A stretch of 48,643 nucleotides of DNA, from positions 1 to 48,643 of the forward strand of contig JAUIBG010000001.1 of NCBI GenBank assembly GCA_030428165.1, written 5' to 3'. The notes under the pieces were generated by a model. The model ran no database searches. It saw nothing but the letters and a program-made list of their open reading frames with translations, and had not been told where the DNA came from. Within the stretch, counting starts at the first letter, position 1; each line of letters starts with the position of its first letter. Made by a program: the position numbers and the translations under genes. This stretch comes from Actinomycetes bacterium (GTDB lineage Bacteria; Actinomycetota; Actinomycetes; Actinomycetales; Demequinaceae). Shown piece after piece: positions 1 through 48,643 of this stretch.

Positions 1-56
1 AGGGCTTCGGCGGTCACGAGGAGAAGCCCACGGGCGAGTAGCGCGCACGACGCCGC

Positions 57-926
57 TCAGAAGAGCGTCTCCCCCGCTCCCACCAGCGCCGATGCCGATG
101 CAGGCTTGGCCCGCATCTCACCGTCGACGTCGCGTGCGGTGACGCGGTTGACCGAGCGGTCGCTCCTGCCGTAATCGTCGTTGTCACGGGGCGTCAGGCC
201 CCGCTCGGCGATGAGGGGGCGCACCCGCGCCGCGAGCGACTGGCGGTACGACTTCGGTGCGTTCGACGAGTCGCCGTACAGCGCCCTGTACTTGGGTGTG
301 AGGTCCGGCCGGTAGGTGTTGAGCCAGCGGGCGTACCACTCCTTGATGCCGGGCCGCAGGTGCAGGGCGCCGTAGGTGACCGACGCAGCTCCGGCGTCCT
401 TGATGAGGTCGAGCGAGTGGGCGAGCTGCTCCCGCGAGTCGGTGAGGAACGGCAGCACCGGCATGAGGAAGACGCTGACCCGCAGGCCAGCCTCGCTCGC
501 GGCACGGACCGTGGCAAGCCTCGCGGCACCCGACGGCGTCCCCGGCTCAAGCGTGCGCTGCAGTTCGTCGTCCATGACCGCGATCGACATCGACAGGTGC
601 ACGGGCACATCCTCGGCGGCGCGGCTCAGCAGCTGCAGGTCTCGGCGCAGCATCGTCCCCTTGGTGAGGATCGAGAACGGGGTGCCGGAGTCCGCGAGCG
701 CTTCGATGATCCCCGGCATGAGCGCGTAGCGGCCCTCGGCCCGCTGGTACGGGTCCGTGTTGGTGCCCATCGCGACCGGCTCACGCTTCCAGGATCTCTT
801 GGCCAGCTCCCCGCGCAGCACCTCAGCGATGTTGACCTTGACGACCACCTGGCTGTCGAAGTCGGCTCCCCCGTCGAGACCCAGGTACTCGTGCGAGCTG
901 CGTGCGAAACAGTAGACGCAAGCGTG
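57..926 (-). pseudogene. Rv2578c-family (SplB-like) radical SAM protein, 3' part (interrupted gene)
   Basis: Reads HACVYCFARSSHEYL...GTNTDPYQRAEGRY...ILTK...LEPGTP...VFLMPVLP; carries only the last two Cys of CxxxCxxC; open to stop at 57. Confidence 0.9.
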
Positions 927-1453
927 ATGACCTTTGTCATCCAACGATTCAGCCACGAAGTCTCAAGACGTTGCTTGACCCGCACTGTTGCGTGAAACAC
1001 TTTCGAGCATGGCCAGAGCGAGTGCCCGCGGAATCGACACACGCGCGCTAGGTGCACTCTGTCTGGCGTCGCTCGTGGCGCTCGTCGGTTGCGAAGCCTT
1101 GTCGCCTGGTCCAATGGTGCGCAATGACTGTGAGACGCCGATTTGGGCAGTGAACGCGGGTGGGCCCGCCGAGGAGCGAGCAGACCCCTCTGGGCAGGGC
1201 CGGTCGGCGGTCACCATCAACGTCGGCGAGACCGTCCAGGTGAGCGGTGAAGCGACGGCAACTACTGACTTGTACTTGTGGGTCAAGTCAGAAGGCAGCG
1301 AGTGGAAGACTGCGACGACTGTACTCAGGTCTCAGTCCGACAACGCCGAACTCGTCACCGTATCTGGCGATATGTGCCCAGTTCAGGGCGACGCGGAATC
1401 CGCGACCCCTGCGCCCTAACGAGCGTTTACACATAGTGGCACGCGCACGCGTG
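927..1453. mobile_element. 527-bp insertion splitting the radical SAM gene
   Basis: Bounded by CGCAAGCGTG (917-926) and CGCACGCGTG (1444-1453); removal gives in-frame YRGCSHACVYCFAR; no recombinase inside. Confidence 0.8.
1009..1419 (+). CDS. Putative lipoprotein (136 aa), cargo of the insertion
   Basis: Basic N-terminus, hydrophobic stretch, lipobox-like LVGC; two further Cys; TTGACC at 975-980 upstream; alternative start 988. Confidence 0.65.
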   Translation: MARASARGIDTRALGALCLASLVALVGCEALSPGPMVRNDCETPIWAVNAGGPAEERADPSGQGRSAVTINVGETVQVSGEATATTDLYLWVKSEGSEWKTATTVLRSQSDNAELVTVSGDMCPVQGDAESATPAP

Positions 1454-1657
1454 CGAGCAGCCCCGGTACGGGTTCACCGTCCACGAGAACGGCATCGACG
1501 ACGCCTGCGGCACGCGGTTGAGCGCGCTCTTGGCGTGCACCTCGTGGAAGGTGAGCCCTGCGAACTCGGGCGTCGTGACCGAGCGGACCACGTTGCTCAG
1601 CGCGAGCAGGCCCGGCTGGGCGTCGATCGCCTCCGTGGTCTGACCCTCCCAGCGCAT
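1454..1657 (-). pseudogene. Rv2578c-family radical SAM protein, 5' part
   Basis: MRWEGQ...VRSVTTPEFAGLTFHEVHAKSALNRVP...WTVNPYRGCS; reads into the insert and stops at 1427. Confidence 0.9.
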
Positions 1658-1665
1658 GCGCTTAT

Positions 1666-1681
1666 TCGAACACGTGTTCGA
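1666..1681. promoter_or_regulatory. LexA (SOS) box overlapping the promoter of the radical SAM gene
   Basis: Perfect TCGAAC-ACGT-GTTCGA; on minus strand TTGACC(1692-1687)-N17-TCGAAT-N6-ATG suggests a leaderless transcript. Confidence 0.9.
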
Positions 1682-1688
1682 TTCGAGG

Positions 1689-2204
1689 TCAAGGGCGCCG
1701 CGCCGCGTCCCTCATCTCGATGTCCCTCATCTCCACCACCGCGATGGTTGCGCCAAGCCGGCTGACACGCTCACCGCGCCCGACGATCTTCATGCCGCAC
1801 CTCTCGTACAGCGCGATGTTGCCCTCCTCGTCGGCGCGCACCAGGCACGAGAGCCCGTCCAAGCCAGCGGCCAGCGCGTGCTCCCGCAGCGCCTCCACGA
1901 GCATCCGCGCGACGCCCGTGCCCCTGGCCTCCGGCACGACGCCAAGCCTGCCGAAGTACAGGGTCCCGTCGTCGGCCGCGTGATGCTTCGCGAAGGCCAC
2001 CGGCACCGCGCCACGACGGACCAGCGCAACCGACGTCCCGCCGCGCATCTCCTCCGCGAGCGTCTCGGCGGTCTCGACCATGGCACCCGAGGGAGTTTCC
2101 GTCAGGGCGTACTCCGCGAAGGATCGGTGCAGCACCTCGACCGCTCCGGGCAGCGCCGCCTCGTCGACGCTGAGGTCGATAGTCAGGTCGGACGCCGGCT
2201 CCAC
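1689..2204 (-). CDS. GNAT N-acetyltransferase
   Basis: LGVVPEARGTGVA acetyl-CoA motif A; NIALYERCG. Confidence 0.85.
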   Translation of the reverse strand: MEPASDLTIDLSVDEAALPGAVEVLHRSFAEYALTETPSGAMVETAETLAEEMRGGTSVALVRRGAVPVAFAKHHAADDGTLYFGRLGVVPEARGTGVARMLVEALREHALAAGLDGLSCLVRADEEGNIALYERCGMKIVGRGERVSRLGATIAVVEMRDIEMRDAARRP

Positions 2205-2287
2205 GAGCGCTCACCCTAGCCGCAGACCGCTCGCCACTAGGCCTCTGGGCCGATGCGCACACCTACCTGCAGGAGTAGACAGGAGTC

Positions 2288-5071
2288 ATGGCCCGCCTCG
2301 CACTGCCCATGGACCCCTCGGTCGCCGGGATCGAGGAGGTGGCAGGCGCATCCGGAACCGACCTCGCGGCGGGCCTGAGCAGCGCCGAGGCCGCCCGCCG
2401 ACTCGACGAGGACGGTCCCAACACGCTCGCCGAGACCCGACGGGAGTCTGAGCTGCGCCGCTTCCTGCGGCAATTCGCGGACCCCCTCGTCTACCTCCTG
2501 CTCGCGGCGCTCGCCATCGCGATCGTCGCGTGGTGGGCGGAGGGCGCCGACGAGTTCCCCTACGACGCCGTCGTGATCGCGGTCGTCGTGCTGGCCAACG
2601 CGATCATCGGCTACGTCCAGGAGCGTCGCTCGGCCGATGCGGTGGCCGCACTGAAGCGCATGGCAGCCTCGCAGGCCACGGTCCTGCGCGACGGCACCGT
2701 CGCGAAGGTCCCGGCGCCCGACATCGTCGTGGGCGACGTGGTGCTGCTCGCCGAGGGCGACGCGGTCGTGGCCGATGCGAGGGTCGTCGAGGCTGGATTC
2801 GAGGTCGCCGAGGCGGCACTCACCGGCGAGAGCGCGCCCGTCGCGAAGTCGGCAGCGCCGCTGTACGACGAGACCGCGATCGGCGACCGCAACTCGATGG
2901 TGTTCTCCGGCACCGCCGTCACCAAGGGCACCGGCACCGCCGTCGTCACCGGCACCGGCATGGACACCGAGACGGGCCGCATCGCCGAGCTGCTCGAGAC
3001 CACCGAGGACGACGAGACGCCGCTGCAGCGCGAGATCGGCTCGATCGGCCGCACGCTCGGCTTCGCGGTCATCGTGATCGCGGCGGTCATCGTCGCGGTG
3101 GTGCTGCTCACCAGCGGCATCGGCTCGCTGGCGCACGTGGCCGAGGTGCTGCTGCTGGGTGTGGCGATCGCCGTCGCCGCCGTCCCCGAGGGACTACCGG
3201 CGATCATGTCGCTCGTGCTGGCACTGGGCGTCCAGCGCATGGCGACGCGCAACGCGATCGTCAAGGACCTGTCGTCGGTGGAGACGCTGGGCTCGGCATC
3301 GGTCATCTGCTCGGACAAGACTGGGACGCTCACACAGAACTCGATGACGATCACCCGCGTGTGCACGGCGTCGGGCGAGATCGACCCGCGCGCGCGGGAC
3401 CCGCTCGATACCGACGACGCGGTGGTGGCGGAGGCGACCCTCGTCATCGGAGGCGGAGCACTGGCGAACGACGCCCACCTCGTCGACGTCGAAGGCCAGA
3501 TCCGCACCGAGGGCGACCCCACCGAGACGGCCTTCCTGGTCGCCGAGCACCGCATCGGCCTCAGGACCGACCGGACACAGCGCTACACGCGCGTCGACAC
3601 GGTGCCGTTCGACTCGTCGCGCAAGCGGATGTCCGTGCTCGCGCGCGACGAGCACGCGGGCGGCCACGTGCTGGTGTCCAAGGGCGCGCCGGACGTGCTG
3701 CTCGAGCGCTGCACCAGGGTCCAGGTGGGCGCCGAGGCGGTGCCGATGGACGACGAGCACCGCCGCGGGATCCTCGCGGACGTCGAGCAGATGTCGGCCG
3801 AGGGCATGCGCACGCTCGCCGTCGCCTTCCGCCAGGCGCACGAGACGGAGGCCGATGATGGCGTCGACTCGGACTCGGAGCACTCGTTCGTGTTCGGCGG
3901 GGTCGTCGGGATCGTGGACCCGCCGCGCCGGGAGGCTGCCGATGCCGTGGCGCAGGCGCAGTCGGCCGGCGTGCGGGTGGTGATGATCACCGGCGACCAT
4001 CCGCTCACGGCGACGTCGATCGCGACGGCGCTCGGCATCGTCGGCGAGGGCGCGAAGCCGCTGACCGGCACCGAGATCGCGGCGATGGACGACGAGGAGC
4101 TGCGGGCGGTCGTGCCGGACGTGTCCGTCTACGCGCGCGTCGCGCCCGAGGACAAGCTGCGCATCGTCGACGCGCTCCAGTCCTACGGCGACACGGTCGC
4201 GATGACCGGCGACGGCGTGAACGACGCCCCCGCGCTGCGCTCGGCGGACATCGGCGTCGCGATGGGCAGGACCGGAACTGAGGTGGCACGCGAGGCCGCC
4301 AACATGATCCTCACCGACGACAACTTCGCGACCATCGTGGCGGCGGTGCGCGAGGGCCGCGGGATCGTCGACAACATCAAGCGCTTCCTGCGCTACCTGC
4401 TGGCGACCAACTTCGGCGAGGTGCTCTCAGTCTTCTTCGCCGTGGTGCTGAGCGCCTACTTGGGGCTGGTGGTCGACGGCGTCTTCGTCGCTCCCCTGCT
4501 CGCCGTGCAGATCCTCTGGATCAACCTGCTCACCGACCTCGCACCTGCGCTGGCGATGGGGGTCGAGCCATTCGCCGACGACCTGATGAAGCGCAGGCCG
4601 CGCAAGCCCACGGAACGATTGATCGACCGGCGCATGTGGGGCGGGATCGCGATGGTCGGCGTGGTGATGGCTGCCGCGACGCTGCTGGCGTTCGACGCCA
4701 TGCTGCCCGGCGGAATGGTCGAGGGCACCAGCGACGTCGACACCGCGCGCACCGTCGCGTTCACCACGCTCGTGCTCGCCAACGTGCTGAACGCCTTCAA
4801 CGCACGGTCCGAGACGCAGAGCCAGTTCCACCGGCTGTTCCACAACCCGTGGCTGTGGGGCGCGGTCGCACTGTCCATCGGACTGCAGGTCGCGGTCGTC
4901 AACCTCCCGCTGCTCCAGGATGCCTTCGGCACGGTCGCGCTGACCTGGAACGAGTGGGCGATCGCGGCGACCCTGGCGCTGTCCGTCCCCCTCGCTGGCG
5001 AGATCCGCAGCGGAGTGCTGAGACTTATCGACGCACGTCGCGAACGGGCTGGGCAGCGTCCCGCGACGTAA
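2288..5071 (+). CDS. Cation-translocating P-type ATPase (P2A, Ca2+-type)
   Basis: TGES, PEGLP, DKTGTLT, KGAP, MITGD, TGDGVND, QILWINL motifs; multiple TM helices. Confidence 0.93.
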   Translation: MARLALPMDPSVAGIEEVAGASGTDLAAGLSSAEAARRLDEDGPNTLAETRRESELRRFLRQFADPLVYLLLAALAIAIVAWWAEGADEFPYDAVVIAVVVLANAIIGYVQERRSADAVAALKRMAASQATVLRDGTVAKVPAPDIVVGDVVLLAEGDAVVADARVVEAGFEVAEAALTGESAPVAKSAAPLYDETAIGDRNSMVFSGTAVTKGTGTAVVTGTGMDTETGRIAELLETTEDDETPLQREIGSIGRTLGFAVIVIAAVIVAVVLLTSGIGSLAHVAEVLLLGVAIAVAAVPEGLPAIMSLVLALGVQRMATRNAIVKDLSSVETLGSASVICSDKTGTLTQNSMTITRVCTASGEIDPRARDPLDTDDAVVAEATLVIGGGALANDAHLVDVEGQIRTEGDPTETAFLVAEHRIGLRTDRTQRYTRVDTVPFDSSRKRMSVLARDEHAGGHVLVSKGAPDVLLERCTRVQVGAEAVPMDDEHRRGILADVEQMSAEGMRTLAVAFRQAHETEADDGVDSDSEHSFVFGGVVGIVDPPRREAADAVAQAQSAGVRVVMITGDHPLTATSIATALGIVGEGAKPLTGTEIAAMDDEELRAVVPDVSVYARVAPEDKLRIVDALQSYGDTVAMTGDGVNDAPALRSADIGVAMGRTGTEVAREAANMILTDDNFATIVAAVREGRGIVDNIKRFLRYLLATNFGEVLSVFFAVVLSAYLGLVVDGVFVAPLLAVQILWINLLTDLAPALAMGVEPFADDLMKRRPRKPTERLIDRRMWGGIAMVGVVMAAATLLAFDAMLPGGMVEGTSDVDTARTVAFTTLVLANVLNAFNARSETQSQFHRLFHNPWLWGAVALSIGLQVAVVNLPLLQDAFGTVALTWNEWAIAATLALSVPLAGEIRSGVLRLIDARRERAGQRPAT

Positions 5072-5156
5072 GTCCCGCGCCTCGAAGGTGATGCGGACCC
5101 ATGATGTTGGCAAAGCACACACCAAGCATTGGGAACCGCTGAGCAAGGGAGCCGCC

Positions 5157-7049
5157 ATGGCCTTCGAGAACCTGACCCTGCCCGACGATCTGCGCGCCTG
5201 CCTGGACGCATGCGAGTCGATCACGGTGCCCGCCACGCGCGAGGAGCTCCACCAGCTCTCGCTCGGACCCGAGGGCGGGCCCATCTTCTCCGTCGACTAC
5301 GACGTGGACGGCGAGGTCGTCACCGAGGCCACGGTCACGCGCTGCAAGAACGGCATCGCGGTGAACTACCCCGAGGACTACATGCGCAGGCGCGACCCCA
5401 AGTGCATGCACATCGCGGACGACCTGCCGACGGACAAGACCAGGTTCGAGACCACGATGGGCGCGCCGTTCGCGCAGACCCGTCAGGAGACTCTCGACTG
5501 GCTGGCGTCGCAGGAGCTCGTCGTCGTTCCGTTCAAGGCCGGCGGCCTCACCTACGGCTCGCCGTCGCTGGCGATCATGCCGCTGAACTGCGCGTTCTTC
5601 GCGCTAGCCCTGGTCGACCTGCAGGGCTGGACCACGTTCGAGGAGCTGGGCGACTTCTCGCCCCGCTCGATCCTCTACGTCGCTCCCCCGTTCCGTCAGA
5701 CCCACTTCGACGGCAAGCAGATGGTGGTGCACGACCGCACCGAGACGCTGCACGAGATCTTCGCCTACAACCTCTACCCGGGCCCCAGCGCCAAGAAGGG
5801 CGTGTTCTCGGTGCTGCTGGACATCGGCGAGCACGAGGGCTGGATCACCGCCCACGCCTCGTCGGTGCGCGTCACCACGCCGTACGACAACACCACCGTC
5901 GTCATGCACGAGGGCGCCTCAGGCGGCGGCAAGTCGGAGATGTGCCAGGAGATCCGGCGCGAGGACGACGGCCGCATCCTGCTGGGCTACAACGTCTACC
6001 ACGACGAGCCTTACCACATCACGCTCAACGAGACGTCGGAGCTCGAGCCGGTCACGGACGACATGACGCTGTGCCACCCCGCGGTCCAGAACGGCTCCGG
6101 CCGCATGGTCGTGGCCGATGCTGAGGACGGCTGGTTCGTCCGCGTCGACAACATGAAGACCTACGGCGAGGACCCCAACTTCGAGCGCTCGGTGATCCAC
6201 CCCGACCGCCCTCTGGTGTTCTTCTCGATCGACGGCGTACCGGACGCGACCGTGCTCCCCTGGGAGCACACGCTCGACAGCAACGGCAAGCCGTGCCCCA
6301 ACCCGCGCGTGGTCATCTCGCGCCAGCTCATCAAGAACATCGTGAACCAGCCGGAGGAGGTCGACGTCCGCACGTTCGGCGTCCGCCAGCCGCTGTGCAC
6401 CAGGGACAACCCCAGCTACGGAATCATGGGCATGACCCAGTTCGTGCCGCCGGCGGTGGCCTGGCTGTGGCGCCTGATCGCCCCGCGCGGCGACAAGAAC
6501 CCCTCGATCGGCGAGTCCAAGCAGGAGGCCTCGACCGTGGCCCACGGCGGCCTCGTGTCCGAGGGCGTCGGCTCGTACTGGCCCTTCTCGACCGGCACCA
6601 AGGTGGCGGCCGCGAACCTGCTGCTGAACCAGCTGGTGACCTACAACAAGACCAGGTACGTGCTCACACCCAACCAGCACATCGGCGCCTACAAGGTGGG
6701 CTTCTCCTCGGAGTGGCTCACCCGCGAGTGGCTGGCGCGCCGTGGCGGCGGCCGCATGCGCGCCGACCAGATCGAGCCCGCGCGCTGCGCTCTCATGGGC
6801 TACGTGCCCAAGGAGATCTCGCTGGACGGCCAGCCGGTGCGCCGCACGCTGCTGCGCCCCGAGATGCAGTCGGGCATGGGCGTCGAGACCTACGACGCCG
6901 GTTGCAAGATCCTCACCGACTTCTTCAAGGCCGAGCTGCAGCAGTACCTCACCGATGACCTCGACCCGATGGGCCGGCAGATCATCGAGGTGCTGATGGC
7001 GGACGGCTCGATCGAGGACTACGAGGCGATTACCCCGCTGTACCTCTAG
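5157..7049 (+). CDS. DUF4914-type protein with PEP-carboxykinase-like motifs
   Basis: YPGPSAKKGVF, AHASS, HEGASGGGKS, VTDD; RBS AAGGGAG before ATG 5157. Confidence 0.75.
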   Translation: MAFENLTLPDDLRACLDACESITVPATREELHQLSLGPEGGPIFSVDYDVDGEVVTEATVTRCKNGIAVNYPEDYMRRRDPKCMHIADDLPTDKTRFETTMGAPFAQTRQETLDWLASQELVVVPFKAGGLTYGSPSLAIMPLNCAFFALALVDLQGWTTFEELGDFSPRSILYVAPPFRQTHFDGKQMVVHDRTETLHEIFAYNLYPGPSAKKGVFSVLLDIGEHEGWITAHASSVRVTTPYDNTTVVMHEGASGGGKSEMCQEIRREDDGRILLGYNVYHDEPYHITLNETSELEPVTDDMTLCHPAVQNGSGRMVVADAEDGWFVRVDNMKTYGEDPNFERSVIHPDRPLVFFSIDGVPDATVLPWEHTLDSNGKPCPNPRVVISRQLIKNIVNQPEEVDVRTFGVRQPLCTRDNPSYGIMGMTQFVPPAVAWLWRLIAPRGDKNPSIGESKQEASTVAHGGLVSEGVGSYWPFSTGTKVAAANLLLNQLVTYNKTRYVLTPNQHIGAYKVGFSSEWLTREWLARRGGGRMRADQIEPARCALMGYVPKEISLDGQPVRRTLLRPEMQSGMGVETYDAGCKILTDFFKAELQQYLTDDLDPMGRQIIEVLMADGSIEDYEAITPLYL

Positions 7050-7077
7050 CGACCGCGCCCTGCACGTGCGCGGTCGC
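7049..7077 (+). terminator. Hairpin after the DUF4914 gene
   Basis: GCGACCGCGC / GCGCGGTCGC 10-bp inverted repeat; no U-tract. Confidence 0.5.
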
Positions 7078-7094
7078 GGTGGAAGACTGCGACC

Positions 7095-8240
7095 ATGGCG
7101 GCGCTTGGCAGGGCACTGGGTCTGGCGGCTGGCGTCGCGGTCGCAGCGCTCGCCGCGGCTGCCGTCAACGCGGTGTGCCGACCTGTGCAGCTTCCGCAGC
7201 CACGAGGCCCCCATCGAGTCGGCACGGTGGCGCGCCATTGGATCGACGACGCGCGCGCCGACATCTTCAGCTCCGATCGCGCCGCCCGGCGAGAACTCGA
7301 TGCCCAGGTCTGGTTCCCTACGACGGCGAACAGCGGCACGACGACCACCTACCTCCCTGACGCCGAGCTCGTGTTCGCTTCGCTTCTCGAAGCACTGAGG
7401 ACAGTCACGGGTGGCAGGCTCCGGCCACCTCGGATGCTGTTCCGCAAGCTCGCCGTCACGCCGACGCACGCGCTCGTCGATGGCCCGCCCGCGCCGTGCG
7501 TGCACGGGGCTCCCGTCATCGTCGCGCTCTCAGGGTTCGGCGGCTTTCGGCAGGCCAACACCGTACTGATCGAGGAACTGGCCTCACGTGGGTACGTCGT
7601 CGTTGGCATCGACCAGCCCCACGTGTCCGCACGAACGAGGATGGCCGACGGCAGCACCGTCACGATGCGGCGCCGCGGCCATCTGTACGACGACGCGCCT
7701 CGCGAAGAGGCCATCACGCATCTTGCCGACGACGTCAGCCTGGCACTCGACCGCATGGGCGCCGATGCGGAGTTCGCCGGCGTAGGTTTAAGCGACGCCG
7801 GCGTGCTCGGGATCTCGCTGGGCGGGACGGTTGCCGCGCTCGCCGCAACGAGGGACGCACGTGTTCGCGCCTGCCTGATGATGGACGCGGAGATGCTCTC
7901 TGTCGTCCAGCACAATGGCCTGCCGTGCCACGCACTGTGGCTCACGCGTCCAGTCGAGGACATGCGACGAGAGCGTCGACGCACAGGCGGCTGGCCGGAA
8001 GACGTCATCCGCGCTGTGCGCGAGTCTGTCTCCCGAGCCGCGTCGCACCAAGGACCGCAATCCAGCGAGGTCGTGGAGATTCGCGGGATGTCCCACCTCG
8101 ACTTCACCGACGTACCGCAGTGGTTCCCGTGGGCGCGATGGCTGGGACTCACGGGCCCGATTGGCGCGAGGCGAGGCGGCGAGACCATCGCGGGCCACGC
8201 GATTCGGTTCTTCGACCGGTCGTTGCGGACTCCGGCCTAG
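7095..8240 (+). CDS. Alpha/beta hydrolase (PAF-acetylhydrolase-like) with N-terminal membrane/signal segment
   Basis: GPHRVG, QVWFP, ELASRGYVVVGID, GISLGG nucleophile elbow, HLDFTD. Confidence 0.85.
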   Translation: MAALGRALGLAAGVAVAALAAAAVNAVCRPVQLPQPRGPHRVGTVARHWIDDARADIFSSDRAARRELDAQVWFPTTANSGTTTTYLPDAELVFASLLEALRTVTGGRLRPPRMLFRKLAVTPTHALVDGPPAPCVHGAPVIVALSGFGGFRQANTVLIEELASRGYVVVGIDQPHVSARTRMADGSTVTMRRRGHLYDDAPREEAITHLADDVSLALDRMGADAEFAGVGLSDAGVLGISLGGTVAALAATRDARVRACLMMDAEMLSVVQHNGLPCHALWLTRPVEDMRRERRRTGGWPEDVIRAVRESVSRAASHQGPQSSEVVEIRGMSHLDFTDVPQWFPWARWLGLTGPIGARRGGETIAGHAIRFFDRSLRTPA

Positions 8241-9448
8241 CCGTCTCCCTCCGCGCGCAACTCCATGCGCGGCTCAGCATCCTCGTGCGACTCGCGCGCT
8301 TGGCCGTGCTGGAACGCGCTCGCGCGCTCCTCGGCCTCGGCGCTGCCACTGAAGAGCCCTGAGTCACCCGCCGCCTCGGCCTTCGCCGCGCGCGTGCCGC
8401 GCTTGGGCACTCGGGCCGTCGCAGGCTCAGAGATGAGGACGCGCTGCGCCGGGACGGCGTCGGGCATGACGCTCTGGACGTAGAGCACCATCGCCTCGCG
8501 CACGAAGCAACGCAGGTCGTAGAGCGTGGGCGCGTCCTTCGCCGTGACCAGGATGCGGACGCGCACGTAGCCGCCCACCGCATCGGTCACCTGGAGGACG
8601 TTGGCGCGGCCGTCGTACAGCGGCGTCTCGGTGAGCACCTGCTCGAGGTGCTCGCGCATCCCCTGCGGCGAGACCCGCCAGTCGAGATCGAACTCGACGG
8701 AACCCAGCAGTTCCGATCCCTGCCGGGTCCAGTTCTGATACGGCGTGGTCGTGAAGTACGTGCACGGCAGCACCAGGCGGCGGTCGTCCCACAAGTCGAG
8801 GACCACGTAGGTGAGGGTGAGCTCACCCACGCGGCCCCACTCCCCCTCGGCGACGATGACGTCGTCGACGCGCAGGGCGTCGCTGAAGACCAGCTGCAGT
8901 CCCGCGAAGATGTTGCCGAGCACCGACTGCGCGGCGAGGCCGGCGACGATCGAGACGATGCCAGCGGAGGCCAGGATGCTCGCTCCCACCGCGCGCACCT
9001 GCTCGAACGTGAACAGGGCGGCGCCGATGGCGATGATGACGATCAGCGCGATGGTGATGCGACGCAGCATGATCGCCTGCGAGTGCAGCCGCCGGGCCAG
9101 ACGGTTGTCGGGCACGTCGATGCGGTTGTGCATCATCGTCATGTCGGTGACGAACTGCACCAGCGCGATGAGCAGCCACGCGAGGGCGCCGATCGCGATC
9201 AGCGTGAACGCCTGCGAGACGGCGGCGATCCAGTCGAAGTCCGACAGGCCGATGCGCGCGCCCACCCACAGGCCGATCACGAGGGTCAGCACCCAGAAGG
9301 GCCTGCGCGCGTGAGTCGCGAGATTGCGCGCCCACTCGTTCCGGCGTGCGATGTAGCGCGTGGCGGTCTCGACCGCGAGCGCGAACAGGAACGCTGCGCC
9401 CAGCGTGATCGCAATCGCCGTGCCCAGTGCGAGCCAGTCCTCGATCAT
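8237..9448 (-). CDS. Small-conductance mechanosensitive channel (MscS family)
   Basis: GLAAQSVLGNIFAGLQL, GEWGRVGELTLTY, WDDRRLVLP. Confidence 0.9.
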   Translation of the reverse strand: MIEDWLALGTAIAITLGAAFLFALAVETATRYIARRNEWARNLATHARRPFWVLTLVIGLWVGARIGLSDFDWIAAVSQAFTLIAIGALAWLLIALVQFVTDMTMMHNRIDVPDNRLARRLHSQAIMLRRITIALIVIIAIGAALFTFEQVRAVGASILASAGIVSIVAGLAAQSVLGNIFAGLQLVFSDALRVDDVIVAEGEWGRVGELTLTYVVLDLWDDRRLVLPCTYFTTTPYQNWTRQGSELLGSVEFDLDWRVSPQGMREHLEQVLTETPLYDGRANVLQVTDAVGGYVRVRILVTAKDAPTLYDLRCFVREAMVLYVQSVMPDAVPAQRVLISEPATARVPKRGTRAAKAEAAGDSGLFSGSAEAEERASAFQHGQARESHEDAEPRMELRAEGDG

Positions 9449-9602
9449 GGTCCTCCCTCGTGAGTCTGTGCCGACTCACGACGGTACGGAAGGCGTGTTT
9501 CATCCGAGTAACCGAGGCCGATGCGGGCGCTCCCAGGCACGTGTCGCGGGATTGATAGCGTGGATGCGGAGGCCGAGGACGGCCTCGCGGCGAGGAGGCA
9601 CC

Positions 9603-10094
9603 GTGGCAACCGAGACAAGCGCGACATCGACGGCCGCGACAGGTGGGACGCGGCGACCCGTGTTGACCGGCATCGCGCTGGCATTCGGTGTCGCGATCGT
9701 CATCGCCCTCAGCACGCTGATCCCGTCGCAGTTCGCCCTGAGCCACACGAGCCCGGTGCTCGGAACCGTCTCCTACGTCGTGCAGTTCTCGCTGCTGATC
9801 GCCATGGCTGTCGGGGCCGTGCTGGTCGCGGCATGGAGCCGTACCTCAGCGCTCACCGCTGCGATCGCGCTGGTCGCGATTCATGTCGTCGCGAACGGAA
9901 TCTCAATGGCACTCGCTCTGACGGGCGCGGCAACCCTCGACGAGGCGTCGGGATTGGGCTTCTTCCTCTGGAGCGCGCTTGTCGTCTTGGGTAGCTCGTT
10001 CTCCATCGCGACCATCGCCGGTGCTGCCGCGGGTGGAGCGCTGCTGGTGACGGTGCTCGAGCGCAGGCGGCGGACCCCCGCTACTTCCGCTTGA
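9603..10094 (+). CDS. Hypothetical membrane protein (about 4 TM)
   Basis: AGGAGG RBS before GTG 9603; hydrophobic helices. Confidence 0.7.
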   Translation: MATETSATSTAATGGTRRPVLTGIALAFGVAIVIALSTLIPSQFALSHTSPVLGTVSYVVQFSLLIAMAVGAVLVAAWSRTSALTAAIALVAIHVVANGISMALALTGAATLDEASGLGFFLWSALVVLGSSFSIATIAGAAAGGALLVTVLERRRRTPATSA

Positions 10095-10806
10095 TGTAGA
10101 CGTGCGCGGACCGGCCGTCGCCGGTCTGCCGCTCGTCAACCTCGTAGTCCGGGTGCGCCTGGACGAGGTCCTTGAGCTTCGCGAACCCCCACGTGCGGGA
10201 GTCGAAGTCCGAGGCGAGTTTCACGAGGTTGCTGCCCACGGCGCCCAGGTTGGTCCAGCCGTCGTCGCCGGATGACGCGTCGACCGCCTCGCGCAGCAGC
10301 GTGCGGAGCGCCTTGTCATCGCCCAGCGACGGCTGACTCGACGCCTTCGGAGCCTTGGCATCCGAGACGAGATTCTCGACGTAGACGAACGTGCTGCAGG
10401 CCGCCACGAAGGGGCGTGGGGTCTTGCGCTCGCCGAACCCGTAGACGGCCAAACCCTGCTCACGGATGCGGGACGCGAGGCGCGTGAAGTCGCTGTCACT
10501 TGAGACCAGGCAGAAGCCGTCGAGCAGACCGCCGTGGAGCAAGTCCATCGCGTCGATGATAAGCGCGCTGTCGGTGGCGTTCTTGCCCTGGGTGTAGCTG
10601 AACTGCTGGATGGGCTGAACCGAGTTCTCGAGGAGCGTCTTCTTCCACGAGTTCAGCTGGGTCGAGGTCCAGTCGCCATACGCCCGGCGCACGCTCGCCA
10701 CGCCGTACTTCGCGATCTCAGCGAGAAGCGGCTCGAGGTGCTTCGCGTTCGCGTTGTCGGCATCGATCAGGACCGCGAGCCTGCGGTCCTCTGCGGTCTC
10801 GACCAT
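10081..10806 (-). CDS. NYN (LabA/DUF88, PIN-like) protein with C-terminal OST-HTH/LOTUS domain
   Basis: LIDADN, RRAYGDW, KNATDSALIIDAMD, SSDSDF; C-terminal DFDSRTWGFAKL. Confidence 0.9.
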   Translation of the reverse strand: MVETAEDRRLAVLIDADNANAKHLEPLLAEIAKYGVASVRRAYGDWTSTQLNSWKKTLLENSVQPIQQFSYTQGKNATDSALIIDAMDLLHGGLLDGFCLVSSDSDFTRLASRIREQGLAVYGFGERKTPRPFVAACSTFVYVENLVSDAKAPKASSQPSLGDDKALRTLLREAVDASSGDDGWTNLGAVGSNLVKLASDFDSRTWGFAKLKDLVQAHPDYEVDERQTGDGRSAHVYIKRK

Positions 10807-11030
10807 CGGATTCCCCTCGTAGACGCCTGACGAGTGTCGCCGCGGGCGCGTTGCCCTTCACGCTACGCCACTGGGTGCGGATGCAATGCCGAACGAGGAC
10901 CCACAGAAGAGCGAGCTTGGGAGAAACTGGTGCACCAGTGCCCGACCCCCTCGATTCGACGTCGTCACGGTTGCGTTGCGAACTGGCATCCCGATACCTC
11001 ACACCGCCTGAAGGCTGAAAGAGTTGCCAA

Positions 11031-12116
11031 GTGCTTCGGCGAATCGTGCTGGCGGGCCTGCTGCTCGCCTCAGTGCTCGCGGCGAGTTCTTGCGACCCGT
11101 ACATGCCTGCCGCGGACGACACAGTTCGGACCAGCGTGCGTTTCGCCGCGGATGGGACAGCATCGTTGATGGTGCATCTCGACCGAGAGGTACGCAGCGA
11201 AAGGGAACTGCTCGAAGTCGGCAGTGCCTGGGCGACCGTCGTCACAACTGATGGGTCACTCTCGGAGATCGGAATCAACGAGAACGGCGGAGGCTATCCG
11301 TTCGCCACAGTGGCGGTCACGGGAGCATTCACGCCGGGCCCCGCGCCGGAGATCACCATCGACACGGCCGCAGCGCTGGAGGCCGCCTTCTTGAGCGGTG
11401 CAGACCGCGTCGACCTCTATCTGTCATTTCCAACTGATGTGCAGTACGCATTCGATTCGGCTGGTCACTCAAACGAGGACCGACGCTTTGAGTTCACAGA
11501 AGGAAATCCTCCGCTCGTGGGCACAATCCTTCTTTCACCTGAAGAGCACACGGTCGCACCGCTCCTGACCGCTCTGCTGCTCCACCTGCTACCGATCAGC
11601 GCCTTCGCTCTCACCGTCTTCGCAGCGATCCGGAGGCGACCGGTGCTTGGGTACGCAGCAGGAACTGCGGCTCTGGTGCTCTCGCTCAGCATCGGCTCGA
11701 AGCTGGAGGTCTCGAGCCGTGCGGACGAGTTCATCGTCTCAGGCCAATCGGCCCAGTTCGGCAGCTTCGTATGGACGTTCTATCTCTTGACGACTCTCAT
11801 GGTGTGGTGCCTCATGGTGCCGCTCTGGGTTGTGCTGTCTATCCGCTCGGAGAATGGGCCCGTGGTGTTCAAGGCCCCGCCGGGTTGGCCCGAGGTGCCC
11901 GATGGCTGGCTCCCCTGGCCGGGCTGGGAACCAGACGAGCAATGGCCCGCAGCACCCAAACGATGGCGATTCCTGGCTCGGGTGTCGACGCGTGACGCGC
12001 ACCCGTCACATTCAAGAGCCGACTGGGTCCGGGCGCGGGCTTGGGCGAGACGACGCAGCCGGCAGGGACGCGCAGGTTCTGCCGCGAAGAGGACGCTCTT
12101 GAAGCGATGGGGATAG
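11031..12116 (+). CDS. Hypothetical lipoprotein-like membrane protein with Pro/Trp-rich tail
   Basis: Signal peptide ending ASSC; about 3 C-terminal TM helices; APPGWPEVPDGWLPWPGWEPDEQWPAAP. Confidence 0.65.
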   Translation: MLRRIVLAGLLLASVLAASSCDPYMPAADDTVRTSVRFAADGTASLMVHLDREVRSERELLEVGSAWATVVTTDGSLSEIGINENGGGYPFATVAVTGAFTPGPAPEITIDTAAALEAAFLSGADRVDLYLSFPTDVQYAFDSAGHSNEDRRFEFTEGNPPLVGTILLSPEEHTVAPLLTALLLHLLPISAFALTVFAAIRRRPVLGYAAGTAALVLSLSIGSKLEVSSRADEFIVSGQSAQFGSFVWTFYLLTTLMVWCLMVPLWVVLSIRSENGPVVFKAPPGWPEVPDGWLPWPGWEPDEQWPAAPKRWRFLARVSTRDAHPSHSRADWVRARAWARRRSRQGRAGSAAKRTLLKRWG

Positions 12117-12124
12117 CAGAGAAA

Positions 12125-12992
12125 GCAACGGGTCGATACACCCCTCGTAGTTCACGGCCGCCACGTCAGTCGCAAGCGAAATCGGTGGGGCAACTGCCTC
12201 GATTCGAGCCTCGATGCGGCTGGCTTGGGGGCCACCAACTCAGCCGGCGACATCCCCGTCGCGGGCGTTGGACGCCCTGTCGACCTCGCGTACCGCGAGT
12301 CCAGCGGCGCGCAATCCTCTTGTGAGCCCGCACAGTAGTTCCTCGCTGCCCACGCTCGACGCGATCGGCAGCGAGGAAGCCCCACTAGACAGACGAACGA
12401 GGGACTGCTGATATGCGCCCGCACCCTCAGCGACGAGAAGCTCGATCTCAATCGAATCCTCGACGGTGAGCACCCTAGTCTTGACAGTGTCCGGAACGCC
12501 AAGGCGGGACACGACGCGCGCGCGACCGATTGGGCCGGTCTCGACGATGAGCGTTGGTGTGACGGCCAGGTCCCGCAGTGCCGAAACAAGAACGTAGAAC
12601 GCAAGCCATAGGGAGACGGCCACCCCGCATACGCCAACTACGAACAACGCGAGCCACACGACTGCCCGGAAACTCACGTCAAGATGAACGACGGCCTCGA
12701 ATCCCGCAAAGACCCCCAGGGCGCCCAGCCCGAGCACAAAGACGAACAGAAGGCAGTATCTCCACACGACCTTGCCCGCATGGGCTGTCGACACCGAAAT
12801 CCTGTGTCCCAACACGCTGCCTTTCAGAAGCTTCATGTGGCCGCGTCACAACGGCTGCCAAGAATCGCCATGCATGCAACTGCGAGCCGGTCGGCCGCTC
12901 TCACGAGGCTCGAGAGCTGCTCTCAAACAACACATTCACGGCGTTTGAAGCCTATCGGCACACCAAAGGGGGCAACTCGTCAGTACACCCCT
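12125..12992. repeat. 21-bp imperfect direct repeat pair (12125-12145, 12972-12992)
   Basis: GCAACGGGTCGATACACCCCT vs GCAACTCGTCAGTACACCCCT, 17/21 identical, both intergenic. Confidence 0.7.
12240..12836 (-). CDS. Hypothetical 2-TM membrane protein
   Basis: Two hydrophobic helices followed by a soluble domain. Confidence 0.6.
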   Translation of the reverse strand: MKLLKGSVLGHRISVSTAHAGKVVWRYCLLFVFVLGLGALGVFAGFEAVVHLDVSFRAVVWLALFVVGVCGVAVSLWLAFYVLVSALRDLAVTPTLIVETGPIGRARVVSRLGVPDTVKTRVLTVEDSIEIELLVAEGAGAYQQSLVRLSSGASSLPIASSVGSEELLCGLTRGLRAAGLAVREVDRASNARDGDVAG

Positions 12993-13021
12993 AGCGAGCC
13001 AAGCAGTACACGTGCGCATGA

Positions 13022-13465
13022 CTAATCAGCATGCGGGCCCTGGAGCGCGCGGTTTCGTGCGTGAATTACGTTCTCGACGTCTCGGGTTTGTGCCGTGAAC
13101 TCCCAACCCGATATCTCGACCGTCGAGAACTCGCTCTCCGGCGACTCTCTGAACGCGACCTCGCTCCAGGGAACGAAATCGAGACGCCTCAAGGGCCGCC
13201 TACGTGCGGGCTCGAAGTCTGCGACGACCACACCGTCGTGCGCCACGCCCAGTACACCCATCGGATTCTGGAATGCGCGTGGGAGGGGAAAGGGCCACAA
13301 CCGGAATAAGGCCGTCCAGTTCTCGTTTCGCACCCAATCGCGGTAGGCCTGGGGTGGTCCTGGCCATGCTGCAACGCCGAAGTCGACTGGCCGCTCTTTC
13401 GTGCCGAGCGCTACGCCGAAACCGCGTTGAGATGCTCGCGTGAAGAGGTAGACGTTGCGCGGCAC
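13022..13465 (-). CDS. Hypothetical protein (possibly frameshifted from a hydrophobic N-terminus starting near 13562)
   Basis: Open 147-codon frame with protein-like composition; start uncertain. Confidence 0.45.
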   Translation of the reverse strand: MPRNVYLFTRASQRGFGVALGTKERPVDFGVAAWPGPPQAYRDWVRNENWTALFRLWPFPLPRAFQNPMGVLGVAHDGVVVADFEPARRRPLRRLDFVPWSEVAFRESPESEFSTVEISGWEFTAQTRDVENVIHARNRALQGPHAD

Positions 13466-13580
13466 GGCTACATCGTTTCAGGGCTACGAAGAATCCCGCA
13501 ACGCTGATGTCGTGAGCGAGAGGTAGCAGGAGCAGTGCGACCGGGTGTACCCCGATCTCCAATGAGGTACCCGTCTGCCC

Positions 13581-14543
13581 CTAAGCCCCCGCGAGCGCCA
13601 GCCTCTCGTCGGCATCGGTGATCAGCTGACGCGTCACCGCGCCCGGCGCTCCATGCAGGAACTCGAACACGGCGTTGTAGGACGCGAGCCACGCGGTTGT
13701 CGCCCAGGCGAGCTGGATCTCCTCCTGTGAGAACCAGATGTTCGCGATCCATTGGTACGCGCCAATCACCTCATCGCACACCTCCACCGGAGCGATCGCT
13801 CCGGCATCGGGCATGGCGACATGGTCGACGGCGAGCGCCCCGACGAGCACCGCCTCGGGTCGGTACGCGACCGAGTCCCAGTCGTGCACAATCGGCCGCG
13901 CTCCCCCACCAGCGGGGTCGTGCAGCCAACGCACGTTGAGCCCGTTGAGGTCGGTGTGGCCCACGACCATCCGCGGGCGCGCCTCCCTCACCAGCTCAAC
14001 GATGCGCTCGCGCGAACGTCGCGCGGCCTTCACCAGGCCCACGGGCAGATCGTCCTCGATCCGATGCGGGTCCCAGCGCTCGGACGCGGGCGGCGGCCAA
14101 ATGCGCGAGTCGTCCGCGTGGTCGTAGTGCAGCCACGGCGGGGCGGACATCTGGGCCGGATCGGCACCCTCGAGCGCGTGGACCAGCCGAGCGAGCAGGC
14201 GCGCGTACTGGTGCGCCGCATCGGCCGGGGGCTCTGGCGTGCCGACCGGCAGCCACTCCTCCACCGTCGCGGCCATTCCGGGCTGCCCGTCGAACGGCGC
14301 AGGCCCGGCAAGAACATGGGGGACGCGGATGCCGTGCGCATCGGCGAGGCGCTGTGCTGCGACGGCAGCGTCCAGGTGAGGCGACGCACCGCGCACCTTC
14401 AGCGCGACTCGGCGGCCGTCGGCGAGCTCGATGCCCGTCACGTCGGACATCGAGCTCGCCTGGAAGAACACATCGGCCGGCTGGCTGCCGAGGCGGGCAG
14501 TGAGCCACGCCTCGGCGCCGGCAGCGAAATCAGTTGTCATCAT
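13581..14543 (-). CDS. APH/choline-kinase-like phosphotransferase
   Basis: VALKVR, HTDLNGLNV (HxDxxxxN), DWDS; AAGGAGG RBS. Confidence 0.8.
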   Translation of the reverse strand: MMTTDFAAGAEAWLTARLGSQPADVFFQASSMSDVTGIELADGRRVALKVRGASPHLDAAVAAQRLADAHGIRVPHVLAGPAPFDGQPGMAATVEEWLPVGTPEPPADAAHQYARLLARLVHALEGADPAQMSAPPWLHYDHADDSRIWPPPASERWDPHRIEDDLPVGLVKAARRSRERIVELVREARPRMVVGHTDLNGLNVRWLHDPAGGGARPIVHDWDSVAYRPEAVLVGALAVDHVAMPDAGAIAPVEVCDEVIGAYQWIANIWFSQEEIQLAWATTAWLASYNAVFEFLHGAPGAVTRQLITDADERLALAGA

Positions 14544-14600
14544 CGGTGTTCGCCTCCTTAGGGGATCTCTCGTTGATTGAATGGATATCTACCTGGAATG

Positions 14601-14780
14601 TCAGGCATTGCGCGGCACGACGGCCACGGCGCGGGCGTGCGAATAGACGCGGCGGGCGACGGCCAGGTAGGCGCGGCGCATCGCGGGGACACGGACGCGG
14701 CTGTGCTGGTGCCTGGGCGGCACGGAGCGCGGTTCGGCGTGGTGCACGCTGAGCAGCGAGTCAGGGTGGATGGAGTGCAT
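14601..14780 (-). CDS. Small basic His/Arg-rich ORF (59 aa), not in the ORF track
   Basis: GGGGAGGTGAACC-ATG; MHSIHPDSLLSVHHAEPRSV...VVPRNA*. Confidence 0.5.
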   Translation of the reverse strand: MHSIHPDSLLSVHHAEPRSVPPRHQHSRVRVPAMRRAYLAVARRVYSHARAVAVVPRNA

Positions 14781-14900
14781 GGTTCACCTCCCCTCGCGGA
14801 GGTGACGGGACGCGACGCGAGGTCGAAGTCCCGAGAAGAAGACGAAGGTTGCCGTCAGGCAGAGGCGATCAGTGGTGATCGCGAAGGGGCGTGGCCGGCT

Positions 14901-14990
14901 CTAGAGGCCGTAGGGGCGGAGTCCGCCCGCGACGCGGGCGCGAACATCTGCACGGCCGATGCCGGTGCTATCCGTGATCTGGATCATCAT
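14901..14990 (-). CDS. Putative leader peptide (29 aa)
   Basis: AAGGGAGG RBS; MMIQITDSTGIGRADVRARVAGGLRPYGL*. Confidence 0.45.
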   Translation of the reverse strand: MMIQITDSTGIGRADVRARVAGGLRPYGL

Positions 14991-15111
14991 GTTCGCGCCT
15001 CCCTTCGTGGTCTGATGAGCTCCCCCTGTGGGAGCCATCGAGAAATGTAACTCGGTCATCGACGGGATGGAAGGAGCCTTTGCCAAGTTGTGATGCGCGA
15101 GGGCCGTGGGC

Positions 15112-15462
15112 CTACTCGGGGCCGCCCATCGAGTGGATCTCGCGGAGCTCGATCCGACCCTCGTGGGCCATATTGTTGTGCACGGCGAGGTCGATCGCCT
15201 CGTCCCAGGTCTCGCATTCGATCACGGCGATGCCCAGCAACTTCTCCGCGGAGGCCGTGAACGAGCCCTCGGTGACGATCGTGAGGCCGTCACGCACGCG
15301 CACGGTCCTCGCCGTCTCGGGAGGCTGGAAGCGAATCCCCTCGACGTAGGCGCCCTTGGCCGTAGCGTACGGATGCCAGTCGTCGAAGGACGGCGCCGCC
15401 GCCGCATCGGCCTCGGAGTGCTCCGGATCCTCGACGATCAGCATCGCGAAGCGCCGAGCCAT
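15112..15462 (-). CDS. YciI/DGPF-family protein
   Basis: PPETARTVRVRDG..VTEGSF...EKLLG...GRIELREI. Confidence 0.8.
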   Translation of the reverse strand: MARRFAMLIVEDPEHSEADAAAAPSFDDWHPYATAKGAYVEGIRFQPPETARTVRVRDGLTIVTEGSFTASAEKLLGIAVIECETWDEAIDLAVHNNMAHEGRIELREIHSMGGPE

Positions 15463-15467
15463 GCGGG

Positions 15468-15734
15468 CTACTTCTTCTCGTCGCTCGGGTCGTCGTCGAT
15501 CGCGTCGGCCTCGATGACGTCGGTGGCGTTCCCTGCGGTGTCGTCAGCAGGGGCGTCCTCGACCGTCGTGCCCTCGATCGCCTCGGCTGTGTCGACCTTC
15601 GAGTCCGTCGTCGACTCGGCGTCGTCGCCGTAGAAGTTCTGCTTGCCGCGCTGGTAGAGGTTCCAGCCGAAGTACGACACGGCGATCACGATCGCCGCAT
15701 AGAAGAACCACTGTGCCAGCGTCTCGGTGTCCAT
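15468..15734 (-). CDS. Small single-TM protein with acidic tail
   Basis: One TM then D/E-rich region; GAGGA RBS. Confidence 0.65.
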   Translation of the reverse strand: MDTETLAQWFFYAAIVIAVSYFGWNLYQRGKQNFYGDDAESTTDSKVDTAEAIEGTTVEDAPADDTAGNATDVIEADAIDDDPSDEKK

Positions 15735-15896
15735 GCCCCCATCCTCGCATGGGGGTCGACGGCACCGATTTCAGGGACTGCTCAGGGGCATCCCCGACAG
15801 ACAGCACATCGGACACGTGAATAGCGTCGTGGATGTCCCGATCGCCGGGATCGCACCACCTGCATAGGACCCACTCGCTGCAAAGGAATCCCTGCC

Positions 15897-16544
15897 ATGA
15901 CCACCTCACTCGCCCTCCGCCTCGCGGGGCTCGCCGCCGTCGTCTCCGGCGTGCTGTTCGCCCTGATGCAGGCCATCCACCCCGCCGCCGAGCTCGCCAA
16001 CGTCACGACCGACGCCTGGTACACCGTCCACCTGCTCAACGTCCTGTTCCCGATCTTCGGAATGCTGGGCCTCGTCGGGATCTACGCTCGCCAGCTGACC
16101 CAGTCGGGATGGCTGGGACTCGGGTCGTTCCTGCTGATGTTCAGCGCCTTCGCGATGATGCTGGGATTCGGCTTCTACGAGGCGTTCATGGAGCCCGTCT
16201 ACGCCTCCGTTGCGCCCGACACCGTCATGGACATCCTGGGGGTCGTCGAGGGCGAGACCGGCCCCGGCCTCATCACCGAGGTCTACGCCATCAACGGCGC
16301 CATGTACATGATCGGCGGCGTCCTCCTCGCGGTCTCGCTGTTCCTCGCAAAGGTCTTCCCGCGCTGGATGGCCGTCGCGGTGTTCGCCGGGATCGCCCTC
16401 ACGCTCTCGTCCGCCGCTCTGCCCGTCCTCGAGCGCCCCAGCGCAGTCGTCTTCGGCCTGGCGTTCGCAGTCCTGGGCGGCTTCCTCATGGCCCGTCCGG
16501 TCGACATCGCTCCCGAGAAGACGTTCGTCGCCGCAGCCACCTAG
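15897..16544 (+). CDS. Hypothetical multi-pass membrane protein
   Basis: About 6 hydrophobic helices; AAGGA RBS. Confidence 0.75.
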   Translation: MTTSLALRLAGLAAVVSGVLFALMQAIHPAAELANVTTDAWYTVHLLNVLFPIFGMLGLVGIYARQLTQSGWLGLGSFLLMFSAFAMMLGFGFYEAFMEPVYASVAPDTVMDILGVVEGETGPGLITEVYAINGAMYMIGGVLLAVSLFLAKVFPRWMAVAVFAGIALTLSSAALPVLERPSAVVFGLAFAVLGGFLMARPVDIAPEKTFVAAAT

Positions 16545-16666
16545 CCCGCGACACGCGCGCTACGGGCCGGCACCTGCGAGGGTGCCAGCCCGTTCGCGAG
16601 CCCGGCGGGTTCAGTGCGGGACCTGGGTGCGGCATCGGCTCCGGACCCGTGCGAGAGGATGGCCGG

Positions 16667-17287
16667 GTGAGTGAGAACTGGCGAGCACGCAAGAACGAGA
16701 CCCCGGTCGAGGACGCGACGAGGACCGAGTACGAGAAGCTGCGCGAGGGCGACTGGTTCAAGTACCGCTCCGGCCCGGAGCTGGCGGCGATGCAGCGCGA
16801 GACGCTGGCGGTGTGCCGCGAGGTGGGGCGCATCTACCTGGACGAGCCCGAGCGCGGCACGCAGATGATCGCTGACCTCGTGGCGGAGTGCGGCCCCGGG
16901 CTCGACATCCGCCCGCCCATCTACCTCGAGTATCGCGAGCAGGTGACGATCGGCGCGAACGTCTTCATCAACGCGAACCTGATGATCCTGGGCGGAGGGC
17001 GCGTGCACATCGGCGACAACGCGCTGATCGGCCCGGAGGCGCGGTTCTACACCGTGAACCACACGCTCGACGTCGACCTGCGACGCGAGGGGTGGGAGAT
17101 CGGCCTGCCCATCACCGTCGAGGACGACGTGTGGCTGGGCGGCTCAGTAGTGCTGTGCCCTGGCGTGACGATCGGCAAGGGCTCGATCGTGGGCGCGGGG
17201 GCGGTCGTGACGAAGGACGTGCCGCCCTACTCGGTGGTGGGCGGCAATCCGGCACGCGTCATCGGCGAGGTGCCGCACGACACGTGA
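16667..17287 (+). CDS. Sugar O-acetyltransferase (Maa/LacA hexapeptide-repeat family)
   Basis: IGANVFIN, IGDNALIGP, VEDDVWLGG, PGVTIG, GNPARVI; GTG start inferred. Confidence 0.88.
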   Translation: MSENWRARKNETPVEDATRTEYEKLREGDWFKYRSGPELAAMQRETLAVCREVGRIYLDEPERGTQMIADLVAECGPGLDIRPPIYLEYREQVTIGANVFINANLMILGGGRVHIGDNALIGPEARFYTVNHTLDVDLRREGWEIGLPITVEDDVWLGGSVVLCPGVTIGKGSIVGAGAVVTKDVPPYSVVGGNPARVIGEVPHDT

Positions 17288-17296
17288 GCGTGAGCG

Positions 17297-17428
17297 CTAG
17301 ATGCGCGAGGAGTGGACCTTGCAGCCGCAGGGCAGCGTCTCGATGGCCTGCGTGTCCTCGATCGAAGCCTCGTTGGCGTAGGCCTCAACCTGCTCGATGG
17401 TGATCTGCTCAAGTGAAGCAGTGCTCAT
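17297..17428 (-). CDS. Small acidic peptide (43 aa) with CxC-x2-H tail
   Basis: AGGAAAGGG RBS; MSTASLEQITIEQVEAYANEASIEDTQAIETLPCGCKVHSSRI. Confidence 0.55.
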   Translation of the reverse strand: MSTASLEQITIEQVEAYANEASIEDTQAIETLPCGCKVHSSRI

Positions 17429-17665
17429 GCTCGTGACCCTTTCCTGCATCGCGCCGGGGTCGTCTCTCGGGGACGCCCTGCACATTCGACGGTACGAGCG
17501 GTAGACGAGCGACACGCCGCTAAAGGTCCCTGCTTGTCAAGATTTTGGACAAGTCTTGCCAGGTGCTTACAGGAGTGTGGTTCGCACCATTCCAACCACC
17601 CAGCCGATGCCCAAGTCAGGACATATGGGACGTCCCGATTCGGACCGGCTGGGCGGGATGCGCGA

Positions 17666-19174
17666 CTAGCCGCGACGACGGCGCGAGCCGCCGCCACCGG
17701 ACGAGAAGGCCGCGGCGCTGGAGTGACCGGAGCCGTGCGAGGTGCGGCCGCCGGACGAGCGACGGGCGCCGCCGGACTGCTGACCGCGCGACGACTGCTG
17801 GCTGCCCTGCGACGAGCCGCGCGACTGACCGCCACGACCGCCGGCCGACTGGCCACCGCGCGACTGGCCGTTGCGGGACTGACCGCTGCGGGACTGGCCC
17901 GCGCCTGCTCCCCCGCGACCACGGCCGCGTCCGCCGCCCTGGCCGCCGGAGCGCTGGCCGCCCGAACGCTGCTGCTGCGGCGCCTGGACCGGAGCCGGCT
18001 TCACGTAGGGCGCCTCGGGGCCTGCGAGGTCGATGACGACCGGGTGGGTCGCATGGACGTCCTGCGGCTGCGCGGTGATCTTGGCCTTGCGGAGCAGGTC
18101 CTTGGTGTCGCGGCGCTGCTCGGGCAGGACCAGCGTGACGACGTCACCGGCGGTGCCAGCGCGGGCAGTGCGGCCCGAGCGGTGAAGGTACGCCTTGTGC
18201 TCGGCCGGCGGGTCCACGTGGACCACGAGCTCGATGCCATCGACGTGGACGCCGCGGGCGGCGACGTCCGTCGCGACGAGAACCTGGGCGGAGCCGTCGG
18301 CGAAGGCCGCGAGGTTCCGGTCACGGGCGTTCTGCGAGAGGTTGCCGTGCAGGTCGACCGAGGGGATGCCGTCGGCCGTGAGCTGCTTGGCGAGGCGCTT
18401 GGCCTGGTGCTTGGTGCGCATGAACAGCACGCGGCGACCCTGGCCGGCGGCGAGGCGGCGGACCAGGTCCTTCTTCGCATCGGCGCCGGAGACGTGGAAG
18501 ACGTGGTGCGTCATGAGCTCGACGTGGCTGTCGGCGGAGTCCACCGAGTGCGTCGTCGGGTTGGTCATGAAGCGCTTGACGAGCTTGTCCACGCCATTGT
18601 CGAGCGTGGCGGAGAACAGCAGACGCTGCCCCTTCTTGGGGGTCGCGTTCATGATGCGGGTGACGCCGGGCAGGAAGCCCAGGTCGGCCATGTGGTCGGC
18701 CTCGTCCAGGACCGTGATCTCGATCGAGTCGAGCGAGACGACGCCCTGCTTCATGAGGTCCTCGAGGCGGCCGGGGCACGCCACGACGATGTCGACGCCG
18801 GCGCTCAGCGCGTTCTCCTGGCGGCGCTGGTTCACGCCGCCGAAGATCGTGGTCGTCTTGAGGCGGTACGCGGCGGCCAGGGGCTTGATGGCCTCGTCGA
18901 TCTGAGTCGCGAGCTCGCGGGTGGGCGCGAGGATCAGGGCGCGCGGGTGGCCCGGGCGGGCACGTCCTCCGGAAGCGCCGATGCGGGCGGCGACGGGGAT
19001 CGAGAAGGCCAGGGTCTTGCCCGAGCCGGTCTTGCCGCGGCCCAGCACGTCACGCCCGGAGAGGGTGTCGCCCAGGGTGTCGGCCTGAATGGGGAACGGC
19101 TCGGTCTTGCCGTCGCGCGCGAGCACGTCGGTGATCTTGGTGGGCACGCCGAGGTCGGCGAAGGTGGTGGTCAT
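17666..19174 (-). CDS. DEAD-box RNA helicase
   Basis: Q motif, GKTGSGKT, PTRELA, DEAD, SAT, ARGVH, HRSGRTARAG; Gly/Gln/Arg/Ser low-complexity tail. Confidence 0.95.
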   Translation of the reverse strand: MTTTFADLGVPTKITDVLARDGKTEPFPIQADTLGDTLSGRDVLGRGKTGSGKTLAFSIPVAARIGASGGRARPGHPRALILAPTRELATQIDEAIKPLAAAYRLKTTTIFGGVNQRRQENALSAGVDIVVACPGRLEDLMKQGVVSLDSIEITVLDEADHMADLGFLPGVTRIMNATPKKGQRLLFSATLDNGVDKLVKRFMTNPTTHSVDSADSHVELMTHHVFHVSGADAKKDLVRRLAAGQGRRVLFMRTKHQAKRLAKQLTADGIPSVDLHGNLSQNARDRNLAAFADGSAQVLVATDVAARGVHVDGIELVVHVDPPAEHKAYLHRSGRTARAGTAGDVVTLVLPEQRRDTKDLLRKAKITAQPQDVHATHPVVIDLAGPEAPYVKPAPVQAPQQQRSGGQRSGGQGGGRGRGRGGAGAGQSRSGQSRNGQSRGGQSAGGRGGQSRGSSQGSQQSSRGQQSGGARRSSGGRTSHGSGHSSAAAFSSGGGGSRRRRG

Positions 19175-19490
19175 CGTGGGTACGTCTTTCGTCTGTGCGC
19201 CGGGAGGTGCGCGGCACATGGTCGTGCCGCAGCGCGGCCGTGACTGTCACGGCACCGGCGGTGGTGGCGAAGCGCGCGGGGTGCCGCGCGTTCGTTCGCC
19301 GAAGAGAGGATTTCTACGAGCCGCGCCGTCGTGTCTGGACGTGTGCGCTGGCGAGAAGGAGAAGCAATCTGCGACGCATGCAGGGCCTGTCATCGGCCTC
19401 GCACAAGGATCAAGGCTAGCAGGCCGCCTGGTATTCCCGAGAATCGCAGTCCCGAGAACCTCTGCTCGAAATCCGCATCGGCGCGGACAA

Positions 19491-20438
19491 TCAGTCCTGG
19501 GCGGCCCCGGACGTCGCTCCGACGTACCGACCCAGCCAGTCCTGGGCGCGGCCGATCAGGGCCTGGGCGATCTCCGTCTCGTGAGCCCAGTTCTCGAACC
19601 CGTGCGGCGCACCGCACACGACATCGGTTGTCACCGGCACGCCGGCGCCGCGCAGGCGATCGGCGTAGACCTGGCACTCGTCCGCGAAGAGCTCGACATC
19701 TCCCCAGGAGAGGAATGCGGGCGGGAGACCAGTGAGATCGTCGCATCGTGCCGCGACAGCGTATGCCGGGCACACCTCGTGGCCAGGCGGCTGCGAGAGG
19801 TACCCGGTCCATCCCTGACGGTTCTTCACGTTGTCCCACACGCGGTGGCGCCGAGCGTCCAACGAGGTGTCTGCGGCGGTCCGATCGTCCAGCATGGGCG
19901 CGAAGAGCCACTGACAGACCGGCTGCTGGCCGCCCTCGTCCCTGATCCGCTGCGCCACGGCGGCGGCGAGCCCGCCGCCCGCGCTCTCCCCCGCGATCGC
20001 GATCCGCGCAGGATCGACTTCGAGGCCCGCCGCGTGGTCGAGGAACCAGGTCCATGACTCGTGGACATCGTCGTGCGCTGCGGGGAAAGGATGCTTGGGC
20101 GCCACTCGATAGTTCGCGGAGACGATCAACACCCCGAGGCGCTCAGCGGTGGACAGGCACAGTGCCTCGTCCTGCCGCGCATCGCCGAACATCAGGCCGC
20201 CACCGTGAACCCACAGCATGCCCGCACCGGAACGAGCACCGCGCGGCACGTAGATGCGCAGGCGGTTTCCCGACGGCGAGAAGGCAGTGGTGACCGACAC
20301 CTTGCTCGATCGGGGCACCGGCATGTGAGTGACGGCGAACTGGGCGAGCCAATGCGGCAGGCGCAGCTCGGCCCGCCCGATGAGGGGCAGGAGCTCCGGA
20401 TCGATCGAGGCATCGCGCTCGGCATGGTGACCGGTCAT
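19491..20438 (-). CDS. Alpha/beta hydrolase fold-3 (HSL-like esterase)
   Basis: HGGG, YRVAPKHPFP, GESAGG, HGF. Confidence 0.9.
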   Translation of the reverse strand: MTGHHAERDASIDPELLPLIGRAELRLPHWLAQFAVTHMPVPRSSKVSVTTAFSPSGNRLRIYVPRGARSGAGMLWVHGGGLMFGDARQDEALCLSTAERLGVLIVSANYRVAPKHPFPAAHDDVHESWTWFLDHAAGLEVDPARIAIAGESAGGGLAAAVAQRIRDEGGQQPVCQWLFAPMLDDRTAADTSLDARRHRVWDNVKNRQGWTGYLSQPPGHEVCPAYAVAARCDDLTGLPPAFLSWGDVELFADECQVYADRLRGAGVPVTTDVVCGAPHGFENWAHETEIAQALIGRAQDWLGRYVGATSGAAQD

Positions 20439-22093
20439 AGCTCGTACCTGATCTGGTCCGCGTCGAGCTCGGCCATGGCGTCCTCGAGCGCCTCAGACGA
20501 GAACAGGCCGAGGTCGCGCACGTGGATCAGCTGGCGCCGCTGCGCCTTGATGAGCGCCAGGTGCCAGTCGTGCGGCGTCTCGTCGGGAGTGCCGGCGACC
20601 TCGTCCTCGTGCTGCTCGGCCGCCAGCTTCTTCCGCTCGGCCGCTGCCGCATCGGCCAGGACCTCGTGAAGCCTCGCCTTCTCCTTGGCGAGGTCGGCCG
20701 GATCTGGACCGCCGGACGGCTTGAGCCACTGGATCACCCAGCGGATGGTGCCGCCCTGGATCACCAGCGAGGCCGTGGCGACCACGAACGCGATGAGCAC
20801 CAGGAGGGAGCGCTCGGGCGCATCGGCCGGGAGGGTTTGCGCCGCCGCGATGGTGACGGCGCCGCGCATGCCCGCCCACACCAGCACTCCCCCCTCTCGC
20901 CAGCCGAGCGGGCCGGAGAGCAGGTAGGACGCATCGGCCTCGGCCTTCTGGAGGTCGCGACGGATCGTCTCGTGCTTGTCGTCCGGGTGGGCGCGGCGCA
21001 CGCGCAGAGCGGCGAGGCCGCGCACCTCCGGCGGCGGAGTCGAGAGGTCCTCGAGCTGCGCGCGATCGGCGAGGATCGCGTCGCGTTTGGCTGGCGCTCG
21101 CGAGACGCGGTCGCGCAGGACCGCGAGCAGCGGCGAGATGAAGCCGGCGCGGATGACCAGGCTGACCGCGAGCGCGGCGAAGGCGATCGTGACAGCGCGC
21201 GAGACCGCGAAGTGATCGGTGCGCACCTGCTCGACGACGTCGAGCAGCTCGAGACCCATGATCAGGTAGACGAAGCCCTCGAGGACCACCTCGATGACCT
21301 TCCACGTCTGCCGGTCCGACTGCCGATGCTGGGGCGAGAGGTTCTTGGCGGCGCCGTTTCCCGTGACGAGGCCGGCGACAACTGCGGCGACGAGGCCGGA
21401 GGCGCCCAGCTCCTCGGCGGGGATCGACGCGACGAACGGCACCGTGAGCGAGACGACCGTGTTGACCGTGGGGTTCTTGACGTAGCTGCGCACCCACAGA
21501 TTGAGGCGCCCGACGACGTAGCCGATGATCACCGCCACGGTCAGCGCCATCACGAAGACGCCAGCGACGTTCCAGATCGCGAAGCTCGCGGCGGTGGCGG
21601 CGATCGCGCCGCGCAGCAGCACCAGGGCGACCGCGTCGTTGAGCATGCTCTCGCCCTCGAGGATCGTGGCGAGTCGGGGGTTCACTCCCAGGCGCTTGAT
21701 GATGCCGGTGGCGACCGGGTCGGTGGGGCTGACGAGGGCGCCGAGCGCGAAGCACCACGCCCAGCCCAGCTCGGGCATCAGCCAGTGCAGGTAGACTGCG
21801 AGCAGACCGGTGGAGACGAGAACCAGCCCGACCGAGAGGCCGGAGATCTGCCGGAACTCGCGTCTGAAGTCGGTGGCGGGGATCGAGACCGCTGCCGCAT
21901 AGAGCAGCGGCGGGATGATCACCTCGAGGATGATCTCGGGTGAGACCTCGATGGTCGGGAAGTCGGGGACGAAGCTCGCGGCGATGCCTAGACCGATCAG
22001 GATCAACGGCGTGGCGATGCCGATCCTGGGGCTGACGACGTGCGCGGCCGCGATGCCCAGCAGCGCGAGGACACCCAGCGTCAGCAGCTCCAT
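20435..22093 (-). CDS. Cation:proton antiporter (CPA1/NhaP-like)
   Basis: PPLLY, SPTDPVA, EGESMLND, WAGMRGAVT. Confidence 0.9.
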   Translation of the reverse strand: MELLTLGVLALLGIAAAHVVSPRIGIATPLILIGLGIAASFVPDFPTIEVSPEIILEVIIPPLLYAAAVSIPATDFRREFRQISGLSVGLVLVSTGLLAVYLHWLMPELGWAWCFALGALVSPTDPVATGIIKRLGVNPRLATILEGESMLNDAVALVLLRGAIAATAASFAIWNVAGVFVMALTVAVIIGYVVGRLNLWVRSYVKNPTVNTVVSLTVPFVASIPAEELGASGLVAAVVAGLVTGNGAAKNLSPQHRQSDRQTWKVIEVVLEGFVYLIMGLELLDVVEQVRTDHFAVSRAVTIAFAALAVSLVIRAGFISPLLAVLRDRVSRAPAKRDAILADRAQLEDLSTPPPEVRGLAALRVRRAHPDDKHETIRRDLQKAEADASYLLSGPLGWREGGVLVWAGMRGAVTIAAAQTLPADAPERSLLVLIAFVVATASLVIQGGTIRWVIQWLKPSGGPDPADLAKEKARLHEVLADAAAAERKKLAAEQHEDEVAGTPDETPHDWHLALIKAQRRQLIHVRDLGLFSSEALEDAMAELDADQIRYEL

Positions 22094-22097
22094 GGGC

Positions 22098-22496
22098 CTA
22101 CTCTTGCGCACCCTCCGCGAGCGCCGCTAGGGCTTCCATCGCGTCGTGCCTGCTCTCGTACGGGACGAAGAGGTGATCGTGGTGGAATCCGGCGACCACG
22201 TTGCACGGGATGCCGACGTCGCCGAGCACGCTGGCGAACGCCGCCGTGAGGCCCACCGCCTCGAGCGCAGAGTTCACCTCGAGGGTGATCCACGCGGACG
22301 GGAACTCGTCGTCCAGACCGGCGATGAACGCATCGGCCGCGGGCAGGACCACGGTGAGGCCCTCCTCCTCGGCGACCGTCACGATCGCGCTGTCCGGGAC
22401 GGGGCCATTCGGGAGGCTAGCCCAGACGTAGACTCCTGGATTGAGGCGGGGGCTCATCGAGGAGATGAGCTTCTGAAGGTCGGTCTCGCCGGGCAT
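22098..22496 (-). CDS. ACT-domain protein (DUF2241/ACT_7 type)
   Basis: MPGETDL..L..M.P.L, EEEGLT, SALEAVGLTAA, NVVAGFHHDHLFVP. Confidence 0.85.
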   Translation of the reverse strand: MPGETDLQKLISSMSPRLNPGVYVWASLPNGPVPDSAIVTVAEEEGLTVVLPAADAFIAGLDDEFPSAWITLEVNSALEAVGLTAAFASVLGDVGIPCNVVAGFHHDHLFVPYESRHDAMEALAALAEGAQE

Positions 22497-22630
22497 GCTC
22501 GTGAGTCTAGGGTGGGACCTGTCAGTCTTGGTTGTACAGACACCGTCTATGAAACCTATAGACTGACACCTGCTTGTCGCGGCGATGGTGCTCGACGCCC
22601 ATCCGACCGCACGCATTCGAAGGACCTCCA

Positions 22631-23623
22631 TTGATCGAGCTCGCCGGGGTCTCCAAGACCTTCGCCTCCCGCAGCGGAGCCGTGCGCGCCCTCGACGACG
22701 TCTCCCTGACGGTCGAGCGCGGCCAGATCTACGGTGTCATCGGCCGCTCCGGCGCCGGCAAGTCGACGCTGATCCGCACCGTGAACATGCTTGAGGCGCC
22801 TGATTCCGGCACGATCACCGTCGACGGGGTCGACATGACCTCCCTGGGCGAGGAGGAGCTGCGGGTCGCGCGCCAGCGCATCGGCATGGTGTTCCAGCAC
22901 TTCAACCTGCTGAACTCCCGCACGGTGCGCGGCAACGTCGAGTTCGCGCTCGAGGTGTACGGCGTCGCCAAGGCCGAGCGCGCCCGACGCTCCGCGGAGA
23001 TCCTCGAGCTGGTGGGGCTGACGGAGAAGGCCGATGCCCGCATCGCCGAGCTCTCCGGCGGCCAGAAGCAGCGCGTGGGCATCGCGAGGGCGCTGGCGGG
23101 CAACCCGTCAGTGCTGCTCTCCGACGAGGCCACCAGTGCCCTCGACCCCGACACCACCGAGGAGATCCTGGGCCTGCTGCGGTCGCTGCGCGACGAGCTG
23201 GGCCTCACGATCCTGCTCATCACCCACGAGATGGACGTCGTGAAGTCGCTGTGCGACGCGGCGGCCCTCATGCGCGATGGTCGAGTGGTGGAGCACGGGC
23301 TGCTCACGGATCTGGTGATGCGACCGGAGTCCGAGCTGTCCGACGGGCTGTTCCCGCTGGGCGAGCTGCCCGAGGGCCGTGACACCACGGTGATCGAGAT
23401 CACGTTCGTCGGACTCGCATCCCAGGAGCCGGTCATCACGCGTCTCGCGCGCACACATGAGCTGGACGTGTCGCTGCTGGGCGCCGCGATCGAGACGCTG
23501 GGCGGCAAGCAGACCGGCCGCACGCGTCTCGAGCTGCCGGGCTCCCCCGCCGCGATCACGGCGGCCGTCGAGGACCTCCGCGCGCAGGGCCTCTCCGTCC
23601 GAGTGGTGAGGGAGGCGTCATGA
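22631..23623 (+). CDS. metN: Methionine ABC transporter ATP-binding protein
   Basis: GRSGAGKS, FQHFNLL, LSGGQKQRV, DEATSALDP, C-terminal NIL-like domain; TTG start after GAAGGA. Confidence 0.9.
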   Translation: MIELAGVSKTFASRSGAVRALDDVSLTVERGQIYGVIGRSGAGKSTLIRTVNMLEAPDSGTITVDGVDMTSLGEEELRVARQRIGMVFQHFNLLNSRTVRGNVEFALEVYGVAKAERARRSAEILELVGLTEKADARIAELSGGQKQRVGIARALAGNPSVLLSDEATSALDPDTTEEILGLLRSLRDELGLTILLITHEMDVVKSLCDAAALMRDGRVVEHGLLTDLVMRPESELSDGLFPLGELPEGRDTTVIEITFVGLASQEPVITRLARTHELDVSLLGAAIETLGGKQTGRTRLELPGSPAAITAAVEDLRAQGLSVRVVREAS

Positions 23624-24339
23624 TCGACGAGACCGATCCCGAGTTCTGGCCCACCCTGTGGGCGAACGTGGGCGAGGCGACCCTCGAGACCCTGTACCAG
23701 GTGAGCGTCACGATGCTGCTGACGGCCCTCATCGGCCTCGCCGTGGGCGTGCTGCTCGTCGTCACCGACCGCGGCGGCATGCTCGAGGCGCCGTTCGGCT
23801 CGCGCGCATTCGGCCGCGGCCTCAACTGGGTGCTGCAGGTCGTCGTGAACCTGGGCCGCTCGATCCCCTTCATCATCCTGATGATCGCGCTGATCCCGTT
23901 CACGCGCTGGATCGTCGGCACCGCCTTCTCGGTGACTGCGGCGATCGTGCCGCTGGCGATCGCCGCCATCCCGTTCTTCGCGCGCATCGTCGAGATCGCA
24001 CTGCGCGAGGTGCCGGCTGGACTCATGGAAGCCGGCTCCAGCATCGGCGCCACCAAGTGGCAGCTCGTGTCCAAGGTGCTCATCCCTGAGGCCGGACCGG
24101 CACTCGTGCTGGGACTCACGACCACCGCCGTGTCGGTCGTGAACTTCAGTGCGATCGTCGGCGTCATCGGCGGCGGCGGCCTGGGCGACCTGGCCATCCG
24201 CTACGGGCACCAGCGCTACTCGACTCCGTACATCATCGTCGTGGTCGTCGTCCTCGTGGTGATCGTCACGCTCATCCAAGCGGCCGGCAACAGGATGGCG
24301 ATGCGAATGCGCGGGGGCGGCCCCGCGCGCACCCGCTGA
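23620..24339 (+). CDS. metI: Methionine ABC transporter permease
   Basis: RSIPFIIL, PFFARIVE, GGGGLGDLAIRYG; ATGA overlap. Confidence 0.92.
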   Translation: MIDETDPEFWPTLWANVGEATLETLYQVSVTMLLTALIGLAVGVLLVVTDRGGMLEAPFGSRAFGRGLNWVLQVVVNLGRSIPFIILMIALIPFTRWIVGTAFSVTAAIVPLAIAAIPFFARIVEIALREVPAGLMEAGSSIGATKWQLVSKVLIPEAGPALVLGLTTTAVSVVNFSAIVGVIGGGGLGDLAIRYGHQRYSTPYIIVVVVVLVVIVTLIQAAGNRMAMRMRGGGPARTR

Positions 24340-24425
24340 CAGCGGGCACGACACGCGCGCGGGACCCGTCCGGTAATCCCCCGCCCCCTTGATTTCGCAT
24401 GACACACACGAAAGGCACTACCGCC

Positions 24426-25238
24426 ATGATCCGCACCACCCGCTCGCGCCTGATCGGCGCGACCACCGTCGTCGCCGCCTCCGCCCTGGCGCTCGCCGGC
24501 TGCTCCTCCTCGGACGACTCGAACACGCTGGTCGTCGGCGCGACGGCCGTCCCCGCGGCGGAGCTCGTCCAGTTCGTGATCGACTCGGGCCAGGCTGAGG
24601 CCGCCGGGCTCACGATCGAGATCACCGAGTTCTCGGACTACGTCACCCCGAACCCGGCGCTGTCCGAGGGCTCCACGGACGTCAACCTGTTCCAGCACGA
24701 GCCCTACCTCAACCTCTACAACGAGGACTCGGGCGACGACCTCGTCTCGGTGGGCCAGGTCTACCTCCCGCCGCTGGCGCTGTACTCGAAGACGGTCGAC
24801 TCGCTCGACGCGCTGCCCGACGGCGCCTCGATTGCGCTGCCGAACGACGCCTCGAACGAGGCCCGCGCGCTGCTGCTGCTCGAGGCCGCCGGCCTCATTG
24901 AGGTGACGGACGCGCCGTCCACGGTGGACGACATCGAGTCCAACCCGCGCGGCTTCGAGTTCGTCGAGATCGACGCCGCGTCGCTGCCCGCCGCCCTGGA
25001 CGACAAGGACGCGTCGATCGTGAACTTCTCGTTCGCCTCGGCCGCCGGCCTCAACAGCGACCTGCAGATCCTGTCCGAGGGCCAGGAGTCGATCTACTTC
25101 AACATCCTCGCCACCCGCGCCGAGCTGGCCGACGACGCGAACGTGCTCGCGTTCTACGACCTGCTCACCTCCGAGGAGACGCAGGCATGGATCATCGAGC
25201 AGTACAACGGCCTGGTGATCCCGGCCGAGGTGGGCTAG
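24426..25238 (+). CDS. metQ: MetQ/NlpA substrate-binding lipoprotein
   Basis: LAGC lipobox, FSDYVTPN, NLFQHEPYL, PNDASNEARAL. Confidence 0.92.
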   Translation: MIRTTRSRLIGATTVVAASALALAGCSSSDDSNTLVVGATAVPAAELVQFVIDSGQAEAAGLTIEITEFSDYVTPNPALSEGSTDVNLFQHEPYLNLYNEDSGDDLVSVGQVYLPPLALYSKTVDSLDALPDGASIALPNDASNEARALLLLEAAGLIEVTDAPSTVDDIESNPRGFEFVEIDAASLPAALDDKDASIVNFSFASAAGLNSDLQILSEGQESIYFNILATRAELADDANVLAFYDLLTSEETQAWIIEQYNGLVIPAEVG

Positions 25239-25265
25239 TCCTGCCGGCTCGTCTCGCCTGAGACG

Positions 25266-25306
25266 CGAAACGCCCCTGTCCTCCTCGTGAGGGCGGGGGC
25301 GTTTCG
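25266..25306 (+). terminator. Terminator-like hairpin after metQ
   Basis: CGAAACGCCCC...GGGGCGTTTCG, extended stem. Confidence 0.75.
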
Positions 25307-25696
25307 TACCTCATCGGACGGTGTGGTGACGGGGGCACCGAGATTCAGACTTTCCAGCCTGCAACTCTCCCCGTCGCCGCGCCACAGCGCGAGCGTGAGC
25401 GATGAGTCGCCTTTGGAGCGCCCGCCGAACCCGAGCTCGCCCGACGCGATCAGTAGCCGACTGCGCACTTGATTCATGCGCGCCGAGGATCCGTTGCAGA
25501 CTGGCAACCAGACAAGATCCCACGACTATGAGCAGAAGGATCCGTCACATATCTACGACAAGCGCTCCTCAACGGGATCTAGAGGCGCTTGTCGGGACAA
25601 GAAACGACGAGATCGTTCACACGGATTCAATCCATACATTTCAATTCACATGCGAATTCTCGTAGCCGGAACTTGCGAACGTGATTCAATACGCGC

Positions 25697-27205
25697 ATGC
25701 GACTCAACATCTTTAAGATCGAGAAGTCTGAAGTATCGGGATTGCGCGATGCCCTCGCGTCACAGGGTCTGACGCGTACCTCCGAGGTCCGGCAGGGTGC
25801 TTGGATCGGTGACTTCTACTTCTCTGAAGACCCGACAGGAGCGCCTGTCGCCTGGGTGAGGTTCTTCTCGGACTACACGGGCGTGGACGAGGCGCGCAAC
25901 TTCAACTACTACGGGGCGATGGTTCTGGAGACTGGCAAGAGTGCCTACGCGATCAGTTTCGGGAAGTCCCACTTCTACATTCGCCCCTTCTGTGACTACG
26001 ACTTTGGCATTGAGTTGGCCAAGCGGATTGCCGACGAAGAGGACATCTCGCAAACCTCAGGTCGCCGCTTCCAGGGCCGCGAGAAGAAGGGGATCCGAAG
26101 CTTCACGGATCACACGCGACTAATCGTGCCCCCGGGTGAATCAGTCGACTTCATACAAGCGAAGATCGATGTCGCGAACCGGAAGACCTATGGTTCTAGC
26201 GCAAAGTTCGGAGTTTCAGCTCAGTTGTCACCCGATGTCGAGTTCGATCAGATCGGCGACTTCCTCTCCAATGTCGACGACGCCCTGGGCAAGCCGGAAC
26301 GTTTCAAGCTTCCGCGTACCGTGAAACTTTCAGATGCTGACGAGATCGCCAAACTGGACGAAGAGCTCGTAGACGAGCTCACCGCACCGAAGGGTCTTTC
26401 TGAGATCGCTTCAGACACCTTCGATCTTTTCGGCGTGGACTTCATCTTTGGAAGCGAGGGGAAGTTCCGCCTCCGGTGCGGGCACTACGCACCGAGGGAC
26501 GTGGAGCGCCTGACGATGGCCGAGGTCAAGTCCTATCTGGCGGAGAAGAAGGTACCTCGAGAAAAGGTGCTGAGCTTGAAGGTCCACCGGACCACGGACG
26601 AAGGCAACACGTTCTCGCAGGACATCAAAGAAGCCGTCGACTTCATCAGCGACTCCGAACGTGTCGTGCTCGTCGGCGGCAACTGGTTTCGCTTCAACCA
26701 GGACTACCTCGAGTTCCTCAACGAGGCGGTGCGAAGAATCGAGGTTGAGCCGACCGAGCCTCACCTCCTCGAGATTTCCGCGCAAGAGGGGACCTTCAAC
26801 AGCGACATGTCCGCGCATGGCTATGAAGTAGCGGACAAGAACTTCGGAGTCGCCCAGCTACAAGGAGGTCCTCCCGTCGAAGCCTGGGATCTCCGCAAGG
26901 GTTCGACGGTCTACGCCGTGAAGTTCGGCACTGCCCAGAAACTTGGCTATGTCGTCGACCAGGCGCTTAACCTCCTCGAGCTCCTTCACAACCGGGCAAC
27001 CGTCGAGGCGATTCCAGACTTCGACACCTACTGCCTATGGCTCGGATACAGAGGAACCAAGTTGCCGAACAACATCGCGGATTCCGGGTCGATCATCCTC
27101 AAGCAGAAGCTCGAGGCATGGTCACGGAGATGCATTGAGTTGGGTATCGAGCCACGAATCAAGCTCAGTTTGAAGACTCATACGAGCGAACCGGAGGCCA
27201 AGTAG
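25697..27205 (+). CDS. TIGR04141/DUF6119-like sporadically distributed protein, putative nuclease
   Basis: YAISFGKSHF...DFGIELA N-terminal motif; GNWF; C-terminal EAWDL...AVK...DQA; visibly more A/T than flanks. Confidence 0.65.
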   Translation: MRLNIFKIEKSEVSGLRDALASQGLTRTSEVRQGAWIGDFYFSEDPTGAPVAWVRFFSDYTGVDEARNFNYYGAMVLETGKSAYAISFGKSHFYIRPFCDYDFGIELAKRIADEEDISQTSGRRFQGREKKGIRSFTDHTRLIVPPGESVDFIQAKIDVANRKTYGSSAKFGVSAQLSPDVEFDQIGDFLSNVDDALGKPERFKLPRTVKLSDADEIAKLDEELVDELTAPKGLSEIASDTFDLFGVDFIFGSEGKFRLRCGHYAPRDVERLTMAEVKSYLAEKKVPREKVLSLKVHRTTDEGNTFSQDIKEAVDFISDSERVVLVGGNWFRFNQDYLEFLNEAVRRIEVEPTEPHLLEISAQEGTFNSDMSAHGYEVADKNFGVAQLQGGPPVEAWDLRKGSTVYAVKFGTAQKLGYVVDQALNLLELLHNRATVEAIPDFDTYCLWLGYRGTKLPNNIADSGSIILKQKLEAWSRRCIELGIEPRIKLSLKTHTSEPEAK

Positions 27206-27230
27206 CTACTCGAAGAGGGTTCAGCCGCTT

Positions 27231-28037
27231 CTACGCGCCGTTCTTGCCGTCGCGCCAGGACAGCCACTCCTCGACGACCGAGCCGTCGTAGTCGGGACCG
27301 TTGAGGCCGATCGTGAAGAGCGTCGCTCCCAGGTCGTGGAGCTCGTCGGCGTGGGAGATCTCCTTCTTACCGATCTCGACGGAGATCTCGATCTCACCGG
27401 TGTCGCGCCCCACGGCCTCGCCGTGCTGAGCGAGGATGCCCAGCTTGCGCTCGAGGGTGGGGACGTCGGCGAACGAGTGCCAGATGTCAGCGTGCTGGGC
27501 GACGATGCGCAGCGTCTTCTTCTCGCCTCCGCCGCCGATGAGCACGGGGATCTTCCTGGTGGGCGGCGGGTTCAGCTTGGCCCAGCGGTCCTCGATAATC
27601 GGCATGTCTCGCTTGAGGTCGTTGAGGCGGCTGCCGACGGTGCCGAACTCGTAGCCGTACTCGTCGTAGTCGCGCTCGAACCAGCCCGAGCCGGTGCCGA
27701 AGATGAAGCGGCCAGTGCCGGTGCCCTTGGCCGAGATGTGGTCGATCGTGCGGGCCATGTCCGCCTGCAGCGCCGCGTTGCGGTAGCTGTTGCAGTTCAC
27801 CAGCGCGCCGATCTCGACTCGGCTGGTCTGCTCCGCGAGCGCCGCGAGCATGGTCCACGACTCGAAGTGGAGACCGTCCTTCTCGCCGTACAGCGGGAAG
27901 AAGTGATCCCAGTTGAAGAGGACGTCGACACCCATGTCCTCGAAGCGCGCCGCGGCATCGCGGATCGCCTCGTAGGGGGCGTGCTGGGGCTGGATCTGGA
28001 CGGCGATGCGCACCGGGCGCTCAGCGATGGGAGCCAT
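27231..28037 (-). CDS. LLM-class F420-dependent oxidoreductase
   Basis: QIQPQH, WDHFFPL, CNSYRN, DMARTIDHIS, IGGGGEKKTL. Confidence 0.9.
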   Translation of the reverse strand: MAPIAERPVRIAVQIQPQHAPYEAIRDAAARFEDMGVDVLFNWDHFFPLYGEKDGLHFESWTMLAALAEQTSRVEIGALVNCNSYRNAALQADMARTIDHISAKGTGTGRFIFGTGSGWFERDYDEYGYEFGTVGSRLNDLKRDMPIIEDRWAKLNPPPTRKIPVLIGGGGEKKTLRIVAQHADIWHSFADVPTLERKLGILAQHGEAVGRDTGEIEISVEIGKKEISHADELHDLGATLFTIGLNGPDYDGSVVEEWLSWRDGKNGA

Positions 28038-28078
28038 GGGCTCAGCCTATGTCGGCTCGTCCCCTGGTTGTCGAGGGA

Positions 28079-28579
28079 TCAGCCGTCAGCGGACAGGTCC
28101 AGCACCCAGGCGTTGATCCGCAACGGCCGGCCCCGAAACTCCTCGTCGATCGTCTCGCGCTGCTCGAAGCCCGTCGCGACGCACAGCGCGTTGGACGCCA
28201 GATTCGCGACCGAGGGGTACGCCGTGAGCACGTCGTGCCTGCGGTGGAAGCGCAGCAGCTTTACGAGCGTGGTCACGGCCGCCGTGGCGTAGCCGCGTCC
28301 CTGGAAGTCGGGAAGCGTGAACCAACCCGTCTCGTACGCGCCCTGACCGTCGTACGTGGAGTCCCACCAGCCGATGCTGCCCACCGTCTCCTCGCGGGAG
28401 ACGACGGCGAACATCGCGCCAGTGCCGGCATCGGCCAGTCCCAGATACTTCTGGTGGCGCTTCGCGATGTCCTCCTCGGGCTCAGGCCCGTTAAGGAAAC
28501 GCGTCATCTCGGGGGTGTTCGCCGCGGCCAGCAGGGCGAGGTCGTCCTCACCCCACGGCCGCAGCGCCACATCCTTCAT
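28079..28579 (-). CDS. GNAT acetyltransferase (RimJ/RimL-like)
   Basis: ETGWFTLPDFQGRGYAT, NLASNALC..GF. Confidence 0.85.
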   Translation of the reverse strand: MKDVALRPWGEDDLALLAAANTPEMTRFLNGPEPEEDIAKRHQKYLGLADAGTGAMFAVVSREETVGSIGWWDSTYDGQGAYETGWFTLPDFQGRGYATAAVTTLVKLLRFHRRHDVLTAYPSVANLASNALCVATGFEQRETIDEEFRGRPLRINAWVLDLSADG

Positions 28580-28597
28580 GACGACGTGCGCTCCGCC

Positions 28598-31213
28598 CTA
28601 GCGGAGCTCGGCTCCCAGGCGCTCGCCCGCCGCGGCGACGATCGCCTCGCGCACGGCGAGCACCTCGTCTCCCGACAGCGTGTGGTCGGCCGCGCGCAGG
28701 GTGACCGCAATCGCGAGCGACTTCTTGCCCTCGCCGATCTGCTCGCCCTCGTACACGTCGAACACGTGCGCGTCTTCGACCAGGTCTCCCCCGGCATCGG
28801 TCACGACCATCGTGAGGTCGGCCGCGGTGACGGGAGCGTCGACGACGAACGCGAAGTCCTCCTTGGCGAGCACCTGCTGCGAGACCGGCACCGCCGACTC
28901 GAACACGCCCTGGGAGGCCGCGACGATCGCGTCGAGGTCCACCTCGAAGGCCACGGTGCGAGCGGGAAGGCCGAGCGTCTCGAGGACCTTGGGGTGCAGC
29001 TCGCCGGCCACGCCGATGGGCTCGTCGCCCACCCAGATCTGGGCCACGCGGCCAGGGTGGAAGGCCTCCGCGGCACCGGCGTCGCCCGCACGGACGGTCA
29101 CGGGGAGGTCGACCACGTCCACGGCGCGCTTCACGTACTGGATCGCGTCGGACCAGTCGTAGGGCTCGCCCTTGCCGCGCCACGAGGTGGGCACGCGGTC
29201 GCCGGTCATGATGCCGGCCACGCGACGCGCCTGCTGCGGCAGGGCCTCGTCGAGCCTGGCCACGTCCTCGGGCGTGATCGTGCCGCCCTCGAAGTAGTCG
29301 GGGATGTCGCCGATGGTGGACGCACGGTACGCACGGCCCACCTCGAACAGGCCGACGTCCTTGGCGCCGCGCGACAGGTTGACCTTGAGCGCGTCGAGGA
29401 GCGTCGCGAGCACCGAGGTGCGAAGGTACGGCTGCTCGGCGGACAGCGGGTTCGCCAGCTTGATCGTGTCGCGCAGGATGCCCTCTGGCTTCGCGCGCAT
29501 GTCGAGCAGGCGCTGCTCGGACATCCACGGATAGGTGATGACCTCGGTCAGGCCCGACTCCGCAAGAGTCCTGGCGACCTGCCTGCGGACCTTCTGCGCG
29601 TGGGTGTAGCCGCGGCCCGGCGGCGCGACCGGCACCACCGAGGGGAGGTTGTCGTAGCCGCGCAGGCGGCCCACCTCCTCGACCAGGGTGATCGGCGCGT
29701 CCATGTCGGGACGCCACGTGGGCGGGGTGACGGTGAGGTCGTCGCCGTCGCGCTCGACGACGCAGCCGACGAGCTCGAGGGAGGCGACCACCTCATCGGC
29801 CGGGATGTCGATGCCGATGATGCGGCCCGGGAAGTCGACCGTCGTCGTGAGCGGCGCGGGCGCCGTCGTGGCGTTCACGTCGGTGTAGACGGACTCGATC
29901 TCGCCGCCGCCGAACTCGACCAGCAGCTGCGCGGCGCGGTGGACGGCGATGGGGCCGAGCACCGTGTCGACGCCGCGCTCGAAGCGGCGCGAGGCCTCAG
30001 ACGGCAGCTTGTGGCGGCGGGCCGAGCGGGCGACCGTGATCGGGTCGAAGTGCGCACCCTCGAGGAGGATGTTGGCGGTGGTCTCGGACACCTCGGTCGA
30101 GGCGCCGCCCATGACGCCGGCGACGCCGATCGCGCGGGCGGCGTGACCGCCCTCGGAGTCGGCGATGACCAGGTCCTCGGCGTCCAGCACGCGGCCGGCG
30201 TCATCCAGCGTGACGAGCTTCTCGCCGGGGTTCGCGCGGCGCACGACGATCGGGGCCACGAGGTGGTCCAGGTCGTAGGCGTGCAGCGGCTGCCCCAGCT
30301 CGAGCATCACGTAGTTGGTGACGTCGACGGCCAGCGAGATCGGGCGCATGCCGGCCGCTGTGAGGCGGCGCTTCATCCAGCCAGGGGACTCGGCGGCGGG
30401 GTCGAAACCGGTGACGCGCAGCGCGGCGAAGCGGTCGCAGCCCACCTTGCCGCGGATGGGCGCGGCGTCCTCGATGAGGATGGGGAAGGCGGAACTCTCT
30501 CCGGCATCGGCCACGGCCGTCCCGGCGATCTCCACCCGGCCGGCGGGGTCGGTGAACGGCTGGCCCGTCGAGTGCGAGTACTCGCGGGCGACGCCGCGGA
30601 TCGAGAACGAGTAGCCCCGGTCAGGGGTCACGTTGATCTCGATGGTCTCCTTGTCGAGGTCCAGCAGCCCGATCGCGTCCATGCCGGGCTCGAGGGCGAC
30701 GTCGGCAGGGAGGAGGCCGGGCGTGCCGTCGGCGTGACGAAGCACGATGATGCCGTCGTGGTCCTCGCCCAGGCCCAGCTCCTTGGCGGAGCAGATCATG
30801 CCGTCCGACCAGTGGCCGTACGTCTTCCTGCCGCCGATGGGGAACGGGCCTGGCAGCACGCCGCCGGGCAGCACGACCACGACGAGGTCACCCTCGACGA
30901 AGTTGTGCGCGCCGCAGACGATGCCGCGGCTGGGCGGGTACTCGACCTTGTTGTCGGGCTTGTGGCCGGGGCCGGCGGGGTCGTTGTGCTCGCCCACGTC
31001 GACGCGGCAGTAGTTGATGGTCTTGCCGTTGGACTGGGCCTCCTTGACGAGGCTCATCACGCGGCCGACGACGAGCGGGCCGGAGATCTCTCCCCCGTCG
31101 ATGCCCTCCTCCTCGAGGCCCACCTTGACCAGGGCGGCCGCGACATCGGCTCCGGTGGAGCCGGGGACGAGGGGGACGGACTCCTCGAGCCAGTCGAGAG
31201 GAATCTTGGGCAT
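28598..31213 (-). CDS. pheT: Phenylalanine-tRNA ligase beta subunit
   Basis: IVCGAHN, TPDRGY, RFERGVD, PTWRPD, LRTS, FDVYEG FDX-ACB domain. Confidence 0.97.
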   Translation of the reverse strand: MPKIPLDWLEESVPLVPGSTGADVAAALVKVGLEEEGIDGGEISGPLVVGRVMSLVKEAQSNGKTINYCRVDVGEHNDPAGPGHKPDNKVEYPPSRGIVCGAHNFVEGDLVVVVLPGGVLPGPFPIGGRKTYGHWSDGMICSAKELGLGEDHDGIIVLRHADGTPGLLPADVALEPGMDAIGLLDLDKETIEINVTPDRGYSFSIRGVAREYSHSTGQPFTDPAGRVEIAGTAVADAGESSAFPILIEDAAPIRGKVGCDRFAALRVTGFDPAAESPGWMKRRLTAAGMRPISLAVDVTNYVMLELGQPLHAYDLDHLVAPIVVRRANPGEKLVTLDDAGRVLDAEDLVIADSEGGHAARAIGVAGVMGGASTEVSETTANILLEGAHFDPITVARSARRHKLPSEASRRFERGVDTVLGPIAVHRAAQLLVEFGGGEIESVYTDVNATTAPAPLTTTVDFPGRIIGIDIPADEVVASLELVGCVVERDGDDLTVTPPTWRPDMDAPITLVEEVGRLRGYDNLPSVVPVAPPGRGYTHAQKVRRQVARTLAESGLTEVITYPWMSEQRLLDMRAKPEGILRDTIKLANPLSAEQPYLRTSVLATLLDALKVNLSRGAKDVGLFEVGRAYRASTIGDIPDYFEGGTITPEDVARLDEALPQQARRVAGIMTGDRVPTSWRGKGEPYDWSDAIQYVKRAVDVVDLPVTVRAGDAGAAEAFHPGRVAQIWVGDEPIGVAGELHPKVLETLGLPARTVAFEVDLDAIVAASQGVFESAVPVSQQVLAKEDFAFVVDAPVTAADLTMVVTDAGGDLVEDAHVFDVYEGEQIGEGKKSLAIAVTLRAADHTLSGDEVLAVREAIVAAAGERLGAELR

Positions 31214-31214
31214 G

Positions 31215-32474
<1,260 letters not shown>

Positions 32475-32694
32475 TCATGGGGCATGTCTGGCTGCTCGCC
32501 GCGGCGCGCGCTGTGAGGCCGGGAGGTCCTCTCCCGGCCTAGATAAACAGGCGTGCGCGCATGGGGCGAGGGTAGCACTGGGGTGTGGTGGGTCTTCGTC
32601 CGCTCACGCCTCCCGCCCCCTGCCACCGTGCCCGAATTGCGAGCATTACTCCTGGTAAAGCGCTGAACTGGGGTGTCGAGGTGGAGGCAGTGAA

Positions 32695-32716
32695 TGTCAG
32701 ACCCCGCTGGTGTACT
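32695..32716 (+). promoter_or_regulatory. PafBC/RecA-NDp-like DNA-damage promoter
   Basis: TGTCAG-N10-TGTACT, 6 nt before ATG 32723; consensus TGTCGG-N10-TANNNT. Confidence 0.55.
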
Positions 32717-32722
32717 TGAGTC

Positions 32723-34264
32723 ATGACCGAGGCAGGCGACGTGACGACCGGGGACCGGGCGCGGCTGCGTCGCGCCGCGGTGGCGGTCGTGGCGGAGGGC
32801 GCGCGTTGGGAGCCGGGCGACCTCGCCGGCATGTCCTATGCGCAGGCGATGGTCGCACTGGAGGAGGCGTCGGCGGTCAAGCGCCATGCCGACGCGTCGG
32901 TGTCCGCGCTCGCCGCGCACGTGAGACGGCTGTCGGAGCGGGTGCCTGGCGGAGATGAGGGGATGGCGCGCAAGGCCGGGTTCTCGTCGGCGACGCAGCT
33001 GGTCGCGACGGTGACGGGCTCGACCGAGCAGGAGGCCAAGAAGCTGGCCGATGCCGGTGAGGTCCTCGCGCTCGACGGCGCGTCTGGCTCCGGTCCCGAG
33101 CGGCAGGACGCTCACCTGGCGCCGGTGACGGGCCCGCAGCTGCCCGTGCTGGCGGCGGCACTGAGGGCGGGCGAGATCTCGGCCGATGCCGCCGCGATGA
33201 TCTCCCGCATGGCCCACCGGGTGCACGGCCGGGTGCCGGCGCAGAAGCTGGCGGCAGCGGAGAAGCGGCTGGTGGAGAGAGCGGCTCGACTGTCGTCGAC
33301 CAGGCTGTCGAGATACGTGAAGTACGTCGAGGCGACGCTCGACCCGGAGAGGCTCGAGCTGGACGAGCGGGCGCGTGAGGATGCGCGGTACCTGCGAATG
33401 GTCGACGAGGCCGACGGCATGGTGCGCATCGACGGCAGGCTCGACCCCGTGACGGCGGCGCCGGTGAAGGCCGTGCTCGACGGGATCGTGAAGGCGGCGT
33501 TTCGCGCCAAGCGCGAGCGAAAGGACCGCGGTGGGGTGGGAGCCGGGCCGGTCGACGTGCGCAGCGCAGGTCAGATCCGGGCGGACGGGCTCGCGGCGAT
33601 CGCGCGGCACATGAGCGGCTGCGACGAGGGCAAGGTTCCGGGCACGACCACGCGGATCGTGGTGCGGATGGACTACGACCAGCTCCAGGCGGAGGTCGAG
33701 GCCGCAGGCTTCTCGCTCGACGACGTGGCCGGCGACGTGCCCGGCGACGTGCCCAGCGACGGCGCTCGCTCGACCAATGGTCGCGGACACGGCGTTGCGA
33801 CGATCGAGGGAATCGACCAGCCCGTCACCGCAGGAGCGCTGCGGCGGTTTGCGGCGGATGCCGGGATCATCCCGGCGGTCCTGGGCGGGAAGTCCGAGGT
33901 GCTGGACCTCGGTCGCGAGGACCGACTCTTCTCCCCTGCTCAGCGAATCGCGCTGACCGAGCGGGACGGCGGATGCGCCTCGTGCGGAGCCCCGCCCTCC
34001 TGGACGGAGGCCCATCACATCAAGTGGTGGGACAAGGATTCAGGCCCGACTGACCTGGACAACGGGCTATTGCTCTGCGTGGCATGCCACAAGCAGATTC
34101 ATCGGGACAACTGGGGCATACGGATCGTCGAGCACGAGGTCTGGTTCGTGCCTCCGCCGTCGATCGACCCGGAACGCCGGCCACGGCCGGGGCTCACGAG
34201 TCAGCGACGTGCGTTCGCGGGGAGAAGTGCGCCCTCATCCGGGGCGCCGCCGAGCGCGGCGTAG
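32723..34264 (+). CDS. DUF222 (13E12-repeat-like) HNH endonuclease
   Basis: LDLGREDRLFSPAQR, RDGGCASCG, EAHHIKWW, TDLDNGLLLCVACHKQIH. Confidence 0.88.
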   Translation: MTEAGDVTTGDRARLRRAAVAVVAEGARWEPGDLAGMSYAQAMVALEEASAVKRHADASVSALAAHVRRLSERVPGGDEGMARKAGFSSATQLVATVTGSTEQEAKKLADAGEVLALDGASGSGPERQDAHLAPVTGPQLPVLAAALRAGEISADAAAMISRMAHRVHGRVPAQKLAAAEKRLVERAARLSSTRLSRYVKYVEATLDPERLELDERAREDARYLRMVDEADGMVRIDGRLDPVTAAPVKAVLDGIVKAAFRAKRERKDRGGVGAGPVDVRSAGQIRADGLAAIARHMSGCDEGKVPGTTTRIVVRMDYDQLQAEVEAAGFSLDDVAGDVPGDVPSDGARSTNGRGHGVATIEGIDQPVTAGALRRFAADAGIIPAVLGGKSEVLDLGREDRLFSPAQRIALTERDGGCASCGAPPSWTEAHHIKWWDKDSGPTDLDNGLLLCVACHKQIHRDNWGIRIVEHEVWFVPPPSIDPERRPRPGLTSQRRAFAGRSAPSSGAPPSAA

Positions 34265-34302
34265 GCGTCGGGCTGAGACCGCGGCCGTGCGGGGGCCGGG
34301 TC

Positions 34303-34782
34303 CTAGCCGAACTGCACGGCGAGCGTGTAGGCGATGACGTAGGTGATCGCCGCGCCAGCGAGGGAGTTCGCGATCGGCATCACGTAGCGCAGCCACGTCG
34401 GCATCTGGGTGTTCTTCACGAACTGGATGTTCATGAGCACCAGCAGGATCGCGACGACGACGCCGAGAGCGATGCCGGCGTAGGACACGGCACCCGCCAT
34501 CACGGCGATGATGGGCAGGAACGCGAGGACCTTCATCGGGGTCGGAACAGCGCCGCCCACGTTGAAGACCTCCTCACCGCCCACGACGAGGGTCGCGAAG
34601 CCGGGGACGACGCCGCGCTGGCGCACGCTGGCCGTCTTGCCGCCCGCGAGCGGGACGATCCAGGCACCCTTGCGGGTCTCGAGGCGTTCGCCGTTCATCT
34701 CCAGGCGATAGCGGATGCCCTCGGCGCCGACGACGTCGATGGGCGCCTTCGCACCGGGAATCGTGAACTGGTTGTCCGCCAT
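34303..34782 (-). CDS. Hypothetical membrane protein
   Basis: AGGAGG RBS; soluble N-domain plus about 3 TM. Confidence 0.7.
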   Translation of the reverse strand: MADNQFTIPGAKAPIDVVGAEGIRYRLEMNGERLETRKGAWIVPLAGGKTASVRQRGVVPGFATLVVGGEEVFNVGGAVPTPMKVLAFLPIIAVMAGAVSYAGIALGVVVAILLVLMNIQFVKNTQMPTWLRYVMPIANSLAGAAITYVIAYTLAVQFG

Positions 34783-34825
34783 GAATGCCTCCTGAGTAAC
34801 CGCAAGGAGGCTATCAGCGCGCGGT

Positions 34826-34873
34826 TGCCCTACGTGCCCAGCGCCCTACTTCCCCAACGCCCTACTTCCCCAG
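34826..34873. repeat. 16-bp tandem repeat x3 spanning the chdC stop
   Basis: TGCCCTACGTGCCCAG / CGCCCTACTTCCCCAA / CGCCCTACTTCCCCAG. Confidence 0.8.
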
Positions 34874-35569
34874 TGCCCTGCCGAGCAGCTCCGCTCCGTC
34901 GACGCGCGGGCCCGTGAAGAACGGGACCTCCTCGCGCACGTGGCGCCGGGCCCCCGTGGCGCGCAGGTCGCGCATGAGGTCGACGATTCGCGTGAGGTCG
35001 TCCGCCTCGAAGGCGAGCAGCCACTCGTAGTCGCCCAGCGCGAAGGACGACACCGTGTTGGCCAGCACGTCGCGGTGGTCCTTGGCCGCGGCGCCGTGCT
35101 CGCGCAGGAGCTGACGCCGCTCGTCCTCGGGCAGCAGGTACCAGTCGTAGCTGCGGACGAACGGATAGACGCAGACGTAGCCGCGCGGGGCATCGCCGGC
35201 CAGGAACGCGGGTACGTGGCCGCGGTTGAACTCGGCGGCACGGTGAACGCCGGCCGATGACCAGGCCGGCGCGAGCCTCGACCCAGCCGCATCCAGCACC
35301 GTCGCGAAGGCCTGCTGGAGCGTCTCGATCTCGGGAGCGTGCCACCAGACGAAGACATCGGCATCGGCCCGCATCCCCGAGACGTCGTACCAGCCGCGGA
35401 TGGTGAGGCCCTCGATGCTCTCGAGGGTCGCCAGGACCTCGGCCGCGGTGGCGTGCGCATCGCCGGTGCGAGTGGCGCGGAACGCCGAGTACATCGTGTA
35501 GTTGATCGAGGAGTTGATCTCCTCGGCGACGGCCGAGTGGTCGACGACAGGTGCCTCGGCGCGGGTCAT
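34862..35569 (-). CDS. hemQ: Coproheme decarboxylase (HemQ/ChdC)
   Basis: RGWYDVSGMRADAD, AEFNRGHVPAF, YPFVRSYDWYLL, EHG, FALGDYEW; ATGA overlap with hemH. Confidence 0.92.
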   Translation of the reverse strand: MTRAEAPVVDHSAVAEEINSSINYTMYSAFRATRTGDAHATAAEVLATLESIEGLTIRGWYDVSGMRADADVFVWWHAPEIETLQQAFATVLDAAGSRLAPAWSSAGVHRAAEFNRGHVPAFLAGDAPRGYVCVYPFVRSYDWYLLPEDERRQLLREHGAAAKDHRDVLANTVSSFALGDYEWLLAFEADDLTRIVDLMRDLRATGARRHVREEVPFFTGPRVDGAELLGRALGK

Positions 35570-36822
35570 CGGGCCCCTCCCACTCCGGTCGCGGTCGGAG
35601 CCTTGGGACGCCCGATCCCCTCGTTGTTGAAGGTGCGGAAACAGCAGTCGGGCGCGCAGGTCGCCCCCCAGGCGGGAAGGTCGCCGCAGACCGAGGGCTC
35701 CGCCGTGCCCATCCGCTCCTTGACGACCTGCACGAGGCCGTCGAGGAAGCGCGGGTGCGTCCCGGCGGTCGCGGCGCGCGCGAAGCCGAGTCCCAGGCGC
35801 TCGGCGGTCGCCGTCGCCTCGGTGTCGAGGTCGTAGACGACCTCCATGTGGTCGGAGATGAAGCCGATGGGCGAGAGCACCACGGCCGTCGAGCCAGCCG
35901 CAGCCATGGCCTCGAGCTCGTCGTTGACGTCCGGCTCGAGCCAGGGCACGTGCGGGGCGCCCGAGCGCGAGCAAAAGGTCAGCCGCCACGGCAGCTCACG
36001 GCCCAGCCGCTCCTCCGCTCCGGCTGCGACGAGCCCGGCAACTTCGAGGTGCTGCTCGGAGTAGGTCGCGGGGCGCGAGGCGCCGGACGCCTTCTCCATC
36101 GTGGTCGGGATCGAGTGGGTCACGAAGACCAGATCGGCCTCGGTGCCCTGTTCGCCGAGCGACTCGTAGGCCTCGACGACGGCGTCGATGTTCGCGTCCA
36201 CGAAGCCCTGGGTGTTGAAGTAGGCGCGGACCTTGTCGATCTGGAGCGGTCCTTCGACCTTCTCCGCTTGAATGCCGATGTCCTCGCGATACTGACGGCA
36301 GCCCGAGTAGGACGAGTAGGCGGCCGTGATCACCGTGAGGATGCGGCGCGCGCCGGACTCGGCAAGGTCGCGCAGCGCGTCCTCGGTGTAGGGATCCCAG
36401 TTGCGATTGCCGACGACGACCGGCAGGTCGATGCCCTCGGCCAGGAGCGCCTGGGCGAGCGCATCGCGGAGCGCCTCGACCTGGTCGTTGATGGGCGAGC
36501 GGCCGCCGAACAGGTAGTAGTGCTCCCCCACCTCCTCGAGGCGGGAGTCGGGGATCCCGCGGCCAGCGGTGACGTTGCGCAGGAAGGGCACGACGTCCTC
36601 GGGCACACGGGGCCCGCCGAAGCCTGCGAGGAAGATCGCGTCGTAGTCGCGGCTCGGCTCGGCCGTGGCGTTCGCGGCTGCCGTGGAGGGTGCCTCAGCG
36701 ATCACGCCGAAGGCTCTGCGCGGACGATCGGTGGCGCTCCGGCCTTCCGCACGTGTGCCGTCGAGCGCGGTATCGGAGGGGGCGGCAGACGTGACGAACG
36801 GGTTCAATTTGCGCAGGACCAT
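35566..36822 (-). CDS. hemH: Coproporphyrin ferrochelatase (HemH/CpfC)
   Basis: FGGP, PFLRNVTAGRGIP, RNWDPY, THSIP, WLEPD, GFISDHMEVVYDLD, C-terminal C..C..CC cluster motif; start 36822 or 36834. Confidence 0.92.
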   Translation of the reverse strand: MVLRKLNPFVTSAAPSDTALDGTRAEGRSATDRPRRAFGVIAEAPSTAAANATAEPSRDYDAIFLAGFGGPRVPEDVVPFLRNVTAGRGIPDSRLEEVGEHYYLFGGRSPINDQVEALRDALAQALLAEGIDLPVVVGNRNWDPYTEDALRDLAESGARRILTVITAAYSSYSGCRQYREDIGIQAEKVEGPLQIDKVRAYFNTQGFVDANIDAVVEAYESLGEQGTEADLVFVTHSIPTTMEKASGASRPATYSEQHLEVAGLVAAGAEERLGRELPWRLTFCSRSGAPHVPWLEPDVNDELEAMAAAGSTAVVLSPIGFISDHMEVVYDLDTEATATAERLGLGFARAATAGTHPRFLDGLVQVVKERMGTAEPSVCGDLPAWGATCAPDCCFRTFNNEGIGRPKAPTATGVGGAR

Positions 36823-36835
36823 GGTCCCGAACATA

Positions 36836-36896
36836 TCATCTGATGAACTACTTCATCTGATGATACGGTGGCTCTTCATCGGAGTTCATCTGATGA
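36836..36896. promoter_or_regulatory. Three palindromic operators TCATC-T-GATGA in the divergent promoter
   Basis: Identical 11-mers at 36836-36846, 36853-36863, 36886-36896; half-site TTCATC at 36875. Confidence 0.8.
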
Positions 36897-36934
36897 ATTC
36901 GATCATGCCATAGTCCCCGTCCCCGAAGGCACCG

Positions 36935-37984
36935 ATGACCACGCTCGCGACGCGCTCGAACGCGCCCTCGACCCGGCCTGCGCCGGTCAGGCGCGCGCTG
37001 CGCTGGGCGGTCCCGGCCGGGCTCGCACTGCTCGCGTTCACCGTGATCGTCGCCCTGGGACTCGGAGCCGTGAGGCTGCCTCCCGCCGAGGTGCTGCAGG
37101 CGCTGTTCGACCGCTCCGGCTCGGATGCCACGGCCTCCGCGATCGTCTGGTCGATCCGCCTGCCGCGCGTGATCGTGGCCGTCCTCGTCGGCGCGGCGCT
37201 GGCCGCTGCCGGCACGGCGATGCAGGCGATCCTCAGGAATCCCCTGGCCGAGCCCGGCGTGACCGGCGTGTCCGCGGGCGCGGCCTTCGGCGCCGTCGTC
37301 GGCATCACGGTCGGCCTCGCGAGCTCGCTGCAGTGGGGCGTGCCGATTGCGGCCTTCATCGGCGCCGGCGTGGTCGCCGGCATCCTCAACCTGGTCATGG
37401 TGCTGCGCAGGGACGTCGGCACCACCGGGATCATCCTCGTCGGCGTCGCCCTGAACTCCCTGGCAGGAGCCGGAATCGCCGCGCTCATCGCCAATGCGCG
37501 GGACGACGCGCTCGCCAGGGGCGCGCTGTTCTGGCTCGCAGGCGACCTCGCCCTGCGCGACTGGTCGCACGTCGCTATCGCGGTGTGCCCGATCGTCGTG
37601 GGCACGGCGTACCTGCTGGCCCGCACCCGTGCGCTCGACGTCCTCTCCCTCGGCGCCGATGTCGCCACCACCTCCGGCATCGACGTCCACCGCACACGGC
37701 TCATCATCCTGATGGCCGCCTCGCTCGTGACCGGCGCCGCCGTTGCGGTGTCGGGCGTGATCGCGTTCGTGGGCCTCGTCGTGCCGCACGCGGTGCGCCT
37801 CATCGTCGGCGCCGCGCACGCGAGGCTGCTGCCGCTGGCGATGCTCGCCGGCGCGATCTTCCTGCTGGTCGCCGACACGATCGCCAGGGCCGGCTTGGGC
37901 ACCGTCGTGCTGCCCACCGGCGTGGTGAGCGCGCTCGTCGGCGCTCCCGTCTTCCTCGCCCTGTTGCTGAGGAGGCGGGCATGA
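36935..37984 (+). CDS. FecCD/BtuC-family ABC permease
   Basis: IRLPRV, QAILRNPLAEPG, GVIAFVGLVVPHAVR, LVGAPVFL. Confidence 0.92.
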   Translation: MTTLATRSNAPSTRPAPVRRALRWAVPAGLALLAFTVIVALGLGAVRLPPAEVLQALFDRSGSDATASAIVWSIRLPRVIVAVLVGAALAAAGTAMQAILRNPLAEPGVTGVSAGAAFGAVVGITVGLASSLQWGVPIAAFIGAGVVAGILNLVMVLRRDVGTTGIILVGVALNSLAGAGIAALIANARDDALARGALFWLAGDLALRDWSHVAIAVCPIVVGTAYLLARTRALDVLSLGADVATTSGIDVHRTRLIILMAASLVTGAAVAVSGVIAFVGLVVPHAVRLIVGAAHARLLPLAMLAGAIFLLVADTIARAGLGTVVLPTGVVSALVGAPVFLALLLRRRA

Positions 37985-38862
37985 CGAACCTGCGACTCGA
38001 CTCCGTGAGCGCCATCCGCGCCGGGCGCACGCTCGCCGACTCGCTGACCGCCTCCTTCTCCCCCGGCGCCGTCGTGGGGCTCGCCGGTCCCAACGGCTCC
38101 GGCAAGTCGTCGCTGCTCGCCGCGATCGCTCAGCTGGGCGTCGAGCACACAGGGACCGTGACCTTCGGCGACGCCGACCTGGGGCGCCTGCACGCCAGGC
38201 AGCGGGCCGGAGTGCTGTCGATGCTCGCGCAGGACACCCACGCACCGGCCGAGCTCACCGTCGACGAACTGGTGGGCATCGGCGCGCACGCTGGACGGAA
38301 GGCGAGGCGGGGAAAGTGGGACGGGAAGGTCCGCAGCACTGGAACCCGCAGCACTGGAACCCGCGGCGATGAGGGCGCCACGACGACCGATACCCTCGCG
38401 GTCGTCGACCTCGCCCACCTGGCCCACCGCCGCATCGGCACCCTGTCCGGCGGCGAGCTGCAGCTGGTCCAGCTGGCGCGCGTGATCGCACAGGACACAC
38501 CCGTCGTCGTGCTCGACGAGCCCACCGCGGCCCTCGACCTGGGCCACCAGCACCGCATCGAGCGGATGCTGGCGCGGATGTCCGCGGACGGACGAATCGT
38601 ACTGATCGCCGTGCACGATCTGTCGCTCGCCCTCAACGCCTGCACGGACCTGATCTTCCTGACGGGCGACGGCAGCGTGCGCGTCGGCCCGCCGCTCAGG
38701 GTGCTGACAGGCGACACCACCCACGCCGCGTACGGCGTCCGCACCGAGATCCACACGACCTCGGACGGCCGGCACTTCCTCACCCACCACCACACGCCCA
38801 GCCTGCACGGGCAGGCGCGTCGCACCGTCCCCATCACCCCCGAGAACGAGGTAGCACTGTGA
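37981..38862 (+). CDS. Iron-chelate/porphyrin-type ABC ATPase (FecE/HmuV-like)
   Basis: GPNGSGKS, LSGGE, LDEPTAALD, VHDL; ATGA overlap; 15-bp duplication near 38331-38360 (RSTGT x2). Confidence 0.9.
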   Translation: MTNLRLDSVSAIRAGRTLADSLTASFSPGAVVGLAGPNGSGKSSLLAAIAQLGVEHTGTVTFGDADLGRLHARQRAGVLSMLAQDTHAPAELTVDELVGIGAHAGRKARRGKWDGKVRSTGTRSTGTRGDEGATTTDTLAVVDLAHLAHRRIGTLSGGELQLVQLARVIAQDTPVVVLDEPTAALDLGHQHRIERMLARMSADGRIVLIAVHDLSLALNACTDLIFLTGDGSVRVGPPLRVLTGDTTHAAYGVRTEIHTTSDGRHFLTHHHTPSLHGQARRTVPITPENEVAL

Positions 38863-39878
38863 GCTTCACCCGTCCCCTTGCCGCCCTTGCGGCCTCCGCC
38901 ACCGTCCTGCTGGCCTCCGCCTGCGGCGCCACCAGCGTCGCCGCCGAGCCCACTGCGGGGGCGACCGCATCGGCCACTGCCACGGCACAGGCCACGCCCG
39001 CGGAGTTCCCCCGCACGGTCGACGTGCCCGGCGGCCGCGACATCGAGGCGACGACCGTCACCGTCGACACGGAGCCCGTGCGCATCGCCGCGCTCAGCTA
39101 CGAGGCGGCCGAGGTCGTGGCCGCGCTCGGTCTTGCCGACCGCCTGGTGACCGTGCCAGAAGCCGTCACCAACCCGATCCTCACCAACCACCTGGACGAG
39201 ATGCTCGCGGTCGAGCACACCTCGGCCACCGAGTCGACCACCGACCCTGAGCAGATCCTCGCGCTGCAGCCGGACCTCGTGATCCTGTCCGCGAGGCACG
39301 GGCTCGAGGAGGGTGCGGGCGAGGTGCTCGCCGAGGCGGGCGTGCCCGTGCTGGTGTACCCGAACAGCTGGCACACCGTCGACGCGATGATCACCGACAT
39401 CGAGCTGACCGGCGCCGTCACGGGAGCCGATGCGGCGGCCGCCGATCTTGCCGCGACCATCGAGGCGGGCCTGGTTCCCGTCGCCAATGCCGGGGCCGAG
39501 GACGCTCCGCGCGTCCTGATCCTGTCGAACCAGGCTGGCATCCCCTTCGTCACCGCCGGAGCGGCGTTCCCGCTGGAGCTGGTCGCGCTCGCCGGCGGCG
39601 ATGACGTCTCCGACGAGGCCGGCGCCGCCTTCACCGGACCGATCACCGCCGAGCAGGTGGTCGCAGCCGCGCCCGACGCGATCCTGCTGATCGACATGAA
39701 TGGCTCCGGCGAGGCGTCGTTCGCGCCGATCATGGCCAACGAGGCCGTCGGCACCACTGCGGCCCTCCAGAACGGCCAGGTGCTCCTGTTGGCCGCGAAC
39801 GAGACCCAGGCGTTGGGGCTTGCGGGCACGATCGACGGTCTCGCGCAGATCGCCGCGTGGCTCGGGACGGACGCCTAG
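38859..39878 (+). CDS. Class III (FecB/BtuF/HmuT-like) substrate-binding lipoprotein
   Basis: LASAC lipobox; FPRTV, PVRIAAL, EQILALQPDLVI; GTGA overlap. Confidence 0.88.
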   Translation: MSFTRPLAALAASATVLLASACGATSVAAEPTAGATASATATAQATPAEFPRTVDVPGGRDIEATTVTVDTEPVRIAALSYEAAEVVAALGLADRLVTVPEAVTNPILTNHLDEMLAVEHTSATESTTDPEQILALQPDLVILSARHGLEEGAGEVLAEAGVPVLVYPNSWHTVDAMITDIELTGAVTGADAAAADLAATIEAGLVPVANAGAEDAPRVLILSNQAGIPFVTAGAAFPLELVALAGGDDVSDEAGAAFTGPITAEQVVAAAPDAILLIDMNGSGEASFAPIMANEAVGTTAALQNGQVLLLAANETQALGLAGTIDGLAQIAAWLGTDA

Positions 39879-39890
39879 CGACTCAGACTC

Positions 39891-40075
39891 GGGAGCAGGC
39901 GGCGCATCGGCGCCCGCTCCCCCACGACTTCGCCCGGCCGGCCACCCCCAGTTCCCCTCGATGCCGGTCGGGCGAAGCCCGCGTGAGCGCTCCGGGAGGG
40001 CGCCCAGAGCACCGCTCACGACCCCATCCGACCGCGGAGGGCCGGGCCCGATCAGGCCTGGACCTCCGCGGTCGG
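39891..40075. other. Array of four consecutive hairpins
   Basis: Stems at 39891-39921, 39928-39977 (15 bp), 39982-40020, 40028-40075 (13 bp plus inner stem). Confidence 0.65.
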
Positions 40076-40124
40076 TTAGTATCCGGGAGGCACATAGGCT
40101 CGAGCGATCAGTGGGGGTGAGCGC

Positions 40125-40862
40125 GTGAACGGCGGTTCCGGCACCGAGCGCGCGCGCACGACGCTGGCGTTCCTGCGCCGCAAGATCTCCTCGGGCGAGT
40201 GGCCCGTGAACTCGAAGATCCCGATCGAGCCCGAGCTCGCCGAGGAACTCGAGGTGGGCAAGAGCACCATCCGCGAGGCGGTCCGCTCGCTCGCGAACCT
40301 GGGCATGCTCGAGACGCTTCCGGGCCGCGGCACCTTCGTCCGCTCCCGCACTCCCGTGACGTCCGTGCTGATCGAGTACATCGAGGACTACGACGTCGAG
40401 GAGCTGCAGTCCGTGCGCCGCGCCCTCGAGATCGAGGCCGCGCAGATGGCGGCCGTGCACCGCACCGACGAGCAGCTCGCCGCGCTGCAGGAGGCCCTCA
40501 CGAAAGACCTCGAGGAGGACGCGGACTATCCGCGCGACTACGAGCACGGCTATCCCCCGCGCCAATTCCACTTCCTGATCTTCGAGGCCACCGGCTCGCG
40601 CCTGCTGCCGGGGCTGTACGCGGGCGTCATGACCGCGCTTCGCAAGGCGATCGACCGCGGCCACGTGGTCTACGGCGCCACCGCGCACACGCGTCACGCC
40701 GACCACGAGGCGATCCTCAAGGCCATCGAGAACCGCGACATCGTGGGGGTCGTGCACGCCATGGCGCTGCACGTGGACCGCGACCTGATCGGCGACGGCT
40801 CTGGACCCACTCAGCGCGCCGACGAGTTCACGTCGCGCGGCATGGGGCCGGTCGAGAGGTAG
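40125..40862 (+). CDS. GntR family, FadR subfamily transcriptional regulator
   Basis: wHTH IPIEPELAEELEVGKSTIREAVRSL..GRGTFV; FCD domain RRALEIEAA..FH..HEAILKAI. Confidence 0.9.
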   Translation: MNGGSGTERARTTLAFLRRKISSGEWPVNSKIPIEPELAEELEVGKSTIREAVRSLANLGMLETLPGRGTFVRSRTPVTSVLIEYIEDYDVEELQSVRRALEIEAAQMAAVHRTDEQLAALQEALTKDLEEDADYPRDYEHGYPPRQFHFLIFEATGSRLLPGLYAGVMTALRKAIDRGHVVYGATAHTRHADHEAILKAIENRDIVGVVHAMALHVDRDLIGDGSGPTQRADEFTSRGMGPVER

Positions 40863-40869
40863 TCGCGCC

Positions 40870-41718
40870 CTAGCTCGGGTGCTGCGCCCGCTGCGCGGTG
40901 GCCGAGGCATAGAGGCACACCGACGCCGCCGAGGCGAGGTTGAGGCTCTCCGCCTTGCCGTGGATCGGGATCCTGCCGACCGCGTCGCACAGCTCGAGGG
41001 ACTCGTCGGTGAGCCCCCACGCCTCGTTGCCGAACACCCAGGCGTGCCTGGAGTCCAGCCGGACCGCGCGGTCGCGGCCCCTGTTGCTCAGATCGATCTC
41101 TGACCCGCTGCCGTCGGCGCCGTAGACGGCGAGACCCGCCTCGTGCAGCGCGTCGACCGCCTCGACGAGCGAGACGCCGCGCACGACGGGCAGGTGGAAG
41201 AGGCTGCCGACGGTGGACCTGACCACCTTGGGGTTCGTGACGTCCACCGAGTCGTCGGCGACGATCACCGCATCGGCTCCTGCGGCATCGGCCACGCGGA
41301 TCACCGTGCCCAGATTGCCCGGATCACGCACGTTTGCCAGCACCGCCACGAGCCGTGCGTGGGCCAGTGCGGCGGTGATGTCGGCCTCGGCGTCGTCGAC
41401 GACGGCCACGAAGCCCTGCGAGTCCGAGCTCAGCGCGTCGATGACCTCAGGCGTCGCGAACCTGAACTGCGGAGGCGTCGAGCCCAGCACATCGGCGACG
41501 CGCAGGTCCTCGGTCTCGACGGAGACGAACACGTCGCGGATCCTGTCCCGCGCGAAGGCGACGGCCTCGCGCACGGCCTGGGGACCCTCGACGAGGAACT
41601 GCCCTGACTTGCGCCGGGCAGCAGAACGCCCCGCGAGGGCCACGGCCTTCCTGATCCGCTCGGCCTTGGGATTGGCGAGCGGGTCAGTCCGGTCGAGCCC
41701 TGCGGGGCGTCCGTGCAT
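40870..41718 (-). CDS. TrmH/SpoU-family RNA methyltransferase
   Basis: VRDPGNLGTVIR, FGNEAWGL, IPIHGKAESLNLA. Confidence 0.92.
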   Translation of the reverse strand: MHGRPAGLDRTDPLANPKAERIRKAVALAGRSAARRKSGQFLVEGPQAVREAVAFARDRIRDVFVSVETEDLRVADVLGSTPPQFRFATPEVIDALSSDSQGFVAVVDDAEADITAALAHARLVAVLANVRDPGNLGTVIRVADAAGADAVIVADDSVDVTNPKVVRSTVGSLFHLPVVRGVSLVEAVDALHEAGLAVYGADGSGSEIDLSNRGRDRAVRLDSRHAWVFGNEAWGLTDESLELCDAVGRIPIHGKAESLNLASAASVCLYASATAQRAQHPS

Positions 41719-41727
41719 GCGAGTGCC

Positions 41728-42108
41728 TTAGGCAGCCGGGGCGTTGACGTCCTCCGGCAGCGCCTTGCGGGCCACCTCGACGAGCGCGGCGAACGCGGCC
41801 TCGTCGTTGACCGCGAGCTCGGCGAGCATGCGGCGGTCCACCTCGATCTCAGCGGCCTTGAGGCCCTGGATGAAGCGGTTGTAGGTCATGCCGTTCGCGC
41901 GGGCAGCGGCGTTGACGCGCTGGATCCACAGCTTGCGGAACTCGCCCTTGCGAGCCTTGCGGTCGCGGTAGGCGTAGACGCCGGAGTGGGTGACCTGCTC
42001 CTTGGCCTTGCGGTACAGGCGCGAGCGCTGACCACGGTAGCCGGAGGCCTTCTCGAGGGTGCTGCGGCGCTTCTTCTGGGCGTTGACCGCCCGCTTGACG
42101 CGTGCCAT
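41728..42108 (-). CDS. rplT: 50S ribosomal protein L20
   Basis: [33 protein letters not shown]. Confidence 0.98.
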
Positions 42109-42123
42109 GTCTGTCTCTCCTTC

Positions 42124-42318
42124 TTACTCGCCGAGCAGCTTCTTGACGCGCTTGGCGTCCGGGTCCGCCAGCACCGGGGTGCTGTCGACACGGCGCTTGC
42201 GCGACGAGGTCTTCTCGTCGAACTTGTGGACGTCGTTCGCCGACTTGTGCGTGACCTTGCCGCTGCCGGTGATCTTGAAGCGCTTCTTGGCGCCCGAGTG
42301 GGTCTTGTTCTTCGGCAT
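42124..42318 (-). CDS. rpmI: 50S ribosomal protein L35
   Basis: MPKNKTHSGAKKRFKITGSGK; AAGGAG RBS. Confidence 0.97.
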   Translation of the reverse strand: MPKNKTHSGAKKRFKITGSGKVTHKSANDVHKFDEKTSSRKRRVDSTPVLADPDAKRVKKLLGE

Positions 42319-42380
42319 GATGCCGTTCTCCTTACGTGATGTGTCGGGCCGCATCGCGGCCCTACGTCTCCTGGAGGGCT

Positions 42381-42998
42381 CTAGCCCTCGGTCTCGGCCT
42401 CGGCCTTGGCCTGCTTGGCTGCGCGACGCTCGGCGTCGGCCGCCTTCTTGGCCTCGACCTCACGCTTGCGCTCCTCGCGGGCGTCGGCCTTCTTCTTGAG
42501 CGGACCGAGGACGAGCGACATGTTGCGCCCCTCCTGCGTCGGCATGTTCTCGACCACCGAGATGTCCTGGACATCCTCGGCGAGCTTCATCAGCAGGCGG
42601 CGGCCCATCTCCGGACGCGACTGCTCGCGGCCGCGGAACATGATGGTGACCTTCACCTTGTCGCCTCCGTTGAGGAAGCGGACGATGTGGCCCTTCTTGG
42701 TCTCGTAGTCGTGCTCGTCGATCTTGAGACGGAAGCGCATCTCCTTCAGGTCGGTGTTCGCCTGATTGCGACGCGCCTCGCGTGCCTTGACCGCAGCCTC
42801 GTACTTGAACTTGCCGTAGTCCATCAACTTCGCGACGGGCGGCCGAGAATTCGGCGCGACCTCCACGAGATCGAGTTCGGACTCCTGGGCGAGTCGGAGC
42901 GCGTCCTCGATGCGGACGATTCCGACCTGCTCGCCGTTGGGCCCGACGAGGCGTACCTCGGGGACTCGAATGCGCTCGTTGATGCGAGGTTCGTTGAT
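42381..42998 (-). CDS. infC: Translation initiation factor IF-3 (non-canonical ATC start)
   Basis: [32 protein letters not shown]; AAGGAGGAGCCACT-ATC. Confidence 0.95.
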
Positions 42999-43202
42999 AG
43001 TGGCTCCTCCTTCAAGAATCCTTAACGTTCGTCCGCCAGGAGAACCCCTGCACACAAAAGGAGGCCACCGAGTCCAAGCAGGCGCAGACGCGCTGCCGGG
43101 ACCGAGACCCTGGCCCATCACAATGGCCCTAGGGTGGGAGTGGACTCCTCTTGCGTGCCGGAAGGATTCCCCTCCGGCCGGTCGACCATCAAGGATAGCA
43201 CA

Positions 43203-43562
43203 GTGGACACTCAGCAGCCCGGAAACGACGACGCATTCGGCGCCTCGGCGGCGCGTGATCTCGCCGAGGTCAACGCCGTGGAACTAATCTCTACCGTAAG
43301 CGTTCACCTGCTGAGTGCCGCGGCGCTGCGGTGCGGCCTCTCCGACGATGCTGAGGATGCGAAGGACCTGGACGAGGCCCGCACCATCATCAACGCACTG
43401 GCCGCACTGGTGACGGCGGCTGCGCCGGACCTCGGCGACGTGCACGCGCGTGCGCTGCGCGACGGTCTCAGGAGCGTCCAGCTGGCGTTCAGGGAAGCAT
43501 CGGACTTCCCGGATCCTCGAGGGGAGGGACCGGGCGAGAAGTACACGGGGGCGGTTAGTTGA
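43203..43562 (+). CDS. DUF1844-type protein
   Basis: [40 protein letters not shown]; usual position divergent from infC. Confidence 0.8.
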
Positions 43563-44428
43563 CATCCGGTCAGGACGAGTCAGAGCAGGACAGCGCGCGC
43601 CCCGAGGCCGATGAGGCAGTCGCCGCTGGCGATGACGGGGTCGACGACGCGGCCGATGACGCCGCGGCGGCACGTACGGAAGCCGCGGACGAGACGGCAG
43701 AGGACCACGCTGGCGCGGACGGCTCCCCCGAGCCCACCGACGAGGTCGAGGTCGCGCAGGATGAGCCGACCGAGGAGGAGCTCTCCGACGACGATCTGCT
43801 CATCTCCGACGAGGACGCCGACGAGACGGTCGCCGGCACCCCCACCTTCGAGCCCGAGGCGCTGACCCAGGCGATCAGCACCGCGGCGATCGCGATCGTC
43901 GGCCGCCGCAATCGCACGGAGCGCGGCATCTGGATCACCGGCGTCGTGCTGCTGCTGGGCGCGATCGGCGTGCTCGCCTACTACCTGTCCGAGGCGACCG
44001 ACTCGGCGATCCGCTGGGAGGACCGCTCGGCCGAGCTCAGCGAGATCAACTACGACCTGGGCGGGAACATCGCCGACCTCCAGACGGAGATCTCGAACCT
44101 CGAGTCCGACAACCAGGTCTACGCCGATCAGAACAGGGAGCTGCGCGAACGCGTCCTCGAGCTGAGCGACGAGAAGCAGCAGGCCCTCGACACCAACGCC
44201 TACTCGGCGCAGCAGGCCGAGCGGCTCGACGGGCTCGTCTCGCAGGGCGTCGTCGCGTCCTCGGCCCTCGCGCGCTGCGTCCAGGAGCAGAACAACCTCG
44301 CGGCGATCCTCGAGAACCCCGAGGACTACGACGAGGAGCAGATCGCCGAGTACGCGGACAGCGTCGACGAGCTGTGCGTGGCGGCTCTCGAGTCCTACAA
44401 CCAGTTCCAGGCGGACGTGGTCGGATGA
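43559..44428 (+). CDS. Single-TM coiled-coil protein A1 (acidic N-tail, C-terminal Cys pair)
   Basis: D/E-rich N-term, TM, heptad region, LARCVQEQ...YADSVDELC; TTGA overlap. Confidence 0.75.
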   Translation: MTSGQDESEQDSARPEADEAVAAGDDGVDDAADDAAAARTEAADETAEDHAGADGSPEPTDEVEVAQDEPTEEELSDDDLLISDEDADETVAGTPTFEPEALTQAISTAAIAIVGRRNRTERGIWITGVVLLLGAIGVLAYYLSEATDSAIRWEDRSAELSEINYDLGGNIADLQTEISNLESDNQVYADQNRELRERVLELSDEKQQALDTNAYSAQQAERLDGLVSQGVVASSALARCVQEQNNLAAILENPEDYDEEQIAEYADSVDELCVAALESYNQFQADVVG

Positions 44429-45219
44429 GCCGTCGCCTGATCGCGCTGGCGGCGGGACTGACGCTCGCCCTGGGCGGGTGCGCGAGCATCCCCGAGGACC
44501 CCGACCCGCTGCCCAGCGACTGGATCCCGTCGCCCACCGCCTCCCCCGCGGCCGAGTCGCTCGCGCTGTCGAAGTACGGCTTCGACGCCGCGCAGCGCAT
44601 GACGGTGCGCGTGCGCTCGATCACGTGCGGCACCGGCGTGACGACGGGATCGGGCTTCGCGATCGACGGCAGCACCTTCGTGACCAACCGTCACGTGATC
44701 ACCAACGCGGAGACGGTGGAGATCTCGACCTACGACGGCATCACCGTGACGGCGACCGCCGCGTCGAGCACGCAGTTCGCCGACATCGCGATCGTCACCA
44801 CCGCGGAGCCGTTCGGCGACACGTACGCGTCGCTGGCCACCGACGATCCGGTCGAGGGCGACCTCGTCACCGTCGTGGGCTACCCGCAAGGCGGCAAGCT
44901 GTCGACGTCGGCAGGCGTCGTGCTCGGCAGGGTCGCCGACCCGCTCGCCGACCCCAATACCGCTGCGGTCGACACCGTGCTCGCGATCTCCGCGGTGGTG
45001 GAGCCTGGCTCCTCGGGCTCGGCCGTCGTCAACGAGAGCGGAGAGGTCGTCGGCGTCGTCTACGCGAAGGCCACCGACGGCAGCGATCAGACCTACATGG
45101 TCCCGGTGTCCACCCTCACGACGCTCATCGACGAGCCCGCGCTGCTCAACCCCGTGTCAAGCACGTGCACGGCCGATGCGGACACCTCGACCGGCTCCAC
45201 GGCGGACGGCGCGAACTAG
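44425..45219 (+). CDS. Trypsin-like (S1, MarP-like) serine protease lipoprotein B1
   Basis: LGGC lipobox; GSGF, TNRHV, DIAIV, GYP, PGSSGS; ATGA overlap. Confidence 0.88.
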   Translation: MSRRLIALAAGLTLALGGCASIPEDPDPLPSDWIPSPTASPAAESLALSKYGFDAAQRMTVRVRSITCGTGVTTGSGFAIDGSTFVTNRHVITNAETVEISTYDGITVTATAASSTQFADIAIVTTAEPFGDTYASLATDDPVEGDLVTVVGYPQGGKLSTSAGVVLGRVADPLADPNTAAVDTVLAISAVVEPGSSGSAVVNESGEVVGVVYAKATDGSDQTYMVPVSTLTTLIDEPALLNPVSSTCTADADTSTGSTADGAN

Positions 45220-45312
45220 CGCTCCGCCACGGACCGCGCCTTCGTCCGGTGTCACCGCCGCCGCATACGATGAGCGCGGCGGCGCCCCCACCGCCGGCGG
45301 AGGAGAGCACCC

Positions 45313-46032
45313 ATGAGCGAGTCCGGATCCCACGAGCCGATGCCGCGGCAGGAGCCGTCGGAGCCTCCACGACCGCCGTCCCCCGCGCCTGACGTGCAGG
45401 CCTCCGACGTTCCTGAGCACGCCGCCCCGCCGCGCCCTCCTGCGCCCGCGCCCGACGCACCCGCGCTCCCCGCCGCATCGGGCGCATCCGCCGCATCCGC
45501 CGCATCCGCCGCGACCGGAGCATCGGCCCCGTTCGAGACCGAGCCCGCAGCCGCCCCCTCCCCCGCGCCTGCGCCGCCCCGCCGCGCCGCGCGCGTCGTC
45601 AACGCCGTGCTGTGGGTCGTCGCGCTGGTCGTGATCGTCGGCCTCGCTGTCACCGCCGGGTCGATGTACGTCGTGAACAGCCAGTGGACAGCGCAGAACG
45701 ACGAACTGCGCGAGGAGGCGGAGACGCTCGGCGCCCAAGTCGCCACCCTCACCGCCCAGACCGAGACGCTGCAGGCGCAGCTCGACGAGTCCCACACCAC
45801 GGTCAACGAGGCGGCGAACGAGGCGGCCTTCGCCCGCGACGACCTCCTCTACCTCGAGGACATCACCGACGCCCTCGCGATCTGCGTCGACGAGTACGAG
45901 GAGCTGGTGGGCTACCTCGACCAGTCGTACCTCTACACGGATGCGAGCCTCGCGGCGTACCAGCGCGACGTCGAGGACTACTGCGGCGAGGTCGTGGCCG
46001 CATGGGACGAGTACCAGGCGGGCGACGCGTGA
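45313..46032 (+). CDS. Single-TM coiled-coil protein A2 (Pro/Ala-rich N-tail, C-terminal Cys pair)
   Basis: GGAGGAG RBS; TM; coiled coil; LAICVDEY...YQRDVEDYC. Confidence 0.78.
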   Translation: MSESGSHEPMPRQEPSEPPRPPSPAPDVQASDVPEHAAPPRPPAPAPDAPALPAASGASAASAASAATGASAPFETEPAAAPSPAPAPPRRAARVVNAVLWVVALVVIVGLAVTAGSMYVVNSQWTAQNDELREEAETLGAQVATLTAQTETLQAQLDESHTTVNEAANEAAFARDDLLYLEDITDALAICVDEYEELVGYLDQSYLYTDASLAAYQRDVEDYCGEVVAAWDEYQAGDA

Positions 46033-46835
46033 GCCGTGCCGTGAACCGCACGGGCGGCGTCCGTGCCCGCGTCGCCGCTCTCGGCATCGCGGTGATCGGC
46101 AGGGCGGCGATCGGCAGGGCGGCGATCGGCATCGCGGCGATCGGCGCGTCGGCCGGCTGCGCCGTGCTGCCCTCTCCCGAGCCCCTGCCCGACTCCTTCG
46201 TGCCGGAGGCGACGACCTCGGTCGACCCAGGCGCGCTCGCGACGGCGTCCAACGGCTTCACCCTCGCGGAGCAGGCGGCCATCCGCCTGCGAGTCGCGGA
46301 CTGCACGAGCTTCGGCAACGGCACGGGGTGGATCGTCGGCGAGCACACGGTGGTCACCAACAGTCACGTGATCGAGGGCGCCACCGCGATCGAGCTCACG
46401 GCCTACGACGGCACCGAGCTGACGGCCACACGATCGTTCCTCGACCCCACGTCCGACCTCGCGATCGTCGTCGTCGAGGAGGAGCTCGCACCCGTGCTGT
46501 CGATCGCCGCGGCCGACCCGTCTGGCACCCTCGACGACGTGGTGGTCGTGGGCTACCCGCGCGCCGAGGAGCTCACCGCCTTCGAGGCGAGCTTCGTGCG
46601 CATCGTCGACGACGAGCTGCGCGAGCACCCCGACGACGTCTACCTGCTCAACGGGCACGTGGAGCCGGGCAACTCGGGATCGGCGGTCGTGAACCGGGAC
46701 GACGGCACCGTGGTGGGAGTGATCTACGCGGGCGACGACGGCGACGCGTCGTGGGCCGTCAGCTGGGAGTCCGTGTCGGACTTCCTCATGAACGAGTCGG
46801 GCTGGGAAGTGAACCTCGCTCAGTGCGAGGACTAG
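46029..46835 (+). CDS. Trypsin-like (S1, MarP-like) serine protease lipoprotein B2
   Basis: SAGC lipobox; GTGW, TNSHV, DLAIV, GYP, PGNSGS; GTGA overlap. Confidence 0.88.
   Translation: MSRAVNRTGGVRARVAALGIAVIGRAAIGRAAIGIAAIGASAGCAVLPSPEPLPDSFVPEATTSVDPGALATASNGFTLAEQAAIRLRVADCTSFGNGTGWIVGEHTVVTNSHVIEGATAIELTAYDGTELTATRSFLDPTSDLAIVVVEEELAPVLSIAAADPSGTLDDVVVVGYPRAEELTAFEASFVRIVDDELREHPDDVYLLNGHVEPGNSGSAVVNRDDGTVVGVIYAGDDGDASWAVSWESVSDFLMNESGWEVNLAQCED
46081..46145. repeat. 15-bp tandem repeat (about 4.3 units) in the B2 signal peptide
   Basis: TCGGCA(TC/GG)GCGG(T/C)GA units encoding GIAVI-GRAAI-GRAAI-GIAAI. Confidence 0.8.
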
Positions 46836-46862
46836 CGCCCCGCCTGGATCGAGCGTCGCGAC

Positions 46863-47570
46863 TCAGGCCGTCGCGAGCCTGATCTCGAGGCTGTCGACCC
46901 GCTGGGCGACGACCTCCGACGCGGCGAGCGCCTGCTGCGCCGCGGTCGTCACCTCGGTCACCTGCGCGCGCGTCAGCCCAGGCGGCAGCGCGATGACGAC
47001 GGCGAGCTCCGCGCGACGACCCGGCTCTGCTCCCGCAGCGGAGACACCGGGGACGGCTCCCACGGCATCGGCCACCGCTGCGGCGACATCGGGGGCGACC
47101 TCGTCCCCCACGACGGCCGGCGCCCACTCGTGCCCCTGGGCGAGCGCCCACACGGCGGGACGGGGCACGACCACCGCAGGCCCGGCGGGGTCGATCACGA
47201 GGGCGGCCCACTGCTCGTCGGCGGCCGCCAGCGCGGCACGGGGCCCCTCGGCGGGGACGGGACGCGCATCGGCCCGCCAGGCGGACATCGTGGCGACGGA
47301 CGAGAACACCGGAAGGGCAGCGCGGCCGTCAGGAAGCGACACCGCGACCACTCCGGTGGTGCCGATCTCGTCCTGCTCGAGGCCGTGACGGCCGATGAAG
47401 CGCTCCTCCCCCGCCGCCAGCACGGGGATCAGCACGCGCGCCTCGGCGAGGGCGCTCACGACGCCGGGAAGCGCAGCGGGGTCGGCCTCGAGGGAGGCGA
47501 GCGCCGCCGCGAGGACCGGATCCGCCGAGCCGTCGTCGTCCGCGAACCGCGTCGCGGGGATCTCGGGCAC
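46863..47570 (-). CDS. SseB-family protein
   Basis: FADDDGSADP, ARVLIPV, DGRAALPVFSS..W...ARPVP, RPAVWALAQG; GTG start inferred. Confidence 0.82.
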   Translation of the reverse strand: MPEIPATRFADDDGSADPVLAAALASLEADPAALPGVVSALAEARVLIPVLAAGEERFIGRHGLEQDEIGTTGVVAVSLPDGRAALPVFSSVATMSAWRADARPVPAEGPRAALAAADEQWAALVIDPAGPAVVVPRPAVWALAQGHEWAPAVVGDEVAPDVAAAVADAVGAVPGVSAAGAEPGRRAELAVVIALPPGLTRAQVTEVTTAAQQALAASEVVAQRVDSLEIRLATA

Positions 47571-47572
47571 GG

Positions 47573-48301
47573 CTAGGGGCGGCCCGCGACGTCGAGCGCC
47601 TGGGTCAGCGTGAAGTTGCCGTTGTACAGCGCCTTGCCGACGATCGCGCCCTCGACGCCGGTCTCGACCAGCGAGCGCAGCGCGGCGATGTCGTCGAGCG
47701 AGCTGATGCCGCCGGAGGCGACGACCGGGGCATCCGTGGACTCGCACACCGCCGTCAGCAGGTCGAGGTTGGGGCCGGTGAGCATCCCGTCCTTGCGCAC
47801 GTCGGTCACGACGTACCTGGCGCAGCCGGCGTCGTCGAGGCGCTTGAGCACCTCCCACAGGTCGCCGCCGTCCTCGGTCCAGCCGCGCGCCGCGAGCGTG
47901 TGGCCGCGCACGTCCAGGCCCACGGCGACCTGGTCGCCGAAGCGTGCGATCGCCGAGGCGGTCCACTCGGGGTTCTCGAGGGCAGCGGTGCCGATGTTGA
48001 CGCGCGCGCAGCCGGTGGCGAGCGCGGCCTCGAGCGAGGCGTCGTCGCGGATGCCGCCGCTCATCTCGACCTTGACGTCGACGCTGGCGACGACCTCGGC
48101 GAGCAGCTTCTCATTCGTGCCTCGCCCGAACGCCCGGTCGAGGTCGACGAGGTGGATCCACTCGGCGCCCTGCGCCACCCAGTCCTGGGCGGCGGCGAGC
48201 GGGTCGCCGTAGTCGGTCTCGCTCCCCGCCTCGCCCTGGGTGAGGCGGACGGCCTGGCCGTCGGCGACGTCGACGGCGGGAAGCAGCTCGAGACGGGACA
48301 C
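47573..48301 (-). CDS. priA: Phosphoribosyl isomerase A (bifunctional HisA/TrpF)
   Basis: [45 protein letters not shown]; AAGGAG RBS before GTG. Confidence 0.93.
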
Positions 48302-48378
48302 GGTGACTCCTTGTGCTCGTGGCGGGACCGTGCCGTTCTCCTCCGGCGCCGTCCCGATGTGGTTCAGTTCAGGGTCGT

Positions 48379-48642
48379 TCAGGTCAGGGTAGTGATCCAG
48401 TTGCGCAGCAGGCCCAGGCCCGCCTCGCCCGACTTCTCGGGGTGGAACTGGGTGGCGCTCAGCGGGCCGTTCTCGACGGCCGCGACGAAGCGGTCCGAGC
48501 CCTCGGGCGTGCCGGCGGTCGACCACGTGACGGCCGGCGGGGTGAGCCTGCCGGTGTCCTCCGTGGTACCCAGCGGGAACTCGCGAGCGGCGTACGAGTG
48601 GACGAAGTAGAAGCGCTCGTCCTCGAGTCCGGCGAAGAGGGA
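48379..48642 (-). CDS. hisH: Imidazole glycerol phosphate synthase glutaminase subunit (3' part, runs off window)
   Basis: ERFYFVHSY ... [17 protein letters not shown]. Confidence 0.93.
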
Positions 48643-48643
48643 G

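Follow-up and report, generated by a model that had tools for sequence, protein, structure and literature searches.

A recombinase-less 527-bp cassette inside a radical SAM gene at a putative target site of satellite-borne serine recombinases

How a gene lying behind an SOS box comes to be divided inside its active-site cysteine motif, and by what kind of DNA, is the question raised near one end of the window, the whole 48,643-nucleotide stretch analysed here. A first-pass annotation had proposed that a radical SAM gene is split within CxxxCxxC by a 527-bp insert, and that this insert is either the remnant of a site-specific integrative element or a non-autonomous switch excised in trans. The split itself is borne out. 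Both halves, which lie on the minus strand, match NF038135 (Rv2578c radical SAM) in a profile search: window positions 1445–1657 align to profile positions 1–74 (E 3e-29, 102 bits) and positions 60–926 to profile positions 72–316 (E 4e-117, 391 bits), scores to be read beside a 430-bit cut-off that applies to the whole protein. Neither half contains a stop codon, and in-register removal of the 527 bp yields an open frame of 357 aa in which the cysteine motif is restored as YRGCSHACVYCFAR. The SOS box upstream is perfect (Table 1), and 28 of 30 intact orthologue loci have one, with no more than a single mismatch, at the equivalent position; in M. tuberculosis, a LexA binding peak is located at Rv2578c in the study that also gives the SOS box consensus (PMC3381160).

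Table 1. Features of the split radical SAM locus, in window coordinates
Feature	Position	Strand	Basis
3' half, radical SAM gene, third Cys and TIM barrel	57..918	-	ORF list, profile match
Right junction, attR-like: attP-type arm 921–942, TG core 919–920, gene-derived B' arm 897–918	897..942	-	satellite-arm match
Recombinase-less cassette, 527 bp	919..1445		in-register join, empty joints in runs
Possible weak cargo promoter TTGACC-17-CACTTT, 5 nt before ATG	975..1003	+	by eye
Cargo, orphan 136-aa ORF, predicted lipoprotein	1009..1419	+	ORF list; signal-peptide-like N-terminus and lipobox-like LVGC (Cys28) by eye
Left junction: gene-derived B arm 1448–1469, TG core 1446–1447, cassette left arm 1424–1445	1424..1469	-	arm profiles
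5' half, Rv2578c-family radical SAM, first two Cys of CxxxCxxC	1446..1657	-	ORF list, profile match, in-register join
Perfect actinobacterial SOS (LexA) box TCGAAC-N4-GTTCGA	1666..1681		consensus match upstream of radical SAM gene

When the 5' half is read through, a stop is met five codons into the insert, giving 76 aa (1427–1657), while the 3' half stays open in frame across the right arm as far as a GTG at position 956, within the cassette (921–956), for a possible 299-aa product without the first Cys. In-frame starts just upstream of the 3' half are seen in two relatives, G026 and G032, as well. The host is predicted to be without a working radical SAM enzyme while the cassette is present, and to have no recombinase of its own with which to repair the split. 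The insert (61% GC, against 70% for the genome) carries, as had been stated, no recombinase, intein or transposase: it holds one ORF only and gives no such match. A reading as an intein-containing Rv2578c (NF038136) was rejected, the insert being out of frame and containing a stop. The cargo ORF has no Pfam or PHROG match and no homologue at E ≤ 0.001, it is unique to the window genome among 64 genomes of the genus, and its single-sequence structure model is uninformative (pLDDT 37). A consensus promoter scan of the insert called no promoter.

The source genome (G000) is an assembly of 229 contigs, 94% complete and 3.8% contaminated. Another of its contigs (C227:1–595) carries the 3' part of the gene a second time, 93% identical, and the window differs from this copy at 33 synonymous and 5 non-synonymous codons. 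This partial copy probably stems from a co-assembled strain. The fragmentation, the contamination and the second copy are the points in favour of an assembly artefact or chance insertion, the outcome that had been named in advance as refuting the annotation, and one to which we attach next to no credence: the insert is contained in one 583-nt unitig that overlaps both flanks in three sequencing runs (X1, X2 and X3), and inserts lie at the same base in four other genomes.

These runs belong to a set of eight public sequencing runs compared as assembled contigs, two of which (X1 and X2) look like one data set and one of which may be the source sample. Pieces of the insert are present in seven of the eight. 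In X1, X2 and X3 a common left unitig, with 0 differences, branches to the insert unitig (depths 6.6, 6.5 and 6.0) and to an empty joint (4.2, 4.1 and 9.3), the empty joints having 26 letters on the short side, below the threshold for bridging. In run X9, which represents another strain (14 differences), 91 letters span the empty joint, and in X10 a loose end of 19 letters fits the empty form. The search for junctions proposed in the annotation was thus answered in one half: the empty-site junction exists in public contigs, and a 527-bp circle junction was not seen in the contigs of the eight runs, an absence that is weakly informative, since rare forms are lost from assembled contigs. In the 3' end of the gene two haplotypes differ by about 7%, with a mosaic between them in the runs, so the filled and empty alleles, which are not phased, may belong to different strains. 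The run data show a variable site, not excision.

The empty joint also fixes where the insert ends. Five registers, from 917–1443 to 921–1447, are equally possible for the 527 bp, and the direct repeats CGCAAGCGTG (917–926) and CGCACGCGTG (1444–1453) are 9/10 identical, from which a deletion of 927–1453 had been deduced. The joint in public contigs reads 916|1444 and fits either side at four letters only (TGCG); the 1444–1453 copy is therefore the one kept, and the crossover lies within 917–920/1444–1447. The 9/10 repeat and the 527-bp length hold, but the repeat is not the recombination core, and the insert is better given as 919–1445; close to the core the attP arm imitates the gene, and the repeat is the result. 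Likewise, the boundary is site-specific, as the annotation held, with the correction that it is a serine-recombinase site of short core and 22-bp arms and not a 10-bp direct repeat.

Comparison with relatives shows what else occupies this base. The gene is carried by 70 of 78 genomes of the family and is split at this codon in four of them (G000, G026, G032 and G377), each with different content; with G440, described below, this makes the four other genomes with an insert at the identical base. Among 401 genomes drawn from the order, 167 carry the gene, and among the matches listed it is split here only in G000 and G377; in the same list, four genomes gave several gene matches. In G032 and G377 the site holds satellite-like elements of 9,414 bp (L034:2574–11960) and 8,730 bp (L040:1735–10470), which encode a large serine recombinase (LSR; Resolvase, Recombinase and Zn ribbon) adjoining the left junction, together with a major head protein, a scaffold, a head–tail adaptor and a small terminase. 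No relaxase was found among the 9 and 10 ORFs scanned in the two elements, and the nearest named relatives of the recombinase are actinobacterial LSRs. A TIR-domain gene is present within the G032 element. The inner arms of both elements form a dyad around TG and are attP-like. With these dyad arms, the adjoining LSR and the 4-bp core shared in the empty joint, the site is, as judged from sequence, an LSR target. The expectation that alignment of orthologous loci might reveal larger integrase-bearing elements or different cargo was confirmed on both counts.

Two further relatives extend the range of contents. In G026, two recombinase-less cassettes of 277 and 344 bp lie in tandem in the radical SAM gene. 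In G440 (L041:1676–2700), a 772-bp insert with a 139-aa ORF sits at the same site with its attP-type arm on the left, and its right side supplies a new promoter/SOS box and a 5' half that diverges from the resident copy (177/220 identical) and keeps the gene whole; it is the sole case among the 78 family genomes of an extra 5' half ahead of a whole gene. True inteins are found in G304, G112 and G354 (L172, L173 and L174), between the Tyr and the third Cys, 7 nt past the TG core, a position at which they would disrupt the integrase target's B' arm; a fourth candidate locus that was fetched had no motif match.

The two ends of the window insert are unlike each other. Its right arm (921–942) is identical to a satellite arm at 20 of 22 positions (p ≤ 1e-5), in a test whose profile was built from four satellite arms alone and in which 0 of about 100,000 random genomic 22-mers scored as high. 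The palindrome (hairpin) in this arm is broken in several variants. The left arm (1424–1445) shows no comparable likeness to attP (p=0.30) and is weakly attB-like, in that it resembles the B' arm of the gene (p=0.064). In attB-type arms, an outer motif stands about 5 bp nearer the core. No other copy of either window arm was found in G000, where 18-nt matches on C174 and C181 are chance hits within another gene. The class of the window's left arm was not found in the 77 other family genomes and differs from the arm class of G026, G377 and G006. A motif, GTTTACAC, recurs in cassette left arms, its window copy (1425–1432) being oriented oppositely to those of the other cassettes, and also occurs inside the satellites (L034:2611, 6394 and 10249; L040:6539 and 10418).

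An enzyme that could act on the insert was sought in the host and its relatives. Queries with the satellite LSR matched in four of 78 family genomes, G032 and G377 and two distant cases, with no match in G000, G026, G440, G006 or G029. In G000 no match to the satellite LSR at E ≤ 1e-20 was obtained by tblastn or protein search, and none to its alignment or to PF07508; PF07508 likewise found nothing in G026 (99% complete) or G006. The sole recombinase matches in G000 are two small resolvases on C102, which were rejected as the cognate LSR. The LSRs of G029 and G440 are distant (27–30% identical over the N-terminal part), and related LSRs in other genera, in 5 of 401 class genomes and two viral contigs, do not lie beside this radical SAM gene within the flanks examined. 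A viral contig with a related LSR (L105:9900–11140) has two near-identical repeats of about 80 bp, 1,095 bp apart, with the same ORF start after each.

These searches bear on the proposal that the insert is a programmed switch, whereby DNA damage leads to excision or RNA-level removal and so makes the SOS gene whole again, by analogy with skin in sigK. A perfect SOS box, two intact halves, the 33 synonymous against 5 non-synonymous differences between the 3' halves of the co-assembled haplotypes, and empty joints that coexist with the insert in X1–X3 would all suit it. We nevertheless consider it very improbable. No LSR of the satellite clade was found in either G000 or G026, at their completeness of 94% and 99%; only 4 of 70 family genomes with the gene are split, their contents all differ, and the same cassettes lie between genes elsewhere; the G440 insert restores the gene permanently instead of gating it; and empty and filled alleles occur at like abundance, as is expected of a mixture of strains. 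With a left end that is not attP-type and no circle in eight runs, the switch put forward in the annotation is not upheld.

Its other alternative, a remnant, leads to a wider family of small cassettes. The attP-type right arm also bounds cassettes at a second locus of G377 (385+568 bp), in G006 (385+436 bp), in G029 (484 bp) and in L045 (276 bp); the cassettes span 276–568 bp and occur alone or paired, at the radical SAM gene and at unrelated loci. Each small cassette, at 59–66% GC, holds a single short ORF whose product in most cases looks hydrophobic or lipoprotein-like by eye. The 385-bp cassette is present in 5 of 64 genus genomes, 90–95% identical and in several different surroundings, and in G006 and G377 it measures exactly 385 bp from arm to arm between different flanks. 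The 277-bp and 276-bp cassettes, 71% identical, lie in the radical SAM gene of G026 and at the unrelated locus L045, respectively. Both satellite-bearing genomes hold stranded cassettes at other loci too. Arms have decayed on older cassettes (G426, G025 and the second G032 locus), and the last arm of the G006 array has decayed as well. The copies of the 385-bp cassette in G426, G032 and G377 have about 50 bp in common outside the left arm, a stretch whose sequence hints at what may be a second, outer mobile unit.

The left arms of these other cassettes share a consensus. None of eight left arms is attP-like (p 0.06 to 0.54), and their likeness to B', taken one by one, is modest (p 0.016 to 0.19), the latter values not being independent since the arms are related to each other. 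Around the cassettes, both G377 array flanks fit the B' profile (p=4e-5 and 1e-5), as does the left flank in G006 (p=9e-4), and those of the G029 and L045 cassettes give no significant match. Dyad symmetry of the target sites reaches 10/13 in G377 and G029 (background 0.1%) and 6/13 in L045 and G006 (15%). Exact empty sites for the secondary cassette loci were not found. A pattern of the arms, built from the known cassettes, gave 29 two-mismatch hits in 78 family genomes, of which 18 without cassette context were dropped; because it was built from the cassette cases, its nine exact hits are not independent. The pattern marks six loci in genome contigs, three of them relevant and three within unrelated genes, and three in metagenome contigs, none a cassette. 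Two arm patterns had 0 matches in viral contigs, and of seven one-mismatch hits outside the family among the 401 order genomes, the two inspected were not cassettes.

Several observations were made beside these loci. To the right of the G006 array, a sequence of about 100 bp (L070:9420–9520) is multi-copy in G003, G006 and G440. Upstream of the L045 cassette, beside a tyrosine-integrase-like gene, further short low-GC ORFs are found (L045:10300–11763), which are possibly older cassettes with decayed arms. The G029 cassette (L064:13640–13800) lies inside a frameshifted 5' gene fragment whose counterpart in relatives is intact.

An immobile remnant would have arisen by a one-off deletion of the satellite body and integrase that left attR and one gene, followed by spread through descent or homologous recombination in the flanks. 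A left arm that is not recognisable as an attP arm, cargo unique among the 64 genus genomes, the older cassettes with decayed arms and the mosaic 3' end in the runs are in keeping with such a history. Random deletions, however, would not give unrelated cargoes the same conserved left arm, set the arm-to-arm length exactly at different loci or build tandem arrays. In run X5, another strain has the same right arm with different cargo in the radical SAM gene, and the window right arm is joined there to a different left arm, one that belongs to another cassette and to the same class as the window's; across G000, X5 and X6 the window cassette has at least three different right neighbours. We therefore regard the immobile remnant as improbable, if less so than the switch. 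The annotation's description as a remnant of a site-specific element stands in so far as the site is targeted by LSR-bearing elements (G032 and G377) and the insert is recombinase-less, but the insert is not a one-off, being one of a cassette family found also at unrelated loci.

With a defined site, an attP-type arm shared with satellites, a family of cassettes that end alike and lie at several loci, and metagenomes in which both the filled and the empty allele occur, we lean towards the reading that the 527-bp insert is a recombinase-less single-gene cassette left behind by a serine-recombinase satellite and removable only by one. In the mechanism we infer, each cassette would have an attP-type right arm and a left arm that is not attP-type and resembles attB, such that the junction of gene and cassette would be an attB-like site and that between two cassettes an attR-like site. 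A satellite would integrate at the attB-like left junction of a cassette. It could then excise through the near attR-like site, in which case the cassette would stay (drop-off), or through the far attR together with the cassette, in which case the intact gene would be restored (pick-up). Tandem arrays would result from repeated rounds, and cassettes at other loci from the use of secondary sites resembling attB. Serine integrases normally recombine attP with attB, and attL with attR only in the presence of a directionality factor (PMC4111918); having an attB-like left and an attP-type right arm, a cassette cannot leave by these standard rules alone. Accretion and cis-mobilisation of recombinase-less elements are established in the systems described in PMC5704250 and PMC7563491. 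The dissimilar arms, the tandem arrays, the cassettes at secondary sites and the G440 insert, with its attP-type arm on the left and a new 5' half on the right as in the mirror case predicted by drop-off and pick-up, would all be covered by ordinary serine-integrase reactions. A composite of satellite and cassette was not encountered: no internal cassette junction is present in the G032 or G377 element, and the two arm patterns found none in viral contigs.

The same tandem arrays with repeated junctions (G026, G377 and G006), the identical cassettes at different loci and the varied neighbours in X5 and X6 could also be produced by an integron-like system in which the cassettes are free units, moved directly in trans by an LSR of relaxed directionality through a circle that joins right and left arms. 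A precedent is offered by recombinase-less SCC-like cassettes circularised by CcrAB (PMC11470126). No circle joint was seen in the eight runs, which is weak evidence in assembled contigs; the clean dyad attP of the satellites is typical of directional integrases, by which the hybrid site on a cassette circle would normally be ignored; and no cognate LSR was found in G000, G026, G440, G006 or G029. Direct movement in trans thus appears rather unlikely to us, though of the rival readings it is the strongest. A broader proposal, which we offer tentatively and hold to be possible but doubtful, builds on drop-off and pick-up: satellites may run an integron-like pool, in which their serine integrase shuttles cassettes of 0.3–0.6 kb, mostly encoding orphan membrane proteins or lipoproteins, among strains, species and loci, builds arrays, and leaves the LexA-controlled gene off at drop-off and on at pick-up, its state following satellite traffic.

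The cassettes suggest a way in which orphan genes of very small size move in actinobacteria, and the locus provides a concrete LSR together with its attP, its attB and secondary sites used in nature. For Rv2578c, a LexA-bound gene of unsettled function, naturally occurring alleles become available in the split, the restored and the intact state. With inteins 7 nt away in the same active-site motif, a single spot is contested by two kinds of parasite. If drop-off and pick-up take place as proposed, a directional integrase could build cassette arrays without non-standard reactions.

Among known systems, skin in sigK and SPbeta in spsM carry their own recombinase under host control. The insert is like them in that a regulated gene contains the serine-recombinase site and would be made whole by excision, and unlike them in that no such recombinase was found in it or in G000. 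Integron cassettes are small single-gene units in arrays, with one recombination junction each and many orphan membrane proteins among their products; the junctions here differ in being LSR half-sites, no resident platform is apparent, and the hairpin of the right arm, in contrast to an attC hairpin, is not maintained from variant to variant. A literature search, mostly outside subscription journals, found no description of such cassettes. The serine integrase of Streptomyces phage Samy likewise targets an Rv2578c-family radical SAM gene, a likeness at the level of the gene family; Samy is a full phiC31-like phage, and its published repeat, TCGGGTGTGTCG, differs from the core here (PMC12924846). 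In gene content, the G032 and G377 elements resemble actinobacterial satellites such as the EPIPs described in PMC12822802, which have a small terminase, head–tail adaptor, scaffold, major capsid protein and serine integrase, and differ from them in that no tape-measure protein is present among the ORFs scanned.

SCC-like cassettes (CcrAB/CcrC) resemble the present system in the involvement of an LSR, in recombinase-less tandem cassettes at a conserved gene and in variable cargo (PMC11470126). The example described in that source is about 17–26 kb, lies at rlmH and has its excision in trans demonstrated experimentally; the cassettes here are 30–50 times smaller, sit within the active-site motif of an Rv2578c-family gene, and would be excised by an enzyme whose nearest named kin are actinobacterial LSRs and not Ccr. 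The closest resemblance is to the CIMEs and microCIMEs of streptococci, which are recombinase-less, bounded by att sites, alone or in tandem, and moved by a related autonomous element that integrates at att (PMC5704250, PMC7563491). Like these, the insert has no integration or transfer genes, and the cassettes stand alone or in tandem. Of the two att ends of a CIME, it has an attR-type end at 20/22 and a left end at p=0.30 for an attP arm, weakly attB-like; tandems of cassette with cassette are present, and composites of satellite with cassette number 0 in two satellites. The CIMEs described in the two sources measure 1.2–13 kb with cargo or 130–220 bp without genes and lie beside conjugative elements and in the 3' ends of genes, unlike the present units of 276–568 bp with one gene, unlike arms, a disrupted target gene and use of secondary sites. 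The parent differs as well, being not an ICE or IME, since the elements at the site carry capsid and packaging genes. The insert appears, then, to work like a CIME yet departs from it in a satellite-like parent, unlike arms and one-gene units of 0.3–0.6 kb.

What the first reader, a model, noticed from the sequence alone, without database searches (positions are those of the whole stretch)
34862..40862. Candidate coproporphyrin/porphyrin salvage divergon: CpfC-ChdC + FecCD-type importer + FadR-type regulator
Seen: only the two terminal enzymes of the coproporphyrin-dependent heme pathway, coupled by ATGA, with no hemE/hemY/hemABCDL in the window. They share a roughly 110-bp divergent promoter with a coupled ABC permease-ATPase-binding protein operon, followed by a FadR-type regulator. 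The block interrupts the normally adjacent TrmH-pheS genes. Known: CpfC inserts Fe into coproporphyrin III, ChdC converts coproheme to heme b, and FecCD/BtuC/HmuU transporters carry tetrapyrroles or iron chelates. I recall reports of actinobacteria whose growth depends on coproporphyrins from other species. Inference: import of exogenous coproporphyrin or coproheme and completion to heme, a cross-feeding module for which I know no dedicated transporter/regulator. The alternative is iron supply to the ferrochelatase.
Basis: partly seen in the sequence, partly recalled or inferred. Interest (0 to 1): 0.82.

Follow-up and report, generated by a model that had tools for sequence, protein, structure and literature searches.

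The report
Porphyrin salvage cassette with respiration switch
An actinomycete that has deleted its heme-building pathway carries a mobile six-gene cassette, shared with distant relatives, that likely imports a neighbour-made heme precursor (coproporphyrin), would finish it into heme, and likely controls a heme-using respiratory oxidase through the same DNA switch.

Summary
cpfC-chdC face a single-permease ABC importer and a GntR/FCD regulator across a 100-112 bp gap holding three perfect TCATCTGATGA palindromes. The host has lost de novo heme synthesis through two deletions inside contigs, one bridged in two other studies. It keeps cytochrome bd and aa3 genes. The same layout recurs in 16 of 16 distinct loci with enough upstream DNA, and cpfC is linked in 22 of 23 Leucobacter-genus carriers. 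Eleven of 30 carrier genomes lack hemA and hemE. The ChdC is foreign (p-AU 1e-6). The only other strong operator sites lie before cydAB, and are absent from 6 of 6 congener cydA promoters. The transporter's closest characterised relatives are HmuU, HmuV and HmuT-type proteins, but the heme-ligand tyrosines are missing. Best reading (0.62): coproporphyrin or coproheme salvage coupled to respiration. The ligand is untested. Against: 19 of 30 carriers keep de novo genes, the Leucobacter enrichment is weak (p 0.056), and there the operator also marks iron-uptake genes. No such importer or regulator appeared in nine literature searches. The scan earlier noted an analogous module with an IsdE-type protein in Sporosarcina (unchecked).

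The parts
34862..35569 (-). chdC (hemQ), coproheme decarboxylase of the cassette clade
   Evidence: NF042928 over cut-off; groups with cassette ChdCs 100/100, grouping with the congeners' native ChdC rejected at p-AU 1e-6
35566..36834 (-). cpfC (hemH), coproporphyrin ferrochelatase; start may be the second ATG at 36822
   Evidence: NF000689 and TIGR00109 over cut-off; H240 and E331 invariant; long branch, placement unsure
36836..36846 (.). operator palindrome 1, TCATCTGATGA
36853..36863 (.). operator palindrome 2, TCATCTGATGA
36886..36896 (.). operator palindrome 3, TCATCTGATGA
36935..37984 (+). single FecCD-family permease (type II ABC importer), closest solved relative HmuU
   Evidence: PF01032; HmuU E 1.4e-51, BhuU 6e-50, then HI1471, FhuB, BtuC at 1e-44 to 1e-43
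37981..38862 (+). ABC ATPase, best model HmuV-type
   Evidence: PRK13548 162.6 bits, below its cut-off of 261; the F420-0 model is nearly tied at 161.4
38859..39878 (+). class III substrate-binding lipoprotein of a distinct subfamily, without the HmuT-type tyrosine ligands
   Evidence: 58 proteins at 42% or more identity, then a drop to 34-36%; invariant Cys22; alignment to RhuT; model pLDDT 91
40125..40862 (+). GntR/FCD (FadR-subfamily) regulator, candidate binder of the palindrome
   Evidence: PF00392 + PF07729; downstream of the binding protein in 30 of 31 loci with downstream DNA; conserved H149, H194, H216

Best explanation
This is a horizontally acquired porphyrin-salvage cassette in a genome that has deleted its de novo heme genes: the ABC importer likely takes up a four-carboxyl porphyrin released by neighbours (coproporphyrin III, possibly as the zinc form or as coproheme), CpfC and ChdC would finish it into heme b, and the GntR/FCD protein likely binds the TCATCWGATGA palindromes to control both arms and the cytochrome bd operon. 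Shown: gene identities, conserved layout, loss of hemA/B/D/E/L/Y and native chdC-cpfC, foreign ChdC, and operator positions. From established knowledge: CpfC metallates coproporphyrin III and ChdC decarboxylates coproheme, so without HemY-derived supply both lack an internal substrate. Inferred: the transported ligand, the regulator-operator pairing, the effector (porphyrin, heme or a metal), and repression as the mode of action.
For: (1) Real auxotrophy. hemB is in 24 of 24 congeners but not G000; hemE and hemA are absent. In G003 and G043 the hemA-hemE-hemY-chdC-cpfC block lies between fumC and a siderophore permease. In G000 these flanks abut on contig C150, and single contigs from two other studies bridge the junction (X5 and X6). 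On C21 a degenerate hemC runs straight into the cbiX-like gene that lies beyond hemD-hemB-hemL in 4 of 4 congener loci checked. (2) Heme is still needed: cydABD, COX1 in 5 of 5 hem-less carriers tested. (3) Only two class III binding proteins exist in G000; the other sits beside a siderophore-interacting gene, and no HtaA or FTR1 was found. (4) Conserved divergon in 16 of 16 distinct loci with upstream DNA; none of 8 second-tier or 4 mid-tier transporters has cpfC, chdC or the regulator nearby. (5) Eleven of 30 carrier genomes lack hemA and hemE. Among 69 Leucobacter-genus genomes, all 6 hemE-less ones with cpfC or cassette-type chdC carry the binding protein; the other 3 lack cpfC. (6) Permease, ATPase and binding protein each rank heme importers first among characterised relatives, and both RhuT tyrosine positions are replaced by Thr124 and Ser223. 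(7) A matrix trained on 21 non-window sites ranks the 3 cassette sites and 2 cydA sites as the top 5 in the genome; 0 of 6 congener cydA promoters have a site within 1 mismatch. The motif equals the operator of the GntR protein LutR (PMC11734750, passages).
Against: No binding or expression data. Nineteen of 30 carriers keep hemE, so the cassette does not imply auxotrophy. The Leucobacter enrichment is weak: 6 of 24 vs 3 of 45, p 0.056; 5 of 23 vs 4 of 46, p 0.15 without reclassifying G480; kin are not independent. G026, a complete genome without hemA/B/E, keeps cpfC-chdC unlinked and has only a distant binding protein. Margins between heme, B12 and siderophore relatives are small (Z 24.8 vs 23.5), and no transporter gene reaches a curated heme cut-off. 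Conserved Tyr81, His111, His147 and Met280 could still ligate iron. In Leucobacter the palindrome occurs in 68 of 69 genomes and precedes iron-uptake genes as well as heme and respiratory genes. Several hem-less carriers are MAGs with completeness not shown. Coproporphyrin did not rescue two dependent Leucobacter strains (PMC6868719, PMC12285269, passages); their cassette status is unknown.
Confidence: 0.62

Rival explanations
1. The ABC system imports intact heme b with a non-canonical His/Met or Tyr ligand set. CpfC and ChdC ride along as heme-handling, repair or uptake-regulating proteins, or use porphyrin entering by another route.
For: All three subunits rank heme importers first. His147 (55 of 58), Met280 (56 of 58) and Tyr81 (53 of 58) are conserved. 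ChdC regulates heme uptake in mycobacteria (PMC12962153, abstract). It is the only candidate class III tetrapyrrole importer in G000.
Against: Heme import needs neither enzyme, yet both were found beside the transporter in 16 of 16 loci with upstream DNA and were regained after the native pair was deleted. The canonical tyrosine ligands are missing.
Confidence: 0.17
2. The transporter imports an iron chelate to feed the ferrochelatase, and the regulator is an iron or Fe-S sensor of a general iron regulon.
For: In Leucobacter the palindrome precedes siderophore-interacting proteins, FTR1, iron binding proteins, ferritin, acnA, sdhC and ctaE. The FCD histidine triad is conserved. Invariant Arg146 could bind a siderophore. 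Siderophore binding proteins score only 1-2 Z units lower.
Against: It leaves the porphyrin source of a hem-less cell unexplained. There is one permease gene, whereas G000's siderophore system has two permeases. In G000 strong sites occur only at the cassette and cydA, none upstream of sdhC, ctaE or acnA. Leucobacter has an IdeR-type repressor, with IdeR-like boxes beside the palindrome at uptake promoters.
Confidence: 0.12
3. The transporter imports a corrinoid, an F420 precursor or another cofactor, and its link to cpfC-chdC reflects shared regulation or history only.
For: The permease's best NCBIfam models are BtuC types (243 and 223 bits, below cut-off), and the F420-0 models rank high for all three subunits. 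One mid-tier relative lies before a CobN/ChlI/ChlD chelatase.
Against: No cobalamin riboswitch in 34000-42000. Solved HmuU and BhuU outrank BtuC. The linkage with cpfC is near-universal in the core subfamily.
Confidence: 0.06

Closest known systems
HmuTUV / BhuTUV / RhuT heme ABC importers (including Corynebacterium HmuT)
   Same: Class III binding protein, single permease and ATPase; top characterised hits for all three subunits
   Different: Only 20-25% identity in the binding protein; both heme-ligand tyrosine positions replaced; linked to ferrochelatase and decarboxylase instead of heme oxygenase or HtaA; operator of GntR type
Terminal coproporphyrin-dependent pathway (CpfC, ChdC) of Actinomycetota
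   Same: Both enzymes pass curated cut-offs
   Different: Detached from hemA/E/Y; order cpfC then chdC, reverse of the native operon; separate clade
Coproporphyrin-dependent Leucobacter sp. ASN212
   Same: Phenotype matches what the cassette predicts; the cassette is in 23 of 69 genomes of that genus
   Different: Its genome was not public and its uptake route uncharacterised per PMC6868719 (passages); primary papers seen only as citations; whether ASN212 has this cassette is untested
LutR of Bacillus subtilis (GntR family)
   Same: Operator consensus TCATC-N-GATGA (PMC11734750, passages); GntR + FCD architecture
   Different: LutR controls lactate use; here the sites precede heme and respiratory genes; orthology was not tested
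Known heme and iron regulators (HrrSA, ChrSA, DtxR/IdeR; Irr, recalled)
   Same: A regulon spanning heme synthesis, uptake and heme-using enzymes
   Different: Different fold. The 2024 review PMC10991733 contains no occurrence of 'GntR' (listing; passages). The Irr analogy is recalled and untested.

Membership tests
CpfC/ChdC terminal enzymes | Curated family cut-offs and conserved catalytic His/Glu of ferrochelatase | tested here: met
CpfC/ChdC terminal enzymes | Enzyme activity on coproporphyrin III and coproheme | not testable with these tools
   follows from family knowledge only
HmuTUV heme importer | Class III binding protein + single FecCD permease + HmuV-like ATPase | tested here: met
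HmuTUV heme importer | Tyr (or His/Tyr) axial ligands at the HmuT positions | tested here: not met
   RhuT N-lobe Tyr aligns to Thr124 and its C-lobe Tyr-x-Arg to Ser223/Gln225; no Tyr or His among the common residues at 122-127 or 223-226 in 58 sequences. Sequence alignment only; which RhuT tyrosines ligate heme is recalled, and CgHmuT His141/Tyr240 is from the PMC4926363 abstract start.
HmuTUV heme importer | Curated HmuV cut-off | tested here: not met
   162.6 vs 261 bits
HmuTUV heme importer | Binds and transports heme b | not testable with these tools
   needs a binding assay
BtuCDF corrinoid importer | Curated BtuC/BtuF cut-offs; cobalamin riboswitch upstream | tested here: not met
   243 vs 461, 223 vs 334 and 31 vs 234 bits; no riboswitch
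FecBCDE / FhuBCD siderophore importers | Two permease genes or a fused FhuB | tested here: not met
   one 349-aa permease in every complete locus; that two permeases typify these systems is recalled
IdeR/DtxR regulon | IdeR box in the promoter | tested here: inconclusive
   best match 9 mismatches, but the recalled consensus found no site within 4 mismatches anywhere in G000, even at the siderophore genes
FadR subfamily of GntR | GntR HTH + FCD domain with histidine triad | tested here: met
FadR subfamily of GntR | Binds the adjacent palindrome | tested here: inconclusive
   co-occurrence only: motif in 22 of 23 cassette and 11 of 11 regulator-cpfC promoters; motif variant tracks the paralogue; binding untested

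The most novel reading that the evidence does not exclude
The first dedicated coproporphyrin importer, packaged as a mobile cassette that lets actinobacteria discard de novo heme synthesis, together with an unrecognised GntR-family tetrapyrrole sensor whose regulon is rewired after transfer: new operators before cydAB here, and a genus-wide heme, iron and respiration regulon in Leucobacter. The cassette would be a genomic marker for coproporphyrin-dependent uncultured actinobacteria.
Probability: 0.45. Interest if true: 0.88.

Novelty: new variant of a known kind. Interest (0 to 1): 0.78.

Why it matters
Coproporphyrin cross-feeding has been reported as a growth requirement of a previously uncultured Leucobacter, but its uptake route was left uncharacterised (PMC6868719). 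Coproporphyrin III is produced by common actinobacteria and is reported to mediate interspecies interactions (PMC6104308). This locus names a candidate binding protein, a candidate regulator with a defined operator, and a cultured host (Leucobacter luti RF6), so the question becomes directly testable. It also predicts which hem-less MAGs should be cultivable with coproporphyrin, and points to a GntR-type heme or iron regulon not found in the papers searched.

Tried and rejected
Chimeric binning of the cassette: rejected; a contig of another study bridges regulator-trmH and another bridges flank-chdC. Native cpfC-chdC merely relocated: rejected for ChdC. For CpfC only a quick tree finished and its one-clade test did not, so this is unresolved. 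My interim idea that the palindrome is cassette-specific was dropped. My interim count of G480 as a non-carrier was corrected: it is a carrier split over contigs. Regulator replaces IdeR: rejected for Leucobacter, where an IdeR-type protein was read; in G000 a second DtxR-family gene exists but its protein was not read directly. Regulator-CpfC complex prediction: no answer, score 0.00, no evidence either way. Single-sequence fold of the regulator failed, pLDDT 38. Promoter/terminator scan found nothing. No RNA holder listed. The Atlas gave no answer for the window proteins, so a homologue was used. A class-wide sample of 400 found no core carriers, only 4 mid-tier ones; an order-wide sample found 2 core and 8 second-tier in 400. 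Search of earlier findings by sequence was empty. Rows left out of counts: L044 (duplicate of L041); loci too short upstream or downstream; L050 had no motif and is counted as a miss. Literature searches found no description of this importer or regulator. Subscription papers (Bhuiyan 2016, Takai 2017, Kim 2021 PNAS version) and all supplements were not seen and may bear on novelty.
Full report
Observation. ChdC and CpfC pass curated cut-offs. The other arm encodes a FecCD permease, an ABC ATPase, a class III binding lipoprotein and a GntR+FCD regulator. The overlaps are ATGA, ATGA and GTGA. The 100-112 bp divergent gap holds three perfect TCATCTGATGA palindromes; the genome has six in all, and two or more arose in 0 of 200,000 shuffles of the gap. 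trmH and pheS are not adjacent in 5 of 5 congeners: the cassette stands where they carry one to three other ORFs, GGDEF proteins where tested.

The host is a real heme auxotroph by gene content. G000 is a 94% complete, 229-contig assembly. It lacks hemB, which 24 of 24 congeners have, and lacks hemE and hemA. Congener HemA, B, D, E, L and Y gave no orthologous hit (query identities checked). In G003 and G043 the block hemA-hemE-hemY-chdC-cpfC lies between fumC and a siderophore permease. In G000 these flanks are about 190 bp apart on contig C150, and single contigs from two other studies span the junction. On C21 an intact but degenerate hemC (35-40% identity, active-site motifs altered) is followed directly by the cbiX-like gene that lies beyond hemD-hemB-hemL in 4 of 4 congener loci. 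The genome keeps cydABD, COX1, ctaE and sdhC, so it needs heme. It has one cpfC and one chdC and two class III binding proteins, this one and one beside a siderophore-interacting gene.

The block is a conserved, mobile cassette. The binding protein has no orthologue in 63 other genomes of the genus, nor the regulator in 5 of 5 tested. It defines a subfamily of 58 proteins at 42% or more identity. Of 33 genome and metagenome loci of that subfamily, all 16 distinct ones with enough upstream DNA show divergent cpfC(-chdC), and 30 of 31 with downstream DNA show the regulator. They include a Propionibacterium MAG, Leucobacter luti RF6, Leucobacter sp. OH1287 and an Actinomycetales MAG. Eight second-tier and four mid-tier transporters show none of these neighbours. 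In the genus of L. luti, 23 of 69 genomes carry it, with cpfC within 4 kb in 22. The window's ChdC groups with cassette ChdCs (100/100), and grouping with the congeners' native ChdC is rejected at p-AU 1e-6. The window's CpfC is on a long branch and keeps four cysteines of which 9 of 9 other cassette-type CpfCs lack three; its origin is unresolved.

Link with pathway loss. Eleven of 30 carrier genomes lack hemA and hemE (G000, G080, G082, G083, G420, G473, G480, G484, G492, G498, G505). hemB was tested and absent in the first five. In Leucobacter every hemE-less genome retaining cpfC or cassette-type chdC is a carrier (6 of 6), and the three hemE-less non-carriers lack cpfC. Against this: 19 of 30 carriers keep hemE, the enrichment is 6 of 24 vs 3 of 45 (p 0.056, kin not independent), and the complete genome G026 keeps cpfC-chdC without the cassette. 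The pattern fits a cassette that permits, but does not force, loss of the pathway.

What the transporter may carry. The permease's best solved matches are HmuU and BhuU. The ATPase's best model is HmuV-type, nearly tied with F420-0. The binding protein's best characterised matches are RhuT, BhuT, ShuT and HmuT, and the Atlas names the two nearest clusters of homologue P0004 'heme/hemin' binding proteins at 0.96 (automatic names). Margins over siderophore and B12 proteins are small. Both RhuT tyrosine positions are replaced, by Thr124 and Ser223. The subfamily instead conserves Tyr81, His111, Arg146, His147, Asn224, Gln225, Met280 and Gln317. This suits a carboxylate-rich porphyrin but does not exclude His/Met ligation of a metalloporphyrin. 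Distant relatives lie beside a CobN-type chelatase (1 of 4 mid-tier loci) and a nitrobindin (G026). The strongest argument is logical: without HemY-derived supply, CpfC and ChdC have a substrate only if coproporphyrin or coproheme enters, and this is the only unassigned class III importer in G000.

The regulator and its operator. TCATC-N-GATGA is the reported operator of the GntR protein LutR (PMC11734750, passages). A CATCWGATG core within 1 mismatch lies upstream of cpfC in 22 of 23 cassette loci and 11 of 11 Leucobacter loci where the regulator stays beside cpfC without this transporter. A matrix trained on 21 non-window sites ranks the three cassette sites and two sites before cydA as the top five in G000, at 24-28 bits; the next is 17.5, before a whiB gene. 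Six congener cydA promoters have none within 1 mismatch. So cytochrome bd appears to have joined the regulon in this lineage. In Leucobacter the regulator is in 69 of 69 genomes, mostly as two paralogues. The palindrome is in 68 of 69, before hemE, htaA, ctaE, sdhC, acnA, ferritin, FTR1 and siderophore genes (29 loci and some flanks read, of several hundred sites). An IdeR-type repressor is also present there, with IdeR-like boxes beside the palindrome at four uptake promoters, so the GntR protein probably reads a different signal. Whether that is porphyrin, heme or a metal is open.

Mechanism. Likely sequence: porphyrin from neighbours is imported, CpfC inserts iron, ChdC makes heme b, and the regulator adjusts the cassette and cydABDC together. 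Runs holding half or more of the region are biofloc, aquatic or unlabelled metagenomes, two of them possibly its source; dense aggregates suit cross-feeding. I put this reading at 0.62, heme import at 0.17, iron supply at 0.12 and another cofactor at 0.06.

Comparison with what is known. It works like a HmuTUV importer joined to the terminal coproporphyrin pathway, but fails the HmuT ligand test and curated cut-offs, so it is not filed as HmuTUV. PMC6868719 (passages) states that transport of heme precursors in coproporphyrin-dependent Leucobacter ASN212 could not be characterised for lack of a genome. It and PMC12285269 (passages) report failed coproporphyrin rescue of two other strains. PMC10991733 (passages) discusses HrrSA, ChrSA, HemX and SpxA1 and has no 'GntR' occurrence. 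PMC12962153 (abstract) shows ChdC can regulate heme uptake, which supports a rival. The acI preprint (passages) and PMC11139205 (passages) describe heme auxotrophs with Dpp or Hem-type uptake and suggest unknown receptors. PMC6104308 (passages) documents coproporphyrin III production by an actinobacterium. Nine searches found no description of this importer or regulator; subscription papers and supplements were not seen. An earlier scan note (e1-5282901) describes an analogous module with an IsdE-type protein in Sporosarcina; I did not test it, and it was found after my reading was formed.

Verdict. A real, conserved and apparently undescribed cassette; a new variant of known parts; interest 0.78.

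Noticed in passing
G000:C21:2361-3263 (-): Degenerate but uninterrupted hemC (35-40% identity to congeners, active-site motifs altered) retained at the deletion edge; decaying gene or second function.
   Followed up: partly
G000:C81:6861-6893 (L001:4862-4894): Two perfect operator sites before cydABD, absent from 6 congener cydA promoters.
   Followed up: yes
G000:C96:2591 (L002): Sixth perfect palindrome, upstream of a whiB-family gene.
   Followed up: no
L055:9898-11550 (G414): A GAF-GAF-MCP chemoreceptor-like gene inserted between cpfC and the permease, with operator-like sites on both sides; possible porphyrin-related sensing.
   Followed up: no
cassette CpfCs of L012, L014, L015, L055, L164, L166, L169, L174, L179: All nine lack three of four cysteines kept by native CpfCs and by the window's CpfC (C179, C393, C397); these are recalled as [2Fe-2S] ligands, suggesting a cluster-free clade.
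   Followed up: partly
window:36250-36758: In run X6 one contig matches both flanks but has about 650 unlike letters here, i.e. a divergent 5' half of cpfC in a related strain.
   Followed up: no
L184-L195 (Leucobacter-genus genomes): A stand-alone paralogue of the regulator with a CxxCP motif in the FCD loop; candidate global heme, iron or redox sensor.
   Followed up: partly
L213:6171-16320 (G659): Mid-tier transporter with tandem binding domains followed by CobN, an AAA protein and a VWA protein (chelatase-like set).
   Followed up: no
L218 and L063 (G026): Complete genome lacking hemA/B/E that keeps cpfC-chdC apart from a distant transporter, which lies beside a nitrobindin gene; possibly an unlinked version of salvage.
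   Followed up: partly
L074:163-1449 (G080): Operator upstream of a TIGR04053 radical SAM gene, a family related to the heme b synthase AhbD.
   Followed up: no
window:32723-34264 (+): DUF222-HNH gene between pheS and the 159-aa gene, not found at this position in 5 congeners.
   Followed up: no
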